NCBI GenBank assembly: GCA_937801655.1
Contig: CALMWC010000005.1
Span: 1,811 to 65,810, forward strand
DNA length: 64,000 bases
Origin: an uncultured Gammaproteobacteria bacterium
GTDB lineage: Bacteria; Pseudomonadota; Gammaproteobacteria; Steroidobacterales; UBA11654
Direction: 5' to 3'
Shown here: piece by piece, positions 1 through 64,000 of the stretch
Numbering within the stretch: the first letter of the stretch is position 1
How the letters are laid out: each line of letters starts with the position of its first letter
Position numbers and translations under genes: made by a program
The notes under the pieces: model-generated
Told to the model about the DNA's origin: nothing
The model's input: the letters and a program-made list of their open reading frames with translations, nothing else
Databases searched by the model: none

Positions 1-1
1 C

Positions 2-376
2 AATAGACTTGATCCTGAAAAATGGCCATTAGGGTCAACTGGTAAAGTTATAAATTTCCGTTATATTTTTGGATACAGAGGAAAACTTTCTGATATTGAA
101 GATCAGCAAACCAGTAATGTGCATAGTCTTCAATTCTTTAGCGAGATTAGTCCTTGGTATCCTTTTCTACGAATGGGAAAAAAACCTGGTTTTAATTATT
201 GGAGCTTGCAAGGAAATAAGATTAAGTCTCTATCTGATGTTTCTCCTTTAGTGCTTGCCTATATAGATAAAAATGAACCTGGTTTTTTTGACAACGATCA
301 ACCATGGATTAAAACCGCTAACGCTTATTCTCAATACATGCAAGAGATGAAGAACAGACCAATTACTGAAAGGTAG
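2..376 (+). CDS. 3' end of a CDS entering from upstream of the window; product not recognised
   Basis: The frame of listed ORF 119..376 stays open back to base 2 (NRLDPEKWPLGSTGKVINFRY...), with stop TAG at 374-376. No diagnostic motif seen. Confidence 0.45.
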   Translation, partial: NRLDPEKWPLGSTGKVINFRYIFGYRGKLSDIEDQQTSNVHSLQFFSEISPWYPFLRMGKKPGFNYWSLQGNKIKSLSDVSPLVLAYIDKNEPGFFDNDQPWIKTANAYSQYMQEMKNRPITER

Positions 377-501
377 GTTTAAGAGAAGAAAGTTAAATAT
401 AGACCATCTAACAAAGTACTACCATAGAGGTATTTAGACAAAATTGGATAAATCTTTGAAATCATCCGGAGACTCTATAGAATACAGATTCTAAGGAACA
501 A

Positions 502-591
502 GGAGAGGTGGCAGAGCGGTCGAATGCGGCGGTCTTGAAAACCGTTGAAGGGTTAAACCTTCCGGGGGTTCGAATCCCTCCCTCTCCGCCA
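502..591 (+). tRNA. tRNA-Ser (anticodon UGA)
   Basis: Cloverleaf read by eye: acceptor GGAGAGG/CCTCTCC, anticodon stem-loop GCGGT-CTTGAAA-ACCGT (anticodon TGA), long variable arm, T-loop TTCGAAT, encoded CCA. Confidence 0.9.
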
Positions 592-635
592 TTAGAGTAT
601 TTTCCAATTATTCTGATCCATTTCTTTGATAGTAT

Positions 636-1874
636 TTGATTATGAGAATACTAATTATTATTACTTTTATCTTTTCTTTTGATGTTTTGGCTGACGTCAT
701 CATTGTTCCACCTTCCGATAATGCACAAGAGAGAATACAAGAAGCTCTTATATTGGCTAACCCTGGTGATGAAGTGCACCTAACTTCTGGAACATATTCT
801 ATTGAAGATGGATTGTCTCTTGATATTGATAATATTATTCTATCGGGTGAAGGCCATGAAAATACAATATTGGATTTCACAAATCAGATGACAGGTGCCC
901 AAGGTCTATTGGTTACTTCTAATGAAGTGATGCTAAAAGATTTTGCAATTATTAATACTAAAGGTGATGCAATAAAAGCCATTGGCTCGGATGGTATTTA
1001 TTTTATCAATCTTAGAACAGAATGGACTGGAGGTCCGAAGAGTTCTAATGGTGCTTATGGTCTTTATCCCGTTCAATCGAAAGATGTTTTAATCGATGGA
1101 TGCATAGCGATTGGTGCATCGGATGCAGGGATCTATGTCGGTCAATCTGAGAACATCATAGTTCGCAATAGTAGAGCAGAATTTAATGTTGCTGGTATTG
1201 AGATTGAAAATTCATATTATGCTGATGTATACAACAATATAGCTCAACATAATACAGGTGGAATTTTAGTTTTTGATTTACCTGATTTGCCTCAGCAGGG
1301 CGGTCATCACGTTAGAGTATTTAATAATCAAATCCTTGATAATGATACGGATAACTTTGCTCCCGAAGGGAATATTGTAGGCGAGGTTCCAAGGGGTACT
1401 GGGATTATTATTATGGCAAATTCTGATGTTGAAATATTTGATAATGATATTTCTGGTAATGGAACTATGAATATTGCGATCGTTAGCTATTCTTATGAAG
1501 AAGCCATAAATGCAACTGATTATTACCCTCATCCTAGAGGCATACAGGTGCACGATAATAGATTGAGTAATTCTGGATTCAACCCCGATATGGATAAAGA
1601 GATCGCAGCAATAGTTAAAGGTTTAGCCAAACAAACTATGCCTGATATATTTTGGGATGGCGTGCTTCCATTATCCCAAATGATCTTTGGACAACCCAAT
1701 GAGGATAGGCTCGTATTAATGGATAATGTTGATTCATCCTTTATGGCCATTAAACCAATTCAATACATGTTATCAATACCGAATCCTGTGACTAGAGATT
1801 CTATTGATTTTAGAGGCAATATAAAGCCTCTTGATGCTGTAACAATTGATCTGCCCTCTAGATACAATGACTAA
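636..1874 (+). CDS. secreted parallel beta-helix repeat protein (NosD/CASH-like)
   Basis: Signal-peptide-like N-terminus (MIMRILIIITFIFSFDVLA). Repeated short turns (GIYVGQSENIIVRNS, AGIEIENSYYADVYNN, GIIIMANSDVEIFDND, GTMNIAIVS) are typical of right-handed beta-helix proteins. Overlaps the next gene. Confidence 0.7.
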   Translation: MIMRILIIITFIFSFDVLADVIIVPPSDNAQERIQEALILANPGDEVHLTSGTYSIEDGLSLDIDNIILSGEGHENTILDFTNQMTGAQGLLVTSNEVMLKDFAIINTKGDAIKAIGSDGIYFINLRTEWTGGPKSSNGAYGLYPVQSKDVLIDGCIAIGASDAGIYVGQSENIIVRNSRAEFNVAGIEIENSYYADVYNNIAQHNTGGILVFDLPDLPQQGGHHVRVFNNQILDNDTDNFAPEGNIVGEVPRGTGIIIMANSDVEIFDNDISGNGTMNIAIVSYSYEEAINATDYYPHPRGIQVHDNRLSNSGFNPDMDKEIAAIVKGLAKQTMPDIFWDGVLPLSQMIFGQPNEDRLVLMDNVDSSFMAIKPIQYMLSIPNPVTRDSIDFRGNIKPLDAVTIDLPSRYND

Positions 1875-2910
1875 AAAAGTTGCTACTAAAATTTGTATAG
1901 TTTTCTTGTTTCTCTCTTGCAATATTTATGCTTCTGTTAATGAAGAAGCAATCTTGTCAGATGATTACCCAAACACATTATCTGAGTTTGGATTTTTTAG
2001 TGATCAAGCTAAACAAATACCGGAAGTAGATGTATTATCATACAGTTTAATCACTCCATTATTTTCAGATTATGCAAACAAGAATAGATTTGTGTATGTT
2101 CCTCAAGGTCGGACAGCAGAATATCAAAATAATGATGTTTTTAAGTTTCCTATTGGATCGGTTTTGATAAAGACATTTTCATATAAAAAAATGAATGTAA
2201 ATAATTCTGAGAAGCAATTAATAGAAACCAGACTGCTCTTGAATAAAAAAAATGGATGGGATGCAGTAACTTATGTATGGAATGAAGATCAGGATGAAGC
2301 CTTTTTAAATATAGCTGGTAAAACCATACTCACAGAATACTTCGATGAATCTGGTATGCCGATAAATATTAGATATCGTGTACCGAATAAAAATCAATGC
2401 AAAGAGTGTCATTTAAAAAATGATTCTCTCGTCCCAATTGGACCCAAACCAAGAAATCTTAATCGTATGGTCCATTATTCAGATGGACCTATGAATCAGT
2501 TATTAAAATGGGAAACAATGAACCTAACAGCAGAAAATCATGAAGACATTCCCGCTGTTGCTGATTTCACCAATTCAAATGAATCTTTGGATAAAAGAGC
2601 AAGGGCTTATTTGGATATTAATTGCGGTCATTGTCATTCTAAGACTGGCTCTGCCAATACCACTGGCCTATATCTTAATTTGAATGAGAGCAATAAAAAA
2701 AGCATTGGTATCTTTAAACCCCCAGTTGCAGCTGGCAGAGGAGCAGGAAATTTTAAATATTCGATAGTACCTGGCAACCCAGATCAGTCCATACTACTTT
2801 ATAGAATGATTTCAGATGAACCCGATATTATGATGCCAGAGTCAGGACGAGCAATAGCCCATCAAGAAGGCATTGATTTAATCAGGGAATGGATAACAGC
2901 CATGGAATGA
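1867..2910 (+). CDS. exported di-haem c-type cytochrome-like protein
   Basis: Two CXXCH haem-attachment motifs (CKECH, CGHCH). Hydrophobic N-terminus with lipobox-like FLSC. I prefer the ATG at 1867 (MTKKVATKI...) over the track start at 1846. Confidence 0.7.
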   Translation: MTKKVATKICIVFLFLSCNIYASVNEEAILSDDYPNTLSEFGFFSDQAKQIPEVDVLSYSLITPLFSDYANKNRFVYVPQGRTAEYQNNDVFKFPIGSVLIKTFSYKKMNVNNSEKQLIETRLLLNKKNGWDAVTYVWNEDQDEAFLNIAGKTILTEYFDESGMPINIRYRVPNKNQCKECHLKNDSLVPIGPKPRNLNRMVHYSDGPMNQLLKWETMNLTAENHEDIPAVADFTNSNESLDKRARAYLDINCGHCHSKTGSANTTGLYLNLNESNKKSIGIFKPPVAAGRGAGNFKYSIVPGNPDQSILLYRMISDEPDIMMPESGRAIAHQEGIDLIREWITAME

Positions 2911-3059
2911 TGCTTATGAGTAATGAAGATAAAAAACCAATAACCAGAAAAAAAACACCGCACCATGGATTAACTAAACAACATAAAAATAAAATCAAAT
3001 ACGATCGTAAAAAATTAAAGAAAAAAATGAATGAATTTAAAGAAGATGTAGATCAATGA
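2907..3059 (+). CDS. small lysine-rich ORF (50 aa), below the track cut-off
   Basis: Its ATG (2907) overlaps the upstream stop (TGA 2908-2910), and its stop overlaps the next start as ATGA (3056-3059). Translation: MMLMSNEDKKPITRKKTPHHGLTKQHKNKIKYDRKKLKKKMNEFKEDVDQ. No homology recognised. Confidence 0.3.
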   Translation: MMLMSNEDKKPITRKKTPHHGLTKQHKNKIKYDRKKLKKKMNEFKEDVDQ

Positions 3060-3982
3060 TAAAGATAAAATACATAGGCTTTGCTTTCTTTCACCTATTA
3101 CTAATCTTTACTAGCGTTAATATCTTTTCATCTGAGAGTCAGAATACCCAATTAATTTTACTAGGAACAGGAACACCCAATGCAGATCCTGAGAGATCTG
3201 GTCCTGCTCTAGCAATTGTTGTTGGACAGCAATCATATCTTGTTGACTTTGGACCTGGGATCGTAAGACAAGCAGCAAAAGCTTCTAGGAAATTTGATGG
3301 TATGCTGGAACCGCTCAAACCTAGTAATCTTAGAACAGCATTCTTAACTCATCTGCACTCCGATCATACTGCAGGATATCCTGATCTTATTCTTACACCT
3401 TGGGTGCTTGAAAGAGAACAACCATTAAAGGTTTTCGGTCCTAAAGGCCTTCAGAGAATGACTGATAATATTTTGCAAGCATACGATGCTGATATAAATT
3501 ATAGAATTGATGGATTGGAACCTGCTAATAACGAAGGATGGAAAGTTGATGTTACTGAAATAGATGAGGGATTAATCTATCAGGATGAATTGATTAAAGT
3601 TTCAGCATTTAAGATAAACCATGGTACTTGGGATAATGCTTTTGGTTATAAATTTGAAACAGCCGATAAAACCATTGTTGTCTCTGGAGACACAAGACCA
3701 AGTAAAAAACTCATAGAAGCAAGTAAGAATGTAGATATTTTAGTGCATGAAGTATATTCACAGGATGGCTTCAATCGAAGAAGTGAGATTTGGCAGGAGT
3801 ATCATTCAACCCATCATACATCCACGGTTGAATTAGCTTCAATTGCAAATCAGGCACAGCCGGAGCTACTAATTCTAAATCACATTTTATTTTGGGGTGC
3901 TAGCGAGGATGAGCTATTAGGTGAAATAACAGAACGTTATAATGGTAAGGTGTCTTTGGGTTCAGATCTAAATATTTATTGA
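3056..3982 (+). CDS. MBL-fold metallo-hydrolase (RNase Z/lactamase-B-like), exported
   Basis: HxHxDH metal motif (THLHSDHTAGY), later SGDT and HE motifs, and an N-terminal signal-like segment. Confidence 0.8.
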   Translation: MIKIKYIGFAFFHLLLIFTSVNIFSSESQNTQLILLGTGTPNADPERSGPALAIVVGQQSYLVDFGPGIVRQAAKASRKFDGMLEPLKPSNLRTAFLTHLHSDHTAGYPDLILTPWVLEREQPLKVFGPKGLQRMTDNILQAYDADINYRIDGLEPANNEGWKVDVTEIDEGLIYQDELIKVSAFKINHGTWDNAFGYKFETADKTIVVSGDTRPSKKLIEASKNVDILVHEVYSQDGFNRRSEIWQEYHSTHHTSTVELASIANQAQPELLILNHILFWGASEDELLGEITERYNGKVSLGSDLNIY

Positions 3983-3989
3983 GTTCAAT

Positions 3990-4373
3990 ATGGAAGTATT
4001 AAAGTTAAGCTTATTAGTCGGTGTAGGTGGATTCTTTGGAACCTCTCTTCGTTTTATCACCAATGCCTTAGTTGAAAAAATCATACCGGTATCAGTATTT
4101 CCTCTTGGTACAATCTTAGTGAATATCATTGGTTGCTTATGCATCGGTATTTTTACTGGGTATCTCTCTAGTAAAATATCTGAACCTAGTAATTTTTATT
4201 TATTTGTTACAATTGGACTCTTGGGCGGTTATACGACATTCTCAGCATTTGCTTATGAAGCCCAGTTATTTATTCAGAACGGAGAGGTAATTAAACTATC
4301 ACTCTATATTGCCTCACAAGTCATAATTGGTGTTTTTTTAGCATTATTAGGATATAACATTACTAGAGGGTAA
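3990..4373 (+). CDS. crcB: fluoride ion channel CrcB/FluC
   Basis: 127-aa four-TM protein with the CrcB signatures GGFFGTSLRF and GGYTTFSAF. Confidence 0.85.
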   Translation: MEVLKLSLLVGVGGFFGTSLRFITNALVEKIIPVSVFPLGTILVNIIGCLCIGIFTGYLSSKISEPSNFYLFVTIGLLGGYTTFSAFAYEAQLFIQNGEVIKLSLYIASQVIIGVFLALLGYNITRG

Positions 4374-4376
4374 AAG

Positions 4377-4517
4377 GTGTCAGAACAGGCTAATAGAACA
4401 GTTTTAATTACAGGCACATCGTCAGGTGTAGGCGAAGCTTTTGCAGTTCTAGCAAAAACTATACCAAAACGTATTTCTCAATCTATTGCTAGAACGCTAA
4501 CTAAGAGGACCTACTAA
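4377..4517 (+). pseudogene. remnant of a short-chain dehydrogenase/reductase N-terminus
   Basis: GTG-initiated 46-codon ORF VSEQANRTVLITGTSSGVGEAFAVLAK... carries the SDR Rossmann motif TGxxxGxG, then stops at 4515-4517, 2 nt before the next gene. Confidence 0.4.
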
Positions 4518-4519
4518 CT

Positions 4520-5197
4520 ATGTTAAAAAATAATAGAAATAAAATTCTTTTCATCGCAATCTTTTGTTTGATTGTTTCACCCCTCAGTCAAAGTCAAAAC
4601 GGAGGGGAGGGTGAAAGAGAACAAAGCAATGAGCAAATGCCCAATCAATCGCCAATTCAATCAGACTCTATTCCTATGGGTGGCAATGACTATATATACG
4701 GATATGGAGATACTACCTTGGATGAAAAATATCTTAACCGAAAAGATCAATCGCCAATTATAAATCTAACTGGAAAAGCAAAGGTGATTGATGGCGATAC
4801 AATTACTATTAATGGCACGAAAATTAGGTTCAGTGGTATTGATGCTCCTGAAAGTCATTTTTATGGACAAACACAATACTGTCAAAGACCTAATGGCAAA
4901 ATCTGGGCCTGTGGTAAAAAAGCGACTACTAAACTTAAAGAACTCATTAATAATCAGGAAGTTCAATGTACAGATGAAGGAAGAGATAAGTATGACCGAA
5001 CTCTTAGTATTTGTTATGCCAATGGAGTTGATTTGCAATCTGAAATGGTAAAATCAGGTATGGCTATTGCTTATTTAAAATATTCAAGACGTTATGAAAA
5101 TGAGATGGTTGAAGCAATGACCAATAGAGTAGGGATATGGAGTGGAAACTTTCTAGATCCTGAAGATTGGAGAAAAGAAAATAGTAGAAGAAATTAA
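4520..5197 (+). CDS. secreted thermonuclease (staphylococcal nuclease, SNase) family protein
   Basis: Signal peptide followed by SNase-like motifs VIDGDTI, IRFSGIDAPE and DKYDRTL. Confidence 0.75.
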   Translation: MLKNNRNKILFIAIFCLIVSPLSQSQNGGEGEREQSNEQMPNQSPIQSDSIPMGGNDYIYGYGDTTLDEKYLNRKDQSPIINLTGKAKVIDGDTITINGTKIRFSGIDAPESHFYGQTQYCQRPNGKIWACGKKATTKLKELINNQEVQCTDEGRDKYDRTLSICYANGVDLQSEMVKSGMAIAYLKYSRRYENEMVEAMTNRVGIWSGNFLDPEDWRKENSRRN

Positions 5198-5228
5198 TAA
5201 CAATTACAGATTTTTTTAAGATTTAGCT

Positions 5229-6245
5229 ATGGAAAATATTTTCAAAGAGTCACAAGGAATTACCTATAACGGAGGAGCAATGCTCTATTCAATCGGGGGT
5301 TATGTTACAGGTTTCTTAGGTCTATTTAGTACGAACATTGGCATTAATATCATCTCCGCCTTTCTTTTAGGACATGCAATGATAATTGCAGCTTATTTAG
5401 TTCATGAATGTTCACATAATTTAGTGTTTAAAAAAATTAGATTCAATAACTATGTGGGTGAATTATTCAGTTGGATCTGTGGCTCCTCATACGGAACATA
5501 CAAAGATATTCAACATAAGCACTTTAGGCATCATGTGGATGTTGATGATGTTGTCTGGTTTGACTACGAATCCTTTTTTGAAAAAAATCCGAAAATATTT
5601 TTAGTCACTAAAATATTGGAATGGTTCTATATCCCTGCTCATGAATTTATCATGCATTTTATTATGACATTTTCTTCATTTATTATCCCAGAGAGAAGAA
5701 ATCAGCGATTTAGAAATATTGCAGTCATCGCAATAAGATTTTCTATTTTTGGATGCTTGATTGCCTTTTTTCCAAAAGTTGCACTTTTTTATACTTTCTC
5801 TTATATCTTATTAATGACTGTGCTTCGTTTTATGGACTCTATCCAACACGATTATCCTTATAATCTAACTCTTTTTAGTAATGAAAAACCACTAAGACAA
5901 GGCGAGTATGAGTGGGAACAAACTCATACATACAGTAATCCTCATTCTCTTCATGTAGAAGCATTAAACTGGCTCACCTTAAACTTTGGTTTTCATAATG
6001 CTCATCACGATAATATGACGATTCCTTGGTATCTACTACCACAGAAACATCGGGAACTCTTTGGTAATAATGCTGAAACTGTCGTTCCTTTCTCTTCGCA
6101 AATAAAAATATTTCATAAGAATAGAGTAAGCAGGATTTATGGAAATCATGATGAGTTTTCACCTGAAGGCAGTGGATACCTTATTGCAGCAAGAAAAGCT
6201 GAAGTTTCAGGTGGCAATGCAGCATCTTTTTTAACATCATTTTAA
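5229..6245 (+). CDS. membrane fatty-acid desaturase family protein
   Basis: Three histidine boxes (HECSHN, HKHFRHH, HNAHH) and hydrophobic segments. Confidence 0.8.
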   Translation: MENIFKESQGITYNGGAMLYSIGGYVTGFLGLFSTNIGINIISAFLLGHAMIIAAYLVHECSHNLVFKKIRFNNYVGELFSWICGSSYGTYKDIQHKHFRHHVDVDDVVWFDYESFFEKNPKIFLVTKILEWFYIPAHEFIMHFIMTFSSFIIPERRNQRFRNIAVIAIRFSIFGCLIAFFPKVALFYTFSYILLMTVLRFMDSIQHDYPYNLTLFSNEKPLRQGEYEWEQTHTYSNPHSLHVEALNWLTLNFGFHNAHHDNMTIPWYLLPQKHRELFGNNAETVVPFSSQIKIFHKNRVSRIYGNHDEFSPEGSGYLIAARKAEVSGGNAASFLTSF

Positions 6246-6291
6246 AACCATTGTATCTTGGCAGACAGAAACTTACCGAGAGTAATAATTT

Positions 6292-7461
6292 TTAATTAGC
6301 TAGATTCTTCTTTAGATAATTCAACATATTTTCTCCCATCACCAGACGAATATCAGATTCCTCTACACCAGCTTCCAATAATTCATGAGTGATAGCGATC
6401 AGTTCTGAGCTGTCAAAACCAGGTAAAACTGCACCATCAAAATCAGAACCTAAAGCAACATGCTTCGCTCCTATTAATTCTATTCCATATTGAATTGCTT
6501 CTGCTACAGATTTAGGTGTATTGTCACAAACGGCTGCTTTCCAGAATCCTATTGCAACCAACCCACCTTTTTTTGCAATCTCTTTCATTAATGAATCACT
6601 GATATTTCTAGCGGAAGGACAGTGACCATAAAACCCTGTATGACTCACTAATATTGGTTCATGACTGAGGTCTAGAACATCTTGTACTACGTTCTCCGAG
6701 GAATGCGATACATCAATCATAATCCCAAGACGAAGCATTTCTTTTATGGCTTCTTGACCGAATATTGTTAGACCTTTCCCGGATGTACCATGAAGCGATC
6801 CACCAAGTTTATTGTCAAAGAAGTGCTGCAAGCTCATCATTCGAAAACCTTCATTAAAGAGACGTTCAATATTTTTTAGATCACCATCTAAAGCATGAGA
6901 TCCTTCTGTACCAAGTAAGCCACCAATTAAATCCGAATTGAAGTTTCTTTTCTTTATGAATTCAGTAAGGTCTGATTGGGATAAAATTAACATAAAATTC
7001 TGACTGTCTTGTTTTGCAAGTGTATGAATCTTGCTTGCTTGATAAATGACTCTCTCCGTTAGACTGCTCCAAGTTTTTATTGGCCATCGTTGTAATATAA
7101 CTAATGATGTGATGTTGTCATTGGTAGAAGTTTCATTACTTTTATAATTCTGTCCTCTGGGCGATTTAGAGACAGAGGTAAACATTTGGAGTGCTACATT
7201 ACCTTTCTGTAAACGAGGAATATCAACATGACCATAATCATACTGATTGGATAGAACACGATTCCATAAAGTGCTATCAGCATGCCAATCACCAATCAGT
7301 AAATCTTTATGAAGCTTTTGTGCTTTTTCTGATACCTCAAAAGGAGGGTGGGGAGAGATTTGGTTTATTTGATTATCAACAAAGCTAGGACCAAAGATCA
7401 GTGTACCAATCACAATCAAGGTGAATGTAACACTTAGGGTAAGTAATAAAAATCTTTTCAT
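6292..7461 (-). CDS. membrane dipeptidase (peptidase M19 family)
   Basis: N-terminal anchor plus M19-like blocks: DWHAD, GTEGSHALDG, FRMMSLQHFFDN, IDVSHSS, SHTGF...RNISD. Confidence 0.7.
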   Translation of the reverse strand: MKRFLLLTLSVTFTLIVIGTLIFGPSFVDNQINQISPHPPFEVSEKAQKLHKDLLIGDWHADSTLWNRVLSNQYDYGHVDIPRLQKGNVALQMFTSVSKSPRGQNYKSNETSTNDNITSLVILQRWPIKTWSSLTERVIYQASKIHTLAKQDSQNFMLILSQSDLTEFIKKRNFNSDLIGGLLGTEGSHALDGDLKNIERLFNEGFRMMSLQHFFDNKLGGSLHGTSGKGLTIFGQEAIKEMLRLGIMIDVSHSSENVVQDVLDLSHEPILVSHTGFYGHCPSARNISDSLMKEIAKKGGLVAIGFWKAAVCDNTPKSVAEAIQYGIELIGAKHVALGSDFDGAVLPGFDSSELIAITHELLEAGVEESDIRLVMGENMLNYLKKNLAN

Positions 7462-7508
7462 TCAAAGCATCCTAAACAAGATTTTAATCTTTAACAAATA
7501 TATAGGAT

Positions 7509-7919
7509 CTACCCACTCATTACTCTTGGCCATCGATCGTGAACACTGAATTCTAATTCTGGCTCAATGGTCACCACATATAACCTTTGTTCTTGATTCT
7601 CTACGGCAATCAATCCTTGAATCCATTGTCCTCGTATCAGATCAAACCAGTGACTCTTTCCTTCATGATCTTTTTCCATAAAACTAAGAACTGGTATCTT
7701 AACTGGTTTAGGAAACCATCTATCCCAAACACCTGAATGTATTGAATCTAATCTTGCCCATCCACCTAAGGGTAATCTTCCTGACTGTCCTTTTCTTCTT
7801 CCCCAAAGAATTAGTTTTGTTTGATCGTCCTTTGCCATCACTGGGAGTTTTGCTTTTGGATTAGGAAAGTAGACTCTCATATGATCCCCATTGTGATTAT
7901 AAGACACACCTCCACACAT
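7509..7919 (-). CDS. short SRAP (SOS-response associated peptidase, YedK/HMCES)-like protein
   Basis: Starts MCGG (Cys2). By-eye matches to SRAP core blocks: LILWGRR, GGWARLDS, IPVLSFMEKD, VHDRWPRVM. Only 136 aa. Its start overlaps the polymerase stop as TAATG. Confidence 0.55.
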   Translation of the reverse strand: MCGGVSYNHNGDHMRVYFPNPKAKLPVMAKDDQTKLILWGRRKGQSGRLPLGGWARLDSIHSGVWDRWFPKPVKIPVLSFMEKDHEGKSHWFDLIRGQWIQGLIAVENQEQRLYVVTIEPELEFSVHDRWPRVMSG

Positions 7920-9175
7920 TATATTGTTCTCCTATGACCGCTTGGTTTCCAAGCTGGGGCAATGACATCAGGCATACTTGATCGATGTATTAGATTACTG
8001 GGAGCTATTGTTAGATCCCCATATCGTTCATTGATGCAGTCTAGGACTTTATTTTTCTTATTGGAATGATTCTTCTTTTCTTGATTCTCAAAAAAATTAA
8101 TTTGTTGATTGGCTTTACTTGGTTTTATTGCTGTTACTTGGATTTGACTAATCCCTTCACCATGCCATTGTTGATGAATCAATAATTGGCCTAATTTCAT
8201 GATGCATATTCCATCATCCGTTGGATATTGACTGTGCATTTTTTGACCAAGCCAGCCATATTTAGAGCGAAAACCTATATAAAATTTAGATGCTTTTAGA
8301 TTGTGTCTTCTAAGTCGGGATCCAACTTTTTCACTCATATGTTGCAAGTATGTTTTGATAGTTTGAATATCTTTAGTATTAGGCGGCATTACTTTGCCAT
8401 GTCCAATAGATTTAGGTTCAGCAATATGAGTGTGTATTTTTTCTGGATCTTTACCTTGGGCCATAAGCCAGATACGTCGTCCTGGATGACCAAAATGTTT
8501 ACCCAGTAAACTAATAGGAATATTTTTCATATCACCACAAGTATAGACTCCATAAGATTGTAAGAAGCCACCAATACCTTTTGCAATACCACATAACTCA
8601 GTAACTGGGACATCATGGAGAGTGCTTTCTGATTTGCTTGGATGCACTACAGTTATGCCATTGGGTTTGTTTTGTTTAGCAGCATACTTTGCAGTTGTTT
8701 TATCACCGCTGATGCCAATGGAACAGGGTAGACCCGATAGTTCAAAAACCAATTCTTTTATTTGTTGAGCCAGTTTCTCAGGTGAGCCCATAATTTTTTG
8801 GCAACGAGTCATATCAAGAAATGCTTCATCAACTGAGTAGACCTCTATATCAGGAGTTACTTTATTTAAACCTTGCATTATTTTTGTAGAGATTTCAGCA
8901 TAACGTTTTGGCCTAGAAGGCCTTTGAATTAATTCTGGACAAAGTTTGCGTGCTTCTTTAAGGCGCATACCAGTTTTGATTCCCCAATACCTAGCCTCAT
9001 AGGAACACGTAATAATGCAAGTGCCCTGAATGCCGTTAGTAACCGCAATAGGCCGTCCAAATAACTCTGGCTGATCCATTTGCTCAATGGATGCAAAGAA
9101 TGAGTTCATATCAACCAACGCAATTATTCTAGGCCAAGGTGAGTAATCACTGATAACTTCTGAGTTGTCCAACAA
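7919..9175 (-). CDS. Y-family DNA polymerase (DinB/UmuC-like)
   Basis: Catalytic motifs LVDMNSFFASIEQ and YSVDEAFLD, plus the SIGISGDKTTAKYA and HhH-like regions. Its 5' end overlaps the 3' end of lexA by 29 nt. Confidence 0.85.
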   Translation of the reverse strand: MLDNSEVISDYSPWPRIIALVDMNSFFASIEQMDQPELFGRPIAVTNGIQGTCIITCSYEARYWGIKTGMRLKEARKLCPELIQRPSRPKRYAEISTKIMQGLNKVTPDIEVYSVDEAFLDMTRCQKIMGSPEKLAQQIKELVFELSGLPCSIGISGDKTTAKYAAKQNKPNGITVVHPSKSESTLHDVPVTELCGIAKGIGGFLQSYGVYTCGDMKNIPISLLGKHFGHPGRRIWLMAQGKDPEKIHTHIAEPKSIGHGKVMPPNTKDIQTIKTYLQHMSEKVGSRLRRHNLKASKFYIGFRSKYGWLGQKMHSQYPTDDGICIMKLGQLLIHQQWHGEGISQIQVTAIKPSKANQQINFFENQEKKNHSNKKNKVLDCINERYGDLTIAPSNLIHRSSMPDVIAPAWKPSGHRRTI

Positions 9176-9755
9176 CTACTCCTTGTATCTGAACCCGTTC
9201 CGGTTCGTAGGCAATGGTTTCCATAAACTTATTTTCAGGCATTAAAAGAACCATTCCATCTGGTAATCTTTTGAGTCGCTTTAGGGTTGCTTCAATACCA
9301 TCAATTAATGCAACGATAATGTCTCCATTATTAGCAGTATTTTGATGTTTTATTATGACAGTATCACCATCAAGAATACCTGCCTCCATCATTGAGTCTC
9401 CTGTAACTTGTAAAGCAAATCTATCTGCATTCATTATGAAATCGGCTAAATTAATCTCATCTCGACCCTCAATGGCTTCAATAGGATGGCCTGCAGCAAT
9501 TCGACCTAAAAGGGGAATTGTTGGCACTAGTGGAATGTTTTCATTGGCTTCTGGATTTAAATGAATACCACGTTTTCGATTTGGCAAAATAGTGATCAAG
9601 TGAGACGATTCTAATGATTTTAAATATCGATGCACAACTCCTCTTGAATTGATACCGATACCTTGCGCTATCTCTTTCAAGGTAGGAGCATAGCCTTTTT
9701 CCATAAAGTATTGCTGGATAAATTTAAAAGTTTTTTTCTCGCTTGGCGTTAACAT
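9147..9755 (-). CDS. lexA: LexA repressor (S24 autopeptidase)
   Basis: N-terminal wHTH (YAPTLKEIAQGIGINSRGVVHRYLKSLE), Ala-Gly cleavage site (RIAAGHP), catalytic Ser (GDSM) and Lys (ATLKRL). Confidence 0.9.
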   Translation of the reverse strand: MLTPSEKKTFKFIQQYFMEKGYAPTLKEIAQGIGINSRGVVHRYLKSLESSHLITILPNRKRGIHLNPEANENIPLVPTIPLLGRIAAGHPIEAIEGRDEINLADFIMNADRFALQVTGDSMMEAGILDGDTVIIKHQNTANNGDIIVALIDGIEATLKRLKRLPDGMVLLMPENKFMETIAYEPERVQIQGVVVGQLRSYQ

Positions 9756-9790
9756 AATCTTTCTTCCACTGATAATTTTTTAATCATTAG

Positions 9791-9819
9791 ATAATAGAGA
9801 ACAAATAGAGAACATTCAA
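9791..9819 (-). promoter_or_regulatory. predicted lexA promoter (TTGAAT-N17-TATTAT) with a GTTC-N7-GTTC direct repeat in the spacer (candidate LexA operator)
   Basis: The minus strand reads TTGAAT GTTCTCTATTTGTTCTC TATTAT. On the plus strand, 9793-9814 is a perfect tandem duplication of AATAGAGAACA. The site lies 35 nt upstream of the lexA ATG. Confidence 0.5.
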
Positions 9820-9947
9820 TGAAATATTTATAATTTTTATATTTTTGTAGAAAATTGAGAGTATCTGAAGTTGCCTACATAGCTGATATAGAGTTTAATA
9901 GCATCTTTAAGAGTAGACTATGCAATATAATGAGGTTATTTGATTAA

Positions 9948-10211
9948 ATGTTGCCATTCGAATTAATTATAAGAGCTGTAAGCATTGTTTTTGGCTTAGG
10001 TATGTTTGTTCTCGCAATTATATTAGGAGGGTTTGTTTTTATTGCGTTTGCTGGCTTGATTCTCCTGGCTGTGATTATTTTCTATATCAGAGGTTTTTTC
10101 TATAAAAAGAAAAATATATTTAATTCAGAAGAGAAGAGTCAATCTAATTCAAATGACACAATAATTGATGCAGAGTACACCGTTATAGATGATAAGGATT
10201 CAGATGATTGA
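9948..10211 (+). CDS. small membrane protein (two predicted TM helices, acidic tail)
   Basis: 87 aa with hydrophobic stretches AVSIVFGLGMFVLAIILGGFVFIAFAGLILLAVIIFYI followed by an S/D/E-rich tail. Transcribed divergently from lexA. Confidence 0.45.
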   Translation: MLPFELIIRAVSIVFGLGMFVLAIILGGFVFIAFAGLILLAVIIFYIRGFFYKKKNIFNSEEKSQSNSNDTIIDAEYTVIDDKDSDD

Positions 10212-10776
10212 TCGTATAAATGAATATAAGGTCAAAAGAAAGAAGCGACAATTAAGGCGAATTATTTTTGCTCTTATCTTTATTGGTTTTGCGACATTGC
10301 TTTCGTGGTTCTTTGAGTCACAGGCTACAACAACTGTTTTACTGACAACACATACTCAGATTAATTCTGACTTAAAGTCTAATTCTGGTCTTAATAAAGA
10401 GGGTGTTAAAAGAGCAGATAAGCTTCAAGAGATGCTTCAATCTATTGATATTATTACTGGTCTTGATGCTATTTATGCAACTCCTTTAAGAGCAACACAA
10501 GAAACTGCTGAACCACTATCAAGAAGCTTGAACATACCTGTAAATATTATTGAAGCCCAAGATGTAGATGGTTTGATTGATATCATTATGAGTAAACATA
10601 AAGGTAAAATAATTCTAGTCGTTACTCATCCAGATACATTATTAAAACTTATTATTGAACTTCAAGGCAGTAAGAAAATAGATCAAAAAACTGTGGATGA
10701 GTTAAACAAAGTCTTTGTCGTAAGCGTTCCTTGGTTTGGTAAAGTTAAGACGTTACAGCTGCAGTATGGAAGTTAG
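10189..10776 (+). CDS. membrane-anchored histidine-phosphatase-superfamily (SixA/PGAM-like) protein, divergent
   Basis: By-eye similarity to SixA-type phosphatases (ATPLRATQETAEPL, VVTHPDT), but the N-terminal RHG motif reads TTHT. Has an N-terminal TM segment. Confidence 0.45.
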   Translation: MIRIQMIDRINEYKVKRKKRQLRRIIFALIFIGFATLLSWFFESQATTTVLLTTHTQINSDLKSNSGLNKEGVKRADKLQEMLQSIDIITGLDAIYATPLRATQETAEPLSRSLNIPVNIIEAQDVDGLIDIIMSKHKGKIILVVTHPDTLLKLIIELQGSKKIDQKTVDELNKVFVVSVPWFGKVKTLQLQYGS

Positions 10777-10818
10777 AGAAAATCATCATTTATAAAAGGT
10801 TCTGTTAAAATATAAAAT

Positions 10819-11340
10819 ATGAAAAGAAAAAATAAATACAATCTTCAAGAGCTTCTGGATTGCGCCAAAGAGAAATTATTTGGTCCTGATAATGCAAGAC
10901 TGCCACTTCCACCAATGTTGATGATTGATCGCATTACCCACATCAGTGATGAAGGCGGAGATTATGGTAAAGGTGAGATTATTGCTGAGCTAGATATTAA
11001 AAAAGATGCTTGGTTCTTTGACTGTCATTTCTACTCTGATCCGGTGATGCCAGGCTCTCTAGGTATTGATGCAATGTGGCAATTAATTGGTTTTTTCTTA
11101 GGCTGGATTGGTGGGCAAGGACGAGGTAGAGCTTTAGGTGGAGGAAAAATAAAGTTTACAGGACAGGTTACACCCAGCACCAAAATGATTACCTATCATT
11201 TGCATATGAAGAGAGTTATTAACTCACGATTAGTTATGGGCATAGCTGATGCAACCTTAAAGGCCGATGATAAAGTTATCTACTCTGGAGAGGATTTACG
11301 AGTCGGATTGTTTCAAAACCTATCAGAGGTGAATTCATGA
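10819..11340 (+). CDS. fabA: 3-hydroxydecanoyl-ACP dehydratase/isomerase
   Basis: Strong match to the FabA active-site region ([32 protein letters not shown]). Followed by fabB with an ATGA overlap. Confidence 0.9.
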
Positions 11341-12539
11341 AAAGAGTTGTTGTTACAGGTTTAGGTATTCTTAGCTCTATTGGTAATAATAAAGAAGAAG
11401 TTAGAGAATCTTTAAAGACAGGGAAGTCAGGTATTTCTCATCGACAACAATTTGTAGATCAAGGACTAAAGAGTCATGTTGCAGGATCTATTGATATAAA
11501 TTTAGCCGAATGCATTGATAGAAAATTAAAACGTTTTATGAGTGATGGCATTGGTTTTAATTATTTAGCCATGAAGGAGGCCATTGAAGACTCTGGCTTG
11601 ATAGAAGAACAAGTAAGTAATATACGAACTGGATTGATTATGGGTAATGGTGGTGGATCTCCAGAAACAGTTGTTTATGGAGCAGATGCTCTAAGAGAAA
11701 AAGGAAAGGTTAGTCCATTTCTGGTTACTCGTTCTATGGCAAGTGGCAATTCAGGTGTTTTAGGTACAGCTTTTAAGATTAAGGGTATCAATTATTCCAT
11801 CAGTTCAGCCTGTGCTACTAGTGCACATTGTATTGGTAATGCTGCTGAGCTTATTCAGTTTGGCAAGCAAGACGTAGTGTTTGCTGGTGGAGGTGACGAG
11901 GTTCACTGGGTACTCGCTTCATTCTTTGATGGCATGAAAGCTTTATCAACAATTTATAATGCAACACCAGATAAGGCTTCTAGAGCATTTGATGCCAATA
12001 GAGATGGGTTTGTAATATCCGGTGGTGGTGGTGTTGTTGTCATGGAAGAGTATGAGCATGCCATATCACGAGGAGCAAATATTTATGGTGAATTAGTAGG
12101 TTATGGTGCCACTTCAGATGGATTTGATATGGTGCAACCGTCAGGTGAAGGTGCCGTCAGATGCATGCAACAAGCTATGGAAAATTCTAAATCAATCGAC
12201 TATATTAATGTTCATGGCACGAGTACCCCTGTTGGTGATACGAAAGAATTGGAAGCCATTAAAGAAGTTTTTGGCGATAATGTTCCAAAGATAAGTTCTA
12301 CTAAATCACTGACCGGCCATTCATTGGGTGTTGCAGGAGTTCATGAAGCCATCTATTCGCTTTTAATGTTAGATTCTGATTTTATTGCTGCATCTGCTAA
12401 TGTTGAGAATCTTGATCCAGCAGCTGAAGGGGTTCCAATTGTTCAAGTATTGGAAGAAGAGGCAGGGCTTAATACAGTAATGTCGAATAGCTTTGGTTTT
12501 GGAGGGACGAATGCTTCTCTCATTTTTTCGAAGATCTAG
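11337..12539 (+). CDS. fabB: beta-ketoacyl-ACP synthase I
   Basis: KAS motifs: [14 protein letters not shown] (active Cys), [29 protein letters not shown]. Confidence 0.9.
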
Positions 12540-13489
12540 CTTTTACTAAATTCATTGGTAGCTTTAATCAGCTCATGGGTTATTTCTTTTTCAAAAGCAG
12601 TATGTCCAGAAAAAGGAGCAATAATAAGTGATGCTTCAGGCCAATTCTTAGAAACCTCCCAAGCTGTTTCGATTGGACATACCATGTCATATCGACCTTG
12701 GACTATGACTGTTGGTATGTTGCGAATTTTTTGGATACCATCGATCAGTTGGTTTTCATTATCAAAGAAACCATGGTTAATAAAATAATGATTTTCAATC
12801 AAAGCAAATGCAAGAGCAAAATGAGGATTCGAGAATTCATCTACTCTAGAAGATTCATAGGATAAGCTACTTGTAGCTGCTTCCCATTGTGACCAAGCAA
12901 TTGCAGCTTTTAATTTTAATTCCTTATCATCACCTTTAAAAATCTGATGATAAGCATGCATCAAATTATGACGCTTAGAAGTATCTATTATTTGAATAAA
13001 ATTTTGCCAAGCTTCAGGAAAAATATTACTAGCGCCTTCTTGATAAAACCACTGAAGTTCCTTTTTTCTTAGTAAAAAAATACCTCTTAGAATCATTTCA
13101 CTAACCGAGCTTGGATGAGTCTGAGCATAAGCTAATGCAAGTGTGCTTCCCCAAGAACCTCCAAATACTAACCATTTATCAATATTCAACTTCAATCTTA
13201 ATAATTCTATATCAGAGACAAGATCCCAAGTTGTATTATTCGTTAGCAGGCCATTTGGTTTACTTCTTCCACAACCTCTTTGATCAAAAATAATAATACG
13301 ATAAATTTTTGGATCAAAAAATCTTCTTACATTAACATCACCACCACCACCTGGTCCTCCATGTAAAAATAAGGCTGGTTTACCATCAGGGTTACCACAC
13401 TGTTCATAGTAAATATTATGTTCATCAGCTGAATAGTAGCCAGTATCATAAGGCATGCATGGAGGGTAGAGACTAAATGTATTGTTCAT
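12536..13489 (-). CDS. pip: prolyl aminopeptidase (proline iminopeptidase)
   Basis: HGGPGGG oxyanion motif and [12 protein letters not shown] nucleophile elbow. Length is typical of Pip. Confidence 0.9.
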
Positions 13490-13573
13490 AAGTAAATTAG
13501 TATATCCATATAATATATTATGCTTTCGAATATAGTTTTTAGACTGCTATGATCCAATCTAAAAATCAAATAA

Positions 13574-14005
13574 ATGAGTAAAAAAAATATGTCTAATAGA
13601 TTTCATCTTGCGGTACCAGTTTTCAATTTAGTGGAAGCTACATCTTTTTATTGTGATTTTCTAGCTTGTACTCCAGGCAATTATGAAACCAAAAAATGGC
13701 AAGATATAAATTTTTGGGGCAATGAATTAACATTGCATTATTCAAGTAATAGGGCCTTCAGAGAGAGGCATAGCGTTGATATGGGAGAAGTGTGTGTTCC
13801 ACACTTTGGTATACATTTAATAAGAGAGGACTTCAATCAATTAAAAGAAAGAATAATAAATAATGAAAAAATTACGTTTTTTGATGATCCATATTTAAGA
13901 TTCTTTGATGAGCCAAGAGAACAAGAAACATTCTTTATTGAGGACCCAAGTAAGAATGTAATTGAAATTAAAACAATGAAAAATCCTGAAACTTTATTCC
14001 GGTAA
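13574..14005 (+). CDS. VOC (glyoxalase/dioxygenase-like) family protein
   Basis: FHLAVPV...FY start and the C-terminal FFIEDPSKNVIEIK block are typical of small VOC-fold proteins. Assignment is by pattern only. Confidence 0.5.
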   Translation: MSKKNMSNRFHLAVPVFNLVEATSFYCDFLACTPGNYETKKWQDINFWGNELTLHYSSNRAFRERHSVDMGEVCVPHFGIHLIREDFNQLKERIINNEKITFFDDPYLRFFDEPREQETFFIEDPSKNVIEIKTMKNPETLFR

Positions 14006-14023
14006 TAAAACGTTATTTATATT

Positions 14024-14626
14024 CTAGTCTTTATCTTTCCATAAATGTAAGGCTAGATAGGATTGATAGGGGTCCATCAGAGCTAGGAGCTTCTCAGGAT
14101 TTATTTCAGATTTATCACAAAGTTCATGTATTCCACGATTTAAGATCAGATCTTTCTCAGACCATATGTTAGTTTTACCAAGATAAAATATAGCAATCAT
14201 CTCTGCAGACCAATCTCCGAAACCCCAAAGCTGAGTAATTGTTTTTTTATACAGTGGATAATCCATATTAGAAATTATTTTAAATGTAAGAGCTCCACTT
14301 TGAATTTCTTTTTTAGCACCTAAAATAGCTTTTATCTTATTTTTTGATAATCCATTGTCTCTAATCAATTCAATATTTAAATCATCAAAATAATCTATCA
14401 AGCTTAAGTTTAATCTAGCAGCTGTATTCTTAATTTTTCCCCAAATACTTTTTGCTGCTTTGTAAGATAATTGCTGTTCAACGACTGTTTGAGCTAAGCA
14501 ATCAAATATATTTAAATTCTTAGGAATATCAATATTAATAATTCCATTTTGTCTAATAATAGTTTCCAGAGCAGGGCAATGCTTGTTGCTAACTTTTAAA
14601 AGATGTTGATGAATTTTTTTACTCAT
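14024..14626 (-). CDS. HhH-GPD DNA glycosylase (AlkA / 3-methyladenine glycosylase II-like)
   Basis: Blocks VVEQQLSYKAAKSIW, GLSKNKIKAI and LWGFGDWSAEM resemble the HhH-GPD glycosylase core. Confidence 0.6.
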   Translation of the reverse strand: MSKKIHQHLLKVSNKHCPALETIIRQNGIINIDIPKNLNIFDCLAQTVVEQQLSYKAAKSIWGKIKNTAARLNLSLIDYFDDLNIELIRDNGLSKNKIKAILGAKKEIQSGALTFKIISNMDYPLYKKTITQLWGFGDWSAEMIAIFYLGKTNIWSEKDLILNRGIHELCDKSEINPEKLLALMDPYQSYLALHLWKDKD

Positions 14627-14678
14627 AAATGCACAATAGCAAAAATACAGAATGATGATAATGTTATAATTTTTTTAT

Positions 14679-14755
14679 GCCTCGGTAGCTCAGTAGGATA
14701 GAGCATCGGATTCCTAATCCGGGGGTCAGAGGTTCGAATCCTCTTCGGGGCACCA
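14679..14755 (+). tRNA. tRNA-Arg (anticodon CCU)
   Basis: Cloverleaf: acceptor GCCTCGG/TCGGGGC, D-arm GCTCAGTAGGATAGAGC, anticodon loop TTCCTAA, T-arm AGAGGTTCGAATCCTCT, encoded CCA. Confidence 0.9.
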
Positions 14756-14775
14756 AATAATTTAAAGGAATAATA

Positions 14776-16176
14776 TTGTTTCATTTAATAGGTATTCATG
14801 ATTTAGAATCGTTGGCTCAAATTATTGATGGCAAATTGACATGTCAAAATACAACATTTTCTTCACTTGTTGTTGACTCAAGAAAGGTAGTCAAGGACAG
14901 TGTTTTTTTAGCCTTAAAGGGCGACACATATGATGGAAGCAGTTATTGTCAGGATGCAATAGATAAAGGCGCTGTGGCTGTTATTACTGATATTAAGACG
15001 GCTATTAATGATGCAATAATAGTCGATGATACTTATTTGTCATTGCTCATGCTTGCTCAATATCAGCAACAAAAAATAAAACCTAAAACGGTTGCTATTA
15101 CTGGTAGTAATGGAAAAACAACAGTTAAAGAAATGATAGGCCAAATCCTTAGAGAGAAAGATTTGGTGATAACACATAAGAATGAAAACAATGAGTTTGG
15201 AATACCTTTTACAGTGCTAAGACTCACTGAAGAGACAAAATATTTAATACTAGAATGTGGGGCTAGAAAATTTGGTGATTTTAATTTAATCAGTGAGTTT
15301 CTCAATTTTGATATTGTTGCTATTACCAATATTAATAATAGCCATATTGAAATATTTGAAACTATTGAAAATATTATAAAAACAAAAACCAAGCTTTTTA
15401 ACGCTTTAAAACACAATGGATTAATTATAGATGGAGCTAATTTTAATAAGATCTCATATCCACTAGATGGTTTTAAACAAAATAATTCAACCATAACCAT
15501 TTATGGTAATAACAATAGAGAGGTATGGAGATCATTTTCAGAGCCAGTCAAAAATCCAGGTAAATATAACCTAAGATTTAGTAATGAGGAAGAGGATATT
15601 TATACAATCAATGAAGTAAATCTAGGAGCTAAACATAATGATAAGAATGCTTTAATTTCTTTCATAATTGCTAAAAAAATTGGCATTAAAATAGATGTAG
15701 CTCTCGAGAAACTATCTAGTATTCAATTACAATTATCAGACAGGTTTTTTATTAAGAGGGTGGGGAATCATGTATTGATTGACGATACATATAACGCAAA
15801 TCCAGTTTCAATGCATGCTGCTATTAATGAGTTAAAGTCTAATAATTTTTATCCAAAAAATAAGGTAATTGTTTTAGGAGATATGTTGGAACTTGGCAAT
15901 CAGTCATCTATTGAGCATTTAAAGCTACTCAGAGCAATCAGTGCTATGCAGGATATACAATCTATTATTCTTAAGGGGGATAGTTTTAAAAAGGCTTTAG
16001 AAAATCTTGATATGGATGAAAAGAATGATTTTATACTTCATCTTGATGAAAATGAGGTATTTCCTATTAAAGAGATAATTTCCTCACTAAAGGAACCTTC
16101 AGTGATATTGATAAAAGGCTCTCGAGGGATGAGAATGGAGCAAATAGTTGACTTATTTTTTTCTAATATTACATAA
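14776..16176 (+). CDS. murF: UDP-N-acetylmuramoyl-tripeptide--D-alanyl-D-alanine ligase (MurF-like)
   Basis: Mur ligase motifs: DSRKV...VFLALKG, ITGSNGKTTVKEM, DDTYNANPVSM, VLGDMLELG, KGSRGMRMEQ. TTG start 20 nt after the tRNA, with AAGGA upstream. Confidence 0.8.
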   Translation: MFHLIGIHDLESLAQIIDGKLTCQNTTFSSLVVDSRKVVKDSVFLALKGDTYDGSSYCQDAIDKGAVAVITDIKTAINDAIIVDDTYLSLLMLAQYQQQKIKPKTVAITGSNGKTTVKEMIGQILREKDLVITHKNENNEFGIPFTVLRLTEETKYLILECGARKFGDFNLISEFLNFDIVAITNINNSHIEIFETIENIIKTKTKLFNALKHNGLIIDGANFNKISYPLDGFKQNNSTITIYGNNNREVWRSFSEPVKNPGKYNLRFSNEEEDIYTINEVNLGAKHNDKNALISFIIAKKIGIKIDVALEKLSSIQLQLSDRFFIKRVGNHVLIDDTYNANPVSMHAAINELKSNNFYPKNKVIVLGDMLELGNQSSIEHLKLLRAISAMQDIQSIILKGDSFKKALENLDMDEKNDFILHLDENEVFPIKEIISSLKEPSVILIKGSRGMRMEQIVDLFFSNIT

Positions 16177-16554
16177 AAACTATATATATCAACATCTTAT
16201 GATCAATATCTGTAATCAATCATATTTATTTAAAAAATATTCATAAATTTAGAGCAAGAATATCCTTTAGCCCATGTATATCAGTATCTGTAGAGTAGGG
16301 TGTCTATATATTAAGTTAAGATCTGAGCCTTTATTCTTAATAATGTGCCTTTGCCTGCTAGAGAATTAAGAGAAATTTTACCAATTACTTATATATATTT
16401 ACTAATTTTTATAGCTCTTATCTAATTTGATCTATTTTCTCAGTGAATATAATGCTTCGATAATAAACGCTAACGAATAATAGTAGGAGCAAAAAAAAAC
16501 CTAAAAAAGGCTAAAATATAGTTCTATTATAACCTAAAGAAATATATAAAATAA

Positions 16555-16676
16555 CTATATAAAACAGATAATTAAACAATATAGATAAAGCTATATATTA
16601 ACTTAATGGATATAAAAAAACTATATAAAACATAAAATTAAACAATATAAATAAAGCTATATATTAACTTAATGTT
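16555..16676. repeat. two-copy 66-bp-period tandem repeat in an AT-rich spacer
   Basis: CTATATAAAACAGATAATTAAACAATATAGATAAAGCTATATATTAACTTAATG (16555-) is repeated at 16621- with about 3 substitutions. Each unit contains two CTATATA cores. Confidence 0.8.
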
Positions 16677-16790
16677 TAAAAATATCATTCTTGTTTAATG
16701 TATAAAATCCTATATTTAGCAATGGGATAAATATGTGTTTATACTGTCTTTAGCAATAGTCTATTCACATTTTATTATTTGGGTGCAAAT

Positions 16791-17411
16791 ATGACAAAAG
16801 AGTATGAAAGCAAGGGATATTCATCAGAAACTATAGAATTTGGTCAGAAACCAGCTATTTTAGTAGTTGACCTCCAGTTAGCCTTCACTGATCCTAAATT
16901 TCCCAATGGTGATATGCCTATGGTGGAAAAAGCTACGAATAAAACTTCTGAATTACTTGATGTAGCTAGAAACAATAAAATTCCAGTAGCATCTTGCTAT
17001 ACAGCTTACGATAGCCTTAAAGATATGCCATTGTGGAAAGTGAAAGCTGTTAGAGATGAGTTTTATCATGGACACCCCTGCACTGCGATGGACTCAAGAG
17101 TTTATGATTCAGACTATGACTTTAATTTTTGTAAGAATGCTCCTTCTATGTTTTTTTTAACTCCATTAACTACATTCCTCCATAAAGAAGGGGTGGATAC
17201 AGTTATCATAACTGGATGTGTTACTAGTGGGTGTATTAGAGCTACAGTAATAGATGCTTTTTCCCATGGTTTTAGAGTCTTTGTACCTGAAGATTGTGTT
17301 GGTGATGTTGAAGACAGACCACATAATGATAATTTGAGAGATATTTCGAGACGCTATGGTGAAGTCATAGATAGCTCAATCTGTATTGACTATATTAAAA
17401 ATTTAAGTTGA
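16791..17411 (+). CDS. isochorismatase-family cysteine hydrolase
   Basis: PAILVVDLQ (Asp) and ITGCVTSGCIRAT (Cys) motifs. I prefer the ATG at 16791 over the track start at 16779. Confidence 0.75.
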   Translation: MTKEYESKGYSSETIEFGQKPAILVVDLQLAFTDPKFPNGDMPMVEKATNKTSELLDVARNNKIPVASCYTAYDSLKDMPLWKVKAVRDEFYHGHPCTAMDSRVYDSDYDFNFCKNAPSMFFLTPLTTFLHKEGVDTVIITGCVTSGCIRATVIDAFSHGFRVFVPEDCVGDVEDRPHNDNLRDISRRYGEVIDSSICIDYIKNLS

Positions 17412-17518
17412 TTTAATGGCTACTCATTTCGGTATAGAAATGCCATAGGTGTTTTGAGTTGTCTTGCTGATATGGTTTTTGTAACGACGACAAACAAAAT
17501 ATTTTTAATTATTTTTTA

Positions 17519-18424
17519 TTAATTAGTGAGCAATTCCAATTCTTGTTTGAGCCATTGATTAAATTCAGTCGGTCGTTCCATCATGATGAAATGACCCACA
17601 TCTTCCATGAATTCTATGTTTAAATTTTGGTACTGTTGTAAATTAGCTTCCACATTTGTATCCCTAAAATACCTAGAATTTAATGTTTTGATAGGTATAT
17701 CAATCTTACTTAGTTGTTCAGGATAGTTCATTCCTAGTAATGATTGTAGTGAACCTCTTGAGGCATCAACAGGAGCTTTTCTAGAGCCTTCCTTTATCCA
17801 ATTGCTCAATTCAGCGTTGGTGCTTTCAATGAAAAAACCGGCAGTAGCTTTCTCAGTTGCTGATTCTTGAGAAAAACGAAACATAGTTCCAACCATTAAC
17901 TTAACAAAACTACTGGCTGGTTCTTTGGCCACATCATGCAATGTATCTATACCTATTATAGCTTTGGCTCTGTCTTTTAATATTACCGCAGCCTCAACTG
18001 CTACAGGGCCTCCCATTGAATGGCCGATCAGTATCGCTTCTTCAATGTTGGCATTATTGATAGCTGCTACAACATCCTGTCCAAATTGACCCATATTATA
18101 ATTTTCTCTAGTCTGACCAGATTCGCCATGCCCTCCTAAGTCAACTGATATCACTTTATAATATTTAGAAAAGTAATCTAGTTGTGCCCACCAATAATTA
18201 CTATTACAGCTATAGCCATGCACAAAAACCAATGTTTGATCTCCTACCCCTTTTTCAAAATAAACAATATCAACTCCATCTGAACTTTTAGTATTCTTTT
18301 TAATAAATCCAATTTGAGTAAGCGGGGATCCTAGATTTGTAAGTAGATCATTAAAAAGAGGGTCTGAATTAACCTGCCCTATATGGAAAATGATAAGTAA
18401 TACTAATGTGATAGTCTTTTTCAT
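17519..18424 (-). CDS. secreted alpha/beta hydrolase
   Basis: Signal peptide, HG oxyanion region (VFVHGY) and GHSMGG nucleophile elbow. Confidence 0.75.
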   Translation of the reverse strand: MKKTITLVLLIIFHIGQVNSDPLFNDLLTNLGSPLTQIGFIKKNTKSSDGVDIVYFEKGVGDQTLVFVHGYSCNSNYWWAQLDYFSKYYKVISVDLGGHGESGQTRENYNMGQFGQDVVAAINNANIEEAILIGHSMGGPVAVEAAVILKDRAKAIIGIDTLHDVAKEPASSFVKLMVGTMFRFSQESATEKATAGFFIESTNAELSNWIKEGSRKAPVDASRGSLQSLLGMNYPEQLSKIDIPIKTLNSRYFRDTNVEANLQQYQNLNIEFMEDVGHFIMMERPTEFNQWLKQELELLTN

Positions 18425-18533
18425 ATTTTTATATTAATTTAATCTCTAATATTTATCATAAATATAAATTATTAACATCTAAGATTTATAATATAATTAG
18501 CTTATCAATTATTTTTAAAAATAAAAGACAGCT

Positions 18534-19280
18534 ATGGCAGGACACAGTAAATGGGCCAATATTCAACATCGAAAAGGCAGGCAAGATAAAGCAAGAGGCA
18601 AACTCTTTACCAAGTTAATTCGTGAAGTAACAGTTGCAGCTAGAATTGGTGGGAGCGATTTAGATTCCAATCCACGCTTGAGAACAGCAGTGGATAAAGC
18701 GAAATCTCAAAGCATGCCAAAAGACAATATAGAACGAGCCATTAACAAAGGATCAGGTGAGGGCGATGACTTTAATCTAGAGGAAGTCACTTATGAGGGA
18801 TACGGACCAGGGGGAGTAGCAATTCTTATTGAGAGTATGACTGATAATAGAAACCGCACTGTCGCTGAAGTCAGACATGCTTTAACAAAATTTGGAGGAA
18901 ATCTGGGTGCTGAAGGATCTGTATCTTATCTTTTTAAGCAAACTGGCTTAATTACTATTTCAGGGGTTGAGGATGAAAACAAGATTGTAGAAACTGCTAT
19001 AGAGCTTGGTGCAGAAGATATTGAAATCAATGCTGATGGCTCTATGGAAATAATGACATCTCCCAATGATTTCGTTGATATCAAAGATGCTCTTAGTGAT
19101 GAAGAAATTAATATTGATATTGCTGAAGTAACAATGAAAGCTGCCACTGATGTTTCAATTGATCTCAAGCATGCTCAATCAATGATCAAGTTATTGGATA
19201 TGCTGGATGATCTTGATGATATTCAAACGGTACATTCAAATGCTGAGATTTCTAATGACATACTTGAGCAACTGAATTGA
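18534..19280 (+). CDS. yebC: YebC/PmpR family transcriptional regulator
   Basis: MAGHSKWANIQHRKG... N-terminus is diagnostic. Sits upstream of ruvCAB as in many proteobacteria. Confidence 0.9.
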   Translation: MAGHSKWANIQHRKGRQDKARGKLFTKLIREVTVAARIGGSDLDSNPRLRTAVDKAKSQSMPKDNIERAINKGSGEGDDFNLEEVTYEGYGPGGVAILIESMTDNRNRTVAEVRHALTKFGGNLGAEGSVSYLFKQTGLITISGVEDENKIVETAIELGAEDIEINADGSMEIMTSPNDFVDIKDALSDEEINIDIAEVTMKAATDVSIDLKHAQSMIKLLDMLDDLDDIQTVHSNAEISNDILEQLN

Positions 19281-19299
19281 TTTTCTCAAGGTCCCTTAA

Positions 19300-19794
19300 A
19301 TGAAAATATTTGGAATAGATCCTGGATCAAGAGTAACCGGTTATGGATTAATTGAATCCAATGGCAATCACTCTAAATATATTGATAGTGGTATTATTAA
19401 AACCAGTGAGAAAATCTTTCCTGAAAGACTCAGAATTATCTATACAGAGATCCAGAACTTAGTAGTTCATCATCAACCTGATGTTATTTCAATAGAAAAT
19501 GTATTTATGCATAAAAATGCTGATAGTGCTCTAAAATTAGGACAAGCTAAAGCAGCTGCTATTTGTGGTACTTTTAAAATAAACGTATCTGTTTTTGAAT
19601 ATGCTGCAAGAGAAGTTAAGCAGGCAGTTGTCGGAACGGGTGCTGCGGAAAAAGAACAGGTGCAACAAATGGTTAGAATCATTTTAGGTATTAAGAATAA
19701 GGAGTTAAAACTTGATGAATCCGATGCACTTGCAATAGCAATCTGTCATGCTCATAGTTACTCAGTAAATAAAATATTGAAAGATAAACAATAA
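19300..19794 (+). CDS. ruvC: Holliday junction resolvase RuvC
   Basis: IFGIDPGSRVTGYG start, catalytic acidic residues, and C-terminal DESDALAIAICHA. Confidence 0.9.
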   Translation: MKIFGIDPGSRVTGYGLIESNGNHSKYIDSGIIKTSEKIFPERLRIIYTEIQNLVVHHQPDVISIENVFMHKNADSALKLGQAKAAAICGTFKINVSVFEYAAREVKQAVVGTGAAEKEQVQQMVRIILGIKNKELKLDESDALAIAICHAHSYSVNKILKDKQ

Positions 19795-20384
19795 TGATTG
19801 GTTCTTTAATTGGCTTGGTAAAAAATAAGAAACCCAATATGGTTCTCATTGAAGTCAATGGAATTGGGTATGAAGTTAATGTTCCACTGTCCACTAGCTT
19901 TAAAGTACCTGCAATTAATGAGTCAACCTACATTCTCACTCATCTAATTGTTAGAGAAGATCAACATACACTGTATGGTTTTGCTACAGAGGAAGAAAGA
20001 AATCTATTTAGAGCCCTGATAAAGATAAGTGGAGTAGGCCCTAAATTAGCCCTGACAATTTTATCCGGCATTAATACAAATGATTTTGTTAAGTCAGTAT
20101 TGTCAGAAGACATAGAAACATTAATTCATCTTCCAGGTATTGGAAAAAAGACAGCGGAAAGATTGGTGGTTGAAATGAAAGATAAAGTTAGTGAGATTTC
20201 TGATTCTCTGGAAATTACTGATGGAGGTTTACCAAAATCAAACACAGTAAGAGAAGCACAGAATGCTCTTGTTAATCTTGGTTATAAAAGTTCAGAAGCC
20301 AGAAAGATTCTAGACAATATAGATAAAGATGAACTTACAGTTGAGGACCTTTTAAAGCAGGCATTGCAATCTTTGAATAAGTGA
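19794..20384 (+). CDS. ruvA: Holliday junction DNA helicase RuvA
   Basis: MIGSL.G start, and HhH motifs ISGVGPKLALTIL and LPGIGKKTAERL. Confidence 0.9.
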   Translation: MIGSLIGLVKNKKPNMVLIEVNGIGYEVNVPLSTSFKVPAINESTYILTHLIVREDQHTLYGFATEEERNLFRALIKISGVGPKLALTILSGINTNDFVKSVLSEDIETLIHLPGIGKKTAERLVVEMKDKVSEISDSLEITDGGLPKSNTVREAQNALVNLGYKSSEARKILDNIDKDELTVEDLLKQALQSLNK

Positions 20385-20390
20385 TGATAT

Positions 20391-21434
20391 ATGGATGAAA
20401 TAGAAAATATAATCTCCAATGAAATCCAAGAAGGAGAAGAGTCTATAGACAGCATGCTAAGACCTAAAACTTTATCCGAATATGTAGGTCAAGATCCTGT
20501 TAAAGAGCAACTTAGTATTTTTATTGAAGCCGCAAAAAAACGAGAAGAGTCATTAGATCATGTATTGATATTTGGGCCCCCTGGTTTGGGAAAAACTACG
20601 TTAGCTCATGTTATATCAAATGAACTTGGGGTTAATCTAAAGCACACTTCAGGACCTGCGATAGAAAAACCAGGAGACTTGGCTGCCATCCTAACTAACC
20701 TTGAAGAAAATGATGTTTTATTTGTTGATGAGATACATCGATTGAGTGCTGTTGTGGAGGAAATTCTATACCCAGCATTGGAAGATTATAAATTAGATAT
20801 TGTTATTGGTGAAGGGCCTTCTGCAAGGTCCATTCGATTAGATCTAACATCATTTACTATGATTGGTGCTACAACCAGAGCTGGTCTACTGACATCTCCT
20901 TTGAGGGATCGCTTTGGTATTTCACAGAGATTGGAATTTTACCACCCTAACGAGCTTACCAGTATTGTTATTAGATCAGCTGGCATTTTAGATGTTGTGA
21001 TTGATCAAGAAGGTGCTGAAGAAATTGCCTCTAGAGCCAGAGGCACTCCTAGGATTGCAAATCGATTACTCAGAAGAGCAAGGGATTTTGCACAAGTTAG
21101 GGCAGATGGAGAAATCACAAAGAAGGTTGCTCTTGATGCGATGCAGCTGATGGATGTTGATAAAAATGGTTTTGATTTATTGGATCGTAAATTTTTATTA
21201 GCAATCATTGAAACTTTTAATGGGGGACCTGTAGGCATTGATGCAATAGCTGCTGCCATAGGTGAAGAAAGAGGTACTGTTGAGGATATTATTGAGCCAT
21301 TTCTTATACAAAGAGGTTTTTTAATTAGGACACCTCGTGGAAGAACTGCTTCTTTAAAAGCCTATCAACATTTTGAAATTGAAATACCCAAGGAACTTAG
21401 AGAGCAAAACCCAAATCTCTTTGACGCATCTTAA
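20391..21434 (+). CDS. ruvB: Holliday junction DNA helicase RuvB
   Basis: Walker [12 protein letters not shown], Walker B LFVDEIHR, and the [12 protein letters not shown] sensor region. Confidence 0.95.
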
Positions 21435-21466
21435 TAGATCTTGTTAGTTAAGCAGCTGACAGATTG

Positions 21467-21730
21467 CTATTTTTTGTTAAAGCTGATTTTTGAACTTCCT
21501 TTCTTATATTCATAAAATTCTTTAAAGGCTTCAACTACTACAATACCTAGCTTATAGTCTATCTCAGGATATTCTTCTTCATATTTTTCACAAAGAACTT
21601 CCCAATCATCTTGTTCCATTTCATTTAATTGTGTTATCTCTCCAGAATCAATCAAATAATCCCACTTTTCTAAACTTTCTGGATAATGCTCTTGTGCAAA
21701 GTTTAATAATTTATTTTGCCATTTAATCAT
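21467..21730 (-). CDS. small acidic hypothetical protein
   Basis: 87-aa ORF rich in E/D/Y/W. No motif recognised. Coding status inferred only from ORF length in an AT-rich context. Confidence 0.35.
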   Translation of the reverse strand: MIKWQNKLLNFAQEHYPESLEKWDYLIDSGEITQLNEMEQDDWEVLCEKYEEEYPEIDYKLGIVVVEAFKEFYEYKKGSSKISFNKK

Positions 21731-21860
21731 TATTTACTCGTCTTCATCATCAAGCAGTACTGCTGATATTAGAAATTTATTTTTCATAACAATAATCATA
21801 ACAAAGAATCCCTAACTGAGGCTGTCTAACAAAAAAAAGGTCATTTTAAATAAAGCTAAT

Positions 21861-21935
21861 TGGCGCTCCCTAGGGGATTTGAACCCCTGTTTCCGCCTTG
21901 AGAGGGCAGCGTCCTAACCACTAGACGAAGGGAGC
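21861..21935 (-). tRNA. tRNA-Glu (anticodon CUC)
   Basis: Reverse complement: GCTCCCTTCGTCTAGTGGTTAGGACGCTGCCCTCTCAAGGCGGAAACAGGGGTTCAAATCCCCTAGGGAGCGCCA. Aligns to E. coli tRNA-Glu, but the anticodon loop is CTCTCAA. Confidence 0.85.
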
Positions 21936-21982
21936 TTGAAAGCATTATAAAAGATAACTAATTTTTTGATACTATAAATAAC

Positions 21983-22651
21983 ATGCCAAAAATCTTACCT
22001 ATAAAACTAGAATCAAAATTCATAGCTATAGAAGGCCCAGTAGGATCAGGTAAAACAAGTTTAGCTAAGAAACTAGCAGATTATGTTGATGGTAAATTAA
22101 TTCTAGAACAGCCGGGAGACAATCCTTTTCTTCAAAACTTCTATACTGACCCAAGAACAAATGCATTGCCTACAGAACTTTCTTTCCTGTTTCAGAGGTC
22201 AAAACTTTTAGAACAGGTTAACCAAGAAGAGCTTTTTTCATCAATTACTGTTACAGATTTTCTTTTTGACAAGGATATTATTTTTTCAGAAATGAATTTA
22301 ACAGTGGAAGAATTGGAATTATTTAATAAGGTGAAAGAATCACTCCATATTAAACCTCAAACTCCAGATCTAGTAATATATTTACAAGCACCTGTGGATG
22401 TTTTGATTTCTAGAATTAAAATGAGATCATCTTCAGTTGATGAGTTAATTGATCGAAGATATCTAGAAAATCTAGCAGATTCATACACTAAATTCTTTTA
22501 TTACTATGACGATGCACCATTGCTAGTAGTGAATGCTGAAAGCATTGATCCAATTCATAATAATGATCATTTTGAAATGCTTTATGAAGAACTTTCTAGT
22601 GTTAAGTTTGGTAAACATTTTTTTAATAATACTGCATCAGTTCTCCGATAA
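21983..22651 (+). CDS. deoxynucleoside kinase family protein
   Basis: P-loop IAIEGPVGSGKTSLAKKLA, dNK-like blocks (ELSFLFQR, DFLFDKD), and typical length. Confidence 0.7.
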   Translation: MPKILPIKLESKFIAIEGPVGSGKTSLAKKLADYVDGKLILEQPGDNPFLQNFYTDPRTNALPTELSFLFQRSKLLEQVNQEELFSSITVTDFLFDKDIIFSEMNLTVEELELFNKVKESLHIKPQTPDLVIYLQAPVDVLISRIKMRSSSVDELIDRRYLENLADSYTKFFYYYDDAPLLVVNAESIDPIHNNDHFEMLYEELSSVKFGKHFFNNTASVLR

Positions 22652-22652
22652 T

Positions 22653-23726
22653 CTAATGTTGCTCAAGTGCCCAGATTATATGTTCACGTAACATTTCTGA
22701 ATCTACATTGATTCTGGATTTTAAAACTGTCTTGATGCTTGGAGTGGTTTTTGAATTCCCTAAAGCAACAGCAATATTTCTCAACCAGCCGTTGTAACCA
22801 GATCTCCTTAAGGCGGTTCCTCTTGTATTTTTATCCCATTCTTTTTCTGACCATAAAAATAGTTTTTCAAGTGGTTGATCTAATAGATTAGAGTTTGGTT
22901 TAAAGTCCTTATTAACAGCTGATTTAGCAAATTTATTCCAAGGACAGAATGACTGACAATCATCGCAACCGAAAATTCTGTTACCAATGGGTTTTCTCAT
23001 ATGCAAAGGAATTGATTCTTTATTTTCAATTGTGAGGTAGGAGATGCATTTCCTTGCATCAAGTTGATATGGTGCAATAATCGCTTGTGTAGGACAGACA
23101 TCAATACACTCCCTGCAAGTGCCACAATGGTTCGTTGAAGGCTTGTCTATTGGCAATTCAAGATCAGTATATATTTCAGCTAAGAAGAACCAAGAGCCAC
23201 TAGATTTATCAATCAAATTGGTGTGTTTGCCAATCCAGCCTAAACCAGCATTTCTAGCAAAAGCTTTTTCAAGAACAGGAGCAGAGTCAACAAAAGAACT
23301 TTGTCCTTTTAAGTCAGAGTATTGTTTTATCTTCAAACTTAGTGCATTGAGTTTCTTCTTGATAGTTTTATGATAATCCTTGCCCAAAGCATAGTTTGCT
23401 ATGTAACCAACTGAGTCATTATCAATTAGTTCTTGAGCACTCATTTTATCTCTGGAGAAATAATGTATTTTCAAGGAAATCACTCTGATTGTTCCTGGGA
23501 CTAAAAGTTCAGCTCTGGTCCTTTTATTACCATGCTTCACCATGTAATTCATAGATCCATGAAATTTTTTTTCCAACCAGTTTTTTAGATGTTTTTCGTC
23601 GTCTTTGATATCAATACCACTGATACCCACATCATCAAATCCAAGTTCTTTAGACCATTTTTTAATATTATTTCTTAATTCAATTGGATCTTGCATTTTT
23701 CTCAGAAGAGTTTTAATAACAACCAC
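22653..23726 (-). CDS. queG: epoxyqueuosine reductase
   Basis: Ferredoxin-type clusters CGTCRECIDVCPTQAI and CDDCQSFCPWN, plus a HEAT-like C-terminus. Divergent from nnr, as for E. coli yjeS/yjeF. Confidence 0.85.
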   Translation of the reverse strand: MVVIKTLLRKMQDPIELRNNIKKWSKELGFDDVGISGIDIKDDEKHLKNWLEKKFHGSMNYMVKHGNKRTRAELLVPGTIRVISLKIHYFSRDKMSAQELIDNDSVGYIANYALGKDYHKTIKKKLNALSLKIKQYSDLKGQSSFVDSAPVLEKAFARNAGLGWIGKHTNLIDKSSGSWFFLAEIYTDLELPIDKPSTNHCGTCRECIDVCPTQAIIAPYQLDARKCISYLTIENKESIPLHMRKPIGNRIFGCDDCQSFCPWNKFAKSAVNKDFKPNSNLLDQPLEKLFLWSEKEWDKNTRGTALRRSGYNGWLRNIAVALGNSKTTPSIKTVLKSRINVDSEMLREHIIWALEQH

Positions 23727-23741
23727 AGTATAATAGTGATT

Positions 23742-25229
23742 ATGGATATATCTAAAAATTTTATTTTCTCTGCAAAAGAAGTCTCCTCTATAGATTCATT
23801 AGCAATCAATGATGAAAATATCAGTGGCTTCTTATTGATGAAGAGAGCTGCAGAGTTTTCTTTTGATTTAACTTTAAAGAAATATCCAAATACAAAATCA
23901 TTTCTTGTCTTTTGTGGAACAGGTAATAACGCTGGCGATGGTTATCTTTTTGCCAGTCATGCAATTAAAAAAGGTCTTGATGCGAGCGTTATTTATTTAG
24001 CATCTCCTGAAAACTTAAAAGGAGATGCACTCAAAGCTTTTGTTGATCTCAAATCGTTGGGAGCCAAAATAGTACCTTGGACTAAGGAATATAAATTTGA
24101 GACCGATATTATTATTGATGCAGTATTTGGTATTGGACTTAATAGAGTTATCGAAGATGATTACTTGGAATGCATCAAAGCAATTAATGCGAGTATAAAA
24201 CCAGTCATTGCCATGGATATACCTTCAGGCCTCTGTGCAAATACAGGAAGAGAAAAGGGGATTGCAATAAAAGCAGAGATTACCTTTACTTTTGTAGGGA
24301 AGAAGATTGGCATGTACTTAGAGTCAGGGCCGGATTGCTGTGGAGAGATCTATTTTAGTAATCTTTCAATACCAGAAAATAACTATCAAACTGCAAAGCC
24401 TTCAGTTGAGATTGTTGATGATGGATTAAGAAATAAGATATTAGGAAAAAGAGCAAAAGCTTCACATAAAGGTAACTTTGGTCATGTTTTGATAGTTGGA
24501 GGTAATAAAGGTATGGGAGGCGCGGCAAGGATTGCAGCAGAAGCAGCCATTCGATCAGGTGCAGGTTTGGTCAGTGTTATTACACGACCCGAGAATGTTA
24601 ATCTGATTACTAGATTAAGACCTGAAATAATGTGCCATGCAGCAGATGAAAAGCTTAGTAATCTTAAAAAAATAATAAAAAAAGTCGATGTCATTGCAAT
24701 AGGGCCTGGGTTAGGAATAGACGAATGGGCTCATAAATTATATGCAGAAATAATCAACACAGAGCAACCATTAATCGTAGACGCAGATGCATTGAATATT
24801 CTTTCTCTAGATCCTATCAAAAGAGATAATTGGATTCTCACTCCTCATCCAGGGGAAGCTGCAAAACTAATTTCAAAGTTAACCACTCAGATACAATCTA
24901 ATCGATTAATGAGCTTGGAAAAAATAATCAATCAATATCAAGCAACAGTTATTCTTAAAGGCAATAATACTTTAGTGGGTAATTTGAATACAGTACCTTA
25001 TATGATTAAAGAGGGTAATCCTGGAATGGCATCCGCAGGAATGGGAGATCTATTGACTGGCTTGACAGCCGGATTGCTGGCCCAGTATTTAAATCATGAT
25101 TATTGTCAAATAGCAGCATTGGCAGCATTTATTCATGCTAAAGCGGGTGATCAATCTGCATTGAATGGTCAAAGAGGCCTTATTGCTACTGATTTATTAT
25201 GTGAGTTGAGGCCATTATTAAATCCATGA
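23742..25229 (+). CDS. nnr: bifunctional NAD(P)H-hydrate epimerase / ADP-dependent dehydratase
   Basis: YjeF_N motif CGTGNNAGDG and kinase-like C-terminal motifs GHVLIVGGNKGMGGA and GMGDLLTG. I prefer the start at MDISKN (23742) because the track start overlaps queG. Confidence 0.85.
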   Translation: MDISKNFIFSAKEVSSIDSLAINDENISGFLLMKRAAEFSFDLTLKKYPNTKSFLVFCGTGNNAGDGYLFASHAIKKGLDASVIYLASPENLKGDALKAFVDLKSLGAKIVPWTKEYKFETDIIIDAVFGIGLNRVIEDDYLECIKAINASIKPVIAMDIPSGLCANTGREKGIAIKAEITFTFVGKKIGMYLESGPDCCGEIYFSNLSIPENNYQTAKPSVEIVDDGLRNKILGKRAKASHKGNFGHVLIVGGNKGMGGAARIAAEAAIRSGAGLVSVITRPENVNLITRLRPEIMCHAADEKLSNLKKIIKKVDVIAIGPGLGIDEWAHKLYAEIINTEQPLIVDADALNILSLDPIKRDNWILTPHPGEAAKLISKLTTQIQSNRLMSLEKIINQYQATVILKGNNTLVGNLNTVPYMIKEGNPGMASAGMGDLLTGLTAGLLAQYLNHDYCQIAALAAFIHAKAGDQSALNGQRGLIATDLLCELRPLLNP

Positions 25230-25696
25230 AAATAAAAAGCGAAGTAGAAATGATACAGCTAGGTAAAACTATTGCTGAGCAGATTAAAGTATCAAAATAC
25301 GAATCTTTAGTGATTTATTTGAAGGGTAATCTGGGTACTGGTAAAACAACTTTTTCAAAAGGTTTTCTTAAAGGAATGGGTTTCAATGAGTTAGTAAACA
25401 GCCCCACTTATAATTTAATTGAAACAATCGAAACAAATAATTTTATTATTTATCATGTCGACCTTTATCGAATTGAGTCATTGAATGAAATACTAGAGTT
25501 AGAACTTCATGAAAAACCAATAATAGATAAGCCTTATATATTTCTTATTGAATGGCCAGAAAATGGTGGAGATTATATTTTATCTGCTGATCTAATTATT
25601 AATATATCATTCAGTGAAATTATGAATGAAAGGCTTATTAATCTCCAAAAGTTGAGTAAAAAAGTAAGCAAACTTGAAGATTCTTGGATAAAGTAG
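25226..25696 (+). CDS. tsaE: tRNA t6A biosynthesis ATPase TsaE
   Basis: GNLGTGKTTFSKG P-loop, SPTYNL and HVDLYR motifs. Confidence 0.85.
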   Translation: MKIKSEVEMIQLGKTIAEQIKVSKYESLVIYLKGNLGTGKTTFSKGFLKGMGFNELVNSPTYNLIETIETNNFIIYHVDLYRIESLNEILELELHEKPIIDKPYIFLIEWPENGGDYILSADLIINISFSEIMNERLINLQKLSKKVSKLEDSWIK

Positions 25697-25751
25697 TTCT
25701 TTAGTAATCAAACAAGGAAGTTTCATCGATAGAGTAATAAAAATATCATCA

Positions 25752-26888
25752 TTGATCTTTTTAGTATTTTTCATAAATGCAAATGTAATTGCTAAACCTG
25801 TATTAAAGAATATTAGAATAAGTAAAGAGGATCTAGAAACTAGGTTGGTTTTGGATTTATCTGAAACAACCAAATATAAAGTTTTTACATTAAATAGACC
25901 TAATCGGGTTGTTGTTGATCTTTATCGCTCTAATAAAAGTAATAAATTGAAATCATCACTAGGCCAAAAAGGTTTAATTAGCAAAGTCAGGATTGCTAAA
26001 AACACCAGCACAAAACTCAGAGTGGTTATTGAAACAGAAGAGATTGTTTTTTATAAAACATCACATATTCCATCAGGATCAAACAGTAACTTTAGAGTCG
26101 TTATAGATTTAAAAAAAGCGTATGAGGGCAGTAGAAAGTTAGTAAGTGCTGCTGTGAATAAACAGGAAATGATTATTGCTATTGATCCAGGCCATGGAGG
26201 CAAGGATGAAGGAACAAGAGGAAAGAAAATCAAAGAAAAAGATTTAGTTTTGAAAATAGCAAAAAGACTAAAATCTCTAATTGATAATGAAAAAAATATG
26301 AGAGCCATCTTAATAAGAGATGATGATAGTTTTCCATGTCCTCAAAAAAGAAATAATTGCACTCAAATTGAATCTTTAAATGAAAGAGTATCAAGGGCAA
26401 AAAATGCAAAAGCACATCTTTTGATTTCTATACATGCTGATTCATTTAAGGATTCAAAAGTAAGGGGTGCCACTCTTTATGCTTTATCAGACTCAAGAAA
26501 GATTGCTAAGGGTAGTGATTATAAAATGATGTATCAACCAAAATCAAAGAAGAATATTGCTTTAAAAAGTGGTGTGTCTAAAAGGTTAATTAATAAAATT
26601 AAAGTCAATCAAGTTCAAGCTTATGATCAAAGTAAAGTAATTGGACAGGCAATTCTTTCTGAGCTGAAGAAGGATGTAAGATTAAGAAAGAAAACACCCA
26701 TTGAGGCACAGTTTGCTGTTTTAAAATCTACTGAAATAGCATCTGTTCTCATTGAGACAAGTTACTTGTCTAATCCAAGTGATGAGAAATTTCTAATCAA
26801 TCCTATCAATCAAAAAAAGATTGCTACTGGAATACTTAGAGGAATAAAACTATATAATGCAAATTCTAAAAAAGAAATTCTAAAATGA
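25752..26888 (+). CDS. amiB: N-acetylmuramoyl-L-alanine amidase (AMIN + Amidase_3)
   Basis: AIDPGHGGKDEG, LISIHADS and ETSYLSNP zinc-amidase motifs, with an AMIN-like N-terminal domain. Occupies the amiB position of the E. coli superoperon. Non-ATG (TTG) start. Confidence 0.8.
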   Translation: MIFLVFFINANVIAKPVLKNIRISKEDLETRLVLDLSETTKYKVFTLNRPNRVVVDLYRSNKSNKLKSSLGQKGLISKVRIAKNTSTKLRVVIETEEIVFYKTSHIPSGSNSNFRVVIDLKKAYEGSRKLVSAAVNKQEMIIAIDPGHGGKDEGTRGKKIKEKDLVLKIAKRLKSLIDNEKNMRAILIRDDDSFPCPQKRNNCTQIESLNERVSRAKNAKAHLLISIHADSFKDSKVRGATLYALSDSRKIAKGSDYKMMYQPKSKKNIALKSGVSKRLINKIKVNQVQAYDQSKVIGQAILSELKKDVRLRKKTPIEAQFAVLKSTEIASVLIETSYLSNPSDEKFLINPINQKKIATGILRGIKLYNANSKKEILK

Positions 26889-26897
26889 CGTTGACTG

Positions 26898-27920
26898 ATG
26901 GACATTGATATTATACTTGAGCCAGATTTACACCCAGATCAAATAAGAGAAATTGGTATGGAAGCTGAAAGATATGGTGTTCATGCTGTCTGGACTTCTA
27001 ACTACTTTGCACATTGGGATCCTTTCTTAAGTTTAGTACCGCTAGCACAAGCAACATCAGTCATTAAGTTGGGACCTCTTGCAGTCAGCCCTTTTGAGAT
27101 GCATCCTCTAAAAATAGTCAATGCTTTGCTGACATTGAATGAAATGAGTAATGGCAGAGCTCAAGTTGCCGTAGGAGCTGGTGAAGGAAATATTACAGTT
27201 ATGGGGCTGACTACTCCTAAAAAAATAGTCTTAGCTATTCGTGAATCCATTGAGATTCTAACTGCAGCTAGTGATAATCGCTTGAATGATATTTATGAGG
27301 GTGAAGTTTTTCAAGTTAATGTTCCTTGTGACTTTTCATGGTCTAAAGCAAATAAGCCTATGATTTATGGAACTGCGTATAAGCACATGATGATGAGAAT
27401 GGAAGGGCGAGTTGCTGATGGTGTTTATATTGGGTGTACGCCACCTGAAATAATTGATTCTGCAATAGAAAATATTAATATTGGAATTTCAAAAAGGATC
27501 AATCCTGATCAAGAAATACATGTTAATAGTTTTTGGGCATGGCATATAAAAAATAATAAAGAGGAAGCTTATCGTGAATCTAGAAGAGAGTTGGCTTGGA
27601 GAGCTAGAAAACTCGATAAAGAATTGCTCAGTATTTATTGTAATCCAGATGAATGCGATCTCATAGTTGATCATTATCAAGCCTTTGTTGATGCTTATTT
27701 TGATCGATCAGGGAATGTTAAAAATGTACCAGAAGAACTCTGTAATAGATTATGTGAATCTTTCACTTCGACAGGAGGTTTGGAAGATGTTGATCGAGAA
27801 ATTGAAAGGTTTAAGTTATTTGAAAAAGCTGGTCAGACACAACTCTCAATTCGTTTGCATGATGAACCAATGGAAGCTCTAAAAATTATTGGCGAGAGAG
27901 TTATTCCAGCTTTTAGATAA
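26898..27920 (+). CDS. luciferase-like monooxygenase (LLM) class flavin/F420-type oxidoreductase
   Basis: TIM-barrel LLM-like blocks (GVHAVWTSNYF, LGPLAVSPFEMHPL, GRAQVAVGAGEG). Assignment is by pattern only. Confidence 0.6.
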   Translation: MDIDIILEPDLHPDQIREIGMEAERYGVHAVWTSNYFAHWDPFLSLVPLAQATSVIKLGPLAVSPFEMHPLKIVNALLTLNEMSNGRAQVAVGAGEGNITVMGLTTPKKIVLAIRESIEILTAASDNRLNDIYEGEVFQVNVPCDFSWSKANKPMIYGTAYKHMMMRMEGRVADGVYIGCTPPEIIDSAIENINIGISKRINPDQEIHVNSFWAWHIKNNKEEAYRESRRELAWRARKLDKELLSIYCNPDECDLIVDHYQAFVDAYFDRSGNVKNVPEELCNRLCESFTSTGGLEDVDREIERFKLFEKAGQTQLSIRLHDEPMEALKIIGERVIPAFR

Positions 27921-27939
27921 TAATCTGTAATTTCTATTA

Positions 27940-28881
27940 ATGTCTGAAAATATTATTCTCATAAAAGGACCTACGGCTTCTGGTAAAACTGATTTAGCTA
28001 TCTCACTTCTTGAGGAATTTCCTATAGAGATCGTTAGTGTTGATTCAGTTATGGTCTATAAAGGTTTAAATATTGGAACGGCAAAACCATCCGATGCATT
28101 ATTAAAAAAATACCCACATCATTTGGTAAATATTTGTGAACCCCATGAAAATTATTCTGTAGGTCAATTTTATCAAGATGTCAGTAAAGCTATTCAATTG
28201 ATTTTAAAGAAAGGCAAGGTGCCACTTTTAGTCGGAGGTACAATGATGTATTTTAGGGCAATTCAACAAGGTCTGAGTAATTTGCCAACATCCAATGCAT
28301 CGCTCAGAGAACAGATAGAAACAGAAGCAAGAATCAATGGTTGGCCATACATGCATGGCAAATTAAAAGAAGTTGATCCAATCTCAGCAAAAAAGATAAA
28401 ACCTACTGATAAACAAAGAATTGAAAGGGCGTTGGAAGTTTATCAAATATCTGGCAAACCAATTAGTCAGCATCATAAAGAAAAATCAAAAAGTTTGAAC
28501 TATAATTATTTTAATATATCACTTATTCCAACCATAAGGAGTAAACTGCATTCAATAATTGCTAATCGATTAGAAACCATGATTGATGAAGGTTTAGTTG
28601 ATGAAGTAAGAGTACTTCTTAATTCAGAACAAGTGAATTCAACCTGCAATTCTATGAAGAGTGTAGGTTATAAGCAAATATGCCAATACCTTATAAATAG
28701 TTGCACCCTAGAAGAAGCTAAAGAAGATGCAAAGACGTCCACAAGACGATTGGCAAAAAGACAACTCACATGGCTTAGGTCCGAGTCTTCTAACATTGAA
28801 ATTGATATTCATTCAGATAGTATAATTGATAAGTCTAAATCAGCATTAGACACGTTTTTAAATAAAAATATTCATGATTGA
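27940..28881 (+). CDS. miaA: tRNA dimethylallyltransferase
   Basis: P-loop GPTASGKT, SVDSVMVYKGLNIGTAKP, and GGTMMYF. Confidence 0.9.
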   Translation: MSENIILIKGPTASGKTDLAISLLEEFPIEIVSVDSVMVYKGLNIGTAKPSDALLKKYPHHLVNICEPHENYSVGQFYQDVSKAIQLILKKGKVPLLVGGTMMYFRAIQQGLSNLPTSNASLREQIETEARINGWPYMHGKLKEVDPISAKKIKPTDKQRIERALEVYQISGKPISQHHKEKSKSLNYNYFNISLIPTIRSKLHSIIANRLETMIDEGLVDEVRVLLNSEQVNSTCNSMKSVGYKQICQYLINSCTLEEAKEDAKTSTRRLAKRQLTWLRSESSNIEIDIHSDSIIDKSKSALDTFLNKNIHD

Positions 28882-30186
28882 ACTAAAAGAAAAATCAACA
28901 AATGCACATCTCGTTATTATTAGATCTTCAAAAGGATCAGTTGAGTATGATAATGAAGAATTTATTTCTTTAACGTTATCAACGGGTGCCGCTGTTAAAG
29001 GTATTACTTATGTTGATGCAAGAAAATTTATTCGAAGCAGCCTTATAGGAAAAGGTAAAATGAAAGAAATTAAAGATGAAGTTGATCTCAATTGTTCTGA
29101 TTTAATAGTATTTAATTATAGCCTCTCTGCTTCACAAGAACGCAATCTAGAGCAGTATTTTAAAATTAGGGTTATCGATAGAACCAGATTAATTCTTGAC
29201 ATTTTTGCACAAAGAGCACGAACCAATACAGGAAAACTCCAAGTCGAATTAGCTCAGCTTACTCATCTATCTACTCGATTAATTCGCGGCTGGACTCATT
29301 TAGAAAGACAGAAAGGAGGTATTGGTCTAAGAGGGCCAGGAGAGACACAACTTGAGACGGATCGAAGGTTGATTCAAAATCGGATCAAATCAATTAAGTC
29401 AAAACTTAAAAAAATAAGTACTCAAAGACAGACGACTCGTAAATCAAGAAATAAGGTTATGAAGAATGTTGCCCTAGTTGGGTATACTAATGCTGGTAAA
29501 ACAACTCTTTTCAATACATTATGTGGCGAGAATGCACTGGCTGAGGATAAACTATTTGCTACTCTTGATCCTCTATTTAGACCTGTTGAGTTTACCTAAA
29601 AATAGAAAAGCAATTCTTAGTGACACTGTTGGTTTTATTAAAGAACTTCCGAGTGAACTGATTGAGGCTTTTTTATCAACTCTAGAAGAAGTCACAAATG
29701 CAGATGTATTGATTCATGTCATCGATGTCAGTGACCGATTTATGTATGAAAACAAAAGATCTGTGAATGAAGTTTTAACAACAATAGGGGCTGACAAAAT
29801 ACCAGTTATAAATGTTTATAATAAAATTGATCTTATGAAAGAAAAAATAAATCTTATAAATGATGATAATCATATTCAAATCTCAGCTAAAGATGGGCTC
29901 GGCATTGAAAATTTATTGCATTCAATTTCTAAGAAAATTAAACCAGAGCCAATCAGTGCATTAATTCAAATTAATATTAATCAATCAAAAGAAAGAGCCT
30001 CTAATATATTCTCAGTCCAGTGTTATTCAGGAAAAACTGATAGATAATAATTTACTAGAAATGAATGTTGAAATTGATATGAAAAGTTTAAAGAAAATGA
30101 AAAAATATATAAACATTGATGTAGTTGAGAGTAAACTACAGATATTGGAACAAAAATTTAAAAAGAAATCAGGAATAAAGGAATAA
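28874..30186 (+). pseudogene. hflX: GTPase HflX, reading frame interrupted twice (+1 near 29590 and +1 near 30000-30010)
   Basis: Three consecutive frames together give a full-length HflX. Frame a carries ...GYTNAGKTTLFN...LFATLDP. Frame b carries ...ILSDTVGFIKELPSELIEAF...NKIDL. Frame c carries ...IYSQSSVIQEKLIDNNLLEMNVEIDMKSLKK.. and ends at TAA 30184-30186. Total length is 1313 nt, i.e. 437 codons plus 2 nt. Confidence 0.8.
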
Positions 30187-30188
30187 TT

Positions 30189-31304
30189 ATGGCATTTAAT
30201 GATCAAGGAAATGGCAAGTCTCCATGGGATGCAAACAATGGACAACCGCCAGATTTAGACCAAATCGTTGCAGAGTGGCAAAAAAGATTTAATAAGCTTT
30301 TTGGTGGAAAATCAGGTGGAAGCTCCAATAAACCAAAAGGCCCACCATCATATCTACTCATTGTTATGGGTTTATTTATCTGGCTCTTATCTGGGCTCTA
30401 TCAGATTGATGATTCAGAACGTGGTGTTGTATTAAGATTTGGTGAGTATAGTGAAACAACAATGCCAGGTTTGAGCTGGAGAGCTCCATGGCCATTCGAG
30501 TCAGTTGAGATAGTCAATGTAAATGTTGTTAATAGATTCAAACAACAAACTACAATGTTGACTTCAGATGAAAATATTATAGTTGTGGATTTAGTTGTTC
30601 AATATAGGAAAAGTAATCCTGTTGATTATTTATTTAATGTTAGGGATGCTGAAACAACTTTAAGTGAAGTTAGCGAGAGTGCAATCCGTGAAGTGGCTGG
30701 CAAAAGTAAATTAGATTTTGTTTTGACAGAGGGAAGAACAGAAATTGCATTAAGGACGCAAGAACTAATTCAGCAAACATTAGATGAGTATGGTACTGGA
30801 ATCAGCATCACTAAAGTCAATCTTCAAGATGCAAACTTTCCCCTTCAGGTGGAAGATGCAGTCCAAGATGCAATTAAAGCAAGAGAAGACAAAGAACGTT
30901 TATCTTTTGAAGCAGAAGCTTACGCCAATGATATTGTTCCAAAAGCAAGAGGTGAAGCTGCAAAAATGATTCAAGAGGCAGAGGCATACAAAGAAAAGGT
31001 GATAGCAGACTCTGAAGGTGAGGCGGACAGATTTACTAAGTTATTGGTTGAATACCAAAGAGCACCTGAAGTAACTAGAGAAAGACTATATATAGAAGCA
31101 ATTGAAACTGTTTATCTTAATTCTAATAAAGTACTTATGGATTCAGAAGGGAATGGAAGTTTAATGTACTTGCCGATTGATAAGTTACTTGAGAATACCA
31201 ACAAACAAAATAGATCTGAAAATAATATCAATAAAGGCCAAACAATTGAGAATAATCAACCGGTGAATCAGAATCAAGATTCAAGAATGAGGAGGGTAAG
31301 GTAA
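30189..31304 (+). CDS. hflK: FtsH protease modulator HflK
   Basis: N-terminal GPPDLDQI motif, TM segment and SPFH/band-7 domain. Positioned after hflX. Confidence 0.9.
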   Translation: MAFNDQGNGKSPWDANNGQPPDLDQIVAEWQKRFNKLFGGKSGGSSNKPKGPPSYLLIVMGLFIWLLSGLYQIDDSERGVVLRFGEYSETTMPGLSWRAPWPFESVEIVNVNVVNRFKQQTTMLTSDENIIVVDLVVQYRKSNPVDYLFNVRDAETTLSEVSESAIREVAGKSKLDFVLTEGRTEIALRTQELIQQTLDEYGTGISITKVNLQDANFPLQVEDAVQDAIKAREDKERLSFEAEAYANDIVPKARGEAAKMIQEAEAYKEKVIADSEGEADRFTKLLVEYQRAPEVTRERLYIEAIETVYLNSNKVLMDSEGNGSLMYLPIDKLLENTNKQNRSENNINKGQTIENNQPVNQNQDSRMRRVR

Positions 31305-32167
31305 TGAAAAATATTTTAATCTTTGTAGCAGTTATTGCTTTTGTAATAATTTCAAATTCAATATTCATAGTTGATGAAAGAGAACATGCTTTGAAATTTA
31401 GATTTGGCGAAGTTATTAAGTCTGACTATGAACCTGGCATTCATTTTAAGGTTCCATTTGTTAATAATGTTCAAAAATATAGTAAGCAATTGTTAACGAT
31501 TAACAATCCACAAGAATTATTTCTTACACAAGAAAAGAAAAATCTCTATGTTGACTTCTTCATAAAATGGAAAATTGCAGATACGCAAGAATATTATAGA
31601 TCAACAGGTGGAGATGAACTCGTTGCTGCTCAAAGACTATTGGAAACAGTTAAAGACGGCATTCGTTCTGAATTTGCTAAAAGAACAGTGATCGAAGTGG
31701 TTTCTAAGGAAAGAAGAGAAGTTATGGCAGGGATGCTGAGTGCGGCCACAATGAATGCAGAAAATCTTGGCATTGAACTGATAGATGTTCGAGTCAAGAA
31801 AATTGAACTATCTGGTGAGGTAAGTGAATCTGTCTACAATAGAATGAGGCAAGAACGAGCAAGGTTTGCATCAGAACTTAGAGCTGAGGGATCAGAATCT
31901 GCAACCATTATAAGAGCTGCTGCCGGAAGAGAAAGAACAGTGCTTCTAGCTAATGCGTATAGAGATTCTGAGAAGATTAGAGGTTCAGGTGACGCTACAG
32001 CAGCTAACATATATTCAACAGCTTTTAATGCTGATAAAGAGTTTTATTCTTTCCATCGAAGTATAGAAGCGTATAAGAATTCTATTGGAACAAATAATGA
32101 TGTATTGATTTTAGATGGAAAGGGTGACTTTTTTAAATACTTAAAAAATCAAGAACCTAATAAATAA
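31304..32167 (+). CDS. hflC: FtsH protease modulator HflC
   Basis: SPFH/band-7 domain. ATGA-type coupling to hflK. Confidence 0.9.
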   Translation: MKNILIFVAVIAFVIISNSIFIVDEREHALKFRFGEVIKSDYEPGIHFKVPFVNNVQKYSKQLLTINNPQELFLTQEKKNLYVDFFIKWKIADTQEYYRSTGGDELVAAQRLLETVKDGIRSEFAKRTVIEVVSKERREVMAGMLSAATMNAENLGIELIDVRVKKIELSGEVSESVYNRMRQERARFASELRAEGSESATIIRAAAGRERTVLLANAYRDSEKIRGSGDATAANIYSTAFNADKEFYSFHRSIEAYKNSIGTNNDVLILDGKGDFFKYLKNQEPNK

Positions 32168-32188
32168 GAGACTTTATTTTTTTTAGCT

Positions 32189-33681
<1,493 letters not shown>

Positions 33682-33684
33682 AAA

Positions 33685-34428
33685 ATGACTGATCAATCTT
33701 ATATTTATGGAATTAACACCATACTAGATACTCTTAAGTACGACCCAGATTTATTCATTGAAATTTATATGAAAGAAAATTCTGATAATAAAAGATTCAA
33801 GGAAATTATTTTTCTTGCTACTGAAAAAAATATTCCAATAAGAAAAATACCAAAGTCCAAACTAGATAAGCTTGCCTCTACAGCAAAAAATCAAGGCTTG
33901 GCAGCACTTATAAAACATAAAGATAAATACGATTCAAAATCAGCAATAAAGTACTTAGATTCTTTAGATAATCCATTAGTTCTAATTTTAGATGGTCTTG
34001 AGGACCCTAGAAATATCGGAGCATGCTACAGAACGGCTAACTCTTCGGGTGTTGATATGGTCGTTATACCAAAAAATAGAGTAAGCCTTGACAGCCCAGT
34101 AATAAGTAAGGTTTCATCAGGAGCATCTGAACTAACTAATACAGCTTATATATCCAACTTATCTAGCTTTATTAAAGATCTGAAAAAAATTGGAATATGG
34201 ATTTGTGGCTCATCTGATACAGCAATGACTAATTACAGTGAAATAGATTTTAATCAACCTATAGCTATAGTTATCGGTTCAGAAGGGAAAGGTATCAGGC
34301 ACTTAACAGAAAAGAATTGTGATTATTTAGTTTCTATACCTATGCGAGGTCAGGTGGATAGTCTCAACGTATCTGTTGCTTGTGGAATATTGGTATATGA
34401 AGTGCTTAGACAAAGACAATATATTTAG
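33685..34428 (+). CDS. rlmB: 23S rRNA (Gm2251) 2'-O-methyltransferase, SpoU family
   Basis: SpoU/TrmH motifs LDGLEDPRNIGA, VIGSEGKGIR and SLNVSVA. Confidence 0.85.
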   Translation: MTDQSYIYGINTILDTLKYDPDLFIEIYMKENSDNKRFKEIIFLATEKNIPIRKIPKSKLDKLASTAKNQGLAALIKHKDKYDSKSAIKYLDSLDNPLVLILDGLEDPRNIGACYRTANSSGVDMVVIPKNRVSLDSPVISKVSSGASELTNTAYISNLSSFIKDLKKIGIWICGSSDTAMTNYSEIDFNQPIAIVIGSEGKGIRHLTEKNCDYLVSIPMRGQVDSLNVSVACGILVYEVLRQRQYI

Positions 34429-34527
34429 TTTGTATATTCATAGTAATTAAAGTACGATTCTTTTTCTTAACATAGAAACAACCTTGCTGCACTTAATAAT
34501 AAGGTAGCTTAAACCAAAAGGAATAAT

Positions 34528-35031
34528 ATGAGACATTACGAATTAGTACTTCTAGTTCATCCAGATCAAAGTGAGCAACTCCAAGATATGCTCAAACGAT
34601 ATCAAGATATGATCACAAAAAATGGTGGACAGATCCATAGAGTAGAAGATATAGGCAGAATACAATTAGCTTATACGATACAAGACATGCATAAAGCACA
34701 TTATGTTTTGATGAACATCGAATGTGATGATTCAACTATTACAGAAATAGAGACATCTTTTAAATACAATGATTCAATAATGAGACACTTATGCTTGAGG
34801 ATGAAGAAAGCTGAAACTGAAACTTCAAAGTTATATCAAACGCATAAGAAAGAAGATAAAAAAGGAAAATATGCAGCTAAAAATAAAGAAGAAAAAAAGA
34901 TAATTGAGCCTAAAGAAGAAAAAAAGACAATTGAGCCAGAAGAAACTAAGAAGGAATCTTCAGAAAATGAAAAGATAGAATCAGAATCTACAGAAACAGA
35001 CAAAGAGGAAGCAACTGATGAAAAAGACTAA
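34528..35031 (+). CDS. rpsF: 30S ribosomal protein S6 with long K/E-rich C-terminal tail
   Basis: [17 protein letters not shown] start. The tail from about residue 95 is lysine/glutamate-rich and contains a 27-nt tandem duplication. Confidence 0.9.
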
Positions 35032-35281
35032 AAAGAAAGCTTTTAAAAGAAAAAAGAATCTAAATAGAAATACAAATAAGTATTGTAAATTTACAGCCGA
35101 AGGAGTTGAGCAGATAGATTATAAGGATATAGAAGTCCTAAAAAAATACATTACTGAAACTGGAAAAATTATTCCAAGTAGAATCACAGGAACAAAGAGT
35201 CATTTCCAGACCCAATTGACTACTGCTATAAAACGAGCAAGATTTTTAGCACTTCTGCCATTCACAGATCAACATTCATAA
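35018..35281 (+). CDS. rpsR: 30S ribosomal protein S18
   Basis: [37 protein letters not shown] matches the S18 core. Overlaps the rpsF end by 14 nt. Confidence 0.9.
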
Positions 35282-35305
35282 ATAAGTACTTATAAGAGAT
35301 ATCAA

Positions 35306-35836
35306 ATGGAAGTTATATTAAAGGAAACAATTAAAAACCTTGGAGAAATTGGTGACCTAGTAACAGTCAGGCCTGGCTATGGAAGAAACTACCTTGTGCC
35401 TCAAGGTAAAGCAGCATTTGCTACAAAAGAAAATATTAAATTACTAGAAAAGCAAAAAGCAGAATTAGAGGTCAAGCAAGAGGAAGAACTTGTCATTCTT
35501 AAAGAACAAGCAAGTAAATTTGAGAATGTAATGTTAACAATAAAAGCTAATATTACAGAAGATGGTAATTTATATGGATCCGTTGGAACTATAGATATTT
35601 CAAATAGCGCCGCTGAAAATGGTTTAGAGCTTGAGAGAAGCGTGATTAACTTACCTGATGGTCCGATAAAAACTATTGGAATGCATCAAGTTTCACTTGT
35701 ATTTCATTCAGATATAAAAGTTCATATTAACGTTAATGTGGTCGGTGGAGAAGTCGCAATAAAAAATACTTTGGATTCGGAAGAAGAAATAGATAATATC
35801 GAAGTAGAAAAAGAAATTATCAAAGAATCCGATTAA
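35306..35836 (+). CDS. rplI: 50S ribosomal protein L9 (with acidic C-terminal extension)
   Basis: MEVILKETIKNLGEIGDLVTVRPGYGRNYLVPQGKA matches the L9 N-domain. Confidence 0.9.
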   Translation: MEVILKETIKNLGEIGDLVTVRPGYGRNYLVPQGKAAFATKENIKLLEKQKAELEVKQEEELVILKEQASKFENVMLTIKANITEDGNLYGSVGTIDISNSAAENGLELERSVINLPDGPIKTIGMHQVSLVFHSDIKVHINVNVVGGEVAIKNTLDSEEEIDNIEVEKEIIKESD

Positions 35837-37222
35837 ATGGCAAAAATAGCTGAATCCAAAAAAAATATAGAGCCTTTAGGTCACTTAAAATTACCCCCTC
35901 ATTCACCAGATGCAGAATCTGCTTTACTGGGTGGACTGATGTTGGATCCTGACAGTCAAGCTTATGATAAAATTGCAGATGTAGTTTCAGAGCAGGATTT
36001 TTATCGTAACGAAAATAAATCTATATTCAATGCTATACAGATTCTCTCAGAACAAAGTAAAGTAACTGATTTACTAACTGTATCTGATTTTTTAGATTCA
36101 TCTGGGAGTTTCGAGATACAACCTGCAATCGATTATCTAGCTAATTTAATAGAGAATACAGCTGGAAATTCTAATGTTAAAGAATACGCAAAGATCATTA
36201 GAGAAAAAGCACTACTCAGAGACCTTATATCTACTAGTAATGAGATTACTCAGAGTGCCTATCAACCGGAAGGTAGAAGCCCATCAGAACTGGTAGATAT
36301 AGCAGAAGCAAGTATATTTGAAATTGCAGAAAGAGGAACTAGGAATGTTAGTTTCTCAAATATGAAAGATTTAGTTAAGGAAGCATATGATGAATTGGAT
36401 CAAAGGTCACAAGGTGGTGGAGGACTAACAGGTGTAGAATCAGGATTTAGAGAGCTCGATAAAATAACAGCTGGACTCCAAAAAGGTGAGCTTATAATCG
36501 TAGCAGGAAGACCATCAATGGGTAAGACAGCATTTGCTCTTAATATAGCTGAGCATGTTGCTTTGGCAGATAATAACCCTGTTGCTATTTTTAGCATGGA
36601 GATGTCTGCAAGTTCATTAGCACAAAGAATGATATCGTCTTTAGGTAGAGTAAATGCCCATTCAGTAAAAACTGGAAAATTGGAAGAAAAAGATTGGCAT
36701 AGAATTGATGGTGCGATTCAACAGATGAGAAATGCGCCTATATATATAGATGACACGCCTTCTTTAACCCCTATAGAAATCAGAGCAAGAGCCAGAAGAA
36801 TTCAAAGAGAAAAAGGATTGAAACTGATAGTTATAGATTATCTCCAATTGATGCAAGTTAGTGGCAGTAAAGAGAACAGAGCCACTGAGATCTCAGAAAT
36901 ATCTAGAAATTTAAAAGCACTAGCAAGAGAGCTAAATATTCCTATTATTGCACTATCTCAATTGAATAGAAGTGTTGAACAAAGAACTGATAAAAAACCC
37001 CAAATGTCAGATTTAAGAGAGTCTGGTGCGATTGAACAAGATGCAGATTTGATAGCTTTTATATACCGTGAAGAAGTCTATGATCCTGAAACAGACAAAA
37101 AAGGAATTGCATTAATCGATATAGCTAAGCAAAGAAATGGAGCTATAGGAAGCTTTAACTTGACCTTCTTAGGTAGGTATACAAAATTTGAAAACTGGGC
37201 TCCTGAATATGAAGATCTCTAA
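35837..37222 (+). CDS. dnaB: replicative DNA helicase DnaB
   Basis: PPHSPDAESALLGGLM N-domain, Walker A GRPSMGKTAFALN, IVIDYLQLM and SQLNRSVEQR. Confidence 0.95.
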   Translation: MAKIAESKKNIEPLGHLKLPPHSPDAESALLGGLMLDPDSQAYDKIADVVSEQDFYRNENKSIFNAIQILSEQSKVTDLLTVSDFLDSSGSFEIQPAIDYLANLIENTAGNSNVKEYAKIIREKALLRDLISTSNEITQSAYQPEGRSPSELVDIAEASIFEIAERGTRNVSFSNMKDLVKEAYDELDQRSQGGGGLTGVESGFRELDKITAGLQKGELIIVAGRPSMGKTAFALNIAEHVALADNNPVAIFSMEMSASSLAQRMISSLGRVNAHSVKTGKLEEKDWHRIDGAIQQMRNAPIYIDDTPSLTPIEIRARARRIQREKGLKLIVIDYLQLMQVSGSKENRATEISEISRNLKALARELNIPIIALSQLNRSVEQRTDKKPQMSDLRESGAIEQDADLIAFIYREEVYDPETDKKGIALIDIAKQRNGAIGSFNLTFLGRYTKFENWAPEYEDL

Positions 37223-37226
37223 AGAA

Positions 37227-38513
37227 CTAAGATACAACTTTTAATTTATATTCTGGGTCAATTGCTTTAATTCTTATAGACTCTACAGCATTTTCTTTAG
37301 TGCTTATAATCCTTATCGAATATTTACCTAATGAGAATTTTGCTCCAACATCAGGGATGTAACCTAAATTTTCAAGGATAGCACCATTAATAGTTTTAGC
37401 TTCTTCAATGGGTATATTCCAATTCATCATTTTATTGAGTGTTCTAATATTTGATGAAGCATTTACAATATAATGATCACCATCTTTCTTAGGTCTCATT
37501 TCTTTATTCAATTTCTTTGTTTCATCAAGGTAGTCACCAACAATTTCTTCAAATATATCTTCAATTGTAATTAATCCTTGAATATTCCCATATTCATCTA
37601 CAGCAAAACCAACCTTTTGATTTTTACTTTTGAACTCAAATAACTGCTGACTTAAGTTTGTTTTTTCAGGGATGAAATAGGGTTTCTCCATATATTTTCT
37701 TATGAGATTATTATCAAGTTCTTTTAAGCTATTTTTCTTTAATAGTTCATTGATATTGAGTAATCCTTCAATATTATCAAGTGCATCTTTATATACAGGA
37801 ACATAGATATATATATTATCTTCTATTAGTTTTTGATTATATTGAACTGATTTATTTAAATCGATACCAATAATTTCATTATGTGGAAGCATAATATCTT
37901 CAACGGTAATATCACCTAGATCAAGGACACCCATCATAATTTTTTGTCTATCTATAGATGTTTTTGTCATACCTTCATCTATTAATGTTTTTAGTTCATC
38001 TATAGTAAGTTTTTCATCATTATCACTTGGTTTTACTCTTAGAAACCTTAAAAGTATATTTGTAAATGCATTGATTATTATAAGCAAAGGGCGCATTAAT
38101 TTGACTAATGGATAGTAAATATGACTCGCTGGTAGTGCTATCTTTTCCGGAAAAATAGCAGCTATTGTTTTAGGTGCAGAATCAGCAAATAATAGAACGA
38201 TGATTGTAAATAATAATGTACCTATTGCCACACCGCTTGGACCACCAATCTGCATAGAAACCACACCTACTATAGATGCAGCTACAAAATTGACTAAATT
38301 ATTACCAAACAGAATGAATGCAATGAGTTTATCGGGCTGTTTTAAAAGCTTTTCAGCCAATATTGCTCCTTTGTTCCCTTTTCTTGAAAGATGCCTGACA
38401 CGATATTTATTGATACGCATCAATGCTGTTTCTGTACCAGCAAAGAACGCTGACATTATTATTAATAAAGCCAGTATTAGAAAAAGTGTCCCCAGAGGGA
38501 TGTCATCGCTCAA
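37227..38513 (-). CDS. CNNM/TlyC-family transporter-associated protein (DUF21 + CBS pair + CorC_HlyC)
   Basis: N-terminal multi-TM DUF21-like region, a central CBS-like pair (VEDIMLPHNEI...), and a C-terminal CorC/HlyC-like domain. Confidence 0.75.
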   Translation of the reverse strand: MSDDIPLGTLFLILALLIIMSAFFAGTETALMRINKYRVRHLSRKGNKGAILAEKLLKQPDKLIAFILFGNNLVNFVAASIVGVVSMQIGGPSGVAIGTLLFTIIVLLFADSAPKTIAAIFPEKIALPASHIYYPLVKLMRPLLIIINAFTNILLRFLRVKPSDNDEKLTIDELKTLIDEGMTKTSIDRQKIMMGVLDLGDITVEDIMLPHNEIIGIDLNKSVQYNQKLIEDNIYIYVPVYKDALDNIEGLLNINELLKKNSLKELDNNLIRKYMEKPYFIPEKTNLSQQLFEFKSKNQKVGFAVDEYGNIQGLITIEDIFEEIVGDYLDETKKLNKEMRPKKDGDHYIVNASSNIRTLNKMMNWNIPIEEAKTINGAILENLGYIPDVGAKFSLGKYSIRIISTKENAVESIRIKAIDPEYKLKVVS

Positions 38514-38660
38514 AGACAGCGACTCCTTTATAATTACAATTTGTATATTTTGATTAGAGATTTATCCAGTGTCAAGAAAACATTATGGCTAATAGCAAAG
38601 AATTATCGTACAATCCTGCGCCATATACATTAGTAATTTAAAACTTATAAGAGTAAAAAA

Positions 38661-39116
38661 ATGGTTAAAATTAGATTATCAAGAGGCGGTTCAAAGAAAA
38701 GACCTTTTTATCACATAGTATCTACAGATAGTAGAAGTAGTAGAGATGGAAAATATATAGAACGTCTAGGTTTCTATAATCCAAGTGCTAAGAAAAATGA
38801 AGAAGATATAAGGATAGATCTTGAAAGGTTCTCTTATTGGAAGTCAGTTGGAGCACAGGTTAGTGATCGTGTAAAAAAATTAATTAAATTAACAGCATTA
38901 TCTCGAGAAGAAAGAGACATTCAGAATGTCAGTAAACTACGAAAAAGAAAAGCAAAACAAGAAGAGAAAAAATTAAAAGAAACTCCAGCTGCAGAAGAAA
39001 CTCCAGCTGCAGAAGAAACTCCAGCTGCAGAAGAAACTCCGCTGAAGAAGCTGCAGAAGAAACTCCAGCTGCAGAAGAAACTCCAGCTGCAGAAGAAACT
39101 CCAGCTGAAGAACTAG
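38661..39116 (+). CDS. rpsP: 30S ribosomal protein S16. The core is intact, but the repetitive C-terminal tail falls out of frame after about 39040.
   Basis: [20 protein letters not shown]... S16 core. As written the ORF ends at 39116, but a conceptual repair of six 1-nt indels gives a 239-codon ORF ending at TAA 39378-39380. Confidence 0.85.
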
Positions 39117-39347
39117 CTGCAGAAGAAACTCCAGCTGCAGAAGAAACTCCGAGCTGAAGAAGCTGCAGAAGAAACTCCGAGCTGAAGAAGCTGCAGAAGA
39201 AACTCCAGCTGAGAAGAAACTCCGACTGAAGAAGCTGCAGAAGAAACTCCAGCTGTAGAAGAAACTCCGCTGAAGAAGCTGCAGAAGAAACTCCAGCTGA
39301 AGAAGCTGCTAGAAGAAACTCCAGCTGAAGAAGTAGCAGAAGAAGTT
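38979..39347 (+). repeat. tandem 18/27-nt repeats GAAACTCCAGCTGCAGAA / GAAACTCCAGCTGAAGAAGCTGCAGAA (ETPAAE / ETPAEEAAE) with scattered 1-nt indels
   Basis: About 17 unit copies read directly from the sequence. The indels are at about 39040/41 (-1), 39151 (+1), 39179 (+1), 39211/12 (-1), 39268/69 (-1) and 39310 (+1). Confidence 0.9.
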
Positions 39348-39414
39348 ATAGAGAAAAAAGATAAGGATGATTCTGCTTAAATACTTTTTCTCTAAATCTT
39401 GATTAATAGTTATC

Positions 39415-39921
39415 ATGCAAAGTGATAAGAAAATCAATATAGGAAAGATAATAGGTTCACATGGGATAAAAGGATGGCTCAAAATTCTTTCTTTTACTTC
39501 TCCACCTGAAAACATCTTCAATTATCAATCTTTAATTATTTCCAATGAAAATATGGAAGAAAAATTTAATATTGAAAATTCAAGAAAACAGGGTAAAAAG
39601 ATACTAATTAAGCTAGATGGTATTGATGACAGGACTTCAGCGGAAACACTAAAAGAATCAAAAATTCATATATTAAGATTAGATCTTCCAGAACTATCAA
39701 AAGATACATACTATTGGGAAGACTTATTGGGCTTTGATGTATTTAATCAAAATAATATCAAGCTAGGTCTTGTAGATTCATTTATTGAGACGGGTTCTAA
39801 TGATGTCTTAGTTGTTAAGAATGAAAAGAAAAAAAATATTTTAATTCCTTTTCTAATGAATAAAACCATCAAAGAGGTTAATTTAGAAACTAAATTAATT
39901 ATCGTTGAGTGGGAGGAGTAA
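39415..39921 (+). CDS. rimM: 16S rRNA processing protein RimM
   Basis: IGKIIGSHGIKGWLKI start and PRC-barrel C-terminus. Positioned between rpsP and trmD. Confidence 0.85.
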   Translation: MQSDKKINIGKIIGSHGIKGWLKILSFTSPPENIFNYQSLIISNENMEEKFNIENSRKQGKKILIKLDGIDDRTSAETLKESKIHILRLDLPELSKDTYYWEDLLGFDVFNQNNIKLGLVDSFIETGSNDVLVVKNEKKKNILIPFLMNKTIKEVNLETKLIIVEWEE

Positions 39922-39928
39922 TTAATAA

Positions 39929-40672
39929 ATGAAATTTACACTAATCACATTATTCCCAGATGAAATCAGTTCATCAATTTCTTTTGGAATATTAGGAAGA
40001 GCAATTAAAAATAAAGTTATAGAAGTTGATTATATATCTTTACGAGATTACTCAGATAATAAATACCAATCTATAGATGACAAGCCATATGGGGGTGGAC
40101 CTGGCATGTTGATTCAGGCTGAACCATTAATTAAAGCCATTAATAAGGTAAGGTCTGAAAGTAATAAAAATATTCCAGTTATTTTTTTAACTCCACAAGG
40201 TAAGTTATTTACCCAGAAAACAGCAAAAGCTTATAGTCAGATCAATCAATTAATAATTGTTTCAGGAAGATATGAAGGCTTTGATGAGAGAGTTCATGAA
40301 TTAGTTGATAATTCTAGTGAGATTTCAATCGGCGATTACGTAATTAGTGGGGGAGAAATAGCAACTGCAGTAATAATAGACGCAATCACTAGGTTGCTAC
40401 CTGGAGCTTTAGGCGATGAAAATTCAGCAAAACAAGATTCATTTTCAGAAGGTCTGCTTGATTATCCTCATTATACTCGTCCTGAAGAAGTTGAAGGTAT
40501 AAAAGTACCAGAGGTATTGTTAAGCGGTAACCATAATGCAATAAATCAATGGAGATTTAAGCAATCCATTGGTAAGACATTTGATAAGAGACCAGATTTG
40601 ATAAAAAAAAGAAATCTTACAGACGAAGAGGAAGAGATACTTAATGAATATATTAAAGATAATAAGGAATAA
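39929..40672 (+). CDS. trmD: tRNA (guanine37-N1)-methyltransferase
   Basis: DDKPYGGGPGM, SGRYEGFDERV and IGDYVISGGE motifs. Confidence 0.9.
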   Translation: MKFTLITLFPDEISSSISFGILGRAIKNKVIEVDYISLRDYSDNKYQSIDDKPYGGGPGMLIQAEPLIKAINKVRSESNKNIPVIFLTPQGKLFTQKTAKAYSQINQLIIVSGRYEGFDERVHELVDNSSEISIGDYVISGGEIATAVIIDAITRLLPGALGDENSAKQDSFSEGLLDYPHYTRPEEVEGIKVPEVLLSGNHNAINQWRFKQSIGKTFDKRPDLIKKRNLTDEEEEILNEYIKDNKE

Positions 40673-40740
40673 GTATGAAAAATATTATTTATTTATATAT
40701 AATTGCGACCTTAAATTAAGCAAACACTATTTTTAAGAAA

Positions 40741-41082
40741 ATGAACATCATAGAGCAAATTGAAAAAGAACAACTTAGAGATGATATTCCTGACTTCAGT
40801 CCTGGGGATACTATAGCAGTCCAGGTTAGAGTTAGAGAAGGTGAGAAGGAACGACTACAAATCTTCGAAGGTGTTGTCATTGCGAAAAGAAATAGAGGTC
40901 TAAATTCTGCATTTACTGTTAGAAAAATTTCAAATGGTGAAGGAGTAGAAAGAGTCTTTCAAACTCATAGTAAACTTATCACAGAGATAAAAGTAAAAAG
41001 AAGAGGGGATGTAAGAAGAGCTAAGTTATATTACCTCAGAGAAAGAAGTGGTAAATCTGCAAGAATTAAAGAAAAAATTTAA
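40741..41082 (+). CDS. rplS: 50S ribosomal protein L19
   Basis: [35 protein letters not shown] matches the L19 core. Confidence 0.9.
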
Positions 41083-42175
41083 GAATTCAATATTATTCAG
41101 AATCAATGCCTTTGCTTGCTTCAGCTTAATTCTATTTTCCACAAGCATTAAAGCATTTGATATTCCTGATATTAAACTTCCAGATGGTTTTCATATATCT
41201 GTACTAACAAGTGAGACACCTGGTGCTAGATCTATGGCATTAGGCAATAACACTCTGTTTGTATCCACAAGGAGGGAAGGTAAGATTTATGCCGTTACAA
41301 ACTATTTAGATCAGCCAAAAGTAACTGTTATTGTTGATAATTTGTATATGCCTAATGGCATTGCTTTTAAGAATGGTGATTTATACGTTGCAGAAATTCA
41401 TCGGTTACTAAAATTTGAAAACATAGAATCAAATATAGATGATGCAAAATACACTATTATTAGCGATGAATTTCCCACAGATCAGCACCATGGTTGGCGC
41501 TACATAACTTTTGGTCCTGATGAAAAACTCTATATACCCATAGGATCTCCTTGTAATTATTGTGATGAACCTGATTATGGAGTCATTACGAGGGTTAATA
41601 AGGATGGTAGCAATAAGACAATAGTAGCCCGTGGTATGAGGAATACTGTGGGAATAACATTTCATCCAAAAACTAATGAATTATGGTTTACTGACAATGG
41701 AAGAGACATGCTTGGTGATGACATCCCACCAGGAGAACTGAATAGAGTGTCATACAATGGACAGCACTTTGGTTTTCCATTCTGTCATGGTAAAAATATT
41801 AAAGATCCAATTTTAGGAAATTTAGGTAGTTGCGAAGAATCCACAGGCCCTGTTCAGGAGTTAGATGCTCATGTTGCTCCCTTAGGTCTCAAATTTTATA
41901 CAGGTTCACAATTCCCAAATGAGTATAAAAACCAGATATTTATTCCTGAACATGGTTCATGGAATCGTACTAAGAAAAGTGGGTATCGCATTACTGTAGT
42001 TAAACTTGATGGAAATAATGCCATCTCTTATGAAACTTTTGCAGATGGATGGATGAAAGATGAAACAACCATGGGACGACCAGTTGATATAGCAATTACT
42101 AACGATGGATCTATGCTGGTTTCTGATGACCATAATGGCGTGATATACAGAATCACCTATAATGAAAAAGAATAA
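41048..42175 (+). CDS. exported PQQ-dependent sugar/sorbosone dehydrogenase-like beta-propeller protein
   Basis: Signal peptide and blocks [37 protein letters not shown] and HFGFPFCHG, typical of soluble aldose/sorbosone dehydrogenases. The start is uncertain because it overlaps rplS. Confidence 0.65.
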
Positions 42176-42320
42176 ATTATGAAGATACATAAAGAAATGT
42201 ATTTCCATAGTAGTTTAAACGCTATCATTTCATTTCAATTGCAACCTTTTTCAAATAAGCAAGGTGTATATGTTTGAAAAAACAATATTTAAACTAAGTT
42301 AAGAGAGGAATAACCTAAAC

Positions 42321-44174
42321 ATGAAAAAAATATTTAAGAAATTGGGTGTCTTCTTAGATGCCACATTACTTTTTACTAAAAGAGCATTTGTATTTATTAT
42401 TTTACTTTTGATTGTAGTAGGTATCTTTTCTGGTGGAGGATCAAACGATGATATTTCTAAGATTCCTGAAAATGCTATCTTGAATGTAAATATACAAGGA
42501 GTGCTTGTTGAAGAACTATCAACTAGTGATTTTGAAAGAGCCATTGCGGATTTTACGGATCAACCCTTATTGGGTGAGACATTGGTAACTGATGTTATTG
42601 ATGTTATCACTGCTGCAAAGACTGATGATTCAATAAAATATCTAATGCTTGATTTTGATAATTTTACAGGTGGCAGCCCATCCAAACTGCAAACAGTAGC
42701 AGCAGCTATTGATGATTTCAAAGAATCTGAGAAAAAAGTCATTGCATATTCCAGTCTTGGTTATGGCATGAGTTCTTATTATCTTGCTTCTCATGCTGAT
42801 GAAATTCATATGCATGATTATGCTCAACTTTTCATAGAAGGTTATCGATCTTATAGAACCTACTATAAGTCTTTTTTTGACAAATTCTTTATTGATGCAA
42901 ACGTTTTTAAAGTAGGTACACACAAGGCATTTGTAGAACCTTATTTTAGAGACAATATGTCAGAAGAAGCCAAGGGTAATATTATTGAATGGATGACCGT
43001 TCTTTGGGACAGTTATTTAGATGATGTTTCTAAGGCCAGAAAAATAGATGTAGGTTCTTTTACAAACTATATTAATTCTTTAGATACTGCACTGAAGGAG
43101 AATGAAGGAGATGCTGGTTTGACAGCTCTTAATTTTGGACTTGTAGACCAATTAACTAATAAAAGACAATTCAGAGATTATTTATTTTCATTGTCTGGTG
43201 ATGAAGAAGATAATTCTATTAATACAATTGGCATGAGGAGATACTCTAACATAATAAACAACGATCAATCTTCGGCCATTGAAGATGAGTCTAATATAGC
43301 AGTTATTGTAGCTAGTGGAGGCATCATTAATGGTAAAGGTGGACCTGGTACAATTGCAGATGAAGACTTCGTAACTTTGATTAGAAAAGCCTATGATGAT
43401 GAATCTATTAAAGCACTTGTGCTTAGAGTTGATAGCGGTGGTGGAAGTGCTTATGCTTCAGAAGTTATAGCTGATGAGCTTGAAAAATTTAAAGAAAGTG
43501 GCAGACCAATAGTAGCTTCAATGGGAGGAGTCGCAGCATCTGGTGGATATTATATTTCAGCTCCTGCAGATAAGATATACGCAGAGAAAGCAACCATTAC
43601 AGGATCAATAGGAGTTGGTGGTTTTATCCCAACATTTGAAAGAGCTTTTGATCAATTGGGTATTCATGAAGATGGTTATTCAACTGTTGATATAACTACC
43701 TCCGTATTGCAAACACTTACAGAAAAAGACAAATTAATCTTGCAAATGAGCACAGAAAATATCTATCAAAAATTTATTTCTAAAGTTTCTCAAAATAGAA
43801 ATATGACAATAGAAGAAGTAGATAAGATAGCTCAAGGCAAAGTATGGATTGGTGAAAAAGCTTTAGAAATTGGATTAGTAGATGCCATAGGCAATCAAGA
43901 AGATGCAATTAAAGCAGCTGCCGATCTTGCTGAATTGAATGAGGATTATGGAATCACTATGATAAAAAGAGATGATCCATTTTCAACATTTGCTGCATCT
44001 TTTAGTTTTAAGGTTTTAACCAAGATGCTGACATTAATGAGTTATATGGGTTTTTCTATACCTACAATTATTGATCATCCTTTAATTAATTGGGTAGCAA
44101 TGCAATCTGAAGAATTAGTTCAGTTTAATGATCCAAGAGGAATTTATCTTAATTGTTTTTGTGAGATCGAGTAA
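42321..44174 (+). CDS. sppA: signal peptide peptidase SppA (67K type, two S49 domains)
   Basis: N-terminal TM segment and duplicated ClpP/S49 folds. The second carries the SGGGSAYASE...MGGVAASGGYYIS serine region. Confidence 0.85.
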   Translation: MKKIFKKLGVFLDATLLFTKRAFVFIILLLIVVGIFSGGGSNDDISKIPENAILNVNIQGVLVEELSTSDFERAIADFTDQPLLGETLVTDVIDVITAAKTDDSIKYLMLDFDNFTGGSPSKLQTVAAAIDDFKESEKKVIAYSSLGYGMSSYYLASHADEIHMHDYAQLFIEGYRSYRTYYKSFFDKFFIDANVFKVGTHKAFVEPYFRDNMSEEAKGNIIEWMTVLWDSYLDDVSKARKIDVGSFTNYINSLDTALKENEGDAGLTALNFGLVDQLTNKRQFRDYLFSLSGDEEDNSINTIGMRRYSNIINNDQSSAIEDESNIAVIVASGGIINGKGGPGTIADEDFVTLIRKAYDDESIKALVLRVDSGGGSAYASEVIADELEKFKESGRPIVASMGGVAASGGYYISAPADKIYAEKATITGSIGVGGFIPTFERAFDQLGIHEDGYSTVDITTSVLQTLTEKDKLILQMSTENIYQKFISKVSQNRNMTIEEVDKIAQGKVWIGEKALEIGLVDAIGNQEDAIKAAADLAELNEDYGITMIKRDDPFSTFAASFSFKVLTKMLTLMSYMGFSIPTIIDHPLINWVAMQSEELVQFNDPRGIYLNCFCEIE

Positions 44175-44177
44175 TAA

Positions 44178-44726
44178 TTAGACCAATCCAGCTTCTAGTC
44201 TAGCTGCTTCAGACATCATTTCCATGCTCCAAGGTGGGTCTAGAACCAACTCAACCTCTACTGTTAAGATTCTAGGCAACAAATTAACTCTTTCTTTTAT
44301 ATCTTCAACTAGAACATCTGCCATTCCACAACCAGGAGCTGTTAAGGTCATATCGACCTTAATTATATACCTGTCATTAGTATCTTTGGTGATATCACAA
44401 TTGTATATTAAACCCAGATCAACCACGTTAATAGGTATTTCAGGATCATATACAGTTCTCATCTGTTTCCAAACTTCATCTTCAAATTCACTGTCTGAAA
44501 TATTTTCTGATATGACAGGAGGCTTTTCTGGCTCTTTACCAATAGCATCAGCATTTATACCATTAATTCTAAACATACCTTCTGTTGCATAAATCGTATA
44601 GGAACCTCCCATAGCTTGCATAATTTGTACTTCAGAACCTTGTTTGAGTATTTGTTTCTCTCCAAAAGGAACTGATATTGCCTCACAGTCTCTGGTCAGA
44701 TTGATTATTTCATCATTATCTAGCAT
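44178..44726 (-). CDS. sufT: Fe-S assembly protein SufT-like (DUF59 with N-terminal extension)
   Basis: DUF59 block VYDPEIPINVVDLGLIY...TLTAPGCGM. Last gene of the suf operon. Confidence 0.65.
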   Translation of the reverse strand: MLDNDEIINLTRDCEAISVPFGEKQILKQGSEVQIMQAMGGSYTIYATEGMFRINGINADAIGKEPEKPPVISENISDSEFEDEVWKQMRTVYDPEIPINVVDLGLIYNCDITKDTNDRYIIKVDMTLTAPGCGMADVLVEDIKERVNLLPRILTVEVELVLDPPWSMEMMSEAARLEAGLV

Positions 44727-45159
44727 TATTTTTCATATTATTTATAAGTCTCATAGCAGTTTCCCATGGTAGAAGTGCACATTTTAATCTGGAGGGAAAT
44801 TTTTTAATTTGATTGAGTGTCATTAAGTCATTAGAAAAGAAATCATTTTTTAAGTTACCATTATGGATCCCAATCATTGCATTATCTATGGATGTTGCAA
44901 CATTCTCCAGATGTTTATTGTTTAACTCTTCTGTCATCAACGATCCTGAAGCTTTGCAAACAATGCAACCTACGCTGACAAACGAAAAGTTAATTAACTT
45001 GTTTTCCATGCGTCTAAAATAAATATTGACCTTATCACCGCATAGAGCATTAAATCCCTCTTCAGTATGCTCGTATTCTTGAGGTTTACCAAAATTTAAA
45101 GGATTATTACCATGTTGAATCATAGTTTTTTGGTAGAGATTCTGTAACTCCATATTCAT
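44716..45159 (-). CDS. sufU: SufU/IscU-like Fe-S sulfur-transfer/scaffold protein
   Basis: NifU_N-type cysteines in NALCGDKV, GCIVCKASG and KCALLPW. Confidence 0.75.
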   Translation of the reverse strand: MNMELQNLYQKTMIQHGNNPLNFGKPQEYEHTEEGFNALCGDKVNIYFRRMENKLINFSFVSVGCIVCKASGSLMTEELNNKHLENVATSIDNAMIGIHNGNLKNDFFSNDLMTLNQIKKFPSRLKCALLPWETAMRLINNMKNNAR

Positions 45160-46394
45160 TAACCAAGCATCTCACATGCAGTTTGTAATGCAGCAACCAT
45201 TTCATCAACTTCACTTTCAGTGTTATAAAAACTAAATGAAGCACGAATGGTTCCTGGTATTTCATAAAAATCCATTAAAGGCATTGTACAATGATGACCA
45301 GTCCTCATTGCTATGCCTCTCTGATTTAATATTGTTCCAATATCATGAGGGTGAATATTTTCAATTGTAAATGAGATGATGGAAGATCTATTCTCACTAT
45401 TACCTATTAATTTAATGTTTGATAAATCTTTTAGTTTCTTAAGACTATATTCTGTAACAACATTTTCTTGTTTTACACATGCATTGAGATTTATAGATTC
45501 TATATATTCAATCGCTTTTCCTAAACCAATAGCAGCAGCTATGTTTGGAGTACCAGCTTCGAATTTATAAGGCAGTGAGTTGTATGTTGTTTCATCAAAT
45601 GTAACCTTCAATATCATTTCGCCACCAAATTGATAAGGTTCCAGTTCATTTAGGAGATCTTCTTTTCCATATAAGACACCAATACCTGTAGGACCATAGA
45701 GTTTATGACCAGAAAAAGCATAAAAATCACAATCAAGGTCTTGAACATCTATATTTTGATGCCCAATGGCTTGGGCACCATCTATTAGAACTTTTATATT
45801 TAAATGATGAGCCATAGTAATTATTTCTTTTATAGGATTGATTGTTCCTAATGTGTTTGATGTATGGGTCAGAGCTAGAATTTTGGTATCTTTACACAAC
45901 AATCTTTCTAATTCATCAATTATCAATTCTCCATTATCATCAATCGGAGCTACTTTTAAAGAAGCGCCTGTTCTTCTACATAGTTCTTGCCATGGAACAA
46001 TATTAGAGTGATGCTCCATTGTTGTAATAACTATTTCATCTGATGGTTGGATTGATTTTGTCAGTGAGCTTGCAACAAGGTTAATTGAATCAGTAGTGCC
46101 TTTAGTAAATATAATCTCATCAGTGCTATTGGCATTAATATAATCTGCAACTTTCTTTCTCGAAGCTTCATAGAGATCCGTAGCTCTTATACTTAAGCTA
46201 TGCACACCTCTATGAACATTTGAATGATCATTTTCGTAATAGGATTTAATTGCATCTATTACAGCCTTTGGTTTTTGTGTGGAAGCTGCATTATCAAAGT
46301 AAATCAATGGCGCACCATTGATCTCTTGGTCCAGTATCGGGAAGTCTTTTCTAATCTCATCTATATTGAATATATTTTTATTACTTGAAGGCAT
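45159..46394 (-). CDS. sufS: cysteine desulfurase SufS
   Basis: PLP-Lys region FSGHKLYGPTGIG and active-site Cys loop RTGHHCTMPL. Confidence 0.9.
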   Translation of the reverse strand: MPSSNKNIFNIDEIRKDFPILDQEINGAPLIYFDNAASTQKPKAVIDAIKSYYENDHSNVHRGVHSLSIRATDLYEASRKKVADYINANSTDEIIFTKGTTDSINLVASSLTKSIQPSDEIVITTMEHHSNIVPWQELCRRTGASLKVAPIDDNGELIIDELERLLCKDTKILALTHTSNTLGTINPIKEIITMAHHLNIKVLIDGAQAIGHQNIDVQDLDCDFYAFSGHKLYGPTGIGVLYGKEDLLNELEPYQFGGEMILKVTFDETTYNSLPYKFEAGTPNIAAAIGLGKAIEYIESINLNACVKQENVVTEYSLKKLKDLSNIKLIGNSENRSSIISFTIENIHPHDIGTILNQRGIAMRTGHHCTMPLMDFYEIPGTIRASFSFYNTESEVDEMVAALQTACEMLG

Positions 46395-46399
46395 AATGT

Positions 46400-47671
46400 T
46401 TAGTTTATCTTTAATGATTTAAGCAGATGATTATTAAAAGTCTCTCTCATGTTAGCGTGTTTAATCTTATCTATAATTTTTGCAGCAAAAGATTGAACTA
46501 AAAACATTTTCGCACTTTTTTCATCTATGCCTCTGGATTTAATATAGAAGATTTTATCATCATCAAGATTTCCAGAAGTTGCACTATGAGAACATTCAAC
46601 ATCATCATTGTAGATTTCAAGTATTGGTTTTGTAGAAATTTTTGCATAATCAGATAGTAATAGATTCTGATTGCTCATATTTGCTATCGTTTGTGATGAA
46701 TTTTTATGTACTTTAACTTTTCCAAAAAAGACACCTGCAGAACTATCATCCAGTATTCCTCTGAAGTCAAGCGAGCTTTTAGTTCCTTTTGCATTGTGAT
46801 TAATCTTCAGTTGATTACCTGAATGCAGAGCTTCCGATGGTGTAAATAAGGCGTTAATGACAATTGCACTATTGTCACCGTTGAGCTCTACATCAATATT
46901 TGATCTAGAGGTGTCAGCACCTGAGTCTAGAGAGAACAAATTGACACAACTATTTTCACCAATATTTATTTTTTGAGACGTTAAGTCATGACTATGAATT
47001 TGTTTATCAATAAGTTTGAAATAGTCCAATGTTGAGTTTTCTTCCAAATGGATATCAATATTATTATTGAGTACTGAAGATTCTGAGGCTTGATGATGTT
47101 CAAAAACTTTTAGGGAGCTATTGCTCGCAAGTTTTACTGAGATTCTCGGACTCAATGCACAATCTTTATGAGATAGATTTATAATTCGTATCATCTTATC
47201 TATTTTCTGATTATTCTTTGTCTCTATGGAGAGCATGTCTGATAAAAGAATTGTATTCAGATCATTAATCAGACAATCTTTTACTTTATTATCATCGTAA
47301 ATTTTACTCTCAAAATAAGGATGGTCTTGGCTGATCTTCAATGTAGTAATATAAGAAGGAAGTTCACCTTGATGATAGTAGGTGCCATTATAAAAGTAGA
47401 TGTGAATGTCATCATCAATGGATTCATTTTTATCAAACACATAAGATAATGTTTTATTTTCTTTAGCTTTTAAGAAAAATTGATTCACAGCTTCAGAGAT
47501 TTTTGTATAACGCCATTCTTCTTTTTTATTACTGGGAATAGGGCGTTCTAATAACTTTAGATACGACTCTTTATTGTATCCATTGAGCCATGAATTTTCT
47601 TGATTAATAGTTGAAAAGTAGTCCAAGTCATTGGGACTCACCAATTCTTTAATTATTCGTTCGTTAGCCAT
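46400..47671 (-). CDS. sufD: Fe-S cluster assembly protein SufD
   Basis: SufB/D beta-helix C-terminal region. Positioned between sufC and sufS. Confidence 0.85.
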   Translation of the reverse strand: MANERIIKELVSPNDLDYFSTINQENSWLNGYNKESYLKLLERPIPSNKKEEWRYTKISEAVNQFFLKAKENKTLSYVFDKNESIDDDIHIYFYNGTYYHQGELPSYITTLKISQDHPYFESKIYDDNKVKDCLINDLNTILLSDMLSIETKNNQKIDKMIRIINLSHKDCALSPRISVKLASNSSLKVFEHHQASESSVLNNNIDIHLEENSTLDYFKLIDKQIHSHDLTSQKINIGENSCVNLFSLDSGADTSRSNIDVELNGDNSAIVINALFTPSEALHSGNQLKINHNAKGTKSSLDFRGILDDSSAGVFFGKVKVHKNSSQTIANMSNQNLLLSDYAKISTKPILEIYNDDVECSHSATSGNLDDDKIFYIKSRGIDEKSAKMFLVQSFAAKIIDKIKHANMRETFNNHLLKSLKIN

Positions 47672-48414
47672 TCGTATCCTTTTTCTTCCAATTCTCTTGC
47701 CAGCATATGATCACCCGACTTTATAATTGTGCCATTGTGAAAAACATGCACGACATCAGGTTTAATGTATTTAAGCAAACGTTCATAATGAGTAATGACT
47801 ATGGAAGATGTATTTGCACCCAACATTGAATTAATACCCTTTGAAACAATTTTCATTGAATCAATATCTAATCCTGAGTCAGTTTCATCCAATACTGAGA
47901 GCGTTGGCTTAAGCATTAGCATTTGTAAAATCTCATTTCTCTTTTTTTCACCACCCGAGTATCCTTCATTCACTCCTCGACTCAAGAACGATTGATTGAT
48001 TCCCATCATATCTGCATTTTCTTTAAGCTCTTTAATGAAGTCTGTAGCAGACACATCCTTTAATTCTTGGTGTTTATTTTTAGCATTAATGGCAGCTTTT
48101 AAAAACACTGAATTAGATAGACCTGGTATTTCTATGGGGTATTGAAAGCCTAGGAAAAGGCCTTCATTAGATCGTTCTTCAACAGGCAATGTTAGTAGAT
48201 CAATGTCTTTATATTTGATACTGCCTTTAGTTATTTCACAATCAGGATGACCAGCTAAGGCTTTTGCAAGTGTGCTTTTTCCAGATCCATTTGGACCCAT
48301 AATTGCATGAGTTTCTCCATAATGGATCGTAAGATTCAGATTCTTAATTATATTTTTATCGCCGATTGAGGCATCTAAGTTTTCAATCGATAGTAATGTT
48401 TTTTTTGTACTCAT
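47653..48414 (-). CDS. sufC: Fe-S cluster assembly ATPase SufC
   Basis: Walker A GPNGSGKST, signature SGGEKKR, Walker B LSVLDETDSGLD. I prefer the ATG at 48414 over the TTG at 48426. Confidence 0.9.
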   Translation of the reverse strand: MSTKKTLLSIENLDASIGDKNIIKNLNLTIHYGETHAIMGPNGSGKSTLAKALAGHPDCEITKGSIKYKDIDLLTLPVEERSNEGLFLGFQYPIEIPGLSNSVFLKAAINAKNKHQELKDVSATDFIKELKENADMMGINQSFLSRGVNEGYSGGEKKRNEILQMLMLKPTLSVLDETDSGLDIDSMKIVSKGINSMLGANTSSIVITHYERLLKYIKPDVVHVFHNGTIIKSGDHMLARELEEKGYEWLTNE

Positions 48415-48458
48415 AAAATAAATCAACCCTCATTAATTATTTTAGAAAAAAGAATTAG

Positions 48459-49919
48459 TTAACCAACAGCTCCCTCTAAATTTACTTGAAGCAAGGCTCT
48501 TGCCTCGACTGCAAATTCCATAGGTAATTCATTTAAAACCTCTTTACAGAACCCACTAATTATCAATCCTATGGCGTCTTCTTCATTGATACCTCTTTGC
48601 ATGCAATAGAAGAGTTGATCATCCGAGATCTTAGAAGTTGTAGCCTCATGTTCTAAAATTGATGAAGAATTATTGACACCTATGGATGGAAATGTATGTG
48701 CTCCACATTTATCACCAATCAATAAAGAATCACATTGTGTATAGTTTCTTGAATGATCAGCGTTCTTAGCTATTGTCACAAGACCTCTATACGTATTCTG
48801 TGCTTTCTTCGCAGATATTCCTTTGCTGATGATTTTACTCTTTGTATTTTTTCCAAGGTGAATCATTTTTGTTCCTGTATCGGCTTGCTGATGATGATTT
48901 GACAATGCAATGGAGTAAAATTCACCAATAGAATTGTCTCCTCTTAAGAGACAACTTGGATATTTCCATGTAACTGAAGAACCAGTTTCTATTTGAGTCC
49001 AAGAGATTTTAGAATTTTTACCACGACAGTCACCACGTTTTGTTACAAAATTATAGATACCGCCCTTGCCATCTTCATCTCCAGGGTACCAATTTTGAAC
49101 CGTTGAATATTTTATTTCAGCATCATCTAAAGCAACTAATTCTACAACAGCAGCATGGAGTTGATTCTCATCTCTCATAGGGGCTGTGCATCCTTCTAAG
49201 TAACTTACATGACTCCCTTCATCAGCGACAATCAAGGTTCGTTCAAATTGTCCAGTATTAGCTTCATTGATTCTAAAGTAGGTAGAGAGTTCCATTGGGC
49301 ACCTAACACCCTTAGGGATATAAACAAAGGATCCATCAGTAAATACAGCAGCATTGAGTGCAGCAAAATAATTATCACGGTAAGGGACAACCTTGCCAAG
49401 ATATTTCTTTATTAACTCTGGATGATCTTTTACCGCTTCTGAGAAAGAAGAGAATATAACTCCTGCCTCTAATAATTTTTTCTTGAAGGTTGTTGCTACT
49501 GAGACACTATCGAAAACTGCATCCACTGCAACACCAGCTAATTTAGCTCTTTCATGTAGTGGAATACCTAGTTTTTCGTAAGTTTCAAGTAATTTAGGAT
49601 CCACATCATCAAGCGACTTAGGTGCATTTTCTAGTTTTGGTGCAGAAAAGTACGATATGTTTTGGTAATTGATTTTATCAATATTTAAATGTCCCCATTC
49701 AGGTTCTTTCAATTTAGACCAATGTCTAAAAGCCTTAAGCCGCCAATCCAATAAGAATTGAGGTTCATCTTTCTTTTTAGAAATTAATCGGATGACATCT
49801 TCATTTAGTCCAGGAGCAATAGTTTCAGACTCAATATCAGTTGTAAATCCATATTCATAGTTTTTCTCAATTAGATTATCTATTTCAGGGTTGCTTACTT
49901 GATTGTTTTCTGGATCCAT
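48459..49919 (-). CDS. sufB: Fe-S cluster assembly scaffold SufB
   Basis: Full-length SufB with conserved blocks throughout ([33 protein letters not shown]). Confidence 0.95.
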
Positions 49920-50389
49920 TAATTGACTCCTTTTACTGAAGATTGGATTGGAATATTAATGCTGAGATACTGTTCAATATTTTTAGGTCTAATTAAGTCT
50001 AGAAGTGTAATCTGATTTAATGAACCGATTATAGTTTCATTGATTAATTGCCATGCATTTCCAATCTGACAATAGTCTTCCACACTGCACTTACTGTCTT
50101 TGTTTTTACTAGTACATTGAGTGAGTGATAAATCACCTTCCAGTGCTTGAAGAATGACCGCGATGCTTGTCTTTTTTGTTTCATCGTTCAACGTATAGCC
50201 ACCCATAACACCTTGTTTAGAAATAACCAAATCTTTCTTATGTAATTTTTTTAATAACTTCTGTACGGAAGGTAGGGCAACATGTGTGGTCGATGAAATT
50301 TCTTTTGCTGTAAGATACTCATTATTATGCATTGCTAAATTAGCTAAAATCAGCATTCCATAATCTGTCATTTTATTTATTCTAAGCAT
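49919..50389 (-). CDS. iscR: Rrf2-family (IscR-like) transcriptional regulator
   Basis: Rrf2 wHTH ([13 protein letters not shown]...[23 protein letters not shown]) and three clustered Cys (C-x8-C-x5-C). First gene of the suf operon. Confidence 0.75.
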
Positions 50390-50414
50390 TATATTATTGT
50401 TTAAAATCTATGTG

Positions 50415-50429
50415 GGACTATTTTAGTCC
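50415..50429. promoter_or_regulatory. inverted repeat GGACT-N5-AGTCC, a candidate IscR/Rrf2 operator
   Basis: ATGTGGGACTATTTTAGTCCAATAT lies 26-40 nt upstream of the Rrf2 gene start. Its GACT-N5-AGTC core matches the core of the E. coli type-1 IscR site. Confidence 0.45.
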
Positions 50430-50532
50430 AATATAACTAATTAATAAACATTATTTACTTAAATAATGAAAAATGTAATTAGGCATCAATACCTGACTTT
50501 GGTTATAATTGTAGAAAAATTAGGAGACAAAG

Positions 50533-51552
50533 ATGAATACAGAAAGTCTAAACTCTATTGCTCAATCGATGGTAGCGCCCAATAAAGGCATATTAGCAGC
50601 TGACGAAAGCACGCCAACTATTGGCAAGCGATTTGAAAATATAAACACTGAATCCACAGAAGAAAGCAGAAGAACTTATCGCAATATGCTTTTCTCAACA
50701 CCAAATATATCAGACTATATAAGTGGCGTTATTCTATTTGAAGAAACTCTAAAACAGTCCAACGATGCAGGTCTTTCATTCCCTAACTACCTAACATCAT
50801 TAGGAATTATTCCTGGTATCAAAGTTGATAAAGGAGCTAAAAAATTAGCCGGCAGTGAAGGAGAAACAGTAACAGAAGGTTTAGATGGTCTTAGAGATAG
50901 ACTATCAGACTATTATTCACTGGGAGCAAGATTTGCAAAATGGAGAGCAGTCATTAATATCGGTCCAAATCAACCCAGTGACTATGCGATTGATGCAAAT
51001 GCACATGCTTTAGCAAGATATTCAGCTCTTTGTCAGGAAGCGCAAATAGTGCCGATTGTTGAGCCTGAGATCTTAATGGATGGAGGTCATTCTCTAGAAA
51101 CATGTTTCGAAGTTACATCGAAAGTGCTTGATAATGTTTTTGAAGCCTTAGGAAAACAAAATGTAGCACTCAATGGAATAATATTAAAACCCAACATGGT
51201 TATTTCTGGCAGTGATGCCAGTAATAGAGCCGATGTTGCTACAGTAGCTAGTGCTACTGTAGATTGCCTAACGAAGAACGTTCCAGAAGAAGTACCTGGT
51301 ATAGCTTTTTTATCGGGTGGGCAAACATCAGAAGAAGCAACTGCCCATTTAAGTTCTATGAATGAAATGGGACCACATCCATGGCAACTTTCTTTCTCAT
51401 ACGGTAGAGCATTGCAAGCATTACCTTTGAAAGCATGGTCGGGTAAAAGTGAAAATATAGGGTTAGGCCAAAAAGAATTTTTAAAAAGATCACGACTGAA
51501 TAGTTTGGCTAGAACTGGTAATTATCACCCTCAAATGGAGTCCGCTGATTGA
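50533..51552 (+). CDS. fba: class I fructose-bisphosphate aldolase
   Basis: GILAADESTPTIGKRF and downstream class-I aldolase blocks (ILFEETL, KVDKG, LKPNMV Schiff-base Lys region). Confidence 0.85.
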   Translation: MNTESLNSIAQSMVAPNKGILAADESTPTIGKRFENINTESTEESRRTYRNMLFSTPNISDYISGVILFEETLKQSNDAGLSFPNYLTSLGIIPGIKVDKGAKKLAGSEGETVTEGLDGLRDRLSDYYSLGARFAKWRAVINIGPNQPSDYAIDANAHALARYSALCQEAQIVPIVEPEILMDGGHSLETCFEVTSKVLDNVFEALGKQNVALNGIILKPNMVISGSDASNRADVATVASATVDCLTKNVPEEVPGIAFLSGGQTSEEATAHLSSMNEMGPHPWQLSFSYGRALQALPLKAWSGKSENIGLGQKEFLKRSRLNSLARTGNYHPQMESAD

Positions 51553-51562
51553 GTAGTAATCA

Positions 51563-52174
51563 ATGAAAAAATACTCACTTATATCACTGATCATTTTGCT
51601 TTCAGTACCCATTTTATTGGAAGCAAATGATGGAAATAATCTAATGCCTTATCAGATGATTACAGTATCCATAGATACTATGACTGAAAGACTAGGGGAT
51701 CAAGAGAATAAGAAACGATTGGGTAAAAATAAAACTGAACTTTATCAAATCATAGATGAAACACTTTCTCCTTATTTTCAAAAAAAATACGCCGGAAGAT
51801 TAGTGCTCAATAATTATTGGAAAGAGTCTAGTAAATCACAAAGAGAAAGGTTTACAGAGGGTCTTTATCAGTCCCTTATTCGTTCTTATGCAATAACTAT
51901 GTTGAACTTTGATGTCAGTAAAATTAAAGTCATATCAGGCAATATCAGTCTAGTAGACCTTAAGAAATTAACAATCAAATCAGAAGTAGAATACAAGGGT
52001 GAAGTAATACCAATGAATTTTAGTTTTGCTAAGTTCAAGCAAGGATGGATGTTCTACGATGTTCGCATTGAAGGGGTGTCATATATAAAGAATTATCGAA
52101 ATCAATTCAATGCAGAAATATCAGCGAACGGTCTGGAATCTGTAATTCTTAGATTGGAGTCACTCAAAGATTAG
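51563..52174 (+). CDS. mlaC: phospholipid-binding MlaC/Ttg2D family periplasmic protein
   Basis: Signal peptide and size/blocks typical of the toluene-tolerance Ttg2D family (W...D..IEGVS....YR.QF). Convergent with mlaA. Confidence 0.65.
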   Translation: MKKYSLISLIILLSVPILLEANDGNNLMPYQMITVSIDTMTERLGDQENKKRLGKNKTELYQIIDETLSPYFQKKYAGRLVLNNYWKESSKSQRERFTEGLYQSLIRSYAITMLNFDVSKIKVISGNISLVDLKKLTIKSEVEYKGEVIPMNFSFAKFKQGWMFYDVRIEGVSYIKNYRNQFNAEISANGLESVILRLESLKD

Positions 52175-52899
52175 AAATCTTCAAAATCTAAAAATTCATC
52201 ATCACTGAGCTCATCTTCTTCATCACCGTCACTGATTTTATATTTTCTATTCTGTAAGTAAGAATCTCTAATGTAGAGATAGGGGTCAAAAGAACTATAG
52301 AGTTCATCTTCAAGAGCGGAAAGACTAGATCTTTTTTGTATTTGATCTATTAAATTTAAAGTTATTTTGCCAGTAGAATTATCAAGATTTAAAAGTGGAC
52401 TAAACGACCCATCCACTGCATCACCAATGAGTTCTCTAAAAGTATAAGGACCAAGGAAAGGTAACATCATATATGGTCCTTGAGGCATACCCCATACAGC
52501 CAAAGTTTGTCCAAAATCTTCATCATGATATTGAATTCCCATAGCTGCTGCAGGATCAAAAATCCCTGCTAAACCTATTGTGCTATTAATAATAAATCTA
52601 GATGTATCTTGAATAAATTGTTTGCCTTTACCTTGTAAAAGGTCATTAGTAATAGTGACAGGGTATTTTGCATTATTGAAGAAATTATTAACACCTTTAC
52701 GGAATGGTCTTGGAGTCACATAATCATAAGTATCAGCAGCAGGTTCTAGTAGAGCTTTATCTAAGTTCTCATTGAACATATACAATGATCTATTGACATT
52801 TTCCAAAGGGTCTAGCGAGTCATAAACCAATTCGTTTTGATAACTGCAACCACCTAAGGAAATTGTTATTAGTATGATTAAATGTTGAAATTTAGTCAT
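52171..52899 (-). CDS. mlaA: MlaA/VacJ family outer-membrane lipoprotein
   Basis: Lipobox LGGCS and the DPLENVNRSLYMFN, FGQTLAVWGMPQGPYMMLPFLGP blocks. Confidence 0.8.
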   Translation of the reverse strand: MTKFQHLIILITISLGGCSYQNELVYDSLDPLENVNRSLYMFNENLDKALLEPAADTYDYVTPRPFRKGVNNFFNNAKYPVTITNDLLQGKGKQFIQDTSRFIINSTIGLAGIFDPAAAMGIQYHDEDFGQTLAVWGMPQGPYMMLPFLGPYTFRELIGDAVDGSFSPLLNLDNSTGKITLNLIDQIQKRSSLSALEDELYSSFDPYLYIRDSYLQNRKYKISDGDEEDELSDDEFLDFEDF

Positions 52900-52907
52900 G
52901 ACATTTC

Positions 52908-54371
52908 TTATCTATTATTAGTATTTTCAAGATATTCTTCAATTTCGCTTAATCTCGCAACAAACTTAGCTATCTGTATATTAGTTATTGAATCTATTGT
53001 CAAAGCAATTTTTATTTGTTCAATGGCTTCATCAAACATACCAATGCTCAAATAGTACTCTCCCATGTATGAAAAAGATTCTGCATACTCACCTGAAGCA
53101 TTTGCAGCTCTGGCAATTAATTTAATTTGTGATGGAGAGGGAGCTACATTATTAAATAAATCCAATAAAGTTTCATGGGATATTTCTGCACTGCCATAAT
53201 TGAGTTCTACTTCGGAATAATACAGAGTCAATGGAATATTTCTCGGAGACAGAGAGATAATACTTTTTAGATATGTAATGGCTTGTTGCCTATTATTTTT
53301 TGCTAACAGAAGCTTCGCATAAGCAAGGTGAAAATGATTATACTCTTGGTATTCTTTGATAAAAAAATCTAAGATTAATTGGGCTTGCTCAAAGTTACCA
53401 AGTTCTATTGAACTCAATGCTAATCCATATAGATTGCCAATATCAGTATTACTAAGGGTCTTATTGGGAAGATTAACACGGGTTGTTTTACTGAGAAAAT
53501 AAGCATGAGACTTTTCTATTGAATTTGTATACAGAAACCTAATCCTGGCTTTACTTAACTCAAACACTAGTGAATCATTGATTCTTTTAACTTCAATTCT
53601 TCTTGCTTGTTTTTTTGCAGCTGCTGATCGGTTGACCGACGTAGGATGTGTTCTTAGAAATTCAATAGAAGCAGCGTTCCTGGGATCTCCACCTGTGGAT
53701 AGTTTATTAAAAAACTCAGCCATAGCAAAAGGATCATACCCAGACATTGCCAATGTTTTTATGCCAACTGAGTCGGCTTCAATTTCCATTTCTCTAGTAA
53801 AATCAATTTGCCCTTGTTGCATTATTGATGGAGCCAACATCGTACCAGCTTCTAGAATTTCGCTACTCCCAGATATCGCACTAAGAAGAACCGCTCCTAA
53901 GAGTACTAAGCCTCCTTGAATTGTATTGGGAACTTGATCACCCACTTGTCTTGAGATATGACGTTGTGTGACATGACTTATTTCATGCGATAGAACAGAT
54001 GCAAATTGACTTTCATTATCTGAATTTAGACATAGTCCAATGTTTGCTCCTATATAACCCCCAGGTAATGCAAAGGCATTAATTGATGTTTGCGGAACAA
54101 AGAAATAATTAAAATCAAAATCACCATCTTGTACTTTTGATGATAATTTTTCACCTAGGTTTTGTAGGTATTCAGACAATAAAGGGTCTTCCACAACTTG
54201 TCCTTGTTGTCTAAGATTTCGAAAATAAGCCCTCCCTATCGCTGGCTCATCCATCTTTGACAAATAAGCATCCGATGGGCTTCCTAGATCAGGCAATTCA
54301 ATTTCTGCATTGCATGTAAAAGCCTGAAAATACGCTATAAAAATTATAAGAAATGATAGACGTTTGTGCAT
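52908..54371 (-). CDS. bepA: periplasmic M48 metalloprotease with TPR domain (BepA-like)
   Basis: HEISHV zinc motif, downstream E...D ligand region, C-terminal TPR-like repeats and a signal peptide. Confidence 0.7.
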   Translation of the reverse strand: MHKRLSFLIIFIAYFQAFTCNAEIELPDLGSPSDAYLSKMDEPAIGRAYFRNLRQQGQVVEDPLLSEYLQNLGEKLSSKVQDGDFDFNYFFVPQTSINAFALPGGYIGANIGLCLNSDNESQFASVLSHEISHVTQRHISRQVGDQVPNTIQGGLVLLGAVLLSAISGSSEILEAGTMLAPSIMQQGQIDFTREMEIEADSVGIKTLAMSGYDPFAMAEFFNKLSTGGDPRNAASIEFLRTHPTSVNRSAAAKKQARRIEVKRINDSLVFELSKARIRFLYTNSIEKSHAYFLSKTTRVNLPNKTLSNTDIGNLYGLALSSIELGNFEQAQLILDFFIKEYQEYNHFHLAYAKLLLAKNNRQQAITYLKSIISLSPRNIPLTLYYSEVELNYGSAEISHETLLDLFNNVAPSPSQIKLIARAANASGEYAESFSYMGEYYLSIGMFDEAIEQIKIALTIDSITNIQIAKFVARLSEIEEYLENTNNR

Positions 54372-54375
54372 AAAA

Positions 54376-54849
54376 TTAAGCGGAGATTTCTTTTATCACC
54401 TTTAATACTTCATTAACATGTCCTTTGACTTTAACCTTTCTCCATTCCTGTATCAGTTTACCTTTATCATTAATAATGAAAGTACTTCGTTCAATACCCA
54501 TGTATTTTTTACCGTACATATTTTTTTCTTTGATGACGTCAAATAGGTTGCATACTTTTTCATTTTCATCAGAAATTAGATCAAAAGGAAAATTATATTT
54601 GCATGTAAACTTATCATGAGAGGAGACTGAGTCTTTTGATACGCCTATTATAATTGTATTGTTTTTTATAAAGTCTTTATGGTTGTCTCTAAAATCCTCG
54701 CCTTCTTTCGTGCAACCTGGTGTGTTGTCTCTAGGATAGAAATAAATAACTATATTCTTTCCTAGATAATCGGATAATTTAATTTGAGAATTGTCTGTAA
54801 TCGTCGCTTTAAAATCTGAAACTTTATTGTTTAATTTCACTTTTGGCAT
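54376..54849 (-). CDS. bcp: thiol peroxidase Bcp (peroxiredoxin)
   Basis: Peroxidatic Cys motif FYPRDNTPGCTKE and typical length. Confidence 0.85.
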   Translation of the reverse strand: MPKVKLNNKVSDFKATITDNSQIKLSDYLGKNIVIYFYPRDNTPGCTKEGEDFRDNHKDFIKNNTIIIGVSKDSVSSHDKFTCKYNFPFDLISDENEKVCNLFDVIKEKNMYGKKYMGIERSTFIINDKGKLIQEWRKVKVKGHVNEVLKVIKEISA

Positions 54850-55019
54850 AATGTTTTAACCTTTATTTATTTTCTCTAATATCTAGCTAACTCTTTATTA
54901 TTATAATTTTATTTTAAAACTATAATATGGACTAAATAAGAATATTGACCTTTATTATCATAAAAACATCGAATTATTCATCAACTTATAATAACCTCAT
55001 CATTCAAACACTCAAATAA

Positions 55020-55601
55020 ATGAATAACCATATAAAAAAATTCTACCAGATACTCTTAATTTTGCCGATCTTGTCGGGATGTAGTCTTTTTGAATCCTCA
55101 GTTCAAACTTGCAATGAAGTGCAAGAGTATGAGCAAAGTGGCTCAATTCCAAATCTTGTTGTGCCTGACAATCTCAGAGAACTTCAAAAAAGATCAAGAT
55201 TTAATATCCCTGATTCTGTAAGTAATCAATCTGTTATAGCTGAAGATAAGATTATCGGTGACATGTTGCCTATGAAAGATATTAAAGAGAGTAATACAAC
55301 AGTAGATGATATCAATGCTGATGACTTATCAGAACTGCTTGGTTTAATTGATAAAACCATTGATAACAGGAATGTTACATCAAACAGCACTATGGTTTAT
55401 CAGGAAAATATACAAGATTCTAGTAATAATCAATTACAACCATGTTTAGATGAAGCACCTAATTATTTTGCAGACGGTATCTTGCAAAAGACGATGCCAA
55501 CTCAAAATTATGAAAGACAAGGGAAGAGAGTTCAAAAGAAGAAAAGATCTTTATGGCAAAGAATGACTGGTCGAAATAAGGATAGTGAAAAATCTGAATA
55601 A
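55020..55601 (+). CDS. hypothetical lipoprotein
   Basis: Lipobox ILSGCS. Low-complexity N/S/D-rich body with a basic C-terminus. No family recognised. Confidence 0.45.
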   Translation: MNNHIKKFYQILLILPILSGCSLFESSVQTCNEVQEYEQSGSIPNLVVPDNLRELQKRSRFNIPDSVSNQSVIAEDKIIGDMLPMKDIKESNTTVDDINADDLSELLGLIDKTIDNRNVTSNSTMVYQENIQDSSNNQLQPCLDEAPNYFADGILQKTMPTQNYERQGKRVQKKKRSLWQRMTGRNKDSEKSE

Positions 55602-55605
55602 AGGG

Positions 55606-56751
55606 TTAATCCAATATACCCATTTGCTTTGATATAATACCTAGCATAACTTCATCACTTCCTCCTCCAATCGAACCTAAACGAGTGTCCCTATAAGCTC
55701 TAGCCACTGAACTTTCCCACATAAAGCCCATCCCACCCCAGTATTGCAGACATGCATCAGTTAATTCTCTCCCTAAGCGACCAGATTTTAGTTTTACCAT
55801 AGATGCTTTAGTCAATACGTCTTTTCCTTCAATGTATTCTTCTACAGCGTTATAAGTTAGTGCTCTTAAGAGCTCTACTTCTGTTTGAAGTTCAGCCAAT
55901 CTATAATGCACCACTTGGTTATCTAATATTGCTTTACCAAATGCTTCTCTTTGTTTGGTGTATTCAATTGTTTCTTGAATGATATTCTCATAACCCTTAA
56001 GAGCAGCAGCAGCTGCATACAATCGTTCTTCTTGGAATTGGATCATTTGATAAATAAAGCCTTTACCTTCATCACCAATTCTATTCTTTTGAGGTACTTT
56101 AACGTTATCAAAAAATATTTGGGCTGTGTCAGATGAATGTAGACCAAGTTTTTTTAAAGGTTCGGAAACAGATACACCTTTTGTATCAGATGGGACAATG
56201 ATAAGTGATTTATTTTTATGCTGTGGGCCCTCGCTAGTATTTGCTAAAAGACAGAAATAATCAGCCTGTATTGAATTAGTGATCCACATCTTAGTTCCAT
56301 TGATTACATAATCGTCTCCATTTTTTTCAGCAGATGTTTTTATGGAGGCCACATCTGAACCCGCACTCGGTTCACTCACTGCTATTGAAAAAACTGCATC
56401 ACCAGTTATTGCAGGAACTAGAAATTCATTACATAGTTCTTCACTTCCGAACTTTGCTAAAGCAGGGGTAGCCATATCCGTTTGCACACCAATACCGGTG
56501 CTCACACCTGCGGCTTGAACTCGACCCATTTCTTCAGCAAATACAAGCGAATAGCTGTAATCCAGTCCAAGACCGCCATATTGCTCAGGCTTACTAATAC
56601 CTAGCATTCCCAAATTACCTAATTTTTTAAACAACTCATGAGCTGGGAAAATACCATCCTCCTCCCATTGATCAACGAAAGGATTAATCTCATTGTCCAC
56701 AAACTTTGCTGTGATTTCTCTTATACTTTGATGTTCTTCAGTCCATTTCAT
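55606..56751 (-). CDS. acyl-CoA dehydrogenase
   Basis: ACAD blocks: SEPSAGSDVAS, WITN, QFQEERL, YWGGMGF, and a catalytic-base region near GGGSDEVM. Confidence 0.85.
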   Translation of the reverse strand: MKWTEEHQSIREITAKFVDNEINPFVDQWEEDGIFPAHELFKKLGNLGMLGISKPEQYGGLGLDYSYSLVFAEEMGRVQAAGVSTGIGVQTDMATPALAKFGSEELCNEFLVPAITGDAVFSIAVSEPSAGSDVASIKTSAEKNGDDYVINGTKMWITNSIQADYFCLLANTSEGPQHKNKSLIIVPSDTKGVSVSEPLKKLGLHSSDTAQIFFDNVKVPQKNRIGDEGKGFIYQMIQFQEERLYAAAAALKGYENIIQETIEYTKQREAFGKAILDNQVVHYRLAELQTEVELLRALTYNAVEEYIEGKDVLTKASMVKLKSGRLGRELTDACLQYWGGMGFMWESSVARAYRDTRLGSIGGGSDEVMLGIISKQMGILD

Positions 56752-56767
56752 AATATTACCTCATAGA

Positions 56768-57571
56768 TTAACTGACTCTTATACCAGTATCGGGTGGTGA
56801 TTCAGGATCGCCAGCAAAACATTGTGCTATAGACATCCAGTGCTTTGCAACATCCCCATGAATCATTAATTTTGTATCAGCTATATTTCTATTCTGTGTT
56901 ACTACATGACAAAAATCACTAGCTTGTCCAATAACTGTATTATTACTATTTTCATCATTCCATTGCCATTGTTCTCCTGAGGGTGATGTTAATGAAACAA
57001 AAGGTTTTTCAAAAGGAACATCTAATTTTCTATTAATATAAGTCCAATCAAATGTTTTTACACCGATATCTGCAATATTTTTTATGCTGTCTGTATAAAG
57101 ACGTTTTCGTTTTACTAGATCATAAATTTCTTGACCATGGGACCAAGTTTCCATATATCTTGCAGTCATAAACATCCTTGCACCCATGTCAGGACCGAAC
57201 CATTGACATCTTAACTTAGGATCAACTTTTTCAAAAACAGAGCACATTTTATCATTGGTTGAGAGCCATAGATCTTTGAGGTCATGATGATCTTTTATAT
57301 TTAATCTTTCTTTAACGACTGCAGCTCTTGCTAATGAATTTTCTATAGTTGAAAATGTTTTCATGATGAATTGACCTTCAGATGCAAATTTATCAGAGTC
57401 ATTAATGGAGTAAAGAGTCATTAAATCAAAGTAACATAAATGTGAAATAACAATTATTGGTGTCCAATCTTTAAAAGTAGTATTCGTCTCCCATTGCTCA
57501 GTTGAAAGGTTATTCAAGAGACTATTTAGTTCAGCAACTTCTTGTCTTATGTCATTGGTAATGGTTTTCAT
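56768..57571 (-). CDS. DinB/MDMPI-fold metal-binding protein (TIGR03084-like)
   Basis: N-terminal four-helix DinB-like pattern (W...T.F.DWT....ISHL) and ARYMETWSHGQEIYD block. Assignment from memory of the family signature. Confidence 0.5.
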   Translation of the reverse strand: MKTITNDIRQEVAELNSLLNNLSTEQWETNTTFKDWTPIIVISHLCYFDLMTLYSINDSDKFASEGQFIMKTFSTIENSLARAAVVKERLNIKDHHDLKDLWLSTNDKMCSVFEKVDPKLRCQWFGPDMGARMFMTARYMETWSHGQEIYDLVKRKRLYTDSIKNIADIGVKTFDWTYINRKLDVPFEKPFVSLTSPSGEQWQWNDENSNNTVIGQASDFCHVVTQNRNIADTKLMIHGDVAKHWMSIAQCFAGDPESPPDTGIRVS

Positions 57572-57596
57572 ATAACTATTTTAATACTTTAAGTAA

Positions 57597-57624
57597 TGGT
57601 AATATTTATACTATAATATTACCA
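57597..57624. promoter_or_regulatory. perfect 10-bp inverted repeat TGGTAATATT-N8-AATATTACCA overlapping a TATAAT, a candidate TetR operator
   Basis: Read directly from the sequence. TATAAT at 57612-57617 lies 21 nt upstream of the carboxyltransferase ATG. The repeat sits in the 66-bp divergent intergenic region. Confidence 0.45.
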
Positions 57625-57637
57625 AAATGGTTTTTAA

Positions 57638-59284
57638 ATGGAAATTAAAAAGATAAAACAAAAAATTATCTCAAAATTAGATATCAGATCTGAAGTCTAT
57701 AAAGACAATTACAGTGAAATGATAAAGAAACTTTCTGAGATAGAAGATTTGCTTGATCTTGCCGAGATAGGAGGGGGACCCCATCATCATGCAAGGTTAG
57801 CCAAGCGTGGAAAAATGTCTATTCGAGATAGAATATTTAATGTTCTAGATCCTGACAGCCCATTTTTAGAAATTAGTTCACTGGCAGCCTATGAATCTCA
57901 ATACACTATCGGTGGTGGTGCAGTGGCTGGCATTGGAGTGATTTCAGGTGTTGAGTGTGTGATATTTGGTAACGATCCTACTGTTTTGGGAGGAGCACTT
58001 ACCAGTTATGCTGCAAAAAAATGGGGCCGTTGTATTGAAATAGCTAGAGACAATGGAATTCCATATATTAGTTTTGTTGAATCGGCAGGAGCTGATCTTA
58101 GAATTGATCCAAAGTCAAAACAAAAAATGTCTAACATAGGCTCAGGTCATTTTGCTGAAAGTGGAAGATGGTTTTATGAAATGACTGAGTTGTCTAAAAT
58201 GCGTATACCAACCATTGCAGTTGTTTTTGGTTCATCCACAGCTGGTGGCGCTTATCAACCAGGTATGTCAGATTATAATATTTTTATACGTAACCAATCG
58301 AAGGTATTTTTAGCTGGTCCGCCGTTGGTTCAAATGGCAACAGGGGAGGTTTCCGATGACGAAACTCTGGGTGGAGCTCAAATGCATTCAGAGGTCTCTG
58401 GATTATCTGATTATCTCGCTGAAGATGAAATGGACGCTCTAAGGTTATGCAGAGAAGTGGTTTCACATCTTAATTGGAGAAAACCTGAGAAAAATATTGA
58501 ACAACAACCGGAAGAACCCATTTACGATAGTGAGGAATTATTGGGTCTCGTCAGTAGTGACTTAAAGACTCCTTTTGATATCAGAGAAGCGATTGCAAGA
58601 TTTTCTGATGGTTCACGTTTTGAGGAATTTAAACCCTTATTTGGATCATCTATAGTTTGTGGTTGGACTCATGTGCATGGTTATCCAGTAGCAATTATAG
58701 GTAACAATGGAGCCATTTATCCTGATTCATCACAGAAGGCTGCACACTTTATTCAATTGTGTAATAAGATTAATACACCAATTATATTTCTTCAGAATGT
58801 TACAGGATTCTTAGTGGGTAAGGAATTTGAAAGAGACGGGATTATTAAGAAAGGTTCCCAATTAATTAATGCTGTTTCAAATTCTACAGTCCCTCATATT
58901 ACTATTATACTAGGAGCTTCCTATGGAGCTGGGACTTATGCAATGTCAGGGAGAGCTTTCAATAATCGATTTACCTTTATTTGGCCATCGGCAAAGATCG
59001 CAGTTATGGGAGGCAAACAAATTGCTGGTGTAATGTCTTTGGTGCGAAGGGCAAGAGCTATGAGGAAAGGAGAAAAGTTTGATGAAGTAGAAGATAAGAA
59101 AATTGTAGCCGCAGTAGAAAAACTTCAAGAAGATGGCTCAAGAGCACTAGAAGCCTCAGGCTTAGTTAGTGACGATGGCATCATTGATCCTAGAGACACG
59201 AGAACCGTGATAGGCATGTGTCTCTCTATTGTAGGCAACAAAGCTATTGAAGGAACCAAAGAATATGGAGTCTTTAGACTATGA
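57638..59284 (+). CDS. acyl-CoA carboxylase carboxyltransferase (beta) subunit, methylcrotonyl-/geranyl-CoA carboxylase type
   Basis: Two crotonase-like CT domains with typical blocks (GKMSIRDRI, VESAGADL, FLQNVTGF, KIAVMGG). Confidence 0.85.
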   Translation: MEIKKIKQKIISKLDIRSEVYKDNYSEMIKKLSEIEDLLDLAEIGGGPHHHARLAKRGKMSIRDRIFNVLDPDSPFLEISSLAAYESQYTIGGGAVAGIGVISGVECVIFGNDPTVLGGALTSYAAKKWGRCIEIARDNGIPYISFVESAGADLRIDPKSKQKMSNIGSGHFAESGRWFYEMTELSKMRIPTIAVVFGSSTAGGAYQPGMSDYNIFIRNQSKVFLAGPPLVQMATGEVSDDETLGGAQMHSEVSGLSDYLAEDEMDALRLCREVVSHLNWRKPEKNIEQQPEEPIYDSEELLGLVSSDLKTPFDIREAIARFSDGSRFEEFKPLFGSSIVCGWTHVHGYPVAIIGNNGAIYPDSSQKAAHFIQLCNKINTPIIFLQNVTGFLVGKEFERDGIIKKGSQLINAVSNSTVPHITIILGASYGAGTYAMSGRAFNNRFTFIWPSAKIAVMGGKQIAGVMSLVRRARAMRKGEKFDEVEDKKIVAAVEKLQEDGSRALEASGLVSDDGIIDPRDTRTVIGMCLSIVGNKAIEGTKEYGVFRL

Positions 59285-61215
59285 ATCATATTTCTAAAAT
59301 TTTGATAGCTAATCGTGGAGAAATTGCATCAAGAATTATTAAATCAGCTCATGATCTTAATATCTCTTGTGTTGCAATCTTTAATGAGGCAGATTCAAAT
59401 TCTCCATACGTAAATCAGGCAGATGAATCTATTCGAATTACAGACAGCTATCTTAATGGTAAAGAAATTGTTCAATTGGCATTAAGAGCAAATGCCCAAG
59501 CCATACATCCTGGTTATGGTTTTCTATCTGAAAATGCAAAGTTTGCAAAATTGGTTGAGAAATCAGGATTAATATGGATTGGTCCAAGTCCAAGAGCAGT
59601 GAAAATAATGGGCGATAAGATTCAGTCAAAAAAGTATGCCATTAAAGCCAGTGTGCCTGTATTGGATATTGTTGAAAAAGAATCAGAAGCAAAAAAAATA
59701 GGTTACCCGTTATTAGTGAAAGCGGCAGCGGGTGGAGGAGGCAAGGGAATGAGATTGGTTCGTGATTCTAAAGAACTTAAAGATTCGATAAAAATGGCAA
59801 AACAAGAAGCACTGAACTCATTTAATGATGACCGAGTATTTTTTGAAAGATATGTCGAAAAATCAAGACATATAGAGGTTCAAGTTTTAGCAGATAATCA
59901 TGGAAATATTGTCCATTTAGGTGAAAGAGAATGTTCAATTCAAAGACGACATCAGAAAATTATAGAAGAATCTCCATCACCAAGAATTGATGACTTAACT
60001 CGCGAAAAACTAACTTCTGCTGCAGTCAATCTTGCGAAACTGATTAAATATCATTCTGCTGGTACCGTCGAATTTTTATTCGATGATGATACCGAAGAAT
60101 TTTGGTTTCTTGAGATGAATACTAGGTTACAGGTGGAACACCCAGTGACTGAAATGGTAACCGGAATAGATCTTGTTAAAGAGCAACTAAAAATAGCTGA
60201 CGATCAGGCAATAGAATTTAATCAAGAAGATATTATTTCTAAGGGACATGCCATTGAGGCTAGAGTCTATGCAGAAGATCCTTCTAATGATTTTTTACCA
60301 TCGACCGGACAGCTCATAGCCAATGATATAAAGATGAACGACAATATTCGCTGGGATTCGGGGATAGAAGAAGGCATGACCATCGGAACTGATTTTGATC
60401 CCATGCTTGCAAAGGTTATTGCTCATGGCACAGACAGAAAGGATGCTGCTGAAAAACTTGCCAACGAACTGGAGTCAATTCATTTTGGTGGATTCACTAA
60501 TAATATAGAGTTTTTAAGAAACATCTTAGTCAGCCATCCATTTCTAAATGGTGAAACAACAACAAATTTTATAGATCTCTATGAACCTGAATCTGAAATT
60601 GTTCTATCGAATGATGAACTCAATTCACTAGCTATTACGGCTGCTCTTTGGCTGCAAGGTTATAATAGAAATAATGCCAATACTTTAAAGAATCTCCCAT
60701 CCGGTTGGCATAATGCAAGGCTGCCGTATCAAAATGTTAATTTCCTTCTCAAGAACCAAGAAATTTCAGTGGAATATAAACGACAGCGTAATGGCAGTTA
60801 CAAGATGTCTGATGGTTCTATCGCTATAATTCATCATTGGGGCGAGAACTCTTTGGATATTGAGTTGGATGGATTGAGAAATCAATGGAAAATTACAAAA
60901 CACGAAGGGCTCTTATTGGTTCAGTATTCAAAGGGTAATAAATTGCTTACTATAACTCCAAGATTTGTCTCCTCAGAAATGGAAACAGTGGAAGGTTCTA
61001 TGGTTTCCCCCATGCCAGGTAAGGTCATAGAAGTTATGATTAGTCAGGGTGATAAAGTAAAAAGTGGTGAAAAATTAGTAGTAATAGAAGCAATGAAGAT
61101 GAATCATACAATTACAGCTCATCAAGACGGTGTAGTGGATCAACTCTATATATCGGTAGGAGAGCAATTAGAACTTGGAGCCAGCTTGATGTTGATTTCC
61201 AAGAATGAGGAATAA
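59281..61215 (+). CDS. acyl-CoA carboxylase biotin-carboxylase/BCCP (alpha) subunit
   Basis: ATP-grasp motifs (KILIANRGEIA, GYPLLVKAAAGGGGKGMR, EMNTRLQVEHPVTE) and biotinyl-Lys motif EAMKM near the C-terminus. Confidence 0.9.
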   Translation: MNHISKILIANRGEIASRIIKSAHDLNISCVAIFNEADSNSPYVNQADESIRITDSYLNGKEIVQLALRANAQAIHPGYGFLSENAKFAKLVEKSGLIWIGPSPRAVKIMGDKIQSKKYAIKASVPVLDIVEKESEAKKIGYPLLVKAAAGGGGKGMRLVRDSKELKDSIKMAKQEALNSFNDDRVFFERYVEKSRHIEVQVLADNHGNIVHLGERECSIQRRHQKIIEESPSPRIDDLTREKLTSAAVNLAKLIKYHSAGTVEFLFDDDTEEFWFLEMNTRLQVEHPVTEMVTGIDLVKEQLKIADDQAIEFNQEDIISKGHAIEARVYAEDPSNDFLPSTGQLIANDIKMNDNIRWDSGIEEGMTIGTDFDPMLAKVIAHGTDRKDAAEKLANELESIHFGGFTNNIEFLRNILVSHPFLNGETTTNFIDLYEPESEIVLSNDELNSLAITAALWLQGYNRNNANTLKNLPSGWHNARLPYQNVNFLLKNQEISVEYKRQRNGSYKMSDGSIAIIHHWGENSLDIELDGLRNQWKITKHEGLLLVQYSKGNKLLTITPRFVSSEMETVEGSMVSPMPGKVIEVMISQGDKVKSGEKLVVIEAMKMNHTITAHQDGVVDQLYISVGEQLELGASLMLISKNEE

Positions 61216-61216
61216 T

Positions 61217-61807
61217 ATGACGTTAGTAGCTAGAAAAACATTTAATAACTTAACGGAAAAACACATCAATGTAATTGAAGATTTTGAGGATCTATTGGAA
61301 AAAGGCATTGCTAATCTAACCATGTCTGATATTGCTTCCAAGCTAAAGGTATCTTTACGTACGCTTTATGAGATTGCACCCAGTAAGGAAGATTTAATCA
61401 CAACAACCATGGATAGAATTCTTACCAACATAGGTAGAGAAGCTTTGAATCATATGAAAGATATTGAATCTCCGTTAGAAAGACTACGAATATACATGAG
61501 GATTGGCAATGAGGCAGCAGGCCCTAAATTACAAAAGTTTGATGGTGATTTAGATAAAATAAGAGGCACTAAAGAAATGATAGATTTTCATCATAATTAT
61601 TTTGTCTCATTCATTAAAACTTTATTGGATGAGGCTCAAGAAGCCAAAGAAATAAGACGGATAGATACCCAAGCGGTGGCCATAACCCTAGGCGGCATAG
61701 CTCGAGAACTCTCCATACCTGGTAACAAGAAATCATTAGACGATTTACCCGAAAAATCTTCTAACATGGTGACAGACCTCATTTTAGAAAGCCTCAATCA
61801 AGAATAA
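61217..61807 (+). CDS. TetR-family transcriptional regulator
   Basis: HTH block LTMSDIASKLKVSLRTLYEIAPSKEDL. ATG at 61217 is preceded by GAGGA and lies 1 nt after the alpha-subunit stop (the track start 61205 overlaps). Confidence 0.8.
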   Translation: MTLVARKTFNNLTEKHINVIEDFEDLLEKGIANLTMSDIASKLKVSLRTLYEIAPSKEDLITTTMDRILTNIGREALNHMKDIESPLERLRIYMRIGNEAAGPKLQKFDGDLDKIRGTKEMIDFHHNYFVSFIKTLLDEAQEAKEIRRIDTQAVAITLGGIARELSIPGNKKSLDDLPEKSSNMVTDLILESLNQE

Positions 61808-61811
61808 TATT

Positions 61812-63584
61812 ATGAGTAAAGATATTATTAGAATAGCTAATTGCAGTGGCTATTATGGTGATAAGCTTTCAGCGGCAAAAGAAATGATTGAAGGTGGACC
61901 AATCGATGTCCTTACGGGGGATTATCTTGCTGAGCTGACTATGGGCATTCTTTATGGCCAAAAAGTTCAACGGGGGGACCAGATGGGCTATGTTGCTACT
62001 TTCTTAAAACAGCTAAAAGAAATTGCAGACTCTTGCCATAAAAAAAATATTAAAATAGTCACTAACGCAGGAGGCCTCAATCCTAAATCAATGGCCCATG
62101 AGGTAAATCTGATTTTATCAGAACTGGGTGTTGACTCCAAAGTTGCCTTTATTGATGGTGACAATATAGTTCCAGATCTTAAGATGCTAGAAGAGAATGG
62201 TGTCAGACTTGAGAATATGGACAGAAAGATTCCACTTAAGGATTCGGGTTATCCAGTACTCACAGCCAACGCTTATCTGGGTTCTTGGGGCATTAAAGAG
62301 GCACTAGATCAAGGCGCTGATATTGTTATATGTCCAAGAGTTACTGATGCATCCGTTGTCATGGGACCGGCAGCTTGGAAATACAATTGGTCTCGTGATA
62401 ATTTTGATGCCCTAGCAGGAGCATTAACTGCTGGTCATGTTATTGAATGTGGGGCTCAAGCCACAGGCGGTAATTATGCTTTTTTTCAAGAAGTTAAAAC
62501 CTTTAAAAATATTGGATACCCGATAGCTGAAATTGAAGAAGATGGTTCGTTTACTGTAACAAAACATCCAAACACTGGTGGTTTGGTATCAGTCGGTACT
62601 GTGACAGCTCAATTGCTTTATGAAATCAGTTCAACGGCTTATCTTAACCCCGATGTGACAGCTCATTTTAATTCATTGCATATGGAACAAATAGGAGAAA
62701 ATAAAGTGTATGTGTCAGGTTGCAAGGGTACCAATCCACCTGATACTCATAAAGTTTGTATCAATTTAGCCGGTGGCTATCGCAATGGCATGGAAGTCAT
62801 GCTGACTGGATTGGACATAGAAGCGAAGGCAGAAATATTTTGCGATGCTTTATTCGATTTACTGGGTGGTAAGGAACAATTTGATGAAGTCACTTTAGAT
62901 CTTCATCGCCAAGACAAAGACAATCCTATGACCAATGAAGAGGCCATGGCTATTTTAAAAATTACTGTCAAGTCAAAGGATCAAAAAAAAGTGGGTCGTA
63001 TCTTTACAGCAAAAATTATTGAATTAGCATTGGCTAATTATCCTGGGTGGTTTTCAAAGGATTCCATTGGTTCTGGAAATCCTTTTATATTGTATTGGCC
63101 AGCACTCATGGAATCCAAACACGTTAAAGAGAAGGTTCATATCGATGAAAAAATAATAGACATAGTTCCAACCAATCAGATTGACTTGAAGCAAATTACT
63201 TACGACCAGATGATCCCAAACATTCCTCCATACAAAGAAGCAGATCTTAAGGAGATATATTTTGGACGTTTGGTCGGGGCAAGATCAGGAGACAAAGGCG
63301 GCTGTGCCAATCTTGGTGTTTGGTCAAAAACAGAGCATGCTTATTCATTTCTTTATCACTATCTGACTGTTGATCGTTTAAAAGAGTTACTTCCTGATTT
63401 AAAGAATTATGAGATTGATCGTTATGAATTTCCCAATATGAATGCAGTGAATTTTTATGTGCATGGTATTTTAGGAGATGGTGCGTCATCCAATACAAGG
63501 TTAGATGCTCTAGCTAAGTCACTTGGCGAGTACTTAAGAGCAAAAAAAGTAAAAGTACCAAAATACATTCTTGAAGAAAGCTAG
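61812..63584 (+). CDS. AtuA-like (DUF1446, acyclic terpene utilisation family) protein
   Basis: About 590 aa, starting IRIANCSGYYGD...GDYLAELTM, with later blocks CGAQATGGN and SGDKGG typical of AtuA homologues (recalled signature). Confidence 0.65.
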   Translation: MSKDIIRIANCSGYYGDKLSAAKEMIEGGPIDVLTGDYLAELTMGILYGQKVQRGDQMGYVATFLKQLKEIADSCHKKNIKIVTNAGGLNPKSMAHEVNLILSELGVDSKVAFIDGDNIVPDLKMLEENGVRLENMDRKIPLKDSGYPVLTANAYLGSWGIKEALDQGADIVICPRVTDASVVMGPAAWKYNWSRDNFDALAGALTAGHVIECGAQATGGNYAFFQEVKTFKNIGYPIAEIEEDGSFTVTKHPNTGGLVSVGTVTAQLLYEISSTAYLNPDVTAHFNSLHMEQIGENKVYVSGCKGTNPPDTHKVCINLAGGYRNGMEVMLTGLDIEAKAEIFCDALFDLLGGKEQFDEVTLDLHRQDKDNPMTNEEAMAILKITVKSKDQKKVGRIFTAKIIELALANYPGWFSKDSIGSGNPFILYWPALMESKHVKEKVHIDEKIIDIVPTNQIDLKQITYDQMIPNIPPYKEADLKEIYFGRLVGARSGDKGGCANLGVWSKTEHAYSFLYHYLTVDRLKELLPDLKNYEIDRYEFPNMNAVNFYVHGILGDGASSNTRLDALAKSLGEYLRAKKVKVPKYILEES

Positions 63585-63595
63585 GAGGCAGATTG

Positions 63596-64000
63596 ATGTT
63601 AGATAATCCTAAATTATTTAAATTTGATGCAACAGTTATTGCAATAGAAGACCATATTATGACCATAACACTGGATCGTCCTGAAAAGAAAAATGCGATC
63701 AATGAAATGATGGCGAATGAAATTATTTATGCATTAAAATACGCTGCTGAAAACAATCAAATACGTGTGGTAATCATTCAAGCCAATGGCGATACATTCT
63801 GTGCTGGAGGAGATCTTAAAGGGATGACTGGAGCAGAGCAGCTATCATCTTCAACCGTTCCAAGTCTCGGTGATGTGGAAGACATCAGTCTATTGCTTAG
63901 GAATCTCAATAAACCTGTGATTACTAAAATACAAGGCAATGTTTTTGCTGGAGCATTGATGATTGTTGCCAATTCAACCCATGCAATTTCAAGCGATGAT
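63596..64000 (+). CDS. enoyl-CoA hydratase/isomerase family protein (5' part, runs off the window)
   Basis: ATG at 63596 preceded by AGGAGG. Translation MLDNPKLFKF...ITLDRPEKKNAIN...DTFCAGGDLK...KPVITKIQGNVFAGAL is the crotonase signature. Absent from the track because no stop lies in the window. Confidence 0.8.
   Translation, partial: MLDNPKLFKFDATVIAIEDHIMTITLDRPEKKNAINEMMANEIIYALKYAAENNQIRVVIIQANGDTFCAGGDLKGMTGAEQLSSSTVPSLGDVEDISLLLRNLNKPVITKIQGNVFAGALMIVANSTHAISSDD

Follow-up and report, generated by a model that had tools for sequence, protein, structure and literature searches.

SRAP proteins such as HMCES and YedK shield abasic sites, and mutagenic translesion synthesis is reportedly inhibited by HMCES. 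A different type of small protein, UmuD′, is a dimer derived from an S24 peptidase and is activated by RecA-mediated cleavage. The residues of YedK that make up a phosphate anchor, a thiazolidine pocket and a catalytic set have been reported (PMC6821365; PMC9436759). In Planctomycetes, "SRAP-like" proteins encoded beside UmuC-like polymerases have been proposed to be polymerase subunits (Nucleic Acids Res 2026, PMC12926913). They were modelled together with the UmuC-like polymerase and RecA (ipTM ~0.85) and were described as putative PolY-binding subunits, while their catalytic residues were not discussed (PMC12926913).

In the stretch of DNA analysed here (the window, 64 kb), a small gene codes for a shortened relative of these proteins, which we call mini-SRAP. 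It stands at the end of an operon, lexA - Y-family polymerase - mini-SRAP, for which SOS control is predicted. The operon comprises the following features:

7509..7919, minus strand: mini-SRAP coding sequence, called as an ORF of 136 aa with the N-terminus MCGGVSYNHNG
7929..7933, minus strand: Shine-Dalgarno-like AGGAG in the sequence, 9 nt 5′ of the mini-SRAP ATG and still inside the polymerase gene, at its 3′ end
7919..9175, minus strand: Y-family DNA polymerase, ~410-418 aa, exact start uncertain (Pfam IMS 2.6e-46, IMS_C 6.2e-12)
9147..9755, minus strand: lexA, first gene of the operon, with HTH and S24 domains (TIGR00498 2.2e-47, above cut-off; Pfam)
9791..9819, minus strand: sigma-70-like promoter upstream of lexA (TTGAAT, 17-nt spacer, TATTAT), a consensus match only
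9799..9813, minus strand: putative LexA operator GTTCTCTATTTGTTC (GTTC-N7-GTTC), located in the promoter spacer

The ORF call reproduced the gene as the earlier note had given it, with the same boundaries, length and MCGG start, and the four strings which that note had picked out (LILWGRR, GGWARLDS, IPVLSFMEKD and VHDRWPRVM) all occur in the ORF. The tight coupling to the polymerase that had been claimed is equally evident. The two ORFs share 1 nt at a TAATG junction, position 7919 being both the end of the polymerase ORF and the start of the mini-SRAP ORF, and the AGGAG sequence lies just ahead of it. Among 67 orthologous loci, the polymerase gene is directly upstream of mini-SRAP in 62 and is still nearby in four of the five exceptions.

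The polymerase has the catalytic D...DE residues and a QxxLF-like clamp motif; it matches the Pol IV models of NCBIfam below their cut-offs. Across 69 orthologues the C-terminal tail MP(D/N)VIAPAWKPxGHR is invariant and a segment vmDxiNxrYGexxlAP is conserved, with a likeness to RecA-NT seen by eye and no match to Pfam DUF4113. The Ala-Gly, Ser and Lys motifs of LexA are visible in the translation of the first gene, and in 37 of 61 loci lexA is located upstream in the same orientation. A GTTC-N7-GTTC-type motif occurs in 32 of 37 lexA-led orthologous operons as compared to ~0.2% of shuffled sequences. A LexA-box-like motif is present in 55 of 65 operon promoters, again versus ~0.2% in shuffles. 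The canonical SOS box CTGT-N8-ACAG is absent across the whole window.

Searching with the mini-SRAP protein, we obtained no match to a curated SRAP model from Pfam or NCBIfam at E<=10, no match in PADLOC and only a chance-level match in PHROGs. The gathering threshold of the Pfam SRAP model (PF02586, 27.1 bits) is not reached by mini-SRAP, and relatives score 15-19.5 bits. Below this threshold the model is matched by 20 of 91 diverse relatives (best E 1.1e-6), and these matches are colinear; residues 17-143 of relative P0249, for example, correspond to HMM positions 37-171 of 214. The same relative matches PHROG 1599, a profile of 225 positions, with an E-value of 1.2e-5. Sequence searches of the PDB with the single sequence and with family profiles A1 and A3 yielded only chance matches (albicidin-resistance protein, BLIP-II, PsaD repeats), and profile A4 reached YedK at an E-value of only 0.43. 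A canonical SRAP gene was not found within the 64-kb window.

Against an alignment of 13 SRAP sequences, the diversity of which had been raised by adding eight phage SRAPs, profile-profile comparison with hhalign returned probabilities of 72% (E 3.4e-5) and 96.7% (E 3.6e-10) in local mode and of 90-98% in global mode, the best being 98% (E 1.7e-12); the strongest score comes from the A4 subset, which was picked for similarity to YedK and thus carries a selection bias, while the unselected set of 91 sequences gave 72-90%. Against a shallow enterobacterial YedK alignment the probability was only 2-3%, restricted to the VT..HDRxP block, which we attribute to the low diversity of that alignment. 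A scan of viral contigs for further SRAP diversity returned only sequences that are >85% identical to YedK.

Structure prediction points in the same direction. Two independent AF2 models were obtained (pLDDT 87.5 and 95.5), and for both the top Foldseek matches in the PDB are exclusively YedK (6kbz/2icu/6nuh/6kcq/6kbu) and BB2244 (2bdv). These matches have a probability of 1.00 and a TM(query) of 0.55-0.62, and the next matches are worse in E-value by a factor of ~500 to 1000. The structural match is moderate and confined to the core (rmsd 4.6-6.4 Å, TM about 0.6), and the viral structures in BFVD gave no meaningful match. We thus assign a predicted SRAP (BB1717-like) fold to the core of mini-SRAP. 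The HMM-HMM comparison and the AlphaFold-type prediction, both suggested in the earlier note as checks on its by-eye assignment, therefore agree: the former found SRAP similarity at 72-98% (E 3e-5 to 2e-12) and the latter returned the SRAP fold, with YedK and BB2244 as the sole top PDB structures.

The alignments allow mini-SRAP to be compared with YedK residue by residue. The key codons, all read from the raw sequence, are:

7914..7916, minus strand: Cys2, which is left at the N-terminus upon removal of Met
7758..7760, minus strand: Trp54 (cca, reverse complement TGG), at the position of SRAP Asn75, changing NAR to WAR
7674..7676, minus strand: Glu82 (ttc, reverse complement GAA), aligned with YedK Glu105
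7539..7541, minus strand: His127 (gtg, reverse complement CAC), in HDRWP, aligned with YedK His160 (HDRRP)

In the profile-profile columns, W39-G40 corresponds to YedK W61-G62, W54-A55-R56 to N75-A76-R77, F80-M-E82 to W103-F-E105, V115-V-T117 to I147-V-T149, and H127-D128-R129-W-P131 to H160-D161-R162-R-P164. In addition, S59 is aligned with T80, and Cys2 with Cys2 of YedK in the global hhalign alignment. The core blocks that had been recognised by eye thus fall into the same columns when the diverse SRAP alignment is used, and the Cys, Glu and His positions are retained as had been proposed (C2 = C2, E82 = E105, H127 = H160). R56, T117 and R129, which correspond to R77, T149 and R162 of YedK, form a putative phosphate anchor that is invariant in the close clade. 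The putative active-site and DNA-anchor set of mini-SRAP accordingly consists of C2, R56, E82, T117, H127 and R129.

The Asn of the NARxE motif, which the earlier note could not locate with ease, is replaced by Trp54. This loss may matter little, since crosslinking by YedK is only slightly affected by the N75A exchange (PMC6821365; PMC9436759). Other DNA contacts of YedK are changed as well: R4 is replaced by Gly4 and W106 by Lys83, and W67/W68 have no clear counterpart. It had been noted that a segment after the N-terminal loop and the C-terminal region are missing, and this is what the alignment shows. The distance from Cys2 to the YNVAP-like motif is much shorter in mini-SRAP, so that the helix-containing N-terminal segment of YedK is reduced. 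At the other end, the protein stops 9 residues after His127 and the alignment ends at YedK position ~170-176; the region of R206/N210/V211, which contacts DNA 3′ of the lesion, is absent. With 136 as compared to 222-223 aa for YedK, ~39% of the domain is lacking, close to the 40% estimated before.

The family to which mini-SRAP belongs is large. We obtained 805 matches at 90% clustering, nearly all of about 135-143 aa, and 562 representatives at 50% clustering; across both sets, essentially all homologues have 130-160 aa. The gene is present in at least 333 species genomes. None of the 805 homologues has a functional annotation, all being currently listed only as "hypothetical protein", and the lack of a Pfam or NCBIfam model for so large a family represents an annotation gap. 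Among the longer proteins with a mini-SRAP domain, no fusion to a polymerase was found. The dN/dS ratio relative to the nearest orthologues is 0.05-0.09, and the gene is thus under strong purifying selection. Family size and selection together go well beyond what is expected by chance.

Conservation is strongest among the close relatives. Cys2 is invariant in 47 close homologues, and Trp54, R56, Glu82, T117, His127 and R129 are invariant in the close clade, while S59, F80, V115, D128 and P131 are invariant or nearly so. Among 103 diverse representatives, Cys2 is retained in 84, Glu82 in 65 and His127 in 40, the commonest substitutes for the latter being Tyr (26) and Phe (14). Family members with Tyr or Phe at this position are still located behind the same polymerase. 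As the pairing is kept while Glu82 and His127 are not, catalysis cannot be the universal reason for it, and the wider family may be held together by something other than catalysis. In five loci, full-length SRAP genes adjoin mini-SRAP, which suggests that the two are not redundant.

Mini-SRAP is thus a real SRAP-superfamily protein of reduced length that is maintained by selection. The earlier note had left open whether it is a minimal functional core or a decayed relic, with a preference for function, and had proposed a search for homologues of similar length. Hundreds of these exist, so that the copy in the window is not uniquely truncated. The idea that a full-length SRAP gene decayed in the source genome could draw on the protein being ~39% shorter than YedK and being missed by Pfam and NCBIfam, but AF2 predicts a compact structure with high confidence and synteny is kept in at least 62 loci. 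With more than 800 clusters of homologues of the same length, at least 333 species genomes and a dN/dS of 0.05-0.09, we reject this possibility, to which we attach a negligible probability. Just as little credit is given to the view that mini-SRAP represents a stand-alone ImuB-C domain, which is the other known small protein of lexA-dinB operons. Such domains are small, occur together with DinB and LexA and have a C-terminal Trp and basic residues that are conserved (PMC3765255), and mini-SRAP ends with HDRWPR; however, the fold described for ImuB-C is a different beta-barrel. When three published ImuB-C sequences were scored with the family profile, the bit scores were negative, and Foldseek gives SRAP; ImuB-C was therefore rejected.

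Because the gene is almost always found directly behind a translesion polymerase, we consider mini-SRAP to be probably the lesion-sensing partner of a DNA-damage-inducible translesion polymerase and not a decayed gene. Our preferred reading, with a probability of roughly 0.6, is that of an SOS-induced polymerase accessory subunit which has kept a putative N-terminal-cysteine chemistry directed at abasic sites. The analysis shows the homology, the fold, the conservation, the synteny and the predicted SOS control, and for the mode of action we infer both a physical complex and crosslinking chemistry. Upon LexA cleavage, the polymerase and mini-SRAP would be produced jointly and work as partners. 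Mini-SRAP would serve as the small subunit, as UmuD′ does in Pol V, on a polymerase with a tail that carries clamp-binding and putative RecA-NT-like motifs. R56, T117 and R129 would be the retained core for binding the phosphate 5′ of the abasic site, and the free N-terminal Cys2 may form a thiazolidine with the ring-opened abasic sugar, using E82 and H127, in a predicted pocket of which F80, V115, T117 and P131 are kept. As the anchor, the Cys2/E82/H127 set and the pocket are all retained, mini-SRAP probably recognises abasic sites in the template where primer ends have stalled and captures them reversibly for its polymerase.

Unless the linkage is reversed, a protein bound covalently to the template would be an obstacle to a polymerase and not a help.

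A more specific version of the preferred reading is offered tentatively, as a possibility that we would not rely on. Here, mini-SRAP would be a catalytically competent subunit in a SOS-induced complex of Y-family polymerase and RecA, in the place of UmuD′, capturing abasic sites reversibly. Its Cys would tether the polymerase to AP sites at stalled primer ends and shield them from cleavage, and reversal catalysed by Glu would free the site for bypass. If this is true, a translesion polymerase has a lesion-sensing subunit which couples SRAP shielding with translesion synthesis, in contrast to the inhibition of mutagenic translesion synthesis reported for HMCES.

There are two readings of a different kind which accept the SRAP descent. 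Mini-SRAP may have only a structural or regulatory role as small subunit of the Y-family polymerase, like UmuD′ or YolD, in which case AP-site chemistry has been lost and Cys2, Glu and His are conserved for folding or protein-protein contacts. The treatment of the Planctomycete homologues as PolY-binding regulatory subunits in the 2026 survey (PMC12926913) fits this, as do the replacement of His127 in ~60% and of Glu82 in ~37% of the representatives with persisting polymerase pairing, the loss of the C-terminal DNA-contact region, of R4 and of W106, and the fact that in some genomes the operon also contains a canonical SRAP gene. Yet all five Planctomycete sequences and 84 of the 103 diverse representatives have a Met-Cys N-terminus, for which it is difficult to account if there is no N-terminal-cysteine chemistry, and in the close clade of mini-SRAP the anchor, pocket and catalytic residues are invariant throughout. 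We regard a purely structural role as unlikely, although it has to be taken seriously. Alternatively, the N-terminal cysteine may be active on a substrate or in a reaction unlike that of YedK, for instance in capturing the 3′-unsaturated aldehyde ends that AP lyases produce or further aldehydes in DNA, or it may act as a thiol switch or autopeptidase. YedK also reacts with 3′-PUA ends, with less dependence on His160 (PMC9436759), which fits the variable His of the family, and Trp54 in place of Asn75 together with the lost 3′-side DNA contacts implies an altered substrate geometry. There is, however, no sequence feature that singles out any such alternative. An autopeptidase had first been proposed for SRAP (PMC3765255), but this model has been superseded by the thiazolidine mechanism (PMC6821365; PMC9436759), and with a Cys right after the start Met no cleavage is needed. 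A deviating substrate or reaction therefore appears improbable to us.

A stripped-down SRAP is thus tied to a translesion polymerase by operon structure, translational coupling and predicted SOS control in hundreds of mostly uncultured Gammaproteobacteria. The family suggests that ~135 residues may suffice for SRAP chemistry even though the C-terminal third is lacking. If crosslinking occurs, this would be a simple two-gene bacterial system for the handover of abasic sites from protection to bypass; if it does not, it would be a case of an enzyme fold that has been recruited as a polymerase subunit.

With respect to described systems, stand-alone ImuB-C domains share with mini-SRAP that they are small ORFs in lexA/polY operons, but they have no sequence similarity to it and a different fold. 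UmuD′ of Pol V and YolD/YqjX offer a functional analogy, being small proteins that are co-encoded and SOS-co-regulated with a Y-family polymerase bearing a RecA-NT-type tail, which is a putative feature in the polymerase of the window; their folds, however, are unrelated to mini-SRAP and they have no N-terminal-cysteine chemistry. With YedK/HMCES, mini-SRAP has in common the N-terminal Met-Cys, the core fold according to Foldseek, the link to the SOS response, the colinear motifs WG..., (N/W)AR, F-x-E, VT and HDRxP, and the residues of the R/T/R phosphate anchor and of the thiazolidine pocket as well as Glu and His, all of which are present. It differs in having 136 instead of about 220 aa, in the exchanges Asn75 to Trp, Arg4 to Gly and Trp106 to Lys, and in being tied to a Y-family polymerase gene, sometimes beside a canonical SRAP in one operon.

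The Planctomycete SRAP-like proteins are homologous to mini-SRAP: five published sequences were tested with the family HMM and reached 71.6, 60.0, 52.0, 48.6 and 28.1 bits. These proteins have 137-156 aa, begin with MC and are encoded next door to a Y-family polymerase gene. Mini-SRAP thus belongs with the polymerase-associated "SRAP-like" small proteins. The Planctomycete proteins are from another phylum, and their partner polymerase is only 31% identical to that of the window; they contain an extra stretch after the N-terminus and are more degenerate at the Arg, Thr and His positions, whereas the clade of the window is characterised by a lexA-led operon and by the full YedK-like residue set.

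The protein under study, mini-SRAP, is encoded by the last gene of a three-gene order on the minus strand of the window:

9147-9755 (-), lexA (TIGR00498, E 2.2e-47, above cut-off)
7919-9175 (-), Y-family polymerase (Pfam IMS 2.6e-46 and IMS_C 6.2e-12)
7509..7919 (-), mini-SRAP, 136 aa, start MCGGVSYNHNG

For the polymerase, matches to the NCBIfam Pol IV models stay under the cut-offs, and that to the UmuC model is much weaker. The earlier note had described the 7509-7919 ORF as beginning with MCGG, which was borne out on the minus strand; the four sequence blocks quoted there are all found in the translation, and the codons for Cys2, Trp54, Glu82 and His127 were checked on the raw sequence. 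The polymerase stop and the mini-SRAP start overlap (TAATG) and AGGAG is located 9 nt 5′ of the ATG, and thus the proposed translational coupling is real.

This gene order is widely maintained. Among 80 orthologous loci, 67 had enough flanking sequence for counting the polymerase. In 62 of these, a homologue of the window polymerase is encoded directly upstream of mini-SRAP and on its strand; lexA is found further upstream in 37 of 61. In three of the five exceptions, a small ORF, DUF559-like by eye, separates polymerase and mini-SRAP (L103 4563-4973, L114 4460-4861, L118 about 4357-4884), while in L111 (4374-6660) the order is lexA, mini-SRAP, polymerase, with the last two genes overlapping; only one of the five is devoid of a polymerase. 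Two distant members with Tyr or Phe for His127 (P0130, P0131) also have the same polymerase type in front. The polymerase C-terminus (window 7919-8140; 69 orthologues) is strongly conserved, with a QxxLF-type clamp-like motif, a RecA-NT-like segment and the almost invariant tail RSsMP(N/D)VIAPAWKPxGHRqTI. Pfam DUF4113 did not detect this tail, which is a candidate interface for mini-SRAP or RecA.

The module is also predicted to be under SOS control. No CTGT-N8-ACAG box occurs in the window, and a GTTC-N7-GTTC direct-repeat box, GTTCTCTATTTGTTC, is found before lexA at 9799-9813 (-), exactly in the spacer of a promoter-like TTGAAT-17-TATTAT (9791-9819, -). Boxes of this type precede 32 of the 37 lexA-led orthologous operons; in polymerase-led operons, CTGTATATAATTACAG-like boxes occur in 15 of 28 and the GTTC type in 8 of 28. 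As only about 0.2% of shuffled upstream regions contain either motif, SOS control is predicted almost wherever the module occurs. GTTC-N7-GTTC is the LexA-box type known from Alphaproteobacteria, although the MAG in question is gammaproteobacterial. Orthologous operons lacking a lexA gene of their own have, for the most part, the canonical gammaproteobacterial CTGTATATAATTACAG instead. The operon lexA may encode a second LexA whose specificity is distinct.

A Pfam and NCBIfam scan of mini-SRAP itself gave no match at E<=10, and PDB sequence searches returned chance matches only. Three independent routes (structure, curated profiles on relatives, profile-profile comparison) converge on the SRAP superfamily. 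An AF2 model based on a 47-sequence alignment reached pLDDT 87.5, and Foldseek against PDB placed only SRAP structures at the top (YedK 6kbz, 2icu, 6nuh, 6kcq and 6kbu, and BB2244 2bdv; probability 1.00, TM(query) 0.55-0.62, E ~1e-3), the next match having E 0.6 and TM 0.26. With a diverse 91-sequence alignment (pLDDT 95.5, pTM 0.89), YedK 6kbu was the sole match below E 0.9. When these 91 members were scanned one by one, 20 touched Pfam SRAP (PF02586), with a best E of 1.1e-6; any other family turned up in three of them at most. The matches are colinear (for example, residues 17-143 of P0249 correspond to HMM positions 37-171 of 214), and P0249 also matches the 225-position profile PHROG 1599 (E 1.2e-5). 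With hhalign, a shallow enterobacterial YedK alignment gave a probability of only 2-3%. Against a diverse SRAP alignment (YedK with eight SRAPs from phages, SPbeta YoqW among them, at identities as low as 25%), the unselected 91-sequence alignment gave 72% (E 3.4e-5) in local and 90% in global mode; a 19-sequence subset gave 96.7% (E 3.6e-10) and 98%, and MC was placed on MC in global mode. As the subset had been picked for likeness to YedK, the unselected figures are safer. The HMM-HMM comparison and AlphaFold-type prediction which the earlier note had suggested thus agree with the SRAP core it had seen by eye, as do the PF02586 matches.

The hhalign columns reproduce the by-eye pairing of blocks and extend it to residues. 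Mini-SRAP C2, E82 and H127 correspond to YedK C2, E105 and H160, so that Cys, Glu and His are kept as claimed. W39 G40 stand at W61 G62, W54 A55 R56 at N75 A76 R77, S59 at T80, F80 at W103, V115 at I147, T117 at T149, D128 R129 at D161 R162 and P131 at P164. In YedK, the phosphate anchor consists of R77, T149 and R162 (each Ala mutant loses ssDNA binding) and the thiazolidine pocket of W103, I147, T149 and P164, while ring opening, formation of the Schiff base and reversal are catalysed by E105 and H160 (PMC6821365; PMC9436759). Since anchor, pocket and catalytic residues are matched, mini-SRAP is considered, from its alignment, to retain the chemistry-bearing core. The Asn that had not been obvious is replaced by Trp54; YedK N75A affects crosslinking only slightly (PMC6821365; PMC9436759). 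Mini-SRAP further differs in having Gly4 for Arg4 and Lys83 for Trp106, and lacks a clear equivalent of W67/W68. Both absences noted earlier were confirmed: much of the stretch between Cys2 and the YNVAP-like motif, and the whole C-terminal third. The latter holds R206, N210 and V211, through which YedK touches the DNA on the 3′ side of the lesion (PMC6821365).

C-terminal shortening is also seen in two SRAPs of phages: that of Achromobacter phage CF418P1 (L171 301-828, 175 aa) ends about 10 residues past HDRRP, nearly the end point of mini-SRAP, and the other is from a Listeria phage contig (L172 203-775). This suggests that loss of the C-terminal third has occurred on more than one independent occasion.

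The earlier note had left open whether mini-SRAP is a minimal functional core, to which it leaned, or a decayed relic. Among 5.8 billion proteins searched, there were 805 homologues, the best 120 of which share 65-95% identity, are nearly all 135-143 aa long and have neither a name nor a Pfam domain. When 1.84 billion 50%-cluster representatives were searched with a profile, 562 families were obtained at E<=1e-3, mostly of 130-160 aa. When one genome per species was scanned, relatives were found in 333 genomes, mostly of Gammaproteobacteria that are uncultured (among them Woeseiaceae, Arenicellales, Ectothiorhodospiraceae, Chromatiales, Thioalkalispiraceae and Sedimenticolaceae). Comparison with the two closest orthologues gave dN/dS values of 0.05 and 0.09; in most comparisons beyond these, synonymous sites are saturated. 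An alignment of 47 close homologues shows 46 invariant positions, including M1, C2, G4, W39, G40, R41, R42, W54, A55 and R56 in the N-terminal half and F80, M81, E82, D84, Y114, V116, T117, H127, R129, W130 and P131 in the C-terminal half. The similar-length homologues and the dN/dS values refute the relic and, with the SRAP homology, support the functional core. The reading as ImuB-C was also refuted.

The best-supported reading is that mini-SRAP would be induced in the SOS response and serve the co-encoded polymerase as an accessory subunit, retaining N-terminal-cysteine abasic-site recognition and probably crosslinking. The Met-Cys start of 84 of 103 diverse representatives and the invariance of anchor, pocket and catalytic positions in the window's clade argue for this putative chemistry, and it is these features that a purely structural polymerase subunit, the main rival, would have to accommodate. 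The positions of Glu82 and His127 are Glu in only 65 and His in only 40 of the 103, and Cys, Glu and His occur together in about one third, which argues that chemistry does not explain everything; we consider the structural rival rather unlikely. A canonical full-length SRAP gene adjoins mini-SRAP in five genomes, directly downstream in four (L114 5279-6088, L137 5546-6220, L163 5357-6088, L138 386-1195) and upstream in one (L144 622-1287). These proteins start with MCGRF and score 175-201 bits over SRAP HMM positions 1 to about 220. Short and long genes thus coexist in one operon, which argues that the two proteins have different jobs. That mini-SRAP is an enzyme with an altered substrate, a lesser rival, is less likely still. 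Polymerase and mini-SRAP represent a two-gene system open to crosslinking, complex-formation and bypass assays.

Some family members may be carried on mobile elements: a distant stand-alone member (P0159, L176 38-451) is surrounded by Tra_M-like and HTH_3 genes and no polymerase is seen there, nor is there one near the relative in L154. In several long proteins (P0155, P0174, P0190, P0247, P0260, P0261, of 508-610 aa; L175 867-2693), the C-terminus is a mini-SRAP-like domain; the rest shows, by eye, N-terminal membrane segments together with coiled-coil-like and winged-helix-like stretches. Several of these proteins have replaced all three of Cys, Glu and His, and an SLT lytic-transglycosylase gene in front of one hints at a conjugative element.

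SRAP has been defined as a domain of 220-260 residues, and operons of SRAP, DinB and LexA as well as stand-alone ImuB-C have been recorded (Aravind and colleagues 2013, PMC3765255). Six UmuC-SRAP-like-RecA modules were reported from Planctomycetes in 2026 (PMC12926913), so that a short SRAP-like protein beside a Y-family polymerase is not a new idea. Their SRAP-like proteins (137-156 aa, all with an MC start; AlphaFold-Multimer ipTM about 0.82-0.88) were termed putative PolY-binding regulatory subunits; catalytic residues, LexA linkage and the gammaproteobacterial clade were not treated (PMC12926913). We have found no earlier description of the large clade linked to lexA, of the completeness of its YedK-like residue set or of the residue-level mapping. 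Our family profile scores 71.6, 60.0, 52.0, 48.6 and 28.1 bits on five published Planctomycete sequences, which by this measure therefore belong to the family of mini-SRAP. The window polymerase and the UmuC-like polymerase of Gimesia share just 31% identity. Within a known superfamily, mini-SRAP is a shortened variant dedicated to a polymerase; a sister clade was noted in passing in 2026.

Follow-up and report, generated by a model that had tools for sequence, protein, structure and literature searches.

The lexA gene of this uncultured marine gammaproteobacterium is preceded by a direct repeat, GTTCTC-TATTT-GTTCTC (positions 9797–9813, minus strand, of the 64,000-nucleotide stretch of DNA that was analysed, hereafter the window), which is very probably the operator of the immediately downstream LexA, a site within the promoter spacer from which that protein would repress its own operon. 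Among regulators, LexA is the textbook case of a binding motif that differs from clade to clade, and the accepted picture assigns CTGT-N8-ACAG to Gamma- and Betaproteobacteria, with a few palindromic exceptions, and GTTC-N7-GTTC to Alphaproteobacteria. Judged from the promoter and from protein comparisons, the operator architecture in the window is of the alphaproteobacterial type, and the protein is neither an alphaproteobacterial LexA nor a canonical gammaproteobacterial one. No earlier account of a LexA box built as a GTTC direct repeat, whether from Gammaproteobacteria at large or from the taxa concerned, was found in the literature searched, the coverage of which was incomplete.

In terms of promoter architecture, the minus strand from 9819 to 9791 reads directly as TTGAAT GTTCTC TATTT GTTCTC TATTAT. 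The two GTTCTC hexamers (9813–9808 and 9802–9797) follow each other with an 11-bp period; the -35-like hexamer TTGAAT (9814–9819, minus strand) abuts the first of them, and the -10-like hexamer TATTAT (9791–9796, minus strand) adjoins the second. Both promoter hexamers were located by a consensus scan, in which TTGAAT-17-TATTAT is a 9/12 sigma-70-like match, and both are invariant in the alignment of close relatives described below (alignment A1). The spacer measures 17 nt, and 35 nt separate the end of the -10 hexamer from the lexA ATG (9755). Positions 9793–9803 and 9804–9814 are both AATAGAGAACA, a perfect 11+11 tandem. A sequence-only reading of this DNA had reported the 11-mer tandem at 9793–9814 and a GTTC-N7-GTTC on the lexA strand within the 17-nt TTGAAT/TATTAT spacer, 35 nt from the ATG, and all of these coordinates are confirmed; the scan also bears out its statement that the 192-bp lexA upstream region (9756–9947) contains no CTGT or ACAG tetramer. 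The half-site that it named, GTTC, is present, but the conserved unit is longer, the hexamer GTTCTC.

When nine published LexA motif patterns were tested on the lexA upstream region, the alphaproteobacterial type was the sole match, its pattern GTTC-N7-GTTC being satisfied by GTTCTCTATTTGTTC at 9813–9799. No inverted GAAC/GTTC repeat, whether of the Cheo type (GAAC-N4-GTTC) or of the Verrucomicrobia type (TGTTC-N4-GAACA), lies upstream of lexA. Boxes of those two types are inverted repeats, whereas the window box is a direct repeat; an inverted partner half-site is absent here and also at the recA sites described below. A possible degenerate third half-site, TTTC (9821–9824, minus strand), lies one more 11-bp step upstream, where a mismatch scan finds TTTCATTGAATGTTC at 9810–9824 with one mismatch; it is weak and is not kept in all relatives, reading TTTT in four of the loci (L004–L007). 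We considered and rejected a shared regulation of the divergent 87-aa gene: a plus-strand promoter-like match at 9806–9834 overlaps the operator and is not conserved in relatives.

The window is an AT-rich stretch, and no rRNA gene lies within it. Taken alone, without comparative data, the bare GTTC-N7-GTTC pattern is no more than chance, with one occurrence in the window against 0.82 expected and at least one in 57 of 100 shuffles. Sigma-70-like matches are not enriched either (7 found, 10.2 expected). The window has a single perfect 11+11 tandem, where Markov simulations predict 0.03, and a perfect GTTCTC-N5-GTTCTC is expected by chance at about 2e-5 per 200-nt upstream region. It is the comparative data, from lexA relatives and from recA, that set the repeat beyond chance, and not the counts in the window.

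The open reading frame that follows the repeat (9147–9755, minus strand; 202 aa) is, by its profile matches, a true lexA encoding a complete, non-canonical LexA. It scores 161.3 bits against TIGR00498 (cutoff 110.95) and contains both the LexA_DNA_bind (PF01726) and the Peptidase_S24 (PF00717) domains. The cleavage site A88-G89 and the residues S121 and K159 align with their E. coli counterparts and are invariant in a 22-sequence family alignment (A2), and the recognition helix reads SRGVVHRYLK. The second gene of the operon (7919–9175, minus strand), which begins before lexA has ended, encodes a Y-family, DinB/Pol IV-like translesion DNA polymerase (PF00817 and PF11799); its matches to DNA polymerase IV models fall below the cutoffs of those models. 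The third gene (7509–7919, minus strand) is a 136-aa ORF that starts MCGG, and its first codon shares one base with the stop codon of the polymerase gene. An operon with a translesion polymerase represents typical SOS cargo (PMC4951493).

The order lexA–polymerase is kept in loci L129–L133, L138, and L139 and on a Methylophaga plasmid, and the 136-aa ORF keeps its position behind the polymerase in every polymerase-type locus, with 60% identity in L139 and on the Methylophaga plasmid. This ORF has no Pfam, PHROG, or PDB-profile match, and its single-sequence AlphaFold model has a pLDDT of 33. Its assignment by eye as an SRAP/YedK peptidase (MCG... IHDRxP) was rejected, as hhalign gave a probability of 0.6% and no profile matched.

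Conservation of the repeat was followed in close relatives at seven MAG/SAG loci, labelled Gammaproteobacteria and in one case Woeseiaceae, that encode a LexA 78–96% identical to that of the window. Across the eight loci of alignment A1, in which LexA is 78–100% identical to the window protein, TTGAAT-GTTCTC-N5-GTTCTC-TATTAT is invariant and the operator block reads TTGAATGTTCTC(N5)GTTCTCTATTAT, embedded in intergenic DNA that diverges among the eight and is unrelated in L003. Relatives do not keep the perfect 11+11 duplication and read TGTTCTCTTTT or TGTTCTCTATT at this position. The conserved unit consists of two GTTCTC hexamers with a period of 11 bp.

More distant members of the same LexA family (40–60% identity), reached by protein searches, contig look-ups, and annotated plasmids, carry a perfect GTTCTC-N5-GTTCTC upstream of lexA in at least eight lineages. 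Here the orientation and position of the site vary, the repeat lying either forward inside the promoter or reversed beside the ATG. Perfect sites within 60 nt of the lexA start are found in L133, L134/135, L136/137, L138, and L139/140. The contig of a Lamellibrachia tubeworm symbiont (L138) has three sites and two lexA genes; one promoter there reads TTTACA-GTTCTCtaaatGTTCTC-TATTAT, with a reversed copy before the ATG. As in the window, the repeat of L138 sits between a -35-like hexamer (TTTACA) and the -10-like TATTAT. A degenerate forward copy accompanies a perfect reversed copy near lexA in L133 and L139/140, and the reversed copy abuts the ATG in L134/135, in L136/137, and at the second lexA of L138. 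On a Methylobacter plasmid, GTTCTCtttttGTTCTA, with one mismatch, lies between umuDC and lexA, about 60 nt upstream of the latter, and on the Methylophaga plasmid an ATTCTC-N5-ATTCTC variant lies near lexA. No perfect site occurs away from lexA in about 330 kb of family loci, and matrix and mismatch scans found no second site in the 40 kb of the Methylophaga plasmid that were scanned. Several family lexA promoters possess the extra reversed copy. At such promoters LexA may bind in a paired or higher-order manner.

The same box was observed at recA. A metagenome scan for the box 60–120 nt before the RecA FGKGxxM codons returned 97 contigs, compared with about 4 or fewer expected by chance on our own estimate of 61 positions x 4^-12 per recA gene. 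All 97 boxes conform to aaaaGTTCTCTTT(A/G)TGTTCTC and are followed 12 nt on by GATAAT with TGT before it, a placement that lays the box over the -35 region. Clustering at 90% identity sorts the encoded RecAs into 13 groups; identity between any two of these RecAs is never below 72%, and identity to E. coli RecA is 70–79%; the GC content of their contigs ranges from 0.41 to 0.65. Near the recA box, CTGT-N8-ACAG is found in none of the 97 contigs, and tblastn detects no lexA in the 97 recA loci. RecA homologues picked by protein similarity alone contribute two further lineages, three contigs in all, with the same recA box (L242 and L251/252), and all named RecA homologues are labelled 'MAG: Gammaproteobacteria bacterium'. 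Searched in IMG/VR with no gene requirement, TGTTCTC-N4-TGTTCTC gives at least 120 matches in mixed, unrelated contexts, and a search of this kind with no gene anchor was deemed uninformative. The box at recA probably acts as a true SOS box in these other lineages, and the identical motif and the shared class-level label suggest that it belongs with the LexA family of the window.

The proposal of the sequence-only reading that this LexA uses a direct-repeat operator instead of CTGT-N8-ACAG thus gains support from the conserved footprint at lexA, from the co-occurrence of repeat and protein family, from the 97 recA promoters, and from the test of the nine published motifs. Of the repair genes that it named for a motif scan, recA has the box on related gammaproteobacterial metagenome contigs. 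In the window, a 23-nt site matrix (28 bits), compiled from 33 different sites at lexA and recA, gives 30.6 bits to the lexA site and 7.0 bits to the runner-up, and matrix and mismatch scans reveal no second operator site in the 64 kb; the ruvC-ruvA-ruvB genes (19300–21434) are without a box.

Promoter architecture, conservation, co-occurrence, and protein features together point to LexA binding, to repression, and to a tandem binding geometry. In the proposed mechanism, two LexA DNA-binding domains would contact the two GTTCTC hexamers, which, oriented head-to-tail and spaced 11 bp from centre to centre, would lie on one face of the helix. LexA bound in the 17-nt TTGAAT/TATTAT spacer, which the repeat fills exactly, would exclude RNA polymerase and would thereby repress the three-gene operon (lexA, the polymerase gene, and the 136-aa ORF), an autoregulatory arrangement. 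Upon DNA damage, RecA-ssDNA filaments would stimulate self-cleavage of LexA at Ala88-Gly89 by means of the Ser121/Lys159 dyad, and the operon would be derepressed. Counted against it is that a symmetric dimer with a short linker (202 aa in all) would have to fit a direct repeat.

The LexA of the window may be a master SOS regulator or may regulate its own cassette only. That this lineage is the master SOS regulator of abundant uncultured marine and sediment Gammaproteobacteria, with a box that shares ancestry with the alphaproteobacterial one, is a proposal that we advance tentatively; for some lineages at least, the boxes at recA are consistent with such a role. It is also possible, though we are doubtful, that the protein is a LexA2-like repressor confined to its own translesion cassette, while a canonical LexA that reads CTGT-N8-ACAG runs the SOS response from elsewhere in the genome, as for Pseudomonas putida LexA2. 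The sole site in the 64 kb is indeed at the lexA operon, and the family has a mobile distribution: the three-gene cassette is found on the Methylophaga plasmid, whose host M. thalassica IOM01 is in culture, a related lexA stands beside umuDC on the Methylobacter plasmid, other family lexA genes are located inside integrase and defence islands, and two family lexA genes lie 6 kb apart on the Lamellibrachia symbiont contig. The presence of the cassette on plasmids and of its relatives in such islands fits a mobile, self-regulated module, and small, polymerase-centred LexA regulons usually go with divergent motifs (PMC4951493). Against a role restricted to the cassette, the box without any canonical counterpart is carried by the 97 gammaproteobacterial recA promoters and by the two independently retrieved lineages, in which it would govern the central SOS gene. 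That CTGT-N8-ACAG occurs nowhere in the window is a weak point on the same side, as only 0.66 occurrences are expected.

A different regulator might bind the repeat, or the repeat might be a conserved promoter spacer and nothing more, with LexA binding elsewhere or not at all. The link between LexA and the site is drawn from sequence comparison, and in the clade of the window the conserved block is also where the core promoter elements lie, and these are conserved for reasons of their own. However, the hexamer pair is also kept outside the spacer, both reversed beside the ATG (L134 and L136–L139) and over the -35 region of recA; the box is found at exactly two signature SOS genes, lexA and recA; and the upstream region of lexA has none of the other known LexA motifs. 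Autoregulatory operators typically show this behaviour, a sequence maintained while its position and orientation shift and tied to a single regulator family, and we consider binding by another regulator, or a mere spacer, improbable compared with the LexA operator proposed here.

Less probable still is that an alphaproteobacterial lexA was recently acquired by lateral transfer along with its operator. The half-site core, the spacing, and the direct orientation are the same as in the alphaproteobacterial SOS box GTTC-N7-GTTC of Rhodobacter, Sinorhizobium, and Caulobacter (as cited in PMC4951493), which is likewise a direct GTTC repeat with an 11-bp period in lexA and recA promoters, often in two or three units. 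Four alphaproteobacterial lexA promoters (Sinorhizobium, Cereibacter, Sphingomonas, and Methylobacterium) contain 2–3 GTTC units at an 11-bp period; the window site differs in having GTTCTC hexamers as half-sites, separated by an A/T-rich spacer, and in its gammaproteobacterial host. A precedent for such a box outside the Alphaproteobacteria is Acidobacterium capsulatum (Mazon et al. 2006, Microbiology 152:1109, cited in PMC4951493). That case, going by its title, is one of a laterally acquired alphaproteobacterial lexA, whereas the LexA of the window is not alphaproteobacterial and its lineage is broad in Gammaproteobacteria.

The proteins themselves were compared with reference alphaproteobacterial LexAs taken from the records of the same four genera. 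The recognition helix of the family, S-(K/R)-G-x-x-H-R-Y, has in common with the alphaproteobacterial helix, S-K-S-G-I-H-R-L, a His-Arg pair that aligns with Glu44-Glu45 of E. coli LexA (S-P-N-A-A-E-E-H), the DNA-contacting residues in the E. coli LexA–DNA structure. Across the whole DNA-binding domain (alphaproteobacterial PSFDEMK...SKSGIHRLI...LPNRARALEV), only S..(I/V)HR and LPNR.R are common to the window and alphaproteobacterial proteins. A neighbour-joining tree groups the alphaproteobacterial LexAs with the family, apart from those of Firmicutes, Actinobacteria, Geobacter, and E. coli/Pseudomonas, but this node has a bootstrap of only 29%, and the alphaproteobacterial clade itself (98%) excludes the window LexA. 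Identity to alphaproteobacterial LexAs is 22–31% in the N-terminal domain, no higher than that to E. coli (31%), and about 40% overall, equal to that to the Bacillus and Streptomyces proteins. The window LexA (202 aa, compared with 226–245 aa) also lacks the long inter-domain linker of the alphaproteobacterial LexAs. Tree position, low N-terminal identity, and the absence of the long linker make a recent transfer from Alphaproteobacteria very unlikely.

With respect to the gammaproteobacterial protein, the window LexA is 34% identical to E. coli LexA and scores 99 bits against it and 98.7 bits against Thermotoga LexA, near-equal values that place it no closer to the former. The family is very diverse, with more than 150 clusters at 50% identity above 128 bits, and its members are found in Gammaproteobacteria MAGs, in sulfur-oxidising symbionts, and on the Methylophaga and Methylobacter plasmids; those with labels are mainly 'Gammaproteobacteria bacterium', and two labels are evidently mis-binned. 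By these comparisons, the window LexA is a member of a gammaproteobacterial lineage that is old, partly mobile, widespread among uncultured marine and sediment members of the class, and distinct from the E. coli type, and it is not an alphaproteobacterial LexA. The earlier suggestion of a diverged or laterally acquired regulator is supported as to divergence, and in the neighbour-joining tree the protein falls outside the alphaproteobacterial clade and, with weak support, apart from E. coli/Pseudomonas.

A functionless chance duplication by replication slippage is effectively refuted: although GTTC-N7-GTTC is no commoner in the window than chance predicts and the genome is AT-rich and repeat-prone, so perfect a tandem is rarely expected in such a window, and the hexamer pair is conserved at recA and across lineages with 40–100% LexA identity.

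The putative LexA operator can be set beside several known systems. E. coli LexA belongs to the same protein family, follows the same autoregulated SOS logic, and also represses translesion polymerase genes; its box, however, is a palindrome of 16 bp, CTGT-N8-ACAG, that is absent from the window, and its recognition helix is SPNAAEEH in place of SRGVVHRY. The motifs of the Sideroxydans/Gallionella, LexA2, and Xanthomonadales LexAs are, as far as is known, all palindromic (GAAC-type, GTAC-type, or TTAG-N6-TACTA), whereas the window motif is a direct repeat. As presented in PMC4951493, these proteins (Sideroxydans/Gallionella LexA, Sanchez-Alberola 2015; P. putida LexA2, Abella 2007; and Xanthomonadales LexA) break the class-wide motif, and non-canonical proteobacterial LexAs go with duplicated or laterally spread lexA genes and in many cases regulate translesion cassettes. 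The LexA of Balneolaeota also reads a direct repeat, TTACACATATTTTWTACATA, through which it controls recA and translesion polymerases (PMC7739468); it differs in half-site, spacing, and phylum. Direct-repeat recognition by LexA has evolved several times (PMC7739468).

The comparisons point to a diverse LexA lineage in uncultured Gammaproteobacteria that are abundant in the environment, and on plasmids and islands, with an alphaproteobacterial-like direct repeat at lexA and recA. If binding is confirmed, the prediction of SOS regulons in marine metagenomes would change, since standard gammaproteobacterial matrices would find nothing at such sites; the family would also provide a short-linker LexA with which to study a symmetric dimer on a direct repeat, and a new data point on whether the alphaproteobacterial box was inherited, transferred, or reinvented. 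Should the lineage prove to be a master SOS regulator, a role that may take in Woeseiaceae-like clades and sulfur-oxidising symbionts, and its box to share ancestry with the alphaproteobacterial one, direct-repeat recognition would predate the split between Alpha- and Gammaproteobacteria or would have been spread at an early stage, leaving CTGT-N8-ACAG as a derived state of only part of the class.

The lexA genes of the family studied here also occur in a second conserved module, composed of lexA (208–212 aa), a GMT-wHTH protein (~385 aa), and a DUF5131 protein (~252 aa), which is found at four loci bearing more distant family members (L134, 2464–4265; L136, 10001–12563; L137, 476–3038; and L138, 10001–12571). 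In this module, the GTTCTC-N5-GTTCTC box, the putative LexA operator, lies in reverse orientation directly at the lexA ATG, and the neighboring genes encode integrase, restriction-modification, HEPN, SMC-like, or AbiE functions. The module looks like a LexA-controlled mobile or defense-island cassette. One of these loci, a contig of the Lamellibrachia tubeworm symbiont (L138), carries two family lexA genes separated by 6 kb, one partnered with a Y-family polymerase (4198–6041) and the other with the GMT-wHTH and DUF5131 genes; the box is present at both.

On a plasmid of Methylobacter sp. YRD-M1 (L143, 3436–4627), a family lexA is divergent to umuD-umuC, and the box, GTTCTCtttttGTTCTA, sits inside the 172-bp intergenic region common to both. 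Because of this shared placement, Pol V is probably co-regulated with lexA on the plasmid.

In the window, the third gene of the lexA operon (7509–7919, minus strand) encodes a 136-aa protein, starting MCGG, with counterparts in a MAG of GC 0.42 (L139, 11859–12272) and on a Methylophaga plasmid (L142, 5840–6280). Its identity among the three is 60%, versus 44–56% for LexA, and its conservation therefore exceeds that of LexA. Searches of Pfam, PHROG, and PDB gave no match for this protein, and a single-sequence AlphaFold model reached a pLDDT of just 33. To the eye the protein resembles SRAP/YedK, but profile alignment gave this no support (hhalign probability of 0.6%).

Divergent from the window lexA, at a distance of 192 bp, is a gene (9948–10211, plus strand) whose 87-aa product is predicted to be a small membrane protein and has an acidic tail; the gene keeps its position beside lexA in relatives. 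A family search with this protein returned no matches. The protein could be damage-inducible, but no conserved promoter for its gene overlapping the operator was found.

At the metagenome recA loci (L145–L241), the box is followed in every case by a conserved 5′ leader, which reads ...caactcaaatg.a.aggtaggtag.aaATG in the largest cluster and suggests further conserved promoter or leader elements. Within 667 kb of recA loci there is a single extra perfect box, GTTCTCACTATGTTCTC (L235, 559–575, minus strand), located ~460 bp beyond csrA among ORFs that are all short.

Some viral contigs (L012, at about 7925–7990; L024; and L077) contain three to six head-to-tail copies of an 11-bp unit that includes GTTCTC, such as TGTTCTCCGTT. 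These arrays look like iterons or multi-site operators.

In the IMG/VR scan, TGTTCTC-N4-TGTTCTC was found in at least 120 viral contigs (L009–L128). Among the matches listed, many are low-GC and marine, with a T-rich spacer and recurring contexts, for example catagaTGTTCTCGTTTTGTTCTCataatt in L009, L011, L028, L086, and L098. The viral sites may be host-LexA-controlled phage promoters, and the hosts of such phages may be alphaproteobacterial (e.g., SAR11) or gammaproteobacterial.
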